Positions 1 through 64,000 of a stretch of 64,000 nt of DNA are shown here, in pieces (positions within the stretch are counted from its first letter, which is position 1; each line of letters opens with the position of its first letter). Under the pieces are notes generated by a model, which had not been told where the DNA came from, searched no databases, and saw nothing but the letters and a program-made list of their open reading frames with translations. A program made the translations under genes and the position numbers. The DNA lies in NCBI GenBank assembly GCA_029717555.1, contig JAMDHS010000010.1:186001-250000 (forward strand). The letters run 5' to 3'. Source of the stretch: Peribolospora baueri. Lineage: Eukaryota.

Positions 1-558
1 AGGAGGATGATGTTTGATGATGAGGAAGAGGAGGAGGAGGCGGGGTGGGAGAGGAGGAGGGCGCGGTTCGACGGAGACGGCCAGGGCGAGGAGGAGCAGC
101 GCGAGCGCGAGCGCGATCGCTTCCTCACCTCTCGCAGTCGGATGCTTGCCGGCGGGATGAGGCGAACGACGACGCGAGGGGGGCGAGGTAGTAGTAGTAG
201 TGGTGGTGTTGGTGATGGCGGCGCGGCGTCCAGCGGCACTGGGTGGTCCTCCGACCGCGGGCGAAGGACATGGAGCTTGGAAGGTCGTGGCGAGCGGCTT
301 CCGAGGGCCGCGGCCGCCAGCAGCAGCGGCGGAGGAGGTGGCGGTGGCGCGAGCGCTCTCACCGTCGGTCACCGCGGGGGCATGGAGAGCATGAAGGCTC
401 TGGAGGGAGGCGGTATTCCGGCGTAGTGTCTTGTCTGCATGCGCACGTGCGCTCATGTTTTTTTATCCATCTATCTTCATCGTCCATTCGGTGCACCGGT
501 CTACGATTTTTCATGTCCGGACATGGTGTCCTGTCCGTCACACTGGTCATGTCGGTCC

Positions 559-600
559 CTACTACTACCACTACTACCACTACTACCACTACTACCACCA
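559..600. repeat. (CTACTACCA)n / CTA-CCA trinucleotide microsatellite
   Basis: Seen directly: actactacca ctactaccac tactaccact actaccacca. Confidence 0.85.
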
Positions 601-2919
601 GCGTCATTTCATTCATTCCCACCCTTTCCATCTGATGATGCGTAAGTCGGTCGTGTAATGTGACGGGGCGAGAGGGGGGATATGGCCCGTGCCCGTGCCC
701 CAGCCGCCGACGGGCGACGATCGAATGAATCACAGACGGGCTCGCAATGACGTTGCTGAGCCGGAATGGGACGTGATGATGACGAGTCCGGCGAACAGGT
801 GGAGCTATCCGTCTTTCTGTCTGTATTTATGTATGTATGTCGCTCGGCGGCCATGGTGCGCAAGGCGCGCGCTTCTGCATCGACTGGAATGCTCGAGGTG
901 GTGGTGCATGTATGTCGCGCGGGAAGACGTGTGATGTGTCGATGTCCCTCGGAACACCCGCGTGCGCTCCGAGCGACGGGCGGTGGAGCCGGGCGAGGGT
1001 TCGGAAAGACGGAGGGCTAACGAAGGTTGCCACCACCCATCCGACCATCGCCGCCGTCCCATCTCCTTGCAGGAGGGAGCGAAGCTGGAACAGCCACGGG
1101 GCTCCTTTAGTTCGACACCGCCCGGCCCGGCCAGCTGGGGCGCACGGGGCACGTGACTGAAGTCGAACTGGGTCCGTGCTTGAGCTCCACCCTTCCCTGC
1201 CTCCCTTGGGGCCGGCCCGCAGCGAGGCTTTGGCTAGCTCGGGCACCAACTATAGCGGCAAAGGTCAAAAAGAAAATAGAAAAAGGGTAATGGCAAACGG
1301 AAGACGGAATGGGCAAACGGAAATGGGCGATGGCCAAGCGCAAAGGGCAAAGGTTGCCTCCGACCGCGCGCTGATCCCTTCCTCCTTCCTCTCTCCTTCC
1401 TCCTCCGCTTTGCGCCTTCCCACCCCATCCTTCTGGATCCATTTCCCTCTCGAGACCTTTTTTTTCTTCTCTTCCTTCGCTTCGCTTCTCTTCTCCCCGC
1501 GCAAATGCGATGCGATGCGATGCGGTCGATGCGTAGATCCTCGGATGCCGTTAGAAAGACGGTAAAGTATATCCTTGCTTCTTCGCCTGGCCTTGCTCCC
1601 ATTGCGCCACCCCAAACCTATCTCCCCCGCTCCGCGGCCGAGAAGGAGACCAGCGAAGGACGGCAAGCGCCGTGGTCCCCCTTCCCCGTCCAACGTAGCC
1701 GTGGCCAGTCTGGCTAGCGAGCTCGCTAGCTAGCTGGCTCGCCGACACGACGGCGACAGACCGGCCCAGTGCAAGTCGACTCGACTCGACTCGAGTCCAC
1801 TCCACTCCGCTCCGGCCAGCCCGCCTGTCCGTCTGGTCAGCCGATTTGCGGTGCGGTGCGGCGGAAAGGGCTCGGTAAGAGGACTGAGATGGATCGATCT
1901 ACATCCTCCTCCGCCTGCAGGCCATCGTAGCGTGGTCTCGTCGTGGTTGCTTCGCGCGCTGGTCCGTTTGCTCGTTCCCTCGCTCTCTGTGCTGTGCCTC
2001 TTTGCCGGCGGACACCGGGAAGAGGAGAACAAGCAAGGCTAGGCGACGACGGGGCATACCACGGAGGCGCACTCGCTCGCCTACGGTACGGTGCGGTCCG
2101 CGCACCGACGGGAACACGACAGTCACAGACAGACAGACAGAAAGAAACCCTTTCCGAGGCGAGGCCGACAGAGAGAAAGAGAAAGCGCAACGACGCGACA
2201 CAACGTTTGATCAGCGTCGGACGCAATTGCAAGACGTTGCAGATCGATGCGCCATGCCCCTCTTAAGACCCCACCCCCTCACCTCTGCCCGTCCTTTTCC
2301 TCTCCCTTTCGTCTCGCCCTGGCCCTTGCCATCGCCAATCCGTGGCCGCTCACCGCTCACCCTCACCCTCATCGCCTCGCCTCCCCCTCCCTTCCCCGGC
2401 CCCCTTCCTCCCTCCCTCCTCCATGCTCCTTTTCCTGCCCATCGACGCTCTCTTATCCCGGGTCGTCCCCCTGGGCGCGTAGCTCCAAAGCCTTCGTTCC
2501 ACCTTCCCTCCCGCCTCGACCAAGTCCAACCCTCGCTCGTTCAGCATCCCCACTGCTCTGCTCTCGTCGCCTACTCGTACTGCTTCGTTGACCCCCCTCC
2601 CCCGTCCTTTGCCTTCCTTCTCGCCGTCTTCCATCGCCTCGACGTTCGGTGACCTGCCCAAGACGAGCACACCACAGCCGTTCCTTCCGCACACCTTCAC
2701 GCATCGAACCGTCTCTGGACGCCGTCTCGCATCGCTCGTCCCTGTGCCCATAATCCATGCCGATCGTCCTCATCCGGGCCCTCATCTTCTTTCCCTTCCT
2801 TACGACGCCCGGTCACGAATTGTTTCTCGACCTTCCTTCCCCTCTATATCCCTCCCGGAGGCGACGTGTCTGCTGAGGAGGAGCGCTTGACGATTTAGTA
2901 TAATACCCCCCCGGTCACC

Positions 2920-5900
2920 ATGGTCTCCTTAGTTTACCCCTCGCCCGCCCACCCTTCTTCGCATACCGACATGCGTCCACGCGACTTGCGCCTTGTCCAC
3001 AGCCGCTCCCACCTCGCACAACCCCTCCTGCCGTCCTTCCCGACCTCCGGCTCCACCGACGAGCTCGCACAAGCCGCGGACGATCTCCGAGCCTTCCTCC
3101 GTGCACTCTTCTACTTTTCCAACCATGGCGGCATGCCCAGAAGCTACTTCATCCAAATGAGAGTCTTGAGCATCGCTTTGATCGTCATCCTCGTTTTCGG
3201 ACGTGAGTGTCTGTCGGCCTCCTCCCACTTGTTCGGGCCGAGCTCCATGCCCTTTCTTTGCGCACGGCGCGGGAGAGAGAGAGACGAACATCGGCTCACG
3301 TCTTGTCCTTTTTTTCCCTCCCTCCAGTCGCTGCAATCATCAAGCGCCTGTACCAGCGAACGTTTTGGCTGTTCCGAATCATGCGACGTGAGTCGGCCAG
3401 CTTCCATCTCGTCACTCGTCCCCGAACATGCAGGCTGATCTGATAAGCTCTTCGTCCGCGCCCGTTTCAGATCCGGAGGGTGTGTATATCGTGCCCAACG
3501 CGGTGACGACCTTTTGTCTCGTTGTTGGCCAATTTGGCATTCGTGAGTGGTCCTCGTTCTATTTTTCGCAGGAGAATGTGAGTGAGTGCAAGCGTCCGGC
3601 TGATTCGAGGTGACCTTATTTTTGCGCCGCTCATGTGTCCTTAAGTCTGGATTGCCTAGTGAGTCCCGCTGCATTTGTGACGCCGTCGTGAGGAAGGTGG
3701 ACAGGCGAGGCAGAAGCGCTCATCTATGGCATCATCCTCCTTCAACTCGCTTTGCAGCTCCTGGGTCAACATCGAAGTCCTGGACGACGGCCAGCCGCAA
3801 TGGCGACAATCACTCTGGCAACTGCTGACTTGGTGAGAGACGCACCTCGCGCACCTTCGAGATCCCTCTCCCAATTCTGACCCACCCCTCTCCCGATCTA
3901 CTTCCAAACCGCACATTTCAGGATCCCCCTTTGGACCGGGGCCTTCTGGTCAGGTTGGGGCACCTTCTACGCCTCTCCAAACGTTCTCTCTCGTCCTACA
4001 CCCCCTTCTTCGCCCCTGCTCAAGGGCCGAAGCTGGTACGCGAGGTTCGACCCGCGCAACCTGACCCTCCACTCCTTCATCCCTCGCCCACTCATCATCA
4101 ACCTTCTCTGCCTTGGCACGCCCGTCGTGGTCGTCGTCTCCGTCATCATCCCTACCGTCTTTGCAAGCCGCGAGTTTGAACGAGCGTACGCCGGTTATCT
4201 CACCTTGGATAACGAGCTCGCTCAGACACGCTCCATCAGCCAGGAGGATTTGGTGACAGCCCAAGAGATTTTCAACACGGCTGTCGATTCCTACTGGTAC
4301 AAAGAGCTGACCATGCTGCTCTGGTGTGAGTCATCATTTTCCATTTTCGTTTTTTTCTCCTTCTTCTCGACGTAACGACGTCGGCCTTGACACTCGCGCC
4401 GACCGGAACGACCTTTTTTTTTTTTTTTTTCCCTCCCTTCAATTTCCACAGGCATCTGGGGAGCTTTGTTCCTCGTCTTCTACGTACCCGCCGGAGGCTA
4501 CCTCGTCCATCTCGTCCGAAAGCAAGTCAAGGTATGTGTCTCCGCGACACAGTCGCCGACGACTCGCTCTTGGAGACCTGGACACTCATCCCTGTCGTCT
4601 CTCTCCCTTTTGCAGTCGGCCGTTCGCTCCAGAGTGACCCTCACGCCTGGTCCGGCTGACGGGATCGAAGGCGTGTCGCCCGGCTGGGCCCCGGAGCCAA
4701 AGCTCACGTCGTCGCCCTCCACAGAGCTCGTCGGTCAACAACAAGCGAGCCCGAGCCAATCGCCGGCCTCGGCCTTTCCCCAACCTCTGCCTCCTGTGCA
4801 AATGGTGCAGATGAACTCTAACTTTGGATTGGGGATCGGATTGTCGACGCCGCCGGAGCCGACCAGCGAGGGGCCACACACGACGGATGAGCAAGAAGGA
4901 GAGCCGACTACGACGACCGGCCAACAGCCGCAGCCGTCGTCGGACGAGCTGGAGGGAGAGCCGACGGCGAGCAGGCACAGCAGGAAGACCATCTTTTTCT
5001 TCCCTGCCGTTAGGCCGCCCAAGTCAAGCCCCTCGGCTAAGCGATCCAAAGGGGAAAATTACGGAAGTCATAGTTCTCGATACAAGTTTATGCGGAGGAC
5101 GAGCATCAACCTCACCATCCAATACTGTGCGTCGAATGCTTCCCTTCCCTCCTTCCCGTTCAATATGGTCCGCCATTTCTAACAAAACCTTCCCTCCCTT
5201 CCTTCCTTCGTCTCGCTAGTGGCCATCTCGTCAGCCACGCTAGGCTTCACCGTGGCCGCCGCCCAGCTTGCCGCCGGGCTCTATCCCGCCGCCTACCAGA
5301 ACAACCTTGCTCCTATCCTCATTCGCTCTAACCTCATGGCGGCGTGGCTCTCCGTAGTGTAAGTGTCGTGTCTTGTCTTGTCGTCGCGCTTCTGGCCCCC
5401 GCGGCGCCAGGACGAATCCGAAAAAGGAAATGTGATCTGACCTCTGGCCGTTCATGCTCCTCCTCCCTCCCCAGCTTCGGCGCTTTTGCCGTCGGCGCCA
5501 TCTTATCGCGAACGTTCGATACGGCTATCACGGCCGTTGACTTCAGCAGCACCCCCAGGAACAGGATCATTGCGCTCCCGTTCGGTGGTAGACTCAGCGG
5601 CTCCCTTCCGTTCAGTGGTAGACTCAGCGGTTCCCTTCCGTTCAGTGGTAGACTCAGCAGTAGCTCCGCCCCGTCTCGGCCTCCTGCGGCTCACAACAGA
5701 AGGCGGTTATCGGTGCGCACGCTGGACGATACGGCGTCTACGACCGTCGGCTCGTTCATGCACCGCTTGAGCTTCAATCCGCCACAAACGGACGAGACGG
5801 GCTTGAACAACCAGTCCGGGTCCGCGCTCGCTCCCGCCCCGGACCATCCACCATCCAAGAAGGCACTGCGGGAGAGCTGGAAGGACTTCGCAGGGAGCGT

Positions 5901-6849
5901 GCGCAAGGGCCGATCGCCCTTGTCCGTCGCCTCGGCCGCTGATTATGCCGTCGGCTCGAGTTTGGACGGCAAAGCCAAGGAGATGAGGACGGCGCTCGGG
6001 CGAAGAGGGAGCGCTTCCAATGCGCAGCCCGACATCGTCTACGCGAGCCCTTTCGGACCCATTCGATCGTCCGCTGGTGCCACCGTTGCTTCTTCCCTGT
6101 CCGACTCGCCGCCCCAAGGGTGTTGTCCTCCGCCCCCCCATCTCCCCACCTATCCGCCTCCAGCCTCCTCTTCCCCGCCCGTCTCGCCGACGTCGCGCGA
6201 TTCCTTCACCACCCTAGTCGGACAGCCGACTTCGCCCGTTCGATCAGCCTTCTTGCCGCCACCTTCGCTGCCACCACCGTCGTCACTCCCTTCTTCTTCT
6301 TCGCCTTCTTCGTCTTCTTCACCCATTTCGTCGTTACCCCTCGCCAGGAGGTCTACTACCTCGGCCCGACGCTCCTCACTCTCCACCGTGTGCGAACAAG
6401 AGACGAGTGGCGATTCGCACGGGTCCGAAGCAGCAAAGCTGGGAGAGCTCCATCATCGCCGCCAGGATAGCAGCGGACAACATTCGCACGCCGATAGTCG
6501 GCGCTCGTGGAGGAGTCAGCCCAGCTCGCCAGTGAGGGAGGAGGGCGAGAACGAGGTGTTGTGGGAGAACGACCGAGTGGCCCGATCGTCCGTCGAGTCG
6601 TCAGGCCACGCCAGCACCTTTGGCCGCTCCAGCGTTCGTTCACGACCCCGATCGCAACTCGGCGGCGGCGGCGGCGGCGGCGCTCTCGAGCCCGTCTTCG
6701 ACTCGGCTTCCAGCTCGGGCTCCAGGTCAAGCTCCAACCATCCCTCGCCCGTCTTGCTCGACCTCTTCCCCGTCCCCAGTTCTCCCCTCGCCCCTCCTCC
6801 CAAGGGCGGCCTCCGACGCGCCAAGAGCTCCACGCTCAGCTCTTCGTGA
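2920..6849 (+). CDS. Multi-exon orphan 7-transmembrane (GPCR-like topology) protein with a long Ser/Pro-rich C-terminal tail
   Basis: Manual splicing joins the ORF pieces at GT-AG introns. Hydrophobic segments: VLSIALIVILVFG, AVTTFCLVVGQFGI, LLTWIPLWTGAFWSGW, LIINLLCLGTPVVVVVSVII, MLLWGIWGALFLVFYV, LTIQYLAISSATLGFTV, LMAAWLSVVFGAFAVGAIL. The start could be ATG 2920 or 2971. The stop is at 6847-6849. Confidence 0.7.
5578..5660 (+). repeat. 30-bp coding tandem repeat, about 2.8 copies (LPF[GS]GRLS[GS]S)
   Basis: ccgttc(g/a)gtggtagactcagcgg(c/t)tccctt is repeated in frame just after the last TM segment. Confidence 0.9.
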
Positions 6850-7413
6850 CCGGTCGTAGTTAACTTATCCATCCACCCATCCATCTCGCCACTCGCTCGC
6901 TCCGAAATCTCCCTACCCTCGCCTCCCCGCCCTTCGTTTCCCTCCGTTCCATTGGCGCCCTCGCTCTCATCGCATTTATTTCGTCTTGCATGTATTGCAC
7001 AACCCCTCTCTCTTCCCCATCCAACTTACCCTACACACAAACAAATTCTTAAATTCTGCTCGGAAAGGTTGTACGGGATCAATTCACGACGTCGCGACGT
7101 TTTTGTAATGTCGAGTCCGTGATATGGAGGCGGGGACGGGGAGGGAGCGGGGGCGGAGATGGACGACGGTACGATTTGGGGGGGAACAAGTCATGTCACA
7201 TCTAGCCCGGAATCCTGAACGATGGATTTTTTTAGTCTAGGAGAAACATTGCATCCAGCGCCCCGTCATCTCATCTCGGAAATCCTTTGTCCCCCGACCG
7301 GACCGAACCGAACAGGACACAGCCCTCACTGCTCCGCTGTACAGGCTGGTGACATCGTGAATCGCTCGAGCAACTGTACTGTACGCATACACGGTCGGGT
7401 CGCGCTGTCAATA

Positions 7414-10400
7414 CTAACGGAACGTCTCTAGTATGATACCTAATCGCAGGGAGCCAAGACGGACAAGACGACGCGTACTGTCATGTAAACCGCTCTGGTC
7501 GCTTAACTGGAACAAAAGACGAAAAGAAAAAAAAAAAAAAGAAAAAACTCACCGGCGGCGATGGTCTCTCCATCCCTACGGAAAAGCACCCTGCCCAACT
7601 CTTTGCTGCTCTTGAAAGTGTCCAACGCGATGCTCCTCCCCAACGTCGCTGGCCCCATCCCTACCTCCTCGCCTCCCAGCTCGGCCACCTGCCCTCCGGT
7701 CTGCGAGCCGTTCCGCACCGTCACACGCACCTTGGCGGTGGCGCCCTTGCTTAGCATCCGCGGTTTGCGCTTCACCACTTCCCCCGTCGTCTTGTCCAGC
7801 GTAGCGATTAGCTCCGAAAACGTCGCGGGCACCGACAGGGCATGCACGAACACCTCGACCGAGGCGCCGGACGTGATCGGGTATTTCGGGTCGAAGACGA
7901 TGAGCTGGCAGACAAAAGACGTCGCTACAGGTACCAAAGAGATGGGAGGACAGAGTACTGAACCGACGCTGTTATGGAAAGCAAGAAGAGAAGTAGAATG
8001 TCAGTACATGCTCTGCGGCGTGCATCGCATGGGATGCGCCACACTCACGCGAGGTGGACCTGGTCTATTTGAGCGAGATACACCGTGACGTTCGCCCCAG
8101 CGACCGCCCACGGTGCTGGCTCAGTGTCCATTTCGATAGCTGCACGGCCGCAAATTACATCGCATATGTTAGCAGCTCCCCTTCACCCATCCTCTATTCA
8201 CACCTGGCGAATAGCTGACTCACCTCGCACGATGCCGCTCTCATCCCCAGGAACGATCCTAACCTTGTCGCCCACCTGTACGATGCCGCTCTCGACCCTG
8301 CCTGATACTCCCACGCCCGACGCGATGGCAGAGGTGCTCCTGAAGACGTTCGTGATCGGAAGCCGTAATGGGCCGTCAAGCGAGCGGGGAGGTATTTCCA
8401 ACGCGTCTGTCCAGCCGGCCGGAAGTCCTTGTCAGCAAATGAGTTCGCGTTGACAGCCCACTCGAACAAGTGGCCACAATATAAGCGCCGACAATGGCTC
8501 ACCGAGCGCCTCGACTAGCGTCCTTTCATGCCACCATGCCTCAAGTCTCGCATCGCTTCTCACGCTGAGATTCTCTCCCGCAGCCGCACCGACAGGGACG
8601 AAGCCGAGCTTGTTCGGGTCGAAACCGGATTGCTGGAGGAAAGGTCTGAGTTGGTATACTATATCTTCGAAACGGGACTGGTCGTAAAGCACCTACGATG
8701 AAGACATAATGAAACGAAGTGATGAGTGAGAAGACGACGGAAACGTGTCGTAAGAAAGAGACACCCTTGCAAATCGAGCTCGTGGGGCTCACCGCGTCCA
8801 TCTTGTTGACTGCAACTACCAACTCTCTTACACCCAGGCTCCTTACTAACAACGCGTGCTCCCTCGTCTGTCCGCCGGGACCGAAACCGGCCTCGAAAGC
8901 GCCGAGACTAGCGTCCACAACGAGTACGGCCGCATCCGCCTGGCTGGCGCCGGTGATCATGTTGGGAATGAAGTCGCGATGGCCCGGCGCATCGAGCAAG
9001 GTGAAACGCCGCTTGGGCGTGGAAAAGGAATCAATGCCCACGTCGATCGTCACTCCTCTCTCTCGCTCCTCGTCCGTCGCGTCCAACGCCCAAGCGTAGG
9101 CGAACGAGCCTTTACCAAGCTTTTGTGACGCGCGCTCGTTCGCGCTGTGTGCTTTGTCGGACAGGAAGCCAAGCTCGTGCATCAGGCGACCCATGAGGGT
9201 CGACTTGCCTGCATCCACGTGACCTGTTCAGATTCGAAACCGAGTTCAGACGTGCTTCCCTCCTCCTTAGTACAATAGAGCAGGCGAGGCTCACCGATGC
9301 AGACGAGACTGAGCTCCCTCTTTCCCTCCATCTCACGCTTCCTAACCTCCTCCACAATCCTCTCATGTGCGATGCCTTGCTTTGGCGTCCCGGCCTTGCT
9401 AGTGGGCAAGCTACGTCCAGGACTCGCTGCGCCGCCCAAATCGGACATGCCGTCTTCCGAACGCGCTGGTGAGGGAATATGAGCAGACGACAAGCCGAGC
9501 CCTTCAATGTCTTGTCGAAGCTGCGATACCGTAGCCGGCAGAGGTTTGCCGGTAGCAGTGGTCGTTGCGGGCACTTTGACACCACTTCCCGCGGGCGATC
9601 GCTTGCTTCCCGCTGGAGATGCTGCTCTCGGCATGGAAGTGGAAGCGGCGGCGGCGGCCGTTGCCTTCTTCTGAGCTTTGTCGGCTTCTCGCTCTGCAAG
9701 CGTGTCGTGATGTCAGCGCAATAAGAGCGACGTGAGCTGGCATTCCAAAGCGAGGTGAAGCTGCTCAAGGCGACGGAAAAAAGTGCCGCAAAACCGCGAG
9801 GACGCTTCAAATGGATCGGGTAAAAGCCACTTCCATCCATCCATGCGTGCGTGCCCATCTATCTCCGCCCCTTCAGCCCAACATCCTTCCCTTAGCCCCG
9901 CCGCTGAGACCACCCACGACCTTCGGCTTCTTGCCAGCGCTTGCCCCGCTCTGGGCGATGTTCTTCCGCCTCTCTGCCTCGCGCGCCTTGCTCTCCCTTT
10001 CCTTCTCCTCGGCCACCTCTCGCTCCTTATCCATCCGCGTGCCTTTACGAGCGGCTAGGACGACATCGTCTGGCGATGGACCGTGAAAGGCGGATAGCCA
10101 AGACGGTCGATCGTCGATCGCGTCACCGGTGCGGACGCCGAAGATGCGCAGAGAGAGTTGCGCTCGGTTGAAAGCATCTTCCTTCGACTTGGCGGGAGAC
10201 GGACCGGTGCTCTGGATGATGGTGGCAAACATGGACGGAGAGCTGCGCAAGATAGTCTTGGCGCGCTCGCTCTCTGCCGTCATCGCCGCGGGGAAGAGCC
10301 CGCCTACCGACGTGTCGACCTCGTCAACTGGGTTTGCTGCCTCCTCACCCTCCGCTTTGATCGCCGGTGCCGACATACTCTCCGTTGTCCCGCGTGCTGC

Positions 10401-11940
10401 GACGACTGTCTGCCGATTGGCCTGCATACGCAATTGCAGCTTGCTCACCCTTCCTGGAGCTTCTGTGGATGCGGGCGGAGGGAATTGAATGGGCGAGGCA
10501 GGCTTCGGTGAGGGCAGCGGAGACGTCGAAAGCGAAGAGAGAGGAGTCGATTTGCGCTTTGCTGTCAGGGCGGCCAGCTTTGACGGTTGACCGACTGAAT
10601 TGGCCGCTTGACTTCGTGGTAAGGGTTCTTCCGATGAGGCGGCGGGCTCGTTCGCCAGTTCCGTATGCTGCTCTTTGCGAGCAGCAATCAGGCCAGTGAG
10701 GGAAGGCTTTGCAACGCCCTCCGGCGGCCGGAAGTTTTGCAGTGAAGATTTTGCAGGGAATGGGGACCCCGCCGCCGGCGGAGCCAGGGAAGCTAGGCTT
10801 CGCCTGCTCGAATCTGATGATGGTCCAGATCGGCGTTGGGCCATCAGCGCCGCCAACTTCGAGGTGGGCATGTCGGTCTTGCTGGAACCTGGCACGGGTG
10901 GTTCGGAACTACCTACGGCATCCCCGACGGACGCGCACGAAGAAAAATTGTCTTCCTTCTCCTTGGAGTCGTCAGCTCTCCGAGAGAGAGTAAGTCGCTG
11001 AAGAGCAGACAAAGGCAGTGCGATGTCTGAAGCGGAAGGAGGGGACGACGGTGGCGGGGATGGTCCTGACGTCGTATGTTCGTAGCTTTGAGCGCCTTCC
11101 ACCACATCCACTGCCATTGCTGCCTCATCTTCTGTCGAGGCGAGGGCAGAGTCGGTTCAGGGTTTCATGCTTGCTGGGACGTCTTATGGCCTCCGGTTCC
11201 CTCGATGCAGTGGATGAGTTTGAACGCCCCCAGGCTGCGGAACAGGACCGCCAATGACGGACCCTTCTCCCGCGCAGCCCTTCGAACGTCCATCGCCCGG
11301 TCCATTCAACCCGTTCTTCCCTAGCGGGCACGCTCTCGCATCAAATCTCCCAGTTCGAAACGAAATGAAACAAGAGGGAGGCTGCCCTCGCTTCGCGAGT
11401 GACAACATGAAGGAAAAGAAGGAAATGAGGCGAAGACAAGGAAATATGGGACTCACCAGCCCTGCGCCTCTCCGCCGCCAGTTTCTTCTCCTTCTCTTGC
11501 AAAAAGAAATCGATTGTACCCTCAACGTCGAAATAGCTGTCCCACAGAGCATCCTTTATCTCCTTGTCCGTGAAACCACTCTCTTTTGCGTCGTGGCCCA
11601 AGACGTCCCTCACGGCGATGAGGCCGGAAGACATTTGGACTGCGAGAGGGCAAGAGCACGGTCAATTGAGGTAGGCGGTAGCATGAAGGAGAAGAACGAA
11701 CAACGAGGCGCACCAGCTTGCTCGTCGTCCAAATCATCGTAAGCGTATTCTTCCTCGGCCGAGTCGTAGCCATCGTCCTCGGCCACCTCCTCTGCAGCAG
11801 ACGACCGAAGTCAAGTAAAGTATCGCCGACATGGGCCATATGAGTTGTGGTATCCTCACTTCCCGCCATCCGATCGCCCGCCCATGACCTAGCCACGCAC
11901 CGCTGAGGTTCATGTTTCGAACAAGGCGGTGGCGCGACAT
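7414..11940 (-). CDS. HBS1: Hbs1 eEF1A-like translational GTPase (ribosome rescue)
   Basis: N-terminus [12 protein letters not shown] and HBS1_N domain ([20 protein letters not shown]). GTPase motifs [25 protein letters not shown] and NKMD. C-terminus [23 protein letters not shown]. Exon 3 donor 11456 splices in phase to the CAG acceptor at 9694. Confidence 0.95.
9873..11131 (-). CDS. SKI7: Alternative terminal exon of HBS1 encoding a Ski7-like (exosome/SKI adaptor) C-terminus
   Basis: A phase-1 CAG acceptor at 11132-11134 matches the exon 3 donor. The 1259-nt open exon contains [30 protein letters not shown] and [15 protein letters not shown] and ends in a stop at 9873. Confidence 0.8.
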
Positions 11941-12858
11941 CGTCGTGGTTCCTTTTTGGCGGTAGCCAGGTAAGAAGAGTGACGGCCTTTCGGATGATCA
12001 AGGTGAAGTAGACGAGGAGGCAAGGAGGGAAGGGAAGGTGCGGGATTGATGGCGGCAAGTAGGCTGCGGCGACGCTGGCAATCGCGACGGCCAACGGGTC
12101 AGCTTGGCGAGACTCGAGACCACCATCTGCTTGACCCTCACCAAAAGGTCGGAGTCGTCTTTTCCTTGTCCAACTCTGCTGACACCCGCTCGCCTGACGC
12201 GGGACCGGCCCGGCGACAACCCCTACTGCAAGTCAGAGGGCGGACACTGCGCCACCACGCAGCACAGGCCCCCCCTCCCCCACTACCCACCGTCTCCATC
12301 TCGCCTACGTCGCTAGTGCGGGTACGCGACACCCAGGGCCGCTCACACTCGTGTCAATACAGAGGAGCATGGCCGTTTATATGCCGTCACAGTGTCACTC
12401 ACCCTTCTCAACCTCAGGAACCCGTTCGACGACCCTTCATACCCAATAGCGTCCACCTAGGCAGATTTTTTTGAATCATGGGAAGATAGCTTGTGTTGAA
12501 AAGACCAGCCTGCATCTCATCCGCTCGTTGGGCCATAGATGGCCACTAAGCTATAGATTAGATATGTTTATTGTCCTCTTCCTTACCATCTCCAAGGTCT
12601 CAGCAGATCTTGCAATCGGCCTGACCGCCAGAGACCATCGACGATGGAACAGCCAAGACAGACAACCCACTCGAGTCATCGCCGAGGCACTGCTTCACCA
12701 GGAAGGAGGCTTTCAAAACGTTCAGGCACGACAGAGGCTTTGAGAAGGCTTTCATGGGAGACGCACTGGTGAAAAATAACCAGGACTGATCTCACTGCTG
12801 CCCAGCAGCTCGAAGGTGCAATTGCTGAAGCTTGTGAGGGCAGCCAATACGAAGACGA

Positions 12859-13553
12859 TTAAAAACACTCAAAGTTGAGAAGTGTGGCCCAGACATACCC
12901 GGGATAAAAAAGGAAGAGATATGACACCGGCGGAGCGACCATAGCGAGCCGCCAAAGGTCGAGACCAAAGCTGCAGAGAACAGACACGGTACCGAGTGCG
13001 TTCACGAAGATGGAACCTGTGTGACAGTTGATGGGTGCCTTTCTACTCTGATCTATGATTAAGCTGCGCGGTCGGACAAGCACAACATCGTCAGGTGCCT
13101 CGATAAGGCGTGCAAAAGGCTTCAAGGAAGGCCTGCCTTTACATTCCGACGTATGAGCCGATTAGGCAGTACCGGGCGCCGAGGTACATACCAGATGACT
13201 GAAGGAATGAAACAGGAGAAAAGGGGTTCCGAAGCAGAGGTGAGTGTATGATGTCGAGGAGGCTTGTTAGATGAAAACGCCTAGATTGGCATAGACGAGA
13301 GGAAAGTGGCTCACGAGAGTCAAAGGCACCCTTCCGCTGAAGATTTCCCAGTCGAAAGGGAACTGGATGGAGTTAGCGACGGCTGGCTCAGCATCTCAAG
13401 CTTGAAAAAGCGCTTGGGTCCATGCCTGTCCAAGCTCACCGTAGTGATGAATTCCCACACGGTGAACCCAAAGAAGCAGAGGAGAAGATTGCTTACTGTC
13501 GTGGCCCAGTCACCGTCGAACAAGGGCACAACAGACGAGACGTCACGATGCAC
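12859..13553 (-). CDS. Short (about 140 aa) DUF6533-like membrane protein, apparently truncated (possible pseudogene)
   Basis: Spliced reading: ...LLLCFFGFTVWEFITT|FPFDWEIFSGRVPLTL|SSGMYLGARYCLIGSYVG|ILIIDQSRKAPINCHTG...YVWATLLNFECF*. Donors are GTGAGC/GTGAGC/GTAAAG with CAG acceptors. The 3' end is uncertain. Confidence 0.55.
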
Positions 13554-14126
13554 TTTTATTCGTCAGTAGCGGTCTTGCCCGTCAGCGAGTGACGTGGGTA
13601 TCGACGCGGCTTCGTCGGTCGGTGAGGAGAGCTGGGAAAGTCGGTTGGAAGGAGAGACCGAGGCGGGAGGCGGTAGCGGCCGTACGTCGGCGACGGCATT
13701 GGCGGGCCGGGTGACGTTGACTGGCGAACGGGGGATGTTGACTGGGCGAACGAAGAGTGTTGACGGGTGAAGACGCGACGAAAGCGACTAGCGGGCCGCG
13801 GGCCGCTTGTCTTGTTCGAGAATGTGTTGTGGTCGAAGGTGTGGACAGCGAGATGCTGGCTCGGAGCCTAATGGCTGAGATCCGATATAGTATAACGGGG
13901 GAAAAGCGAGGGCGAGTCGAGTTCGAGTGCGGGAGCGTCCGAAGGGCGGCAAGTCGAGGTGGACGCGAGTAAGGGGGAAACGAGTAGGCTGGAAGCCAGC
14001 AAGCAAGGTGTAACAAGGTTCGAGATTGGGCAAGATGGTACGAGATGAGAGCATAAAGACTCGAGTCTATCTTTACGCAGTTATGATACGAACATAAAGT
14101 AGGATGGATACAGGGTATTAAGGCGC

Positions 14127-17100
14127 TCACGAGCTTACAACCTGGGACTGATAAATGGCGAGAGCGCGCAATAGATATGAGGGTGACAAACGAAGAGCGT
14201 CTTGAAGGGCTTGTAGAACGGGAGTAAAACTGTCCAGTTGCTTCAAGAGAAGGCTTGCGCAAGCGTTCTCCAGCCTGGTAACGAGTTGTTCCATCTGCAG
14301 GAGGGATAGATGGATAAAAAAAACAAAAAGAAACAAGGGGGGGAGGGGGGGTTCGTGGCTGACTTCTTTTATTAGGGTTAGAGTTATTCTGATTTGTCAG
14401 ACTCACCACAGGATAGAGCTCCTCGTCCATCGCATGTTCATGAATGGCTGCTGGGAGTAGTTGAGCATTCGCCTGAGCGACGCCGTTCCCCGCTGCCGTC
14501 ATGGATTCGAGCCGAAGGATGACAAGGCCTAACGCGCGAACATCTTCGTGGCTTAGAATGTTGGGCTTGGGAGCAAAGACTTGCTGGGGATGCGCAGATC
14601 CGCCCTGTGCCTGTAGGCGTCCTAAGAGATCGTTGGGGTACGCAACGGATATCGCCTCTGGAGCTTCCAGCCCTGTCAGAGCAAGACACACATAAACGAG
14701 GATAGTGTGATCAGAGCCGTTACAGCAGTAGCCGGCAACTGTAGATGAAAAGCGCTGTTCTGACCTTTGAGCTTCACAAGTCCAACTGGCACGACAGTAA
14801 ACCCAAGTCTTTGCAATAAGACGGCGTCTCGCGTGGGCGCGCCTTCATGCAAGGCGCTTGTGATATCCTCGACGGCTGAGAAGGTCAAGTAAGGCGGTAA
14901 TCACGGTCAGAGGAGTAAAGAAGCAAGATTGAGAAATGAGTGGTACTGGACGATCGCTCTCTCACCAGCAGCACTGAGTCGAATAGAACCGCCCTCAGCC
15001 GAGGCAGACACTCGGCTCGCCAAGTTGACTGGGCCTCCAAACTGCAACGGCCCGCGACGTCAGTTCCTGCACCCGGACTCAGGGGCAGAGGTTATATAAT
15101 AAAGAAGTCATACTTACGTAGTCCTGGAGGGGGATTGTGAAGTGGAATCGAGTAATGCATATCCAGCTTCAGCATCTGGATATTGCTTATTACAAGGTGT
15201 GGTCGTGTGGTCAAGATGAGAGAACCTACCATTCTTCCATGAAGCGGGTCTTCCTCACAGAGAGGCTCTCCTACATGGATACCTATCCGCACACTGAGTC
15301 CCCGGAAGATGAGCTTGCCTTCGGCGTCGAATACTGTTGTTGTTCAGAACCATATCGGATGAGGTCAGTGCACACACACGCCCACGGCAGGCGAAATAAG
15401 AAATTGCGGAAGATACGTACCCTCTTTCGCGCCCTCTTGAGCCAATACTTCCACAGGCCAGGGCTCCCGAAGAAGGGCCAGTTGAACGTGTAGGCTCCAG
15501 AGCATTGCAGAAGTGGTTGAAGCGAACGCAACAACTGATTGCGGATGGGCCGGCGAGGAGTTATACGAGAAATAGAAAGGTCAATCAGGGCCTACAGCAT
15601 AGCAGTTGTCTTGCAAACGCACCAAATGCATCGCCTTCCGTCTAAGAGTGACAGAGTAAAGAGAAGATTTCGGGTACTCCATCAGCAGTGCAGATCAGAT
15701 TGCACGACATAACGCGAAGCATCAACCTCTGACCTTGACCTCGAACCCGCCGAGAACCCGGAGTTGACGCCGGAGGAGCGTATTGTGCAAGCGCATGGCT
15801 GTTTAGCCAACCGCCGTCGACAGGGGTAGATAGGTATCAGCCACATGCCAGGTCGCTGAACGCATCTCAGAGAGGGTGGCACTTGCCGCTCTGCATGGCC
15901 GTTGGGGCAGCTTCCCAAAGTGACGTCGACGATTTGACGTCGGTGAAGACCAGCGCGACGCGGCCGATTGGAGGTGGAACCTCGCGACTGCAAAAAAGTG
16001 AAGCCATCGCCATGAGAAAATGCGTTCGAACAGCGCAAAGCCAAGACTGAAGCTTACTCTAATCGAGCCAGCGTACGATCGCCAGGAAGAACATCCGTCG
16101 GACGTCTGCTGGCAATTCTTGCATAGTGTTCGCGAGTATCTTGTCCCTTGAATAAGTGACCAACAGCCAGGACCATCACCATAAGGCTTTCTTCCGCTCC
16201 GTAGCTGATCGCGAAATCTCGGAGCTTTTGCGCAGCGAGCATAGGATCGTCACGCTTGGTTCGGGCGATGTCGACCGCTGCCTGATGCGACATGTACTTC
16301 CAGAGACTTCGATTAGCGAGGATGATAAATTCATCCGCATCGGAGAGTTCAATCGTATGGATGGCCGGTTGCGCGTTGACGATGGGGAAGAGACCATAAT
16401 ATCCGAAGGAGCGGGACACGTCCAGCTCGTCGTTGACGCGTTCGCGAAGAGAAACCCACCCCTCCGCAGCACGGATCCGTAAGGTCTCAGATTGAAGTAG
16501 AGGCTCATGCTTGGTGGAGATGAGGCTTGGCGTGCCGCCACTCCTTGATGCGACGGCCAGAGCGTCTCCGACGTTGGCGACGTACATTTTGCGTTGGACA
16601 ATGTAGACGATCAACGCCGATGCGCCCGCTTTCAGAAAATTGCGGTTCGCCATGGACGCGGCAAGCGCGTGCGTAGAGTCGCCGTTCGCAAAGATGCTGC
16701 CCTCCGACATCTTACGCTTGACCTCTCCTAGGGGCGACACCGCATCTGCGTACTCCTTCTGAAGACCCAAAAACGTGCGCCTCAACGCACCTGGGATGTC
16801 CTCAGTCCTCGTCTCAAGCTTGCTCAATTCAGTGGCAAAGCGCTGAGCGAAAACATCCTGGAGGAACTTCGCAAGGCGACTTCCACCAGCGGAGGAGTGA
16901 CCTCGTCCATCGAACAAGCCGAGCAAACACTCGTCGTCCCGGTTACGGAAGCGCGGAATGACCAGGTCGGCCATGTTGAGATGTTCGTGGCGGCCCAAGG
17001 TGTCTGCAATGCCGTACGGCATAGAGTTGACGTTCGACAAGGAGGTCCGCACGCGACGATCCTCGCTCTCGTCGGGCATTGAAGGGATCGTCACAGTGAC

Positions 17101-20100
17101 ATCCATAAGCCCCAAAAGATGCAGAGACCTTAGACCTCCAAACTCGGATAAACCCTTACGCCTCAGGGACAATGCGGAGGGGACCGAGTCTGAAGGTTGG
17201 TACGGACTGATTTCGAGTCGCTTGTTCCCCGAGAGGTTGAGGTATCGAAGTTCCGGGTTCGAGTTCCTTGCGCATGATCACATGCAGGTGTGGGCGGCCG
17301 TCAGTGTCGATCTTCAATATGTCCTTGGATTCGGATCATCCACTTCCCGTTCACTCACCAATTCCAATCGTACGGCAAATTGACGATGTTGTACTTGAGT
17401 GCGTTGCTACCCACATCGAGACTGCACAGGCCGGTAGCTTTCCCGAGTTCGGCGGGTAAGGTCTGCAGTTTGTTACCGTTCAAATACAGAATGCGGAGGT
17501 CCGACAGATGCTCAAATTCATCTGATGGAAGGCTGACAAGGGAGTTGCCGCTCAAATAAACCTCTTCGAGGTGGTGGTTCTTAAGGAACGAACAGGTCGG
17601 AATTTCGTGGATCTGGTTGAAGCTCAAGTTCAAGACCTTGAGTTCGGGGAGATTACTGATGACATCGAAGACGTCCTCCTTAAGCCGATTGTCGCAAAGT
17701 AAGAGCTTTTTGAGGCAGCGAGAGAGAGGAGAACAATCTTCCATATCGCCATCGGCGCGGAATGGTGGCGGGCTCGGAAGGGACTCTAGGAGATTTGAGC
17801 TGACATTTAAAGTCGTAAGCCGTCCACAGTGCCAGAGTTGAGCGGGCAGTGCCTTCAAATTGTTGTTGTGCACGTTCAGCGTTTGAAGGTTCTGCAAGCG
17901 GCCTAAGGAAACGGGCAAAACGCCCAGGACGTTGGTGGTGCACGAGAGGTGAACAAGACGATCCAGGCAACCAATCGATTCTGGTAATGAGAGCAGCTGA
18001 TTGCAGTCAAGCGTCAGAGAGGTCAGAGATGGTAGAGCATCGAAGACTTGATCGCTCAGTTGCGTGAGGTTGGCGGAGGACAGGTCGAGGTTCGAGAGAT
18101 GGACCATGGGCTCCGAACCGACAGTCGCGCTGAAGCGGCTGATGTTGTTGTTGGCAAGACTCAACAACCGAAGGTTGGGCATTGATGTGACGTCGCAAGT
18201 TGTAACACCATTGCGATCGCATCGGAGGACCTCCAGTCTGGGCAGGCCAAAAGCGACCTTGAAGTCCGTTATTGCGTTCCAGCGGACGTCGAATTCCCGT
18301 AGACTGGTCAGGTTGGCCAGGCTGTCTGGCAAGGAGCTGAGCAAATTGTTGGCGATCGCAAACCGCTCAAGGTGAGACAACCGACCAACCTCTGGTGGTA
18401 GAGTCGACAAATAGTTGAAGGATACATCAAGGTCGACAAGGTTTTCCATCCTGTAGACAACTCCAGGGAAAACTTCGAAGCGATTATTGGAGATGTTGAG
18501 ATACTTGAGCGCACGCAATTGATCAAAATAGTCCGCTGCATCCAGAGGAGCAAAGAAGGCACAAGGTCAGTGTCAAGGTTGGGAGCACTACAACGCCAGA
18601 ACGGAACAAAGACGATAATGTTACGCACGGAGACCCAAAAGGCGGTTGTTATGCAGTTTGATGGAGGTCAGGTCGCGCATATTGTCGAGCCTGATGCGGT
18701 CAATGTCTTTAATTCGGTTGCTAGACACGTCCAGATGCGTGAGAGTTTGACTGTGCGCTATACTTTGAGGAATGCGTTTTAGCCCCAAGGAGCGAAGCCT
18801 TAGCTCCCTCAGAGAATCGCATGACTGGATGAAATCGAGCGGCAGGTCCGTCATGGGGTTGTTGGACAAGTCGAGACTGACTATCTCTGCGGCTCGTTGA
18901 TACATGAAGATGGGTACCATCTCCAGGTTGCGGGCCTGCAGGTCCAAATGCTCCAAGGAAAAGTCGCCCGTTTCGAGTTCTGCCCCGAGCTGAAAGTTTT
19001 GAACCGAATCTGGCCGAAACACAAAAGCCAACAGATAGGAGAGGTCGTCACAACCGACTTCCTCGATCCTGTCTGCGTCCGTAAATCCCGCCTGGTCGAG
19101 ACGGCGCCGCTGTAGTACGACGGGCTTCTCCTGGGCTCCCAGAGGACGTTCTACCGACCGATGATGACACATGGGAGAGCAATCGCGTACGTGAGCCGCA
19201 GAACTCCAACCTTGACCTTCCCCATTCTTGCTGCTCACCTTGCCCCTTCTCGCGCACGTAGAGGCGGAAGGCGCCCGCTTCCGGGGCGATAAATTTTCGG
19301 GTCAGCATCGCGTGCAACTCTGCAGTGGTGGTAAGCAATGGGCAGGTGACCGTGACAAATGTCCAATCGCTGCGGAATATGCGTAGGTAGTGCTGGAAAT
19401 GTGTTCACAACCCAATCAATCCGGTAAGTGCCAAAGGGTTCCGCTGCGGGTGAAGGTGAACGCTCACTCACGTTTCGCGTTGCGAAGGTAGCCAAAGTGC
19501 TGGATGTGCTGCCGGCTGTCCCAGGCCGTTTTTGAGTATGAGGTTCTTTTCCATTCGCTCTCGACGACTCGTCCCGGTCGTCTGCGTCGTTGCTGCCCTT
19601 GCTGGACGGCCTACCCTGCAGAGCTCCTGCGGTGCTCGGTCTGGGCAATCGTAAACCCCGACCAAATCGCGACGGCAAGCGGGTGGAGGGAGCAGGCGCC
19701 TCGATCGAAGAGGCGTGACTACTGTCTCTACGGGCAGTGTCCATAGAAGCTGCATCTGACATGGAACGTTGGCTGTCGCGAACATTTTCGTACGACCTAG
19801 ATCGGCCATCCGGGTATGGCGCAGCAAGAGAAGTAACCGAGCTAGGCATCAATCCGGGCGCCTCTGGGCCCAAGACTTCGACCAATTCGCGCCCGGTTTC
19901 CTCGTAATCGTCATCGTCTGCGTCCAGAGACGCGTCCGCCAATTGGTCGCCGAAGTTTCTGCTCGCCGACGAAGACGGCCCGCTTGAAAGTTCGGTAACC
20001 CTTGCCGAGCTGACAAGAGGAGTTGCGGAAGGTTGTAAGTCGCCCTTGTTGTCGACCTCATCGTCATCATCATCGTCAGGCAGCGACTTCTGTTCCACTT

Positions 20101-22009
20101 GGACCGCCCAGCTATCAGGGGCTTGCCAGGTGGCGCCAGAAGTGGAATTCATTGGGCCGAGTCGTTGGCGTGGGGAAGGCGCTGTTTCCACGTCGGGAAA
20201 GCTATAGTCCGGATCGACAAGCGGACCTTGACCGTCCGTCATCCGCGCAGAGCCAGATTGACCGACAATGTGAGGTGCTCGTACGTAAGGTGAGGAACCC
20301 CGCCGGCCAAAGACATCGACGAATTGGAGGCTTGACGTCGATCCAGCCGGCGAATCCGACATTGATGGGGAGCCATGCCCGGTTCCCGTGCTAAAGGTTG
20401 AGGTCACGCTGTCTTTCCTCAGGCCTACAGCGCTTGCACCTGCGCCGGGGTAGGCAGACCTCGACGAGTCTATAGAGCTTCTCCCAGGCAGTCCGGATTG
20501 GGTTCCCAGGGGACGACCTGAAGATGTAGAAGCAGCATCAGACTGCTGCAACTCGGCGTGTGAAATGCGACGCAGAGCCGCCTGCGACAGGCTGATATGG
20601 GATGGTCTTCGAGCATTGGCACGATGGTGGGAGGTGAGCGAAGGATCCCCGCTGTGATGCAGGGCTGAGGCGAGATGAAAAGGATTGAGTCCCCTTTTGT
20701 GCGAGTGAGCTTCTGTCTCACTTTGGCCGTTCGAGCGTGTCGTCGGGGACACCTCTTCGGGCGGCGTCGGAGGATCCTCCCAGGGCGCAATGACAGCGGG
20801 GTCATTATGACTGGTGGTGCTGCGGAGCGAAGTTTGTCGCTCGTTCGGCTGCCTGCTGGACACGAGCCTCGCTGAACGCAGTCCTGGTGGTGCCACCTCC
20901 TGGTTCTTGGCGAGGTAGCTGAGTTGACTGCTACTGGCTGACCTGAGGTGATTCGTGTTGATGATGCCTTCCATCCGATCAAGGCTAGTGTTCAAAGAGA
21001 TATCTACGCCCCCTGAGTTGATATGTGAAGACGAACGACCCGCCTCGCTCGAATCAGCTCTCGCCCCAAAGCTTGTCTTCCGATGGTGGTGATGATACTA
21101 CGAGTATGCAATACCAAAAGCCAAGAGCCTATATCAGCAAAACGGGTCCAAAACTTGTGGAGCTCTTCGACAAAGTGGCCTTCTCCCACGGACCTCGTCG
21201 CCAAGCCTGTCTTCCTCGAGTCTCTTGTCTCGTCCCCCAATCTCTTTCGCCTTGTCCGACGGCCTCCCGCGTCCCGCAGACACCACAGAGGACAACCTCG
21301 AAGAGTCTCTGCTCACGTCCGGTGCTGATCCCCCGGGATCTTCACGTGCAAGTCAGTCAACAAATGGAAAAGAAAGGACAACGTCAGCCGAAGATGGACA
21401 GATAGCGAGCTTTGCAATCAATCCAGCGAAGTGTGCGGTGGAGGATGCAAGTACTAATTGAGATAGGCATGCGCACCTTCGACCCACTCGCTCTTCTCCG
21501 AAGTCCCGGGTCCGCCGCTCGCCTTCTTCTTAAGGTAGCTAAAGATACCCCTACTCCGCTTCCCCTTTCCGTCCCGAAAAGAAGAGGTGGAGTTTTGTCG
21601 GTCGCCTCGAGGAGGAGTGGCACGAGTACTACTTGCTTGGCGGAAAGACAAAGAGGAGGGGGTGTCCGAACGCTGGCGCAAAGAGGAAGACGAACCCTCG
21701 CGCAGAGAGGTGGGGCTTGTCGTCGACGTCGAACTGGTCATGGCGGACGAGAGCACAGATCGCAAGGACGTCGACGACGCAGCAGCCTTTTCCGACGCAA
21801 TAAGTACGCATACAGTCTCAGCACCAATCCCACTTCAACGAAAAAGGCAGTACAGAAGGTACGCAGGACACGACAAAGAGCGACAGTAAACTCACTGGCT
21901 GGAAGGCACCGACGTCCGATCGTTGAGAGGGCCCATCCTGGAACAAAAAAGGGCTGACATGTTCTGGTTTTGCTACATTTTCCTTCCCGGAGCCTTGTGG
22001 TGGTGTCAT
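14127..22009 (-). CDS. CYR1: Fungal adenylate cyclase (Ras-association, LRR, PP2C-like and class III cyclase domains)
   Basis: RA region YLRIFRSDWTFVTVTCPL, LRR array (17355-19000) and PP2C-like region (GLFDGRG, YVANVGDA). Catalytic motifs VFTDVKSST, KTEGDAF, GLSVRIGIHVG and DY-FGGPVNLASR. The 5' start (ATG 22009) is tentative. Confidence 0.95.
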
Positions 22010-22407
22010 CGTGGGCTACCGGAGTAACACTTCGCTTGTTGGTTTCGGATGAGGCAAGGGGCAAGAGGAATTACGGAAAGGGTGCGAGGATGCGGCTGGT
22101 TCAAGGCGTCGTTGACGTCAAGGCATGGCGATCTGAACAAGCAAATAGGGCGACCAGCGAGTGCTTGCGGGCCAGTCGGACGAACCAGTGCTGAAAGAAG
22201 GAAGATGTTTGTTGTAGACGATCTCAACGGTCCAGCGTGGCCCACACGAATGTCCACCCGGCGACTGCACGCGCCAACCGCCGCAGTCAGGCCATGTGGT
22301 AGGTATGCCAGCCTGACCTCATTCCTGACCACCAAACAATATTCCCCTGTCCTCTCGGCAGCGGACCTTTGCCATTTCGTCGCTCTCAGCAGAAACACGC
22401 TCCTACC

Positions 22408-25328
22408 ATGCTGCTTGCCTCGCTCTTAGTCCTTGCGGCAGTCACAGGACGCGAGGCGGCGGCTTGGTACCTCCCGGGCTCCGCTCCCCGGTCGTACGCC
22501 CCTCTTGATCCTGTCGATGTTACAGTCAACGCTCTGACCCCTTCGATCAACCCTCAAAATCAGATCAAGGTGTGTGCCGCACCATTGGGCCGCTGGTGAT
22601 TTCAGTAGAGATATTCAGGCCGTGGACCTGCCGGCTATTTAGCAACAATGCTCAATTCCCCATCTCATTCCCCGCGTTTGCGTTGCAGTCGCTCGTCTCT
22701 TACGACTTTTATGATGATCGGCTTCATTTCTGCAAGCCTCCTGGAGGCCCTCAACGGCACAGCGAGAATTTGGGAGAGGCATTATTCGGAGACCGTATCC
22801 TGACGTCCCCTCTCGAGGTGATCGCTTCGCACCGTCGCCTCGCTCTTCTTGAAGGCGTTGATCGCAGCTCGTTCTGACCACCTCAACGCGGATGCAATTT
22901 TCTCCATGCAGGTGCGAATGCTGCAGAATACGACCTGTCAGACCCTCTGCACCTCTGCCATTCCGCCCGGAGATGCCAAATTCATCAACGACCGAATTCG
23001 CGAGTCGTACACCGTCAACTGGGCCGTCGATGGTCTTCCTGTTGCCCATATGATGGTTGAGGAGAAGACTCAGGACATATTTTATTCCGTCGGGTTCGCT
23101 CTAGGTTCGACCGACGGGCCACTGGAACAGCCTGTCCTGTACAACCACTTCACGCTTTATTTGGAGTATCATGAGAGGTCACCGCAGGACTTGAGAGTTG
23201 TTGGCGCTCTGATCTGGCTCAAGAGGTGCGTGCCAGTTGTGTGCTTTATCAATGGTTTCGTGCGTGTATAGTGTCAAGCCGCGCAAATCTGACGTCCTTT
23301 GCCATGACATTCTGACACTGCAGCATTGATCATAGCCGTTCAGGAGGATCATGCTCTCCAGCCTCGACGTACCCTCTAGTATTGAGCGAATCGGCCCGGA
23401 CCAGTGTGGCATACACTTACGATGTTATCTGGAGACCCTCCGATGTGCCTTGGGCTTTGAGATGGGATGCTTACCTTCGCGTTTTCGACCCTCGGATTCA
23501 TTGGATGTCTTTGGCGAATTCTGCACTGGTTGTCGGGTTCTTGTGCGCTGTCGCCTGTTTGCTCCTGCTCCGAGCCGCCAACCGGGACATTACTCGATAC
23601 AATGCCGTCCTGTTCGACGATGAAGGCCTAGCAGAGGATTGGGGCTGGAAGTTGATCCATGGAGAGGTCTTCCGTGCTCCACGCCGCCCACTTCTTCTGT
23701 CTGTTTTAGTGGGCAGCGGCGCCCACCTTCTTGCCATGTCCTCTGTGACGCTCGGTGGGTAACCGAAGAAGGCTGCAGATATCCTACCAGCTTCTATGGT
23801 GTCCTGACGTTTATGGTTCTCATCCATTCAGTCTTCGCTCTCCTTGGCTTCCTCTCCCCTTCCAATCGAGGCTCCCTCGGCACAGCCCTCCTGGTCACCT
23901 ATGTGCTGTTTGGGTCGGTCTCAGGCTGGGTGTCAATGCGGACGTACATGTCGATGGACGGTGAGAAGTGGAAGCAGTGCATGTTTTTGTCCGCCACTCT
24001 TCTCCCTACGTAAGTCTCTTTTTCACACTTGCTGAATCTGCGCCGCCGTCACCGGCGCCGTTCTGTACTGAAATTCCATTTATGTTTCTAATTGTTGTAA
24101 TGTGTAGGACCGTCTTTGCTGCCATGCATCTCTTGAATTTCTTTCTTGTTGGAAGTGGAGCTTCGGGCGCAGTTCCTTTCGGTGAGACCAGTCTTGTATC
24201 TTTCTTCTGATTGCGATTTTGCCATAGTGGCTGACATCCCCTCAATGCTCGTACCCGATAGGGACGATGGCCGCCCTGGTAGCTCTCTGGTTCCTGGTCT
24301 CCACCCCGTTGTGTATCATCGGTGCGATCTTGGCGCTGCGAAGAGGGGCTGCAAATCACCCGACCAAGGTCCACCCTATTCCGCGACAGGTAGGTGACTA
24401 AAGTTTCCACATCCATTCTACATCAATGTGAATTGATATGCATATGTTCATCTGATCAGATCCCGCCTCGGCCTTGGTACATGGGCTTGATTGTGAGTAT
24501 GGAGAGAATTGCGTCGCCACACTGATTTTCTCATCCTGAGTCTGCAATTTTCTACGCCAGCCAAGCACTTTAATGTGCGGCATTCTTCCTTTCGGCGTGA
24601 GTCTGACCTACTGCACAGCTGCTTACCGTGCCTAGCTTTGAAACTGATGGAGATTTTTCCAGGCTATTGCCATTGAGGGTTATTATCTCTCAACCAGCGT
24701 CTGGGGTGGACGCATATATTATGCCTTCGGTTTCCTCTCTCTCACTTTGGCTATCGCTTTCCTGGCGAGCGCAACCGTCGCCGTTCTTAACTGCTGTGAG
24801 TTGTCTTTCGGCTGAGAGCTTTGGACGCGGCGTATGCATATAGAATGCTAAACTAACAAGTGTCTCCTGTGCTTGACATGTCGTCATCAGACTTCACTTT
24901 GTGCAGAGAGGAATGGAGGTACGTCTTTGTGCGGCGATTTACACTTGGAATTGATATGCTTGGCCCCTGCCCCTTGTTCTTATCTCGCTCTCATTGATTT
25001 CTTCCATCCGTGCCGCAGGTGGCAATGGAGGGCTTTCTTGACCGGAGGGGGTTCGGCTTTCTGGCTGGTCGCTTTTGGCTTGCTTTACTCTGCCCGACTC
25101 GCTCTCGAAGGCTTTGTCAACAAGGTCCTCTTTACGGGCTATTTACTGCTCGCCGCACTGCTCTGGTTCATCGTCACTGGTGAGCTTGATTAGTCTTCTG
25201 GAACCATGTTTAGGTGTGTCATCGACTGAATACATCCACTTCGCTTTCTTCAAATAGGGTCGATCGGATGGCTGGCTTGCTATGCCACTGTCCGCACTTT
25301 GTACTCTCGTGTTCTGCGGATAGACTGA
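22408..25328 (+). CDS. EMP70: Nonaspanin / TM9SF (EMP70/TMN family) endomembrane protein
   Basis: Signal peptide followed by WYLPGSAP, ENLGEALFGDRI, IHWMSLANS, DWGWKLIHGEVFRAP, SPSNRGSL and GILPFG. The C-terminus is VLRID*. Confidence 0.92.
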
Positions 25329-25470
25329 AGGGTTGCGTGAGCAGCCTGTTTCGGTCTTTTATCTGCGGGGATGGAAGCCAGTGGCCGTAATAGTTACTAG
25401 AAATACAGGATCGTCCATACACTACACAGTACACAGGATACTTGGTGTCAAAGAAAGTGTCGCGACGGAC

Positions 25471-27450
<1,980 letters not shown>

Positions 27451-27635
27451 GCTGGAGGTGGGGTTTGGTGTGGTGGTTGGAGACGAAGGTGTGCGCAGCG
27501 ACGCACGAGTAGGGTTATCCCACCGGAGCGTGATTGAGTGATCGAGTGAGGCCCGGCCGTCGACCATCAGGCACTCATAGCATAGACTCACGATCTTGCC
27601 TTTTTGACCACCTCCTCCAAAAGGAAGGGAAAACG

Positions 27636-30024
27636 ATGAAGGTTATCAAGAAAGCGATAGACAAGACGGAGAGCGGGTACGTCACCCTTTGTGCGGAGGA
27701 GGACGAGGACATGTGGCACGTGTACAACTTGATCAATGCAGTGAGTGGGTGAAGCGCGACGGAGGGTTGTGGGCCGTGTGGCTCCATGGGGGACGGAGGA
27801 GTTGACTTCTTTCTGTCGCCCTCGCGTGCTTACTTGTTCGCATGCCCGTCTTCAACTTTGCAGGGTGATGAAGTGCGCGCGCCAGCGATTCGGTAAGTTT
27901 CTCCCTACAGTGCGCCCGTCCAGCCCCGGGCGTAGAACAAGAGCCCTCGGTGCTTGGATGGGAGTCGACTCCCTCATCTCAGCATCCTTCCCTTCTTTCC
28001 TCTGTCGTAGTGATTTTCATTTTATTGAAACCCTCCAACTTTTCCCTCCCTCTGCCGCGAATAGACGAGTCGTATCCGAATCCTCAACTGGGTCCACCGA
28101 ATCTCACCGCGTTCGACTCAACCTGACGCTCCAGGTGGAAAGGGTAGCATTTGACGCCTCCAACTCTGCCGGGCCCTCCGATCCCGGTCTAGGCGGCGGG
28201 ACCCCGGGGACGGGGGGAGGTGGTGCGGGTGGTCCCGGGGCTTCGGGAACATCCACTCCTGGCGGAGGTGGCAGTACTCCTTCCGCGGCATCGGGAGGAG
28301 GCGCGACTCTCTCCATTTCCGGCCGTGTTACCTCGGAGAACCCGTACGTGAAGATGGGTGCGTATCATACCTTGGACCTGGAGAAGAACCGAAATTTTAC
28401 GATCGGGAAAGAGGAGTGGGATAGCGTACATCTGGAGAGGATTCAGGAGAGCGCGGACGTCGGGGCTAGGGCGGAGGTGGGGGCCGTCGTCATGGGCGAA
28501 GGTGAGCGATATTCGGAGCACATGTTCGTACTGCGTTTCGACATGGCTGTCGGTTTGTGGAGCGCGTTTCGTCCGAATTGACGGTGCAGATGCGACGCAT
28601 GGAACGTTTTTCGTTTGGGACCCACCGCTCAGGAACGGCCGCGGTGTGCCTCCTGACGGAGCACATGACGGTGGTACGACAACGTATAGACATGCCGATT
28701 CCGCGCAAACGCAAGGGATCAACGACACTGGCAGAGAAGGTGGGTTAGAGAGGGCTTCGAGACTGGGACGGAAGGAGTCGTGGTGCGAATTTGCCGCGGA
28801 CCTGCTTACAGCTCGACTGATCAGATCGCATATTGTGTCCTTTTCACTTGTGTCGGGCTGTGCCTCTGCCCTATTCATTTTTTTTTCGATCAGGCTACAT
28901 CCCGCTTCTACGCCGCTCTCTACGCCGCCATCATTCGCCTGCTCTCCCTCCCAGCCATCCGCCTCATCATCCTTGCCTCGCCAGGATTCACAAAGGACAC
29001 GGTATACGAGTACCTCTTTGCCGAGGCGACGCGTAGGGGGGATAGGCTGCTCCTGGGAAGCGGTGTGAGGCAAAAGTTTTTAAGGTTGCACTGCTCCAGC
29101 CCGCATGTGCACAGCCTTGTCGAGGTTCTGAGCAGTCCCGAGGTGAGTCGGTGGACTGGAAGCTGGGCAGCACTCGGTCTTGGGCGTCCCAGGGTGGCCG
29201 CGTTAGGTGCGCGGTCTCGTCGTTATTGACCCAGTCCACCTTGTCCTGCATGGTTTCCTCTGGTCGCTGGCGCCATCAAGGTGGCATCTCAACTCAAGGA
29301 CACGCGTTTCGCACGAGAAGGGCTGATGCTGGACAAGTACGCCCAGGACCATCCCTCCCATCGCACAACTCACCTGTCCTGACTGGTTTTTTAATTGCTC
29401 GCTCTCGCCCTCTCTCGAGCAGGTTCTTCAAGATGCTCTCGCAAGACGAGCTACGAGCTTGGTACGGCGAACAACACGTCGAGAGGGCTGCGGAGAGGGG
29501 AGCGGTTGGCACGCTGTTGATCAGCGACGGCCTGTTCAGGTGCGTCGTCCTTCTACGAGACTGCAAGGGACGATCAAAGGCGCGAGCTGGAGGGGGAGAT
29601 TGCGGCCGCTGATTGCCGCACATGTCTTGACGCGCAGATCGCCAGATCCGCAGCGACGGAAACGGTTTGTGAGACTGGTGGAGGAATGCAGGAAGCAGGG
29701 CGCCGAGGTGCTCATCTTCTCGAGCATGCACGAGAGCGGGATGCGTGAGTAGGCGGTTGTTTTCCATCTCTCGGACGAATTCCCTACGCCGTGGCGAGGA
29801 GAGAGTATGCTCGGGCTGACACGAAAGTTCGATGGGCCCCCTTCCCCTTCCTCTTCCTTTACACGGCCGGGACTGACACAGAGCTGAACCAGCTGACGGG
29901 CATCGCCGCTATCTTGACGTTCCCGTTGGACATCGAGGTGGTGGAAGAGGAGGAGCGCGTGGAGAGGGAGGAACGGGAGGAGCGAGAGCGAAGAGAGCGG
30001 GAGGCGGCGAATGGCGGCAGCTGA
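27636..30024 (+). CDS. DOM34: Dom34/Pelota eRF1-family ribosome rescue factor
   Basis: [54 protein letters not shown] and [25 protein letters not shown]. Confidence 0.95.
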
Positions 30025-30263
30025 GTCGTAACCCGTTCGATGTACGTGATGCGCGTTCTAGAATGCTATCTATCTATACAGGCGACGTCGGCCGTAGCAC
30101 GTGGGCGTCCGTTGCCCGTCTTCGCGACGCCGGTTCCTCCCGGATGTACCGTAAGTGACATTATCTCAGCAACACTCCGACCGGGCACACATGCTCGCCG
30201 GAATTGACGGAAAGACGGGGCTCGGGTTTAACGGGAAGAGGCACGTGCTCCTGCTTACGTGTA

Positions 30264-30270
30264 TTAGTCA
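30264..30270. promoter_or_regulatory. Candidate AP-1/Yap1 response element (TTAGTCA = TGACTAA)
   Basis: Exact heptamer about 430 bp upstream of the flavodoxin-like gene. Function is inferred. Confidence 0.35.
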
Positions 30271-30698
30271 GGCGCGCTTCGGCCGAATGGTCGGGAAGGC
30301 GCGATCGAGAAGAAAATGGTCGCAGAAGTTGGCTGGTCGTTGCAGAGGCCGGGCGAGGAGGTCGGTGCGGGCGGTGAGGTGAGAGGGAGAAAGACGTACG
30401 CAGGACTTGAGGAGCGCAAGAGATGAGAGAGGGATGGGATGGGATGGGTGACGAGCATGCTGACAAAGGCACAGCGAGAGCCGTCTTGGCCCATTTGTCT
30501 TGCTCGTCTCGTCTCGTCGGAAGCTTCCAGGTGAACATCGACGCACGCACAACCACAACCGGACGGGCCGCGCTGGCCGGGAGGAGGATCAACGGAAGGT
30601 ACATAAGCCAGCTTGTGAGCGATCCGTGAAATGAAGAAACCTCATTCCCCCCTCGCCTTTGCCCTCACCACTCGACTTGCCCATCCTACCTCGTCACC

Positions 30699-31961
30699 AT
30701 GCCCGCCAAGATCGCCGTCGTTGTCCAGTGAGTAGTCGCAGAGGCATGCCAGCTCTCTCACCCTTCACCCTTTCCGTCGCCCTCCTCGTCCCGTCCACGT
30801 CCACGTCCACGTCCACGTCCACGTCCTCGTGCTCATCTCTCCTTCCTTCCTCTTCCCCCTAGCTCCCTCTGGGGCCACATTAACACCCTGGCCCAGGATG
30901 TCGTCAAGGGTCTCCAGGAGGCCGGCGCCGAGGTCAAGGTGTTCCAGTTCCCGGAGACCCTCTCGGAAGAGATCCTGGCCAAGATGCACGCCAACAAGAG
31001 CCTCACCGCCTCTTACCCTGTCATCACTCCCAATGACCTCAAGGAGTTCGATGGCGTGAGTCTTTCCCTCCCTCCGTTTCTATCGCCCACCAGAACAACG
31101 GCGTGCGCCGCAGCCGGCCTTTCGTGCGAGCGGACGATACTGAATCAGGTTTGCCGATCTTTGCCTCGTCGTAATAGTTCCTCTTCGGTTTTGGCACCAG
31201 GTACGGCCGTGCCCCCGCCCAGGCGTCTGCCTTCTTTGACGCCACTGGCGGTCTCTGGGCCTCTGGCGCGCTCGTCGGCAAGTTTGCCGGCATCTTCACC
31301 TCCACCGCCTCTCAGCACGGTGGCCAGGAGACGACCGCTTGTGAGACTCAGACGCTTTCGATATGCCTTTTTTTTTTCCTGCTCGTCGTGGTCGCGCACG
31401 GGATTGTCCTGACCTCGGAGGCTCCGCTGCCCTCTCGATTCGCCCCCTCCCCCAATCACCAGTGTCCACCATCCCTTTCTTCGCCCACCAGGGCATCATC
31501 TTCGTCCCCATCGGCTTCGCCGCCCCGGAGATCACCGACCTCACCGAGATCGTCGGCGGCTCCGCTTATGGCGCCGCTACGATGGCTGTGAGTGGACAGC
31601 CCACTCCGTCCTTTTCGAATTTTGTCGCGACGGCGTGAGACTGACTGCGTATGGCGTCCATCTCCTTTGGAATTTCCCTCCTTCTCCGATCTGCTTCCTC
31701 TCTCTCTCACAGGGCGCCGACGGCTCCCGCCAGGTCACCGCCAAGGAGCTCTCCGTTGCTCGCTTCCAGGGCAAGCACTGTGAGCTTTTCCTTTCGCCGT
31801 CTCCTTTCCTTCCCGTCCACGTCGTCGGTCCACCGAAGCCCGAACGCGCTGACCACCCCCCTCTCTCCTTTTATTATCTTGCGCGGCACCTTCATTTCGT
31901 TTTTTGCCCAATCCACCCAGTCGGCACGATCGTCAACCAGTTCGTTGCTGGCAAGAAGTAA
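30699..31961 (+). CDS. PST2: Flavodoxin-like NAD(P)H:quinone oxidoreductase (WrbA/Pst2/Ycp4 family)
   Basis: [54 protein letters not shown] and GADGSRQ. Ends FVAGKK*. Confidence 0.93.
30790..30826. repeat. (TCCACG)n hexamer microsatellite in intron 1
   Basis: ccgtccacgt ccacgtccac gtccacgtcc acgtcc. Confidence 0.9.
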
Positions 31962-32466
31962 ACTAGTCCTCCCAGGCTCGTTCCCTTCTGCCTCCTATCC
32001 TGACAGGACGGCCCATAATCTTCCCTCTCCCCGCCCTCTCCTAATACAAAGGAGCCATCCTCTTTCAGTCCGCCGCTCCTCGTCGCCCGCCCCTTTTCCT
32101 TCCCCGGAAGTTCCTGTGACACGTCGTTTCGGTGGAAATCGAGCTTTTTTTTTTTGCAAATGCGTTCGTCCCGTCCGCTCTGGTTTGAGTTCGTGAGCTA
32201 GCAAGACGAGCCGAGCCAGCGTTGAAAAGAGTCAAAACAAAACCGACCGGGGCGATGGAATCTGCTAAGCTAAGCTAGCGTTGACCATTTCCTCATCGTA
32301 CACCCAATGGCTGAAATGAGAACGCGCTAGCATCATCACTGTCGGTCCCTGATGCCGGGAGGGCCGCCAGACGGCCCCTCGGCCATCGTTAAGCGGTCGA
32401 CGCGCCATGTCGCAACACATCAACCCCTTCCTTCTTTCCATCTCCCTCCTCCAGCCCCGGCTTCGT

Positions 32467-35168
32467 CTATATCGTCCCTCCATGCCCGTTCTTCAACGCC
32501 CTCAACGCCTCCTTCGCCTCCTCGATTCTCCGCCGGCGCTTGACTACCAGTTCGGACAGCAGTCGGCTCGCTTCGAGTGGCTTGCCGAGCACGTGTCGCG
32601 ATAGGACGCGGTCGAGGTTAGACTGCGTAGTGCGGGGCGTAACGAGGAGAAAAAAAAAAAGTGAGCCTCGGACGGACGAAGAAAGGGTTGGAAGACAGGA
32701 TCGACGGAAAAAAACGAAAGAAAACTTTGAAACCAAGCCAAGCACCCAAGCCTTAGCCCATTTACTCTCTCACCTCCAAATCCGCCCTCAGCCCGTCTCC
32801 GACCCTGTCCCACGCCTTCCAATACCGCTTCTGCGCCTTCTTCCACCCTCCCTGTAGCCTCCAGACGGCCAGAGCGGTAGCAAGACTCGCTGCGCCCACG
32901 GCGTTGGGCGTCTCCAGGAGGGCTGTCCAAGCGGCCCAGTAGCTTGCCACCACGCTGCTTCCGCCTAGGACGTAGGCCTCCAGTACGCAGTGCTGTGCGC
33001 CCATCTGAAGAGCATCGATCGGTCCTCCCGGCGCTGCCAGCTGCTCTCTTCGACGAGAGAGGGGTTCAGAGAGCGACGAAGGCGGGAGAGAGCGCAGTGG
33101 TGGATAGGAGGCAGAGATGGTGTTGAGAAGGAGAGCGGAGTGGAAAGGAGAGGCACCTGTGGAGGAGAGCGCATCTTGAGGGGAGAGAGAGTGAAGGATG
33201 GCGTCGGTACGGGAGGAATGATGCGAAGCGAGAGAGAGAAGTCGGCCTGTTTCGTACACGAGCTAGAGAGAAAGGAAGAGGCGGCCACGCACGAGAAACG
33301 ATCAAATCAACAATCCCGTACGGGAAAACGACGTCGACAACGGTGCAGGACGAGGAGAAAGACAAGCTCGACGCAAGGCGAGCCACTCACCTTCGTCTCC
33401 AAGCCCCTCCCGAAACTCCTCTCCACTGCGGCCTTCGTCTCGACGCCCACGTCGTCCACTTTCCAAAACAACTTCCACCACTGGAGCCTGGCTTTCAATG
33501 CTTCTTCCACCTCCTTCCGTGCGCTTCGCAATCTTTTTCCTACCTCGTCCTCCGCCCCTTGCCCGCTGCTCTTGAACGAGCTTGCAACGTCAAGGCCCTC
33601 CTCTTTCCGTCCCCCCTCGTTCGCCTGAGAACCTCGCAAACCAAGCACACCCTCCCGCGTGACCCTCGCTGCCTCCCTCGCCTCCTTTGACAACACCTCC
33701 GACCGCCCTACCACCTCTCTCACCTCGTCCTCCGCCCGCACCAACGCAGCCGTGGCCGTTTCTAACGCTCGAGAAAGTGCGAACTGTACAGAGCGTAGTC
33801 GGAGCGCGACGGTGCGTCGAGCCAAAGGAGAAGGCGGTAGTGGGCTCCCGTCGCCACCGATGCCGCTGTCATGGTCAACGTCCGTGTCAAGATCCACGCG
33901 CGCCTCGAGGATGGAGCGCACTGCCGAAACGCCCGAAGCGGCCTGGCGCCTTTCGAACTCGTTCACCGCCTCTGAGCGACTCAGCGGTCTCCCGCGGGAG
34001 TCGACGTTGTGTCGGAAGACGGCGTTCGCGACGTGCGCATCGTTCGTGTCTATCCAATGCACAGAGGGCAACGGCGTGCGTCCGCCAAGTCCTTCGCCTG
34101 GGAGAAGGGAGCCCAAGTTTCGAAGCACGAAGTCCTCTTGTTGTGCTCGAGGGAGGATGGAATCAAGAGAGGATAGCCGATTTACGATAACGTGAGTGTT
34201 GGGCTTTGAGGCGAAATGGCGGAGGAGGTTGAGCGTCGGGGAGGTGTAGCGCGAGAGGGTGTGGGGATGCTGGAGGAGGAGGAGAGAGGGGAAGACGAAG
34301 AATAGGATGTCCGAGGCGTAAAGCACGTCTAGAGTGGACGGTGATGGTGAAGGATCTGCGATGGCGTGGAGTTTCCAGATCGTGAGCACCGATAAACAAG
34401 GCTTGGCTGTGAAGTAAACGCGGAGGTCAGGACGACTCCTCACCGATCATTTCGAGCACCTTGCTCCCAGTCCCCTTGAGCCAATCTGATGGTAATCGGA
34501 TATTTCCCTCCTCATCCCTGCCAACCTGAGCTCCATAAGAGATCCGCGAGATGCGCGGGCGTCCCCCGTCGTCCACCGCCGTGGAAGGATAACGGTCGAG
34601 CAGGGCGAGACGGCGCGGGTCGGTCTCATCGTAAAGGGGGTCGTCCAAAAGAGCGTCGACGAGCGAGGTGGTGCCTGAGAGACTGTCTCCAACGACTACA
34701 AGCAATTGAGACAAAGACGAATGATCAAGCATAAGCGGACACGCTCGCCTGGCGATGGCAGCAGCTCGGCCTCAGGATAGCACGGAGCGGCAGAAACCCA
34801 CAAGCGACGCTCGCGCTCCTCTCCCTTCCCTCCGCTAGATCCTCCACTAGCATAGTCAACCTCCTCTTCCACTCATCGTCCTCGATAAACGTATCAAACA
34901 AGGCCTTCGCGCCCCTCAGGTCATTGCGGGCTCGAAGACGCGGGGAGATCGGCACGCTTCCACCGGAGGAGGGCGGAAAAGACGCGGGAGTTGGTGTAGA
35001 TACGGGCGGGTTCGGGTTCGGTTTCGACTGCCGTTGGGTGACGGGGGAGGACGAAGCGACGGCAGCCGCCGAGCTAGCCCAGCGGGGCAACCGGACAAAG
35101 CCGTGCGCCGGTGCTGGCCGTGATGTACTGGCCTTGACCAACTGACGAGCGCTGATGGGGCGTTTCAT
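32467..35168 (-). CDS. Mmc1-like conserved fungal protein, probably mitochondrial
   Basis: Arg/Ser/Ala-rich N-terminal presequence-like segment, ALLDDP motif and LQWWKLFWKVDDVG motif. C-terminal hydrophobic pair followed by VWRLQGGWKKAQKRYWKAW. Multi-exon. Confidence 0.7.
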
Positions 35169-35651
35169 GGGGGTGAGGAGAGTTATCCACCGACTGGGCC
35201 TTCCGAAGTTCGCGACGTCTCAGGACTGCCCGCCGGCGCCGCAGCAAGGCTTCGGCCACGTGCGAGCGACAGGCGGGTGGCCTGAGCGGGACGGTCTGGA
35301 CGGGTGAGAAATTCGCGACCATCCGTCTCGAAAGCCACCTCTGGCCATGTTCGGTCCATTCATTTCCTCCTTCCGGTCGTACAGACAAGCGACGAGGCCA
35401 AAGGACGAGAAGGGCAGCAGGGACTGAAAGCGCGTGCGTGGTGCATGTACATGTAGAGGAGAGGTAATCACTAGCACATTCAGACACGGTGATGAGTGCC
35501 AATGAGGGCGCGTTGGGACGAGCGAGGAGGGGTGACGGCGGGGTGCCTTGAGATCCGGTTGGTTTCCACTTAGAGAATCGGAGGAGGCGGACGTGGACGA
35601 GCACTCACGGAAGACGGCCGGCCAGGAAGGGGTGGAGCCGCCAATTGCATC

Positions 35652-38126
35652 TCAGAGAAAGACGGACGGGTCCTCTTGTTGTACCCAGAAGGCGAGGGCG
35701 ATGACGATGTAGAGGGAGATGAGCACTGTCGCCGCGACGAGGATAGGAGGAGATGGCCGTTGCGAACCCGCGTTCACATAGGTGAGTATCAAATCCTGCC
35801 TGACGCAATAATGGAAACGACTGGGACGGATGAGAGATGAGAGACTCACTCATGCCCTCCATGTAGTTCGACTTCCCGTCTTGCAACAGCAAGTTCACGA
35901 GGAGGACGCTCACGATGAGCGAAGTCGTCTCGAAGGCGTGGAAGTAGAGCTGCGACAAAAATGTGAAATAACAGAGATTTAAATATGCCTCAGTGGAGGG
36001 TGTCGAAGCTATACGTTCTCCCTCGATTAAGCTCACCGTGAGCGGGACCTTCATGATCCAGGCGACGACGACGAGCGCCGGAACGACCTGGATGGCGGAA
36101 ACAGGGAATGGTCGTATCAGAGAAAACTCGGTCATTGTGGAAGAGAGAGTCGGCGCATAGTCCCAACTCACCCCGACAGCGATCTGAATGCTACTTCCCA
36201 CGCTCACGCCGATGGCAAGCTCCATCTTGCCCTTCATCGCCATCCACACCGACGTGACGTGCTCAGCCGCATTCCCTACAATGGGAAGCAGAATGGTGCC
36301 GATGAAGGGTTTGCTGGCGGTCGGAGAGCATGGTGATCCGGAGGTAAAGACGGGTGGTGAGGACAGCGTGAAGACTTGGCGGGAGGCGAAAAGAACTCAC
36401 GGTAGACCATAGTCTCTCGCAACGTCGTCGATAGCACCGACGAGGTAATCAGCACAGAAGCTGGTGACAACGGTGATGATGACGAGCCCGATGATTGCGG
36501 CTACAGGCGTCATGTGCTCCTCCTCTTCCTCTTCCGCTTCCTCTTCGATCGCTTCAGTCTGGCCCTCGCCCGAAGCATCGGTGACCGCGTTTTGGGAGGG
36601 TTCCGCGTACAGGTACGCGTGCGATTTGAGCTTTATACGACCCCGGAAATGGGGTGGAGGGGGAGGGGGCACAATAGGGCGTCAGAATAAGGTTCGGCAG
36701 AAAGAGTCGTTGAGAGAAAGCTACTGAGTATACCCACCTGGAAATACAAATACGTTCCGTACACGAAAAGGAGAATGACAGCAGTTCCACGAGAGATGAA
36801 GAGTAGCCCATCTTGTTTCGTCTTGTCAGAGCTGCCCATCTGTGCTGCTTGATAGGCGGCGGGGATGACCATGGTGATGCCGCCAAGCGTTAGAATTGAG
36901 GAGGCACTGAAGAGCGACAAGCGTCCAAGTTGAAAACGTTCAGCGGAGGACCGGACAAACGGTCTTCCTGATGCCCGAACGCGCGCTCAAGCTAAGCAAG
37001 TAAAGTCAGCGAACCCCGGGTAGCACGCACGTCTGAGCTGCAGTCACTTGAAAGTTGCTCTCGTAAAAATAGAATCCTCCTGTGGGAGACGCCAAGGATG
37101 GGATGACCAAGCCAGTCCGTCCATCCCCGTTTTCAACCTTGCAATCGAGCCTCGTTTGCAAGTACCACGTAAAAGAAGACAAAACCGACCTGCAAAGAAG
37201 CTCATTCCGAGGACGAGCAGAATGTTGGAGAGGATGCTGCCCAGCATGGAAGTCTGCACGATGCGCAGTTCGCCGTGAACCAAGCCTACAATACCGACGA
37301 TGAGCTCGACAGCATTTCCGAACCTGGCGAGAATGGGTTAGTACGGGGCAGAGAGCGGCCCTTGTCAGATAAGCAGTGGTGACGCCTACCTGCGGCAAGA
37401 TAGAGTGCTTCTACGCTCACGTGGCATTGAGCAAACCGCCGAGGGTTTGACCGAGGCGCATAGATGCTTGCTCTGTGGAATCACCGAGGAGCTAAGTAAG
37501 TAAAGAAGGGGAAGCATATGAGGTTAAGCAGTCCTCGCACCGCACGCGGACGAGCGTCCAAGCCAGCCATTACGTCGCTCACCTTGGCAAGGGGTACGAT
37601 GGCGATGAAGCTCAGTGTGAACACCCACACGGGCGCCCAATGAGCGAAATGGGACGCAAAGCTGAGCGGGACGAAGACGAGCATGAGGTTGAACCAGGTG
37701 CCGAAGAAGAGCCAGCGGAAGCTGCTGAAGAACGTCAGAGGGGGTTTGCTCAGTTCGCTATTGTCGGTCACCGGGCGGGATGAGTAGGAGACTGGGCGGT
37801 GGATGGGGAGCGAGCCGTCGCGTGACCTCGACCTCTGCCCGATGAGGGGGTCGCGTTCGCTAGCGGACGATGCTGCGTCGTCCACCCGTCGTCCAAAGGC
37901 GGCAAGCGCCCAACGCGGCAATGTGACGAGGCGGAGGTGAGAGGCGGTCGGACATGTCGATGGGTGTTGGACAAGGTGAGCAGCGAAGCAGAGACGAGAC
38001 GGGAGGCCGTCAGAAACCTCGCCAGACCTAGATCGCGTGACCTCGTCCTGTGCACCTTCGCTCACGCCCGACAGGGTACGTGATTTGAGCGCGGAGTGCG
38101 CTCGAGCGGTGTACACACTCACCCAT
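35652..38126 (-). CDS. VCX1: Vacuolar Ca2+/H+ exchanger (CAX family)
   Basis: [35 protein letters not shown], acidic loop [27 protein letters not shown] and DGKSNYMEG. The first coding exon is only ATGG. Confidence 0.93.
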
Positions 38127-38264
38127 GGCTAAGAACAGCCGTACTACGACAATGGAGGGATATAGGTGGGTGGAGGTTTGTCCTGGACGACGAACGTCTC
38201 TCTTTGCGCGACGAGGCGGCCGAAGTCCAGAATGCCAAGACAAGCGGATGGTTTCCATACACGA

Positions 38265-38332
38265 TGACGTAATGGAAATAATACTACGACATTCACTGTG
38301 ACGTAATGGAGATAATACTACGACATTCACTG
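38265..38332. repeat. 34-bp direct tandem duplication, each copy starting with the CRE-like site TGACGTAA
   Basis: tgacgtaatgga(a/g)ataatactacgacattcactg occurs twice with one mismatch, upstream of VCX1. Confidence 0.9.
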
Positions 38333-38756
38333 TCGACTCGAAAGCTTGCCGCGCAGCTTCGTGTCCCTGTCATGGACATGCTATGCCCGCGCGCCATGGC
38401 GTCATTCAGGCAGGGAAGGGAGGAAAGAGGACGAAGAAGGCGTGGCGCGGACAACCGCGACCGGCAGTACGAAAGCCTTTCAGTCGGTCGGCGGCGGAGA
38501 GCTGAAAGTGCGATTCGGCGGTTCGAAACCTGGCACGGTTCTCTTCGAGGCTTGTGGACACTTCCTTAAGAGATACAATTCCAGGTGGAACAAGTCCTCC
38601 ATTCAAGGGTATCACCGAACTACAGGTCACCACTGCCGTTTATTGCGGCTGCCGGAGAGGCTCCTAAAAGGGTTGCGGCCCTCCGAAATAGAGGTCGAGA
38701 TAACGACCCTCGGGGTGAGGATGCGAAAAGAATGGCCGATGTAAGGGACCGTGATG

Positions 38757-40322
38757 CTAGCGGTCCGGATGAACTGGTCCATCCGTCCCCGTGAGCACGA
38801 CGATCTTTCCCTTGGCTTCGTTGGCCTCCATGTAGCGATGCGCATCTTGGATGTCTTCCATTTTGAAAACTCTGTCCAGGTGCACGCTCAACGGGTGAGT
38901 CGGGGAGCCGATGAGCGGCAAGAGCGTGGCTAACGGGAGATGGGCGATGGAGTGAGACTGCACAACGAGCGAGCAAAACGGCCACAACCTCCATCATCAT
39001 CCGGTTCTGGTGCAGTGGACGAATGGCTCGTAAAAGTACTCACGTAGCTGGAAAACGTCGTCAGCTTTACTCCGGACGGAATTGCGCCTAGTGGCGTGAA
39101 CGAACCGAGGTTCCAGCCTGTATCACAGGGGCGCAGATGCCGAGCGAACGTGGAAAATGAAAGAAACAGAGGCAAGGGAGAGGTCGTCGAACCATAAAAT
39201 AGGCCGGAGCATGAAGCGAGGAAAGATGGAAAGAAGGACTCGCTCACCACCGGCTAGGCCGCCAAGCAGGCAGACCGTCCCTCCCGGCGATTTTGCGCAT
39301 TTGAGGCTGTCGAGGAGGGTGGTCGTTCCGACAAAATCGAGGACGGCGTCAAAGCCACCATTGGTGGGGCCATAGCCCGTGGCAGCGTCGCTTTCCAGGA
39401 CGTGACTCGTGACACCGTGGAGTGGGTCTCCGGTCTCGCTCGCGATGCCTCTGACGCTGGAGGGAAGAGGTGAGGCTGGCCCCCGAATCCGCTTGGAGAG
39501 AGGCACATCGGCGCCGGTCGGTATCGAGACGGACCTCTTCGAGGGCGACAAAGATGGGTCCGCGGGCATGGCTCCTCTGTCGCCATCGAGAAACACGAAA
39601 TCACAGCCGGCCGCTCTGATACGTTCCACTTTTGCTTTATCCCTCGTCGTTCCTACGACAGTTCCCGCTCCCAAGACGTGCTTCGCCAACGACGCCGCCG
39701 CCAAACCGGCGGCGGAGGAAGCTCCGCGGATGAGCAGCGTGTGCCCCTGCTGAAGGCCGAGGGATGCGGTGAGCGCCCCATGCGCGGTGAGGTAGGTTTC
39801 TGGGATGGCGACGAGCGTGGACCAGTCGAGGCCGGACGGAATGACGTTCAGCGGAGGTGAGACGGAGAGAAGGGGCAGAACGGCATATTCTGCGAGATCG
39901 GGTAGTGACGGCAGAGGTGATGAAGGTTAGTGGGCGGAGGAGAAGACGGAAGGCAAGTCGCAAAGCAGTATCAAAGGAAGGAGGAGGAAGTGCGGCGAAC
40001 CTTGGTATCCCCCGTCGAAAGACCTCCCCATCTTCCCCATCGCACAACACACCACGTCTCCCTTCTTCCAGCCTTTGCCCTCCAGTCCCGGGCCAACCTC
40101 CTCGACCGTCCCGACAGCCTCGATACCGATGACTTTGGGAAACTGGACAGCGTCTCCGGAGCCTCCAGAGCGAGTGACGAGCTCGGCACGATTAAGACCG
40201 AAGGCACGGATGTGTACGAGCAGCTTTCCCGGCTCGACGGACGGCTTTAGATACGAAGGGTCAAGGATTAGGACCTCGGGCCCGCCGGGCTGCTTGACGA
40301 CGATGGCGCGCTGGGTGGCCAT
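38757..40322 (-). CDS. MDR-superfamily NADPH:quinone oxidoreductase-like protein
   Basis: GGPEVL, AFGLNRAE, FPKVIGIEAVG, MGKMGRSFDGGYQEY, IPETYLTA, LLIRGASSAAG and AHRYMEANEAKGKIVV. Confidence 0.88.
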
Positions 40323-41694
40323 GGCGCCGTCACTTGATCAAATGGAGGGTATAAGAGGAAGATAGGTTTGGAGAGAAGAGCGTCAGCAAAGTCGAAGGTG
40401 GAGGTGGGGACCGGGGTTATGGACGTTTAAGAGCGAGTGACGACGAGAGATAATGAATGGCGATGCACATGATCTGGTACCGTTCAGCGCCATGTCAGGG
40501 AAATCAATAGCACGCAAGTCTTGGTGAAGCGGATTTACGACTGCATGCACTCTAGGGACATTGCAGCAAATGTTGGACAGGAAAATCTAAAGCACCGGCA
40601 CCCTCCGACGTGCTATGAAGTATCGTCCAAAACAGCTGCGGGGTGATGAGCAAGAGGGAAGAGGGGAAAGGCAGGAGGACGGAACGAAGTCAGCCGTGCG
40701 ATATGGGCCGACGGAATGAGCCGAACCGAACTCTCAGTACCCCTGCACGTTGGTTCACAGCCGAACAAAAAAGCACGAAGCCTCCTCCATCTCCATCGTT
40801 CAGACAAAACAAACAGAGAGGACGAAGCTTTGGCCTTGTCGCTCTGGCTCCGCCCAGGCGTCATCCTACGCAGCCACCGGTCGCCCCGCTCTCATGAGAG
40901 AAGGAAGACCGATGCGCCGAGCAGACATGAACTCCCTGTTTGTGCGGGCTTCATCATCGAGTCGATTCGGAAGTCGAAGAGAACGTCCGGCGCCCTAGAG
41001 CAACAAAGCACCCACCGATTTCCGCTACAATTCTTGCGAGATGGACGTCTCTACGATGGAAATGCCGATTGACATGCGTGGAATGGCAGCGAAGGAGAGT
41101 TCCCGCTGCGGTAATCGTAGGTCACCTCTTTTTTTTTTTCCCTACCTCGTCTTTCTCGTCGTCATCTCTTCGTCTGCCACGGACTCCACCACGTCCTTTG
41201 ACCGCGGAGCAGAAGGCTCACCCGCTGAGAAGGGATGCGCATCCTATCCTCACTCACTTCTTGCCGCAGATAAGCGCTGCGGAAAAAAAAGATGCCCACT
41301 TTTGTTCGACGTCGTCCCTCTTCCCCGTCATCGGTCGCCCCGAGTCGTCTTTCTCAAACGACTGTTGCTGTTGTGGCAGAGCCGGGAGGGGGGTGTTGGT
41401 CTCTCTCCCCTCGGTAGACGTTTGTTTGTCGTCGCGATCTGTTCGTCTGCTCCATCGTCCATAGTTTTAGTTCCTTCGTCCTGCCGAGCCTGACCTTGCC
41501 GCCTTCCAAGACATGACCGAATCCATTAGACCACAATTGACACAAGACCCATTTCACAAGCAACCCGCGGAACCCGAGGTCATGTCCATGCGGAAGCCCC
41601 AAGAGCGCAACCGAATCAATCCTAAGCACCGCCGAGCGACGCGAGCGGCTCGCAGAACGAACAAAACCTTGTTTCATCCGTTCTCCGAACGACG

Positions 41695-44509
41695 TCAAAT
41701 CCCCGTGTGAGCATCCTTCCCCGACGCGGACCTGGACCCGCCGACAATCTCGGCGGCGTGGACGGCGTTCAGGACCTTGCCTCTTACCGTCCTTTCCAGC
41801 CCGCAGTCGCGTATCACGTTCCTGCATTGCGCAAGCCAGTCGCCCTCCCTGAGACCCCGAAGGGCCAAAACGGACGGGTGTCCGTGCGGGCCCGCCTTCA
41901 ACACCCAGCCGCGATCGGGGCGGTCGAGGGATTGCGGGTCATCGCTGTGGTCGTGGCGAGCGTACGGTCCACGATTGTCATCGTCAAAGTAGGACAGCGG
42001 AGAGGAGCGTGGCGTGTTGGGAAACTTGGCGTCAATGATCGCCGCCGCCGTCTCTATCGTCTCTGCGCCCTCCACGACCTCCCAGTGCGTGAAGGTGTAG
42101 TACACAGCCGCCGTGTCCCATTGTGCGCCGTAGAGGACCTCTAGGACGTAGCGAGCCGTGAGCGAGATGACGATGACACCGACGGGGATGAGAACGAGCC
42201 ACGGCTTCGCACACACAAGGGACAGAATGACAATAAGGAATGAGTGATTTCCGGGATATGGAATTAAAACGGAATTGTGCGTCAACGGGGAGATAGCAGT
42301 ACCGCTGACCACTCACAATACCCCCCGCGATGGCGCCCACCACGCCCGGGGCAAAGACGGCGACGACGCAAAACTGCCCCGGCGGCGGCGGCGAGGACGG
42401 AAGAAGGGCAGAGCACGTCATATCAGATCCAAGTTCCATACCTCGAACGCTTGTCTAATCGCAACAAGCGAGTGGAATCCAACGGCCCACCCACTCACCC
42501 ACAACGGATGACTTGGCCTTAGGTTCATCATCTTGGAGAATCTGGTCGAAGGCAGTACGCGGATGCGGTCCCCATGGGTGACGAAACGAATGTCCAGGTT
42601 ACCGGCGTAGTTGGTTTCACGAATGATGGAGGTGACCTCTATTCTCGGCGTGGCCAGGCGTGAAAAAGGAATGGAGTAAGACGATCGTCAGACAGGATAG
42701 GGCACTCACGGTACGTCAGCGATTATTTAGGCCGCCCATTCGAAAAAGTCCAACCGGATCCTCAACCGATCGAGGGGCCCAACGGAAAGCGTAGACGCAC
42801 CGTTTTTGACAAGCTCGAAATCCCACCCTCCCACAATTTTCTCAAACTCAAACCTCTTCAGCGGCTTGGTCGAGGCGCAATAGTCGTCCGCGACTTCCCT
42901 AATCGTCCTTCCAAAGGGGAGCATGATGCGCTGGTGAAGGGTAGGAGAGGAGGTGCCAGGAATGACAGAAAGGTAGGAGGTTTGGCGGTGAGAAAGGCGG
43001 CCGTCGGCACTGTCGCGGCCGCGGCTTTGACCTTGATGTTGTGCCTGGGAGTGACTGGGAGGAGGATCATCACGGTGGGCGGCGAGGAGGCCAACAGTGT
43101 CGCTGTCGAGAGCGGCGGCGTCGGCATCGTCGTCGTCGGTATAACAGGTAGGACGCCCGTACCCAAGCTCGGTGTCCGCATCGCCCGCCGCATCTCTAGC
43201 CACGTCCTGCTGCGTCTTTTGTATCTGGAACGCCTTCACGGCCCGCTGGGCGGGCAAATTGTGCCACTCCCAAGGAGGTATGCCTTTCTTCCTGTCCCGA
43301 TCCATGTCTAGCTTGACTTTTGTCTTGTCACCCTTTTTCAGCTTCACCTCCCTTCCTGCCAGGTCGCGGCTCTTGTCTGCTCCCGCCCACAGGGCTGAGG
43401 AACGACCGCCGCGATGGGCGAGGGTGTCGTCGCGGTGTACGAAGAAGGTGGGCACCGTACCGAAGTGACAATACGTATCTCCCTCCGCGTCCACGTGCAT
43501 GTTCAAAGGGATGGAGAAGTCAAAGTCTAGCACGGGAACGATCTCAATGTGCTGTTTTGACACCATTCTCCCGTTCTCTCGTATGGTCTCGGTGCGAGTC
43601 TGGGTCTGTAGAAAAAAAAGAGAGAGAGAAAAGGAGAGATAGGCGGCATAGAGAGAAATGCCGGAGGTGGACCCGTGGTTTCGGCGTCAGACCTTTCCCC
43701 TTCACATCGTTACCTGGCGACTCGGGTATGAAAGGAGCAGCTGAGAATGCTCACTTCTGGATGGGAGCCGATGACGCGAAGGCGCATGCCAGGCGCGCGC
43801 TGGCCGTGTTCGAGCAGGAAGCGATAGAGAGCCTCACCTACGTTGGAGAGCCCACAGCGTGCGATGGCTAGCCATCAGCCAGCTGACCCTCACTGTGACC
43901 CCGGGTCGGACGCTCACCGTCATTGTTCAAATGCTCATCATGGCTGACGATGACACCGCCGTCATGCTCGTGTCCAGGACCCCACGCGACGGCACTTGTG
44001 CCCGCACCAATGCGTCCCGAGACGAAGGGGTTCCCGCGAGTAAAAGAGGGAGGGTCGGTAACTGCGACGTTGGAATTGGAGAGGCTGACGTCCCGGTGGA
44101 TGAAGGGCGTCACGTAGAAGGAGGCTTGGTACGGCACGAAGGAGGGAGGTGGGATGGTGGGCAGGACTTCTTCTTCTTCTTCTCCTATGGTCGGGCCGCT
44201 TGCTGCTGAGAAGTGTTCGGCGGCGGACTCCGGCTCGCCGCCGTCGTCGTCGTCGTCCTCTGCGAAGGCGCTCTTGAATGAAGATTTTTTGTGTGCCGCA
44301 GACGCGCGGGCTTGTCCAAGAGCGGCCGAGGAAGAGGACGGGTCGGATGAAGAAGACGGGACAGGAAGGACGACGCTGGTGTAAGCGGGCAGTTCCATGC
44401 TCGCATCGTCTTCGTCCAGCCCGACGTTGACGCCGAGCGCTTGTGAGTCGTCGGACGAGGCAGGGTCGGCAGACGGCAGCGTCTCTGGCCCGTCGAGCTT
44501 GATGGGCAT
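41695..44509 (-). CDS. Conserved hypothetical fungal membrane protein
   Basis: Spliceable ORFs: LPAY/PPSF motifs, IVSHDEHLNND|.LYRFL, DFDFSIPL, ADDYCASTKPLKRFEFEKIVGGWDF, hydrophobic WLVLIPVGVIVI and GLREGDWL. The 3' end is uncertain. Confidence 0.65.
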
Positions 44510-45167
44510 AATGGGCGGAGGGGGGCGGCGATGTGAAGGGGAGGGAAAGAGAAAGGATGAAAAGAGTTGCGAGGCGTTGCAAGGACGAAGGAGAATTTAA
44601 GGCAAGGCGCTGCCGTCGTCGCTGGTGACGCTCGCCGGGGGTGTCGATCACCGTTCCTGCATCGTCTGCCAAGCCAAACCTGGATAAGCCGGCCGGCAGT
44701 GGACGGTGATCAATCAAGCCTTGCCAAGGCGCCAAGTCTGGGTGGGGCAAGGGAGCGCTTGTTTGCCGCATCGAGCCGGTCTTCGTTTCTTACAACTGGA
44801 TCGCATTTTCATCATCGCGGCGACGAGATGTCAGTGATGGGCGAGCTTGCCTACTCGTCGACCAGCACACAGCAGTTTGATGGGATAGGAACGTTCGCTG
44901 ATGCGCAGAGAATCGCGCTAGACGCCAGCGTTGTCTCGACGTTAATGAGCGTAAGCATAGTCTGAGTTTTCGATGAGACTGGCCTGCAGGCTGCAACGAA
45001 TGCATTGCCGGTTGCGGAGGCCATGTGAAAGTAGGTAAACGAGCCACTAAATTCCAAGACAGATAGGAAAAGGGTACTGGAGAGGCACTGCAGGAAATGG
45101 GATACGATGTACGGTCGGACGACGATGGGAAGGAGGAAGAGTTCTTCGATATGACATACAGGCCCCT

Positions 45168-48100
45168 TTAGTCTTCTTCATAATTTTGCAGGATCTTTTC
45201 GGGTGTAGCCAGGAGAGAAAAGGGGCACTATGCGTTAGTAAAAATTAAACATACGAACGACATCCCAAGAATCAGGCTCACCTCTGCATCTTCATCCATG
45301 GACAGATGCCGATAGCCCCCGTACGAGCCACGGTTGGTCTTCGGCCAGAAGGGTAGTCGCTCGAGCCATTCCGAGACATGGCCCCATACCGCACCTGCGA
45401 CCCCGACAACAAACCACGGCACAGACGCGAGCGTCGACATGAAGCTGTCGTCGCCATATGAGGAGGGATCGGGCAAGCGTATTTGTCTAAACGCAACGAG
45501 GGGCCGGGAAATAGCAGATGGGTTTGTGAGTGTTCATGTTGACAACCCATAGCTTTATCTGAACTCACCCATACCCCCCGCTTCGCTTGCGAAGCCACCA
45601 ATACCCGACGAGACCACCGAGAATGAAAGGCGTGAGGATGATCGTCGCCCAAAAGAAGAATCCATGGCGCTTGATGCTGCTGGGGCAGAGATGCCGCGTA
45701 CCCCTGTGCAACTCGAGACCGGCCTCGCAAGAGGACATGGGGATCTTTCGGTACGCAGTGCGATCGTAGTAGTAGTCAACGCCCCAGCCGCATTGGCCTT
45801 CAACGTCCGTGGCAAGCGGTTGAGCGACGGGAATGAGTTCGCAGTCTCCGTTCTTGTTGCGGAAGTGGTTTACCTCGCTGGAGACAAGAAAGAGGAGAAA
45901 CGTCAGAGTCAGGCTGGCATCGTAGGATCAAAAGGATAATACCCACCATTCGAAATCATCGTGGGTGCAGGCACAGTTTTTCTCGATCTTCAGCGGCTGA
46001 GGAATTTTCTCTCCCACGTAGCAGTTGGCGTCGCGGATGCGACGGTGGTAATGAGTCTGCCAAGAGAAAGCGAAAATGAACCGTCCATTGTCAGCGACTA
46101 ACTCAAAGCAGCCGGTCTTAAAGGCATCCAGGTACTCACCTGACGACCGAAGAGACAGCGCTCTTCGCGCTCTTCGCTCGGGCTCCAGAGCTCAAAGTCG
46201 TCGTTGTCGGGATGAGCCAGATCAAGGTTGCACTTGCGGTCGGTGATCTTGGAGAAGTCGAGGTAAATGGCAACGGTATTGGCAGTGCTCCTCGGAGCCT
46301 TTCCAAATAAGATGAACTTGCGGCTCGTGTCTTCAGGGACGGTGGCGATGGAACTGACGCGGATCGGCTCGCCGATAGAGTACTCCTTCCAGGTAAGGCC
46401 CTCATCGGTGGAGTAGATCACTCGATCCGTCGGACCTTCATCGTTGACGAGCACGAGAATGGAGCCTTGGTCGCCAAACTCCCAGAGGTGGGCGTCTTTG
46501 TGGATCTCCTCCCACGTGAAACCTCCATCACGGGTAAGGAACGTGTCGCTAGAAGTGTACGGCGCAAGGTGCTCTCCCACGTTGCCGACCGCAACCATCA
46601 ATCCTACTGCCGTTGGGCTGCTGTATGTCGTCCGCGGGTCATTGCGTTCTGTGTAGCCGTGAAGATGAAGGGCACACCGGGTGCTGTGGCAATCGTAACG
46701 GTTACCGTACACGTCGACCGACGGCAGAACGAGCGGCTTCCACTTCCCGCCGTCATTGTGAGTGATACGAGTTTGCAGTTGCTTGTTTCCTGTCACACTA
46801 GCGTCATCCGCATTGCCCACGATGTTCACCACCGCGATGCCGTCCAGGCCTTGCATCTTCTCGAAGTCGACATAGCCCTTGGTGTTGCGATTGGCGTGTT
46901 CAAGCGACATAGTGTAATGGGTGCCGTTGCTGTCCGACTTGAATAGGGTGCCCCACTCACTTCCTTCCGTTGAGTGCGTTGTGACGTGCAAGAAGATGGA
47001 ATCGGTCACCGAGTCTAGCACCGTGTAGGCCTTGTCCTCCAGTCGCATATTGGGAGGGAACTGAGTTTCGGCGAAGTTCTTTCCGTCCTTCGAGACGTAC
47101 ATCTTGAGCGTGAGTGTGAGACTGTTTAGTTCGGCGACAACCATGTACTCCTCGAACGTGGCAAAGCCGCGGATGCTCTCAAAGAGCGTGGTCTTGCTCT
47201 TGTAAAAGTTTGTGCCCGCGATGAGCTGGAGTTGATGCTCTAGCCCGAACACAGCCTGGTTCCCACTCTTTTCGGCGTACGACTCGCAGAAGATGATGCG
47301 CTCGTCGATCTTGAACATCTTGTCTCGACCCCAGGAGCAGGTTCGAACATACTCGTCGACGGGCTCCCACGTGCGGCCGTTCCTTGTGCTGTAAAACGCC
47401 TTGGTGTGGCAGTTATTCGAGATGCTCGATGAACAGCCCTCGCTACCCGTCCAAATAATCCAATCCGGCCGCTCCGGATGATAGTCGAGGATCGGGAGAC
47501 CAAGCCCGTTGGCTTCCGCTGGCGCTGTGAAGTGATCCCAGTTGATGCCTTGGTTGGTGGTGTACCACACCTTTCTGCCGCTAGTGATCAGGTGTGCGCG
47601 GTCGTTCGAGTACGGATGCATCATGAACGTGAGGAAACGCTCCTTCTCATGGACCATCTTCCACGAGAAACCCTCGTTATGAGAGATCCAGATAGAGCCG
47701 TCCGTAACCTGTACAATGACGGTCTTGGAACCGCCGAAGTACGAATAGTCCACAACCGCACCAGGAAACTCGTGCTGTTGCAAAGGGAAGCGAAAGCGAC
47801 CACCTGGACTGAGAACAGACTCGCTTGAGGTTGACGCACGTAGCATTGAACTCACAACCTGGTGGGACACCTGTCCCGGCGCCGCCTGTCCTTCCTTGCA
47901 ATCTTTCTCCTTCTTCTCATCGAGTTTGACCCCAGTCACGGCGTCGCAGGTGTTGCCCGGAATCTTGCGATATCCAGAGGAACCCATGTACTTGTCGGTC
48001 TCACGTTGACAAGCGCCAATGGGGATACGCTCAGGGCCGGCAGGTATGCATTTGCCATCCTCCTGGAGGGCAAAATTGTAGTCGCTGGTGGGACAGATTG

Positions 48101-50740
48101 GTCAAGCGATGAAAAATGAAAGGAGTCAGAGCGGGAAAAGGAACCTTCGGTTATGAACTAGGAGCTCACCATTCGTAGTCCTCATTTGTGCAAGGGCAAT
48201 TCTCTTCGTTGTGCTGAACTGGCTCCTTGAATTTGTCGCCGACAAAGCAACCCGCATCCGGCTTCCTGCGCAAGTAATATTGCTACGGGATCGAGACGGC
48301 GCGTCGTGTTCAGCATGAAATGCACACTCAGCAATGACATGAGAGTCAAGCGTTGCTCACCTTGTGACCCATCAAGCACTTAGCGCCTACGCCAGCAGAC
48401 CTCGCATACCATTTTTCCAAGTCGCCATCTCCGCACTCCCGCTTGCCCGCCGTGGCGAAGTCGATGAAAACAGCGACGTAGCGCCCTCCTTCGGGACGGT
48501 CTTTACGGGATTGAGTTCCGACGACAAGGAACTTTTGGGAAGTCGAATCCGGGACGGTGGTGAGCAATTGGACTCGCAGCTTGACGCCTAAGTCGACCTT
48601 TGACCTATAGAGAGAGCAGCAGCGCAAGCAGAGATGAAGTCAAAATGCCTTGTAGCTCCGTAACTCCGAACAAGTAGGTAATGGACTTACCATGTCTTCC
48701 CCATATCCCACGAGTACTTGAGGTCGTCCGTTCTCTCTTCATCGTTGACCATGACGAGCAGAGCACCCTTGTCTCCAAACTCGTACTTATGCGCGTCGTG
48801 AGAGACTTGTTGCCAAGTAACGCCGGCGTCAATGGACAGGAAAGTGTCGCATTCCTCGTAGGGCCGGAGATGCTCTCCGACGGACCCGACACCCATCACA
48901 AAACCTGGCGCGGGCGATGAAAAGACTCGGCCGAAGTTGTGGGGGGTGGTGGTCACGGAGTGCAGATGCAATGAGCACTTTTCTACGTCGTTTACGTCAC
49001 ATTTGAACTTGTGACCTCGGATGTCGCGCTCAGGGGCGTGTAGCGGTTGCCATCGACTGCCTGTAGACGACCAAAAGGACCATGGTGAGAAAACTCGAGG
49101 CAGCTACTCAAGTTCCATGGCAAAGCAAACTCGCCATCATCGTATGTGATCATCGTCCTCCGTCGGCGATCCTTTCCTCGCCCCTCCTGCGGGTTACGGA
49201 CGATGTTCGCAAGACCTACTCCTTCGATGCCGACGAGATGCTCGAAGTCGACGATACCATGCGAGTTTCGGCTCGTGCCTTCCAAGCTTTTAACAAAGTT
49301 GGTCCCTTCACTGTCGCTCGTGAACAAGGTTCCCACAGAGCTGGTCGGGTCGGTGAGCACGTCGACCATCAAGCTGTTTGTGGTGGACTCGACGATCGTG
49401 TAGGCGTTCTCACGGAGACCGTGTCCATGCGGGAAGTTCGCCTTAACCCACGTCACGCCGTCTTGAGTGACGTACGCTGACATCTCGTCGCCACCCAAAG
49501 CGCGAGAAGCGGTGTGACGATCTTTGAGAGCAGTAACAATATACTTCTTCACGCTTCCAATACCGTAGAATCCGCGAGCGTCCCGACCAAGGCCCAGGTC
49601 GACAAGCTTCTTCTCATCGGTAAAGAAATCCTCAGAAGCAAAGAGGCGGCTATCACGAGTGCCTGCCCTTTTGGACATGAGACGCCAGCCTTCTGTGGAG
49701 TCCTTCGCTTCGAACTCCCGTTCGTCGATGAGTGTGAAGGGAACGTCGGAGATGTCACGCTTGGACACGCCGGGAATGTCCTCGAAGGCGATGCAGAAGA
49801 TAAGCTTTTCGTGGGCGCTGCTGAAGTCCTTCGTAGACTTTGACCATATGCAAGTGGAAGTGTGCGTCATTAGCGGGTGCGGATCGGAAGCGAAGGCATC
49901 CAGAGTGTAAAATGTCTTTTCGTTGGCCGACCAAAAAAAGGCTCAAAAAAGTTAGTACCCAACTGGAAAGCCGCAGAAGGAAGGTGGGTTGTGGCCGACG
50001 GCTTACCTCATCGTGACATAGCTTCGAGCCCCAAGGGCCCCAGTCTTGGCAAGACATTCCCGTGAAAATGATCCAATCCCACCTATCGGCGTGGAACGAC
50101 AAAGGTACAGCGTTCCGGGCATAAGGAAGCGGAGTGGTGAACTCCTGCCAAGTCTGGCCTCGGTCGATCGTCCGCCAGTGTTTCTTGTCCGGACCAAAAA
50201 TGAAGGCCTACGAGAAACAACCGCAGCAGTCCTTGAGTACCACACTTGTGTCCTCCAGTGCAAGTACTGCAGCCTGTCCGCCTCACTTACCGTTTTCGCA
50301 TCGAAGCTGTGCTCTAACAGATATCTGGCCTCGCCTCCAGGCACACCTTCCACCAGCGACCATGACTTGCCTTCATCTGCTGAACGCCAGACGTCGCTAT
50401 TGTGGGCATCATGCCAAAGGATCGCCTGTGTATACAATGCGCAATTGACGCAAAGTAGCGAATGAAATAGAGTGCAACGGAGTATCTTCGCCGTCAGGGC
50501 GAGAAGAGATATATGTAGGCATGCAAGACAGATCCGAATATAAGTAGCACTCACCGTGGAGTCCTCAAAGTAGTGCAACTTTGCTGGCAGACTCGAAAAA
50601 TGCGTCCTATGCACTTCCAGTGAAGCTGCACGAGCCGAGCACAGAACGAGCACACAGGCGGCCAGCGCCAGGGAAACTGTTCGAGCAAGGCTTGCGCCCG
50701 ATCGCCGTCCGGAGAAGAGTCTTCGCATAGGCACGGACAT
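45168..50740 (-). CDS. VPS10: Vacuolar sorting receptor Vps10 (sortilin family, two Vps10 domains)
   Basis: Signal peptide and BNR/Asp boxes ([39 protein letters not shown]). Also [10 protein letters not shown], a TM segment and a tail [21 protein letters not shown]. Confidence 0.96.
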
Positions 50741-51331
50741 GGCCGCCGCCGCCGCCGTTTGGTACCAACAAAAACCTTTGTCCCTTCCGCAAGCACAAGC
50801 AGTTGAGGAGAGCCGAGGAGAAGTAGGGAGTATCGCTTGTCGTTCAGTATGATGCGGAAGAGATGTACGATGGAGTCGAACGACACGTCGATCGGTCGCA
50901 TCCGCGGGCGTTGGCCAAGGTCCACGGCCACAGCTGCGGCAGCACTCTGCTGCGGCCAGATTGCCCGTGCGACCGACTGCGGCAGCCGCCTTCCTTCACC
51001 TCTCAGAGACGCGCTATCGTCGGCTCATGTGGTCGTCTTCCCTTCTCGAAACGTATCAGGCGGCACAACAGACCATCTCTGGTTCCACCATCGTCCTTCT
51101 CTGCAGCCCTGGCCCGTACGTCTCTCCGTCCGCCTCGGCGCGAACAGGCTATACCGCTCCCAGGACGAAGTCAGGGGCTGACGGGGCTGGCGGCCGGTCG
51201 CGCTGGGGTGAACGGATCATTTCCGGTGGCCGTCATTGTCACCGTCGCATCCATCCACATTCGTGCCTTCTCTCTCTGGGAACCGTCAGCGGATGCTGAG
51301 GACGGCGTTGGCGCTGTGAGACGAGCCCGCC

Positions 51332-52397
51332 ATGTTCTTCTACGTTAGTACCGCACGTTCTGATCGGGCGAGCTAGCGAGAGAATATTCGGTCGACCGTC
51401 GTTCTCACCCTTCCCCTTTGTCTTGACTTCGCGATGCTTGCACAACTCGGTTGGTCCTACCTCGCGTGATTGCTGCCATCCATCCAATCATCCACCTGTC
51501 TGGCCATTTGGACCCGCCTCTTCACCTTTTGATGCCTTCTCTTGTCGCTAATGCGTACCACAGAAAGAACTCGAGCACACCATCCTGCTCCATCCGTCCT
51601 TCTTCGGACCGCAGATGCAAGAGTACCTGCGCAGGAAACTGTACGACGACGTGCAGGGGACGTGTAGCGGTCGGTACGGATACATCATCTGCGTCGTCGA
51701 TGTACTCGACATCGGCAAGGGCTACGTCACCCCAGGCTCAGGTCTCGCAGAGTTCAACATCAAGTACCGCGCCATTGTTTTCAAACCATTTAAGGGAGAG
51801 GTGGTGGATGCGACGGTGACGCTGGTGAACAAGATGGGCTTCTTCGCGGAGGTCGGACCGCTCCAAATTTTCGTTTCTGGACATGTAAGTGGTCGACATC
51901 AGGAGTGATTCCTGCCCTTCGTGATGGAAAGGGATCGATCCGCCATTGATTACTTTCTCGTATGTCCTTGTTCCTTCAGCTCATTCCTCCCGAGATGCGG
52001 TTCGATCCAAACTCGAACCCGCCGTGTTGGGTTTCACACGAAGCAGTACGTGACTCTTGATATCGTCAAATCCAATCAAAGCGACACAGGCTCATGGAAA
52101 TGTCCTTTGGCGACCGATAGAGCCTTCGAAAAGATGACCGGGTGCGATTGAAGATTGTAGGCACGAGATTGGAGTCGACGGAGATTGTGAGCATTCATTC
52201 CATGCTCCGTCGCCGTCACCGCTTTGAAATTCTGCTGACAGCAACTTCTCATTCGCCCGACTGGCGTCACTTGCAGTTCGCAATCGGGACAGTGTGTATT
52301 CTGACTGGTCCTCTCACCCTCATGTTGCCGCTGACTCTTTACTTTTTAACTACCCTCATCGCTACAGCTCAAGGAGGACTACCTTGGTGTGCTATGA
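51332..52397 (+). CDS. RPB7: RNA polymerase II subunit Rpb7
   Basis: [70 protein letters not shown] and FAIGT|LKEDYLG. Confidence 0.96.
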
Positions 52398-52601
52398 GAC
52401 CATTCCTCGGGTACTTGTGTTCTCTCGTCCGCCTCACCTGAGAGAAGTGCAGGGCTTAAGACTATCCAAGAGACCTTGCATACTAGGGATCACGGACAAA
52501 CATGATCATGTACATGTGTATGCTTTTCTCGAATCGTAAACGCCGCATGCGTCCTCGAATTAGAATCCCATCAGGCATTTTGGAGCTTATTGCCCACGGT
52601 A

Positions 52602-52688
52602 ACGCGATGCCGGGCGCGGGACCGTGGGAAGAAAGTGCCGCAGCAGCGTGTCATTTACACGATCGCGTCTCGATGATACGCGTCGCGC
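52602..52688. promoter_or_regulatory. MCB (MluI cell-cycle box) cluster upstream of PCNA
   Basis: ACGCGT at 52678-52683 plus ACGCGA, TCGCGT and further CGCG cores 120-200 bp before the PCNA ATG. Confidence 0.55.
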
Positions 52689-52804
52689 TCGATAAGGACG
52701 TTGCTCTTCTTCCTCCCGCCTCGTCCTCTGCCCCCTTTCTAATCACCGTCCTTCCATTCATAGAACCCTCCCACTCGTTTCTATTTTTTGACTGCCTTAT
52801 CACA

Positions 52805-54177
52805 ATGTTGGAAGCTCGACTTGACTCTGCCGCTCTGCTTAAGCGTCTTTTGGACTCCATCAAGGAGCTCGTCGAGGCAGGCAACCTTGATTGCAACGAT
52901 GAAGCTATCGTGAGTGTCCGAGCTCTTTTCCCTCGTCTCTGCCTTCCAGCAACCCCCTAGCTTTGTCCGAGTATGTACCAGAGGCTCCCTGATTGTGGCG
53001 TCTGACTTTATGATCTTTCCAATTTGCGCCTGGCGAACGCCCCGCAGAAACTGCAAGCGATGGACAACGCGCACGTCTCCCTGGTCTCCTTTGAGCTCAA
53101 GGCGGACGGTTTCGAGCCGTACCGGTGTGACCGTCAGTTGCAACTTGGCATCAGCATGGCGTCGTTGACCAAGGTCCTCCGGTGCGCCAACAACGATGAC
53201 ATCGTCACTCTTAAGGCAGACGACGGCGCCGACATGCTCAACCTAACCTTCGAGAGCCCGAGTGAGTAGCGCTGGTGGTATCCGCCTGAGTCGGGCTTGT
53301 CGGTGCTAGTCTTCCGTTTGAGCGTTGAGAGAGGACGCTGCCGCCACTAACACGGGCTCTGCTCCGCCTTGACCCTCATTTGCGCTTGTTCAGAGACGGA
53401 CCGGGTGGGCGAGTACGAGCTGAAGCTGATGGACATCGACCAAGAGCACTTGGGCATCCCGGAGACGGACTACGACGCGGTCGTGCGCATGGCATCGTCT
53501 GAGTTTCGCAGGATTGTGGCGGACCTTGGAAACATGGGAGAGAGCGTGCGGATCGACGTGTCCAAAGAGGGCGTTGCGTTTAGCACCGAGGGCGAGATCG
53601 GCCAGGCTCGGCTGATGCTCAAGCAGGGTTCCGGCTCTGGCGCGACTCTGGACGATGAGGACGATGAGGACGATGAGGATGAGGACGGAAAGAGGAAGAG
53701 GAAAAGGGCCAAGAGGAGCGCGGAGGAAGGCAGCGTGCCTGTCCAGATCGAACTCAATCAGGCGATCAACCTCACTTTCTCCCTCAAGTACCTCAACAAC
53801 TTCGCCAAGGCCGCGCCGCTGAGCCAGAGCGTGTCCTTGCACATGGGCAGCCAGGTGCCGCTGCTGGTAAGTAGTATAGCCTCGCGTTGACGTAGTCCGA
53901 CCCCTTGAAACGACCAGAAGGGTGTTCATTTTACGCGTCGATTTGCCGCCCGTATCCTCTCCTCACGTGCGCAGGTCGAGTTTGCATTTGAGAACGGTTG
54001 GGTGCGGTATTTCCTCGCGCCGAAGCTGGTGAGCAGACCGTTCTTCTGTTGTTAACGTTCTCAGTAGTCGTTCATATTCACTGACGCTAGGATGCCTGAT
54101 GACGGGCGTCTTCTCTTCCCTCCTCTCGCTTCTGTGTCTCTTTTATATTCCCATCTCAGGCCGACGACGAGGCGTAA
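52805..54177 (+). CDS. PCNA: Proliferating cell nuclear antigen
   Basis: [43 protein letters not shown] (K164 equivalent), LTFSLKYL and FLAPKL|ADDEA*. Confidence 0.97.
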
Positions 54178-54802
54178 ACACCGCTTCCCAAAACGAATGT
54201 CGCGTTTTCGCTTGCACGCTCGTCGTCGGCCAATCGGTCCTCGCATTTGTGTTGCATCCCCTGTTTTTGTATTTACCCGGAGCCATGGAGGGACTGGCAG
54301 GGGGTGAAAAGGGACGATTATGTGCTACGGCGCGCGAGATTACAACTCAAGGCTATGTCGAGCTTTAAAGCGGGCCGGATTGAAACAGGCTCACAGCCGA
54401 TCGACGCGTTCCTCTCCCTGCGACGGGCTCGCCATCCCTAAGGCGGCCGGCTCACCGCTCGACCGTACATACCAAACACCACCAGCTTGACACCCAACGA
54501 AGTCTCTCTTTGTCTTTTTTTCACTCTCCGCTTTGTCATCCTCTCTCTCCTCTCTCCGCCTGTCTTGCCTCCAGGCCCCTCTTCCCACCCTCGTCCCGCC
54601 GTCTCGCCGCCCTTCTGTTCATGTCCTCCCTCAGGCCTTCGCCCCTCCGTTTGCTGTAGCCCTTTGCCGTCGAGCAATTCGCTCCGCCTACTTACTGCCA
54701 TCTCCTAGGCGTTTGTGACAGCGTATTGTCCTGCCGCATCCGAGCTCGCTCGCTGCACGCGCCAGGCAATCGTGGCGTAACAAGACATTTCGCAACGACT
54801 AC

Positions 54803-57800
54803 ATGGCCCCTCCACCAGCGGCCGGGCTGGACGAGGCGGCCTCCCGGTCGGCAGCGTCCAGCTCCGTGTCGCCTCCAGAGCCTTCCCTGCCATCCGGCGG
54901 TACTGCCGCCAAGTCCCCCTCCGCCGCTTCTGGCCCCATCTTGATAGCCTCGCCCCTGCGCAACGTCAGCCCTCCGACACCTGCCCCCTCGCCCCAGCCG
55001 GAATGGCGACTCCTGCGCGATCCTTCGCAGCAGACCGGCGACGCGTTGCACCATACACCTCCTTTGGGTCCTCCAGGAGAGGAGACGCTCATGCATACCC
55101 TCACCACTGGCTTCTCTCGCCTGGACGCGAAAGCGCGGCGGCGGTTCCTCACCGAGCTCGTCTCGCTCTGCGATGTAGGCGAGCTCGCCCACCTGTCTCA
55201 AACCATCTCCCCAAGGCTGAAAGTCGACTTTCTGAGTCAGCTGCCCATTGAGATTTCCCTCCACATCCTCTCCTTTATCGACGACCCTCGCACCCTCGCT
55301 CGAGCCGCTTGTGTCAGTCGCTTCTGGAGAAGCCTCGTGAACGACGAGAGCACGTGGAAAGCCATGTGCCTCAAACACCGCTTCGCCGACGACCGGCCCG
55401 GCACGCTCCTCTCCCCTCGTCTCGCTGGCGACGCACAGATGACGGACGTCTTCGACGATGATTCGCCGTCTGCGGACGCCGCTCTCGCGCGTGCTCCTGA
55501 GTACTACGACCCCGAGGGGTCGACGCCGCTCGTCGAGCTCTATCGTGGATATCGCGCTCGCGGCTTGGACCCCTCGAGCGCGCTCCACGAGTTGCGCACC
55601 CTTCACGACCTCTTCCTCGCCAAGCAGGGCCGCCTCTCCGGCGGCGTCGCTCGGCTGAGCGACGCCGATCGCGCGTTTTACCGTCAACTCGAAGAGATAG
55701 TGGAGAAGGAGGAAGAGGCTGGGTGGAGCGAGAGGGGGGCGGCTGCCGCCATGGACGAGATGGACGAGGATGTCGGTTGGCTGGGCTCGCAGAGCAGAAG
55801 CAGAGACGTCGAGGGAAGAAGCGCTAGGGCTCGCCATGGACGGGGCGCTTCAACCGTGGCCGCGGGAGACTATACCGGATCTCAAGATGCGAAGCACTCT
55901 GCGTCGAGCGTGGCAAAGGCAGGTTCCTCCCGACCATCGCTAGCAAACACAGGCCCTCCGCCGCGGCCTCGCAGATCGTCCCAGCGCAGCATCCCCCCGT
56001 CTCTCGAAGGCGCCGAGCTGATGGACCTAAGTTCGGACGCGGCGTCGCCTTTCAAAATTGCGCGAAACGCGGTTAGGAAGAAGGCCGCCGTGGTGGACTC
56101 GGGGAGAAGTCTCGGCCTCGGCACCCCTTCCTCTTCTGCCCAGCCCAGGTCGTTCTCTTACAGGAACCACTTCAAGATGCAGTATTTGACTGGTGAGCGT
56201 CTTTTGCGTTTCTGTCATGAGGCCGGGCCGGACCTTCATGGTAGGCTCACTTGATGCTGACTGTTTTCCTACCGCGCGTCCGACAGAGTCCAACTGGCTC
56301 CGTGGGGGTCGATTGCTCGCCCAACACACGTCTGCGGACGACGAAGCAGTGGTAACATCGTTAGCTATGGACGACGAATGGATCGTCGTCAGCATGGCCA
56401 ATTCCAAGATTCATGTCTTCGACGCACGTACGGGCCTCTTTGCCAGCACGCTGGCCGGACACGAGAACGGCGTGTGGTGTCTCACGCTCATTAGTCGCTC
56501 GAGCTTTGCGAAGACGAGGAGCCCTCGCAGGCACCCAACCGCGTCGGGGGCTATGGCGGATAAGCAGAACACCCACGATCCTTCCAGCTTTTCAGCTCAA
56601 TCGCGGCCGTTTTCCTCTTTGTCCGCCTCCACCTCGCGCTTGCCCGTCGGTCCCGGGTTTTCTTTCGTTTCCGGTTCCACCACCTCTGCAGCGGCGCATC
56701 ACCCTGACTCGGACGACCGGTCCGTATCAGGACTCGGCCTTTCAGAATACGCTGAGGGCGTTTTCGCCGAGCACCACGCAGGTGGCTCGCGCTCTGCTTC
56801 CTTCTCCAGTTTCGGTCCCGGATCGACATCTGCGCTTGATTTGGACTCGGGCGGTGGAAGTGCTAGACGGCAGGGCCCGAGCGGCAGGTCGTTCAGCACC
56901 ACAGACGCGTTTGGAGGTCCGCACTCGTCAGATCCTCGAGAGGTCCCCACGCAGGCGAGAGAAGCCGTGTCTGCTATTCTCGCTGGAGCTCGCGGCAACG
57001 TCCAGCCCAGTCTTTGTGGCACGTCGACAGGATATGGAAACGAAGGTGCCATTGTCGTTAGCGGCGGCTGTGATAGGGACGTTAGGGTTTGGGACGTCGA
57101 GACGGGGTGAGTCCACCGCTTCCGACTTTCTCGCGGTCGCACCGCCTCGAGCACTAATCTTGGCACCCACCCCGCCGTGCGATCTTTCCACAGCGCATGC
57201 AAGCACGTCCTCCGAGGCCACAGCTCGACGGTGCGATGCCTCAAGGTCCTCGATGGCCGTCCGATCGCCATCTCTGGTTCACGCGACGGCACTCTCCGGG
57301 TGTGGGACGTGGATGCAGGACGTTCGCTCCACGTCCTTCGTGGGCACCAGGAGTCCGTGCGGTGCTTGGAGGTGGCTGGCAATAAGGTTGTCAGCGGGAG
57401 TTACGATGCCACTTGCAGGGTGGGCACCATTTTTACCTGTTTTGTTGGCGGCCCGAGTTGTTTGGTCCTCATCTCAGATCTCTGCCTGGGCTGTTTGTTC
57501 TTTCTTGTCAACAGGTGTGGGACGTGGATGCGGGAACGTGTTTACACACCTTGCAGGGGCACCTTTGCCAGATCTACGCGGTGGCGTTCGATGGCCAGTA
57601 CGTCGTTACCGGCAGTCTCGACACGACCGTTCGGGTGTGGTCAGCGGAAACGGGGTAAGCTGCATCCGCTTGCGCTGATCGCTCTTTACAGGTGGGAGCT
57701 CATGTCGGATTTTTTTTCTCGTCTTTTCTCCAACCCCATCTCCCAGAGAATGTCTTGCGCTCTTCCAAGGACACACTCAGCTTGTCGGCCAGCTCCAGCT

Positions 57801-58212
57801 CACCGACTCGATCCTCGTCACCGGAGGGTCCGACGGCCGAGTGATCGTCTTCTCCCTGCACACCATGGAGTGCTTGCACCGTTTGTGCGCGCACGACAAT
57901 AGCGTGACGTGCCTACAGTTCGATGGACGCTTCCTTGTTACTGGCGGCAATGACGGAAAGGTCAAGCTCTGGGATTTTAAGACGGGAGCGTTTATTCGCG
58001 AGCTATGCGAACCGAGCGAGGCCGTATGGAAGGTGCGCCCGAGCTCGTCGTCGGTTGGACTTTGCGGTGCGGTTGCGGTAGACATGACCGGAAATTTGTC
58101 TCTTTTTTCTTCGCAGGTCACGTACCGAGACGACAAATGTGTCGTCCTTTGCAGAAGAGGCAGCAAGACCAGCATGGAGGTCTTTTCCTATCGGCCCACC
58201 GAATTCTCTTAA
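54803..58212 (+). CDS. CDC4: F-box/WD40 SCF substrate receptor (Cdc4/Fbw7-like)
   Basis: F-box DFLSQLPIEISLHILSFID...VSRFWRSLVNDESTWK. WD repeats GHENGVW, VSGGCDRDVRVWD, GHSSTVRCL, GHQESVRCL, GSYDATCRVWD and GGNDGKVKLWD. The exact orthologue is uncertain. Confidence 0.85.
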
Positions 58213-58715
58213 GTCGGGCCGCCGCCGTATAGCTAGACAATCGTCCCATTTCTACATCTAACCGTCCATCGAACCCGGCCATCTGTCGTTTTCTTGTCAC
58301 CACCGGTCACCGATCAACAAACGCACCCGTTCCCTCAGTCAGCTCAGCGCTCCAGTCCAGTCCTTTCGGCCGCTCCTTTCTTGTACTTTTATTGGGGCCT
58401 CGCTCTTTGAAACCGCTCGGAAGTCAATGTCAGGTGCTCGATCTAGAGACGTGCGTCTCCTAAGGAACATGAGTGAGTGTTGGGAAGAAAACGCTATGCT
58501 TTTTCGTACATTGTCTCTGCGAGACCTCCGATTCGAGCCCAAAAAAAAAACATAATTAGGTCGTCGTGCTGACGACCGATGCCGGTGGAGACCGCTACGG
58601 TGCTGCGGGAGTTGGGAATTAAATCGAAGGTAGAAAGAGACCAGAGCCCGGGGGCGGTGCGACGAATGCGTTTGCACACGTCTTCCCAGGCTGCCCGACC
58701 TTGGTTCAGATCGGA

Positions 58716-61044
58716 TCAGCATCGCGTCGTCGACCTGGACGATTCCACCTGCCAGCTGGCGGGCGGAACGAAAGCCTCGCCGGATCCTATGGTCGATGCG
58801 GTAGAAGGGCGGACGATCTTTCCGGAACGCGCGACGGCGGCGGGTGTAGTAGTAAGGGGTGAAAGGGAAGGAGGAACACCGTCGTCGTAGCTGGACGAGA
58901 ACGGATGGCCGCCTGTGCCGGTGCCGGTGCCGGTGCGGGACGTCACGAACATGTCCTCGTCATCCAGCGCGTTGACTTTGGAAGAAGGGAGGAGGGGGGA
59001 AGCCGACAAAGTTAGGCTCGTGGCGACCGGCGGTCGTCCTCCTCCTTGGGGTCGCGAGTGCCCAAAGAGCTCGAGCAGTGGGATCCCCCCTTCGTTGTGC
59101 TGGTCGCGGAGCGGCGGAGACGACACCGACAACCCAGGCCTGGTTCCGAACCCCTGGACGCTCCCGCGGTTCACGCCCGGATGGAAAGGACCGGGGAGGA
59201 TTGCGCCGCATCCGGGGATGCCCTTCTCTGGCCCTCCTCCAGAGCCGGCCGGCATGGTCCTATCGTTCGAGCGACTATCGGTGCGCCTACTCCTCATAGC
59301 CGTCTCGTTCTCCGCCACGTGGAACGTCGCACGGAAAACAAAACCGGCCATGAGCGCACATCCGGCCATGCCGGTAGGACCAGAGAGACCGGTCATGCCT
59401 GTGTAGATGAACGAATGGACGGTGAGGGTTTGGATGAGGATGTAGAGGGTGAGGGTGAGGGAAGCGACGAGGTAGATGAAACCGTTGAGAAGAAGGGAAT
59501 GGGATATGGCGGAAGCCTAGAACGAGGGGAGCGCGCAAGGCGGAGGTGTTTGAGCATGCTTTCGCCGTCCCTCGTTCCGTACGAGCAGTTAAGGATGCTA
59601 CTCGCGCCCACTCACCTGGCTAGCCGCCGTCCGCTTGCGAAGGAACTTGACAGGGTCGCGACCGTCGACGACCTTGAGAGCGGTCAAGAGGACGACGGCA
59701 AGGTCGAAAGCGACGGCGGCGGAAGCGAAACCTATAACGCTGGTGCTCATCGCGCCGTCCGTCATGGAGTACACGCAGTACTGGGGTGCTCCTATTCCGG
59801 TTGGGATGCCAGGAAAAGGCCGTCCACGGCTTTCTATTGTCATCACGAGGTTCCAGCTGAATCGGCATGGACCGTCCGCGTGAGCATAAAGAAGCGTTCG
59901 CAAACCCCTTCGCTGGCGCAGGCAATCGAAGGGTGGGGTAGGGCACTCACGCGAAGATGTGCAGCCAGAGGATGGATAGCAAAGCGAGGACGCGTCTTTG
60001 CAAAGGCGCCCGAAGAAGGTTCAGCATCAACGGTTGCTCAACAGAGCAACGGACAGGATGAGAGGCGAGTACTTACCTGTCCGAACGCCATATCGCGATT
60101 GTCCGCAAGAGAAAGACGAGTGTCGTGGCCGAAAAGCTTGACATGGGCGAGACGATTAGGAAAACGAGTTGTCAGCTGCGGACTACCAAGGGCGAGATCC
60201 GTCAAGGGGTTAGACTGGACTCACGAGATGAGCATGAGCACGTTGATGACGATGGGAATGACATTGCAGTCGCTTTGTGGCCGCGCGTAGAATAGCACGC
60301 TGGGCAGTACAAAGCCGAACGCACCATAGCTGTTTCGCATGTGAGAGAAGGGAACGGAAAGCATGAGCAGCGCTGTCCGGACGAAGCGGCGATGTGGACT
60401 CGACTCACCGAGCGAGGACGTACGCGGTTCGAGAGAGCGCCTTGCTGGCGTCTGTCCAACCGGGCTTACGAACGAGGGTGATGTCCCAAGCCAAGTTGGA
60501 TATGAGGTCTGAAAGCGGAAAAAAACTAGCCGAGGATGAGCAGGATGAAGGGACAAGTGAGTGGAAGGGGTGTAGTTAATTATTACCCCAAATAACGAGT
60601 CCCAGTACGACCTGCGCGGTGGAGAGGATGGTAAGGATGAGCGTTGAACAAATGGTAAGAAGGAGAATAGGACAGCACGAAATCGGTACTTGATACTCAC
60701 GGACATGTAGATAGTGCTAGGGACGAGATCGAATACGATCACGTAAAGGAAGTAAAACGAGGATGAGCGCAAGCCTTGCTGTCATCGAGTCGAGTGGCAA
60801 CGCACTACGTCAAGAGCTGGCGAGCGAAAGACGGGTCGACGAGCTGGATGAGGAGCGCTTTTCCGAGGTCGGGCATGCCTTGGAGCGAAGTGAGGTTGCA
60901 GAGGGCATTGGTAGCGGCGGCAGAGGGGTCTTGGATGTTCCCCATGGCCATCGTTCCGGTGTCAGAGGAGGACGTGGAGGAGGCCATGGCGGAGGCGGAG
61001 GCCATGGTGGTCGTAAGGGAGGGCGCGAGCGGAGAGGTGGACAT
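58716..61044 (-). CDS. DUF6533-like seven-transmembrane protein
   Basis: Manual splicing: ..QLLTY|TIYMS|VVLGLVIW|DLISNLAWD..AYVLAR|YGAFGFV..SDCN..|VFLLRTIAIW|RVLALLSILWL|..YC..AVAFDLAVVLLTALK..|LLLNGFIYL..ALMAGFVFR, then a disordered tail. Confidence 0.72.
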
Positions 61045-62040
61045 GGATGATGAGGTGGAAGTAGGTGACAAAGGGGAAATGGGGCCGACGAGAGGGGAGG
61101 AGAAGAAAAGCGGGGATGATAACGTGCATCATGGAAATCCTTTTTGTACCTGCAGGGTGAACTGTGGGCACACGAGAGGGAGTAGAAAGTGCCCGAGCGT
61201 GCTCGGAGGAGGGTTAGGGTGAGCGAGCAGCGTGGGCAGTGGTGACGTTAAAGAGAAGAGAGCGGGATGAAGATGAGCGTAAGCTGGCTCCCATATCGTG
61301 GCTGGCAGTCAAGGAACAACTCCTTCGACGCTCCTTCCCCTCGCTCGCTCGGCACAACATACGCACACTCGCTCCTGACAGAACGAAGACGACGCGGAAC
61401 GGAAGCGGTCCCCGAGGCACAATAAGAGGACACGCCGGTCTCGGTCTCGGTCTCGCAGCATGAAAGCAAGGCACGTGCGTCTCCATCGGTGCAGTCAGGT
61501 CAGGGTCAGGGTCAGGTCAGGACCGCCCCTGCAGAGATAAGCAGGCCACGATAAGCCAAGCCAAGCCAAGGAGCCAGCATCGCGTTCGCGTTGGATCAGG
61601 ACTCGGGGCGGCAGCGGCGAGCGAGGATTTATTATGCGGAGGCGAGCAGCGCCACGCGACACGTGGCCGTGCCGTGCCATGCGTGACCACCTCGTGCACC
61701 GCCCGCTCACCGCTCACCGCTCACCGCCCACGCCACGCACTGCCCCCTGCTGGGCGCTCTCATGGCGGAGACAGACAGAGAGAGGATCGGTTGGAAAGTT
61801 TTCTCCACTATTCTGTCAGCAAACGAGAGATTTCAAAAGCGTCGACGGAGGGAGCCATGAAGCACATCACGCACGGCAACTGCGGTTACCCCTCCGGCTC
61901 GCCGCTGACCCGAGTTCCGAGCACGCGCTTGCTTACCCCAGATCCGCTCGACATCGTCCACGATTCCCTTCGTAGGTCGTTATCTACCTCCCTCCCTCTC
62001 CCTGGCCATCCTTCGCCCTTGAGCGCTTGCCTCGCTCCCG

Positions 62041-63562
62041 ATGGAGCACCGCTTGCGGACCCCAGGTTGGGCCGGCTACAACCTCGCCTGGTCGCCCTTC
62101 TTCGAACACCGTCTTGCCTTGGCGAGCTCGGCCAACGTGAGAGTCACAAAGGCCAGAAGACCGTCGTCCATGGATCATGATCGGCTCACGGCCTCGCTTT
62201 GTTCGGTCTCCGCACACAGTACGGCCTTGTCGGCAATGGACGGTTACACATCTTGCGAGTCGGTCCGACGGGGACGCAGGTCGAAAAGACGTCAGTCCGT
62301 CCAATGTCAATCCTTTGCCGGCCCCGGGTCGGGTCAGGTCAGGTCACGACGTGGACTAAACTCTTCTCTTCTTCATCTCCCTTCTCGCCTCTATCAGCTT
62401 TGATACCCAGGACGGCCTATTCGACATTGCATGGAGCGAATTGCACGAGAACCAGCTCGTAACCGCTAGCGGCGACGGCTCGATCAAGTTGTGGGATATC
62501 GGTCTCCATGTGAGTTGCCGCATGCATCCTCCATTTCGTCTGTCCGTCTGTCCGTCTCGCACTCTCATCACATCCATCCCTTCGTTAAATCATTCCCATC
62601 GCATCCCCGTCGCTCTTGTCGCCGCTCGCTGACCAGGAGTTTCCAATTCGTAATTGGCACGAGCACAAGCGTGAGGTCTTCTCGGTCGATTGGAACAACA
62701 TCAAAAAGGACCTCTTTGCGACGAGCTCGTGGGATGAGACTGTCAAATTGGTCAGTCTCGCCCTTTGCCTCCGGTCTCCGTCTTCATTCCTACGACTGAA
62801 ACGCTGAATCGAACTTCCCTCCGCCTTCCCCCCTCTCATCGCCCGCCCCATCTCTAGTGGCATCCAGAACGACCAGCCTCGCTCACCACGCTACACGCGC
62901 ACACCGGCTGCGTATACGCTGCCATCTTCTCTCCCCACTCCCCCGACACCATCGCCACCTGTTCCGCCGATGGAACCCTACGCCTCTTCGACCTCCGACA
63001 ACCCAACAACGTCGTCGGCCCCTCAGGCCTCGCCGCCGCCGCCGCCCCGGCGATGACCATCCAAGTCGGAGGAGAGGTGCTGTGCCTCGACTGGAACAAG
63101 TATCGGCCAATGACCGTCGCTACCGGTTCGGTAGATCGGTCGGTCAAAGTGTGGGATCTGCGCATGGTGGCCGTCGGTCCAGGAGCGTTGGCGGGCGGCG
63201 GAGGAGGCGGCGGCGGTGGGGCCACTCTGGCGGCCGCTTTGCTCGGACACGAGTACGCGGTGCGTAAAGTCGCCTGGTCTCCTCACTCCCCCTCCTTGCT
63301 CGCCAGTGCGAGCTACGACATGACGGCCCGAGTGTGGGACGTCGACGCTGCCTCCGCCTCTTCCCTCCCCGGCGCCCCCGCGTTGGGCTCGACTGGCGTC
63401 GGCGGCGCACTGAAGCACATCCACGACGCACACACCGAGTTTGTCGTCGGGCTGTCTTGGAGCTTGTACGTCGAAGGATGGCTGGCCAGCTGCGCTTGGG
63501 ACCAGCACGTCCACGTGTGGCCCGCATTGGGATCGTCACCAGCCGCGGGCCTGCGACGATGA
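62041..63562 (+). CDS. PEX7: Peroxisomal targeting signal 2 receptor Pex7 (WD40)
   Basis: [90 protein letters not shown] and HTEFVVG. Confidence 0.96.
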
Positions 63563-63829
63563 TTATTCATGAACTACAGCTCTGGCTGGCATACGTATGC
63601 GTTTCACGACGGGCCGACCGAGAAAAGGTATCATTCATCTTTGCATCAGCTGGTATCTATCTATGTGCACGAGCGTCGAAGGGGTTGCGAAGGTTGCGAA
63701 AGATGGCCCAAAGAACGGAGAGACTGAAAACCAAAAACGCGGAAGATGCTGGAAGAGAGAGACGGACGGAGGGGAGAGGGTGAGCGTAGGCGACGGCAGG
63801 ACTGAACAGCAATAATAATACAGGCTCAC

Positions 63830-63908
63830 CAAAAAGTGTACGTCTCCGTCGAGCCAGAGCGACGCGGACGGCCTCCTGCTTTCGCATCGTCGCTTCTAGT
63901 TCCACCAT
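63830..63908 (-). CDS. Probable internal exon of an unidentified gene entering from the right edge
   Basis: A CAG-flanked segment MVELEATMRKQEAVRVALARRRRTLF followed by a GTGAGC donor. No family was recognised. Confidence 0.35.
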
Positions 63909-64000
63909 CTGGCGACGGTCGAGCAGACGAGTGGAAAGGGAGTCATTGAATGGGCGGGGCGCGCAAAGACCAGACCACCTGCAAGGCCGGACTAGCGAAT

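What the first reader, a model, noticed from the sequence alone, without database searches (positions are those of the whole stretch)
9694..11456. Hidden Ski7-like exon inside HBS1: one gene, two mRNA-surveillance proteins
Seen: the phase-1 donor G|GTGAGT at 11456 has two in-phase acceptors. The distal one (GCTGAC...TGCAG, 9694) gives ...[16 protein letters not shown]... and continues into the Hbs1 GTPase. The proximal one (GACAG, 11132) opens a 1259-nt exon ending in a stop at 9873. Exons of 40+78+183+1259 nt give a 519-aa protein with the HBS1_N domain but no GTPase. The exon has SKLAAL-type helices, PSMFA and F-x2-PSPDDVV. Established: PSPDD-type motifs are the exosome-binding signature of Ski7 and human HBS1LV3, and alternative splicing of HBS1/SKI7 is known in several eukaryotes. 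Inference: this is the organism's only Ski7 and gene predictors would probably miss it.
Basis: partly seen in the sequence, partly recalled or inferred. Interest (0 to 1): 0.85.

Follow-up and report, generated by a model that had tools for sequence, protein, structure and literature searches.

The report
Fungal HBS1 gene with Ski7 exon
This is a fungal HBS1 gene whose one oversized intron hides an exon for a short Ski7-like exosome adaptor, an arrangement already described for basidiomycete fungi and for the human HBS1L gene, so it is real but ordinary.

Summary
On the minus strand, exons of 40, 78 and 183 nt end at the phase-1 donor G|GTGAGT (11456). Joined to the acceptor at 9694 they give a complete 678-aa Hbs1. 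Joined to the acceptor at 11132 they open a 1259-nt exon ending in TGA at 9873. That gives a 519-aa protein with HBS1_N but no GTPase.

The exon carries, in the canonical order:
- five S1-type SKLxxL helices;
- a Ski7-like motif, PSMFATII;
- a Patch-4/S3 motif, [10 protein letters not shown].

No RNA run was listed, so use of the splice sites is not shown. Whole-exon sequence searches found nothing.

Comparative evidence is strong. A 344-aa Rhizoctonia solani protein and 14 of 14 metagenomic HBS1 loci carry the same motifs between HBS1_N and the GTPase. Two loci (L001, L008) reproduce the in-phase splice architecture in full, and L002 does so on the proximal side. A profile of these exons hits human HBS1L3 and yeast Ski7 as its top five PDB matches.

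The kind is known. Marshall et al. 2013 described a truncated Ski7-like form from exon inclusion in Cryptococcus and Ustilago, resembling human HBS1LV3. This scan has also reported SKI7/HBS1 genes on other DNA.

The claim that this is the organism's only Ski7 could not be tested.

Verdict: a new member of a known kind, of low interest.

The parts
11901..11940 (-). Exon 1 (40 nt), ATG at 11940; [13 protein letters not shown]...
   Evidence: The N-terminus is nearly identical to Rhizoctonia P0002 and to locus L001.
11714..11791 (-). Exon 2 (78 nt), acidic stretch
   Evidence: Flanked by ctgcag| and |GTGCGC.
11457..11639 (-). Exon 3 (183 nt), HBS1_N domain, shared by both products
   Evidence: Pfam PF08938, E 4.9e-13.
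11451..11456 (-). Shared phase-1 donor GTGAGT
   Evidence: L001, L002, L004 and L008 have a phase-1 G|GT donor after the same lysine/arginine-rich tail, although L004 and L008 have an extra intron and a mini-exon before it.
11132..11456 (-). Proximal intron (325 nt) ending in cgacag, with CTGAAC 23 nt upstream of the AG
   Evidence: The same CTGAAC occurs near the 3' end of constitutive intron 4. Use of this intron is not shown by RNA data.
9873..11131 (-). Ski7-specific exon (1259 nt; 418 codons plus the split first codon), with stop TGA at 9873-9875
   Evidence: Rich in Ser, Ala and Pro. No Pfam family.
10977..11015 (-). [13 protein letters not shown], first S1-type amphipathic helix motif
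   Evidence: 11 of 16 residues identical to Rhizoctonia [13 protein letters not shown]. L002 has PLTALQRL.
10830..10862 (-). [12 protein letters not shown]1-type motif
   Evidence: Compare SKLAALKK and SKLAALAKARK in Marshall 2013 Figs S1 and S3.
10674..10706 (-). [11 protein letters not shown], degenerate S1-type motif
10551..10583 (-). [12 protein letters not shown]1-type motif
10413..10445 (-). [12 protein letters not shown]1-type motif
10215..10250 (-). [15 protein letters not shown]7-like (Rrp43-type) motif
   Evidence: P, S and F are invariant in 12 of 12 aligned sequences. Aligns to ARPSAFASTL of human HBS1L3 in PDB 9g8m_E. Consensus given in PMC6143672.
10035..10088 (-). [18 protein letters not shown], Patch-4-like / motif S3 (Csl4-type)
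   Evidence: F, S, P, D, D, V and A are invariant in 12 of 12. Aligns to human HBS1L3 and yeast Ski7 chains. BLASTP to Rhizoctonia P0002, E 4e-07.
9694..9872 (-). 179 nt between the Ski7 stop and the distal acceptor, with CTGAC at 9712-9716 and ttgcag at 9694-9699
   Evidence: The equivalent gap is 8 nt in L001 and 57 nt in L008.
9295..9693 (-). Hbs1-specific exon 4 (linker; [10 protein letters not shown]...)
   Evidence: L001 gives EKEKRKAATPA and L008 gives AAEEREKAQKLA at the same junction.
7414..9223 (-). Hbs1 exons 5-10: 9223-8793, 8692-8503, 8406-8224, 8139-8049, 7968-7553 and 7439-7414 (stop TAG). They encode the GTPase and domains II and III.
   Evidence: GTP_EFTU 6.6e-40 and GTP-eEF1A_C 3.6e-21.

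Best explanation
The locus is a single SKI7/HBS1 gene of a basidiomycete-like fungus. Transcripts share three 5' exons that encode the HBS1_N domain.

At intron 3 the spliceosome pairs the donor at 11456 with one of two acceptors:
- The distal acceptor (9694) removes all 1763 nt and yields the 678-aa (72.5 kDa) ribosome-rescue GTPase Hbs1.
- The proximal acceptor (11132) removes only 325 nt. Translation then runs through a 1259-nt exon to a stop at 9873 and yields a 519-aa (55.1 kDa) protein without a GTPase.

The extension is mostly disordered but carries short linear motifs in the Ski7 order. Five S1-type amphipathic helices are inferred to dock on the Ski3 TPR arm, as Ski7N helices H1-H3 do. 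A PSxFAxxI motif is inferred to bind Rrp43. About 54 residues later an FxxPSPDDVV motif is inferred to bind Csl4. The short product would therefore bridge the Ski2-Ski3-Ski8 helicase complex to the cytoplasmic exosome, as yeast Ski7 and human HBS1L3 do.

Shown here: the open frame, the phases, the motifs and their conservation. Inferred: use of the proximal site, the 3' end of that mRNA, and all binding.
For: Anatomy:
- Both joins are in phase and free of stops.
- Intron 3 is more than 15 times longer than the other eight introns.
- A 427-codon open frame was reached in 3 of 2000 simulations.
- The motifs are unique to this exon within the window.

Relatives:
- The only hit to the HBS1_N exon among longer proteins is a 344-aa Rhizoctonia solani protein with HBS1_[45 protein letters not shown] and no GTPase. 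BLASTP against the exon gives 4e-07.
- Of 80 metagenome loci fetched with the GTPase exon, 14 carry HBS1_N upstream. All 14 have a P4-type motif between HBS1_N and the GTPase: 11 by tblastn and 3 by pattern.
- In 14 of 14 sequences compared, the Ski7-like motif precedes the P4 motif by 41-85 residues. The frame closes 11-63 codons after the motif.
- L001 and L008 reproduce the whole design: a phase-1 donor, an in-phase proximal acceptor, a stop, and then a distal acceptor 8 or 57 nt later that gives an EKEKRK/EEREKAQK linker like the window's [10 protein letters not shown]. L002 has a phase-1 donor and an in-phase proximal acceptor.

Family:
- A profile of 12 of these exon ends finds human 'Isoform 2 of HBS1-like protein' (9g8m_E, E 4.2e-4, both motifs) and four yeast Ski7 constructs (E 0.008-0.025). 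These are the top 5 of 7 PDB hits.

Literature:
- Motif consensus and partners: PMC6143672 section 8.
- Ski7N helices on Ski3: PMC10659929 passages.
- S1-type sequences: Marshall 2013 Figs S1 and S3.
Against: - There is no transcript evidence of any kind for this locus.
- The whole exon has no detectable homologue: 0 hits in 1.84 billion representatives, 0 in two word-indexed searches, 0 in PDB as a single sequence, no Pfam family and no usable Atlas hit. Conservation therefore rests on short motifs and on position.
- The proximal acceptor has a weak pyrimidine tract and only an approximate branch site. Several in-phase AGs follow it.
- The arginine of the metazoan RxxxF core lies 6 residues before the F here, not 4.
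- No poly(A) signal is recognisable in the 179 nt after the stop.
- The tblastn P4 hits are individually weak (E 0.004-0.37).
- The Rhizoctonia protein is a database gene model, not a demonstrated product.
Confidence: 0.8

Rival explanations
1. The Ski7-like frame is expressed on its own from a promoter inside the 325-nt 'proximal intron'. Translation would start at the ATG six codons into the exon (EDEAAM...), giving a Ski7-like protein without HBS1_N. This would match Candida albicans, which uses an alternative transcription start.
For: An in-frame ATG lies at the sixth codon of the exon. Marshall 2013 showed alternative start sites for C. albicans SKI7.
Against: The frame is in phase with the shared donor here and in L001, L002 and L008. 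Similarity to the Rhizoctonia model begins right at the junction, upstream of that ATG, and that model includes HBS1_N.
Confidence: 0.08
2. The exon is a cassette. A weak donor after the motifs splices on to the Hbs1 exons, giving a long Ski7 that keeps the GTPase, as in ascomycetes and plants.
For: A GTGGGT donor (5 of 6 positions, phase 0) lies at about 9917, and a phase-0 AG lies about 24 nt inside exon 4. Database annotations for Cryptococcus and Ustilago draw such introns.
Against: The only phase-1 donors matching at 5 or more of 6 positions (10379, 10349) lie upstream of both exosome motifs. The phase-0 pairing needs a second AG beyond the normal acceptor and has no pyrimidine tract. The conserved AAA-GGT seen after the motif in the ascomycete-like loci is absent here and in L001, L002, L004 and L008. 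Marshall 2013 Text S1 found no EST or RNA-seq support for the equivalent introns.
Confidence: 0.07
3. The open frame is a decaying or silent relic (a pseudo-exon). The gene makes only Hbs1, and Ski7 function lies elsewhere or is lost.
For: No RNA evidence. No whole-exon homologues.
Against: The frame is intact over 427 codons. All three motif classes are kept and are invariant at 10 columns across 12 sequences. Codon bias fits only the proposed frame. The same design occurs in distant relatives.
Confidence: 0.05

Closest known systems
[quoted passage not shown] 2013, PMC3597508, section 9 and Text S1)
   Same: A single gene. Hbs1 is made by skipping the Ski7-coding part. The Ski7-like product probably ends at a stop soon after motif S3 and lacks the GTPase.
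   Different: This is a different organism. Here the alternative part is one 1259-nt exon with five S1-type repeats. Those authors had ESTs; there is no RNA evidence here. I did not align the Cryptococcus or Ustilago sequences.
Human HBS1LV3 / HBS1L3 (SKI7) (Kalisiak et al. 2017, PMC5389692; Koegel et al. 2024, PMC11540850; PDB 9G8M)
   Same: It shares the N-terminus with Hbs1 and has an alternative exon with its own stop and no GTPase. An RxxxFxxxL-type motif is followed about 50 residues later by PFDFxxxSPDDIV near the C-terminus. The profile of the fungal exons aligns to both motifs of chain 9g8m_E.
   Different: No global similarity. In the window the arginine lies two residues further from the F. 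In man the SKI complex is reported to bind the shared N-terminal part, whereas here S1-type helices lie in the alternative exon.
Ascomycete SKI7/HBS1 with alternative 3' splice sites (Lachancea kluyveri, Aspergillus nidulans, Saitoella complicata; Marshall 2013)
   Same: One donor and two acceptors. The proximal acceptor adds the S1/S2 motifs.
   Different: In ascomycetes the long form keeps the GTPase, and motif S3 lies downstream of the distal site, so it is in both forms. Here S3 is specific to the Ski7 form and a stop follows it.
Saccharomyces cerevisiae Ski7 (PDB 5JEA, 5G06, 8QCA, 8QCF)
   Same: N-terminal helices bind Ski3. A Patch-4 NRPSPDDII motif is present and is matched by the profile.
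   Different: It is a separate, intron-less gene without HBS1_N and with a degenerate GTPase domain. The profile did not align the PSxFA motif to it.
Rhizoctonia solani hypothetical protein OPQ81_009776 (P0002, 344 aa)
   Same: The same architecture and motif order. 65% identity in HBS1_N. No GTPase.
   Different: It is shorter, with one SKL repeat against the window's five S1-type motifs. Its genomic context was not seen.

Membership tests
Ski7 / HBS1L3-type exosome-Ski adaptor (SKI7-like product of an HBS1 locus) | Encoded between the HBS1_N exons and the GTPase exons of the HBS1 gene, reachable by alternative splicing in frame | tested here: met
   Both acceptors are in phase with the donor and both products are free of stops. 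Actual splicing is not shown, because no RNA run was listed.
Ski7 / HBS1L3-type exosome-Ski adaptor (SKI7-like product of an HBS1 locus) | SKI7-like motif (metazoan A+PShFAahL, human RxxxFxxxL) | tested here: met
   [14 protein letters not shown] and F are invariant in A1. It aligns to ARPSAFASTL of 9g8m_E. The basic residue is displaced by two positions.
Ski7 / HBS1L3-type exosome-Ski adaptor (SKI7-like product of an HBS1 locus) | Patch-4-like / S3 motif (PF.F..SPDDIV) | tested here: met
   [22 protein letters not shown] and A are invariant in A1. It aligns to human HBS1L3 and four yeast Ski7 chains. It is unique in the window.
Ski7 / HBS1L3-type exosome-Ski adaptor (SKI7-like product of an HBS1 locus) | S1/S2-type amphipathic helices N-terminal to the exosome motifs (Ski3-binding in yeast) | tested here: met
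   Five copies. Strict pattern: 2 observed against 0.1 expected. The same pattern is seen in 8 of the 12 metagenome loci compared and in Marshall 2013 Figs S1 and S3. Equivalence to yeast H1-H3 rests on pattern only.
Ski7 / HBS1L3-type exosome-Ski adaptor (SKI7-like product of an HBS1 locus) | Physical bridging of the exosome (Rrp43, Csl4) and Ski2-Ski3-Ski8 | not testable with these tools
   The organism's exosome and Ski subunits are not in the window and no genome is held.
Hbs1 (eRF3-family translational GTPase) | HBS1_N, GTP_EFTU with the GHVDAGKS P-loop, and eEF1A-like C-terminal domains in one stop-free product | tested here: met
   678 aa. PF08938 4.9e-13, PF00009 6.6e-40, PF22594 3.6e-21.
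Ascomycete/plant-type long Ski7 (Ski7 motifs plus GTPase in one chain) | The Ski7-specific segment continues in frame into the GTPase | tested here: not met
   Stop at 9873. After the motifs there is no phase-1 donor matching at 5 or more of 6 positions.

The most novel reading that the evidence does not exclude
In the basidiomycete-type genes the Ski7 stop codon sits just ahead of the distal acceptor. The gap is 8 nt in L001, where the TAA lies inside the CTAAC branch site, 57 nt in L008 and 179 nt here. This leaves little or no room for a separate poly(A) site. The Ski7 mRNA may therefore carry the whole Hbs1 coding region, with its six spliced junctions, as a 3' UTR. That would make it a natural target of nonsense-mediated decay. 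The amount of exosome adaptor would then be set by the mRNA-surveillance system itself, as a feedback loop.
Probability: 0.2. Interest if true: 0.5.

Novelty: new member of a known kind. Interest (0 to 1): 0.22.

Why it matters
It adds one more basidiomycete-type example to a known rule: Ski7 and Hbs1 come from one alternatively spliced gene. It also shows that the GTPase-less, human-like form of Ski7 recurs in several uncultured fungal HBS1 loci.

In practice it is an annotation point. Gene models for this locus should carry two products. A model that treats 9694-11456 as a plain intron loses the organism's probable exosome-Ski adaptor.

It does not open a new question.

Tried and rejected
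- RNA evidence: no RNA holder was listed for window:7400-12000.
- Own genome: none is held, so a second SKI7/HBS1 copy could not be sought.
- Whole-exon homology: the search for homologous proteins on the whole exon and on residues 285-385 gave 0 hits. phmmer against 1.84 billion representatives gave 0 hits. PDB with the single sequence gave 0 hits. Pfam gave only P22_portal at E 0.14, below its cut-off. The Atlas gave no usable hit. These blanks fit a disordered, motif-only region and are not evidence against function.
- Rfam on 7000-12500: nothing, so the long intron does not host a known RNA.
- Intron retention as the source of the Ski7 frame: rejected. Reading through from exon 3 hits a stop at 11341.
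- Marshall et al. 2018 (PNAS): not held, either by DOI or by PMC id. I saw only its citation and a one-line summary in PMC7491326.
- Structure prediction and complex prediction were not run. The region is disordered and no partner sequences from this organism were available.
Full report
**What is there**

The finding's span, 9694-11456, is exactly intron 3 of a ten-exon gene on the minus strand.
- Exons 1-3 are 11940-11901, 11791-11714 and 11639-11457. They total 301 nt and end in phase 1 at G|GTGAGT.
- Exon 3 matches Pfam HBS1_N (E 4.9e-13).
- From the acceptor ttgcag|AGCGAG (exon start 9693; CTGAC branch site at 9712-9716) the frame runs through six further short introns. All have GTGAG[TC] donors and YAG acceptors.
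- It ends at a TAG at 7414 and gives a 678-aa protein. That protein has the GHVDAGKS P-loop, GTP_EFTU (6.6e-40) and GTP-eEF1A_C (3.6e-21). This is an ordinary, complete Hbs1.

**The alternative exon**

Intron 3 is 1763 nt. The other eight introns are 71-113 nt.

Inside it, 325 nt from the donor, cgacag|AAGATG (exon start 11131) is in phase. It opens a frame of 1259 nt that ends at TGA 9875-9873. With exons 1-3 this makes 1560 nt, or 519 aa (55.1 kDa). The product has HBS1_N but no GTPase.

The frame is unlikely to be open by chance:
- A stop-free run of 427 codons was reached in 3 of 2000 Markov simulations trained on the intron itself. That training favours long runs.
- Codon usage fits the Hbs1 exons only in the proposed frame (+0.11 bits per codon, against -0.35 and -0.14).

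Reading straight through from exon 3 without splicing hits a stop at 11341. Intron retention therefore cannot give this protein.

Other in-phase AGs follow at exon starts 11128, 11119 and 11110, so the exact acceptor is open by a few codons.

**What the exon encodes**

It is rich in Ser, Ala and Pro and has no Pfam family. It contains short motifs in a fixed order:

| Motif | Coordinates |
|---|---|
| [13 protein letters not shown] | 11015-10977 |
| [11 protein letters not shown] | 10862-10830 |
| [11 protein letters not shown] | 10706-10674 |
| [11 protein letters not shown] | 10583-10551 |
| [11 protein letters not shown] | 10445-10413 |
| [12 protein letters not shown] | 10250-10215 |
| [18 protein letters not shown] | 10088-10035 |

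The last two motifs are 54 residues apart, and 63 more codons follow before the stop.

In the six-frame translation of the whole 64-kb window:
- The SPDD[IVLAM]V core occurs once (0.03 expected).
- The strict SKL repeat occurs twice (0.1 expected).
- All of these lie in this exon.

**Searches that found nothing**

No RNA run was listed for the locus and no genome is held for the window.

The whole exon found no homologue:
- two word-indexed searches;
- phmmer over 1.84 billion representatives;
- PDB sequences;
- the ESM Atlas.

It is not met at the level of motifs and architecture.

**Relatives**

Searching the shared HBS1_N exon against longer proteins gave one hit. It is a 344-aa 'hypothetical protein' of Rhizoctonia solani, 65% identical to the HBS1_N exon over 82% of it.

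Its sequence starts MSRHRDVRNMN and has HBS1_N. It then reads [42 protein letters not shown] and FNTPSPDDAVMAAREGTRLN, and ends 13 residues later with no GTPase. BLASTP against the window's exon gives E 4e-07 over the two C-terminal motifs and 0.002 over PLSALQRL.

A metagenome scan with the GTPase exon kept 80 loci.
- tblastn found HBS1_N upstream of the GTPase match in 14 of them (E 0.002 or better).
- The window's P4 region was found between HBS1_N and the GTPase in 11 of those 14 (E 0.004-0.37).
- The other three (L009, L011, L013) carry SKLA.LA and [PA]SPDD[IV]. Two of them also carry PPSFFA, by pattern search.
- Two loci without an HBS1_N hit also matched. L005 is a 1570-nt contig that starts inside the frame. 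L014 is a plant-type continuous ORF with a zinc finger, PFKFDTPSPDDMV and the GTPase.
- The remaining 64 loci gave no hit.

In all 14 sequences compared (the window, the Rhizoctonia protein and 12 loci):
- The PSxF[AG] motif precedes the SPDD motif by 41-85 residues.
- The frame closes 11-63 codons after the SPDD motif.
- SKL..[LKM] occurs in 12 of 14. It is missing from the truncated L005 and from L001.

**Conserved splice design**

L001 starts MSRHRAVRNLN.
- It has the donor ...ARKRAG|GTACGT in phase 1.
- Its proximal acceptor is cgcag|ACATC, after a short intron with a GCTGAC branch site.
- A 182-codon frame follows, carrying PPSRFGQLV and FSELSPDDRVLQARAGTR.
- Its TAA stop lies inside the branch site (gaCTAACgcggcag).
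- The distal acceptor lies 8 nt later and gives EKEKRKAATPA... running into GHVDAGKS.

L008 gives an in-frame, stop-free 641-codon Ski7 extension over two exons. Its distal acceptor lies 57 nt after the stop and gives AAEEREKAQKLA.

L002 has a phase-1 donor and an in-phase acceptor 151 nt downstream.

L002, L004 and L008 also share the window's intron position just before GHVDAGKS.

The design of the window's gene is therefore conserved, although the exon's sequence is not.

**Family test**

I aligned the exon ends of the window and 11 loci. This used 12 of the 14 sequences. L040 was left out as a near-duplicate of L035, and the Rhizoctonia protein was left out because I used DNA references only.

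Ten columns are invariant: P, S and F of the first motif, and F, S, P, D, D, V and A of the second.

A profile of this alignment against all PDB sequences gave 7 hits at E up to 10:
- Best was 'Isoform 2 of HBS1-like protein', 9g8m_E (E 4.2e-4), aligned over both motifs (ARPSAFASTL ... FDFKSASPDDIVKANQKK).
- Next came four yeast Ski7 constructs: 8qca, 8qcf, 5jea and 5g06 (E 0.0076-0.025), matched through NRPSPDDII.
- The last two were an unrelated convertase (E 0.5-0.57).

9G8M is the human exosome-SKI-ribosome structure (PMC11540850, data-availability passage).

**How it most likely works**

What follows comes from the literature, not from tests here.
[quoted passage not shown] In human cells the first motif is necessary and sufficient for exosome binding, while the second has a minor role (PMC6143672 section 8; PMC5389692 passages).
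- Yeast Ski7N helices H1-H3 (residues 1-12, 29-34, 76-87) insert leucines into pockets of the Ski3 C-terminal TPRs (PMC10659929 passages).
- Motif S1 of Marshall 2013 is MSLLEQLARKR in S. cerevisiae, and SKLAALKK or SKLAALAKARK in unduplicated species (Figs S1 and S3 as text).

The window's five SKLxxL-type repeats fit that pattern. I therefore infer that the 519-aa product tethers the Ski2-Ski3-Ski8 complex to the exosome, while the 678-aa product rescues stalled ribosomes with Dom34.

The 3' end of the Ski7 mRNA is unknown. No poly(A) signal is recognisable in the 179 nt after the stop. The relatives' gaps of 8 and 57 nt argue that the transcript may simply continue through the Hbs1 exons.

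**Rivals**

- A stand-alone start at the ATG six codons into the exon is possible, since C. albicans uses an alternative promoter. The conserved phase argues against it. So does the similarity to the Rhizoctonia model upstream of that ATG.
- A long Ski7 that keeps the GTPase would need a weak phase-0 GTGGGT donor at about 9917 and a second AG inside exon 4. The two phase-1 donors matching at 5 of 6 positions (10379, 10349) lie before both exosome motifs. Marshall 2013 Text S1 found no EST or RNA-seq support for the equivalent annotated introns in Cryptococcus and Ustilago.
- A dead relic is unlikely, given the intact frame and the invariant motifs.

**Comparison with what is known**

Marshall et al. 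2013 (PMC3597508; section 9 read in full, Text S1 passages) state that Cryptococcus neoformans and Ustilago maydis skip exons to make Hbs1. They also state that a truncated Ski7-like protein, with motif S3 near its C-terminus and no GTPase, is probably made. They call this 'strikingly similar' to metazoan splice form 3.

[quoted passage not shown] Brunkard and Baker 2018 extended the motifs across eukaryotes (section 8).

A full-text search for 'Ski7' with 'basidiomycete' returned two papers, Marshall 2013 and a 2008 evolutionary survey. Marshall et al. 2018 (PNAS) was not available to me. From recall it classifies several kinds of Ski7-like proteins across eukaryotes.

This scan has already reported SKI7/HBS1 genes on other DNA, all read as the known ascomycete type.

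The present case differs from the ascomycete type. Motif S3 is specific to the Ski7 form, and a stop follows it.

**Verdict**

The 'only Ski7' claim is untested, and the 'predictors would miss it' claim is weakened by the Rhizoctonia record. This is a new member of a known kind, of low interest.

Noticed in passing
L001:6740-6770: The TAA stop of the Ski7-like frame lies inside the CTAAC branch site of the distal acceptor (gaCTAACgcggcag|AAAAAG). One short sequence therefore serves both as the stop codon of one product and as the splice signal for the other.
   Followed up: partly
L020, L021, L024, L028, L035, L040, L046 (about 20-40 nt after the SPDD codons): In the ascomycete-like metagenome loci the stop-to-stop frame closes 11-23 codons after the P4 motif, about 250 nt before the GTPase match. 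A conserved AAA-GGT follows the motif. Published ascomycete models have the long form running on into the GTPase, so an intron probably starts here. It was not worked out.
   Followed up: no
window 10349 and 10379 (minus strand): Two phase-1 donor-like sites (AGG|GTGAGG and AGA|GTATGT) lie inside the Ski7 exon, upstream of both exosome motifs. If joined to the 9693 acceptor they would give a third product with S1 repeats plus the GTPase but no exosome-binding motifs. This is purely hypothetical.
   Followed up: no
window 7414-7552 (minus strand): The last Hbs1 exon is a 26-nt micro-exon (GIILETFR, then the stop). It follows a 113-nt intron that begins with a long T-rich run.
   Followed up: no
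L014:197-2326: A plant-type SKI7 lies in a 2.7-kb metagenome contig. One continuous ORF holds a RanBP2-type zinc finger, NIVPFKFDTPSPDDMV and the full GTPase. It matches the plant consensus quoted by Brunkard and Baker 2018.
   Followed up: no
window 5332-6849 (+ strand): A 505-codon open frame rich in Ser and Pro lies convergent to the 3' end of HBS1. It was not examined.
   Followed up: no
L004:4461-5000 and L008:4533-4877: These two loci have an extra Ski7-specific exon with a shared RLSTITERTE(K/R)T stretch. This stretch is absent from the window's gene, so the Ski7 extension varies in exon number among relatives.
   Followed up: partly
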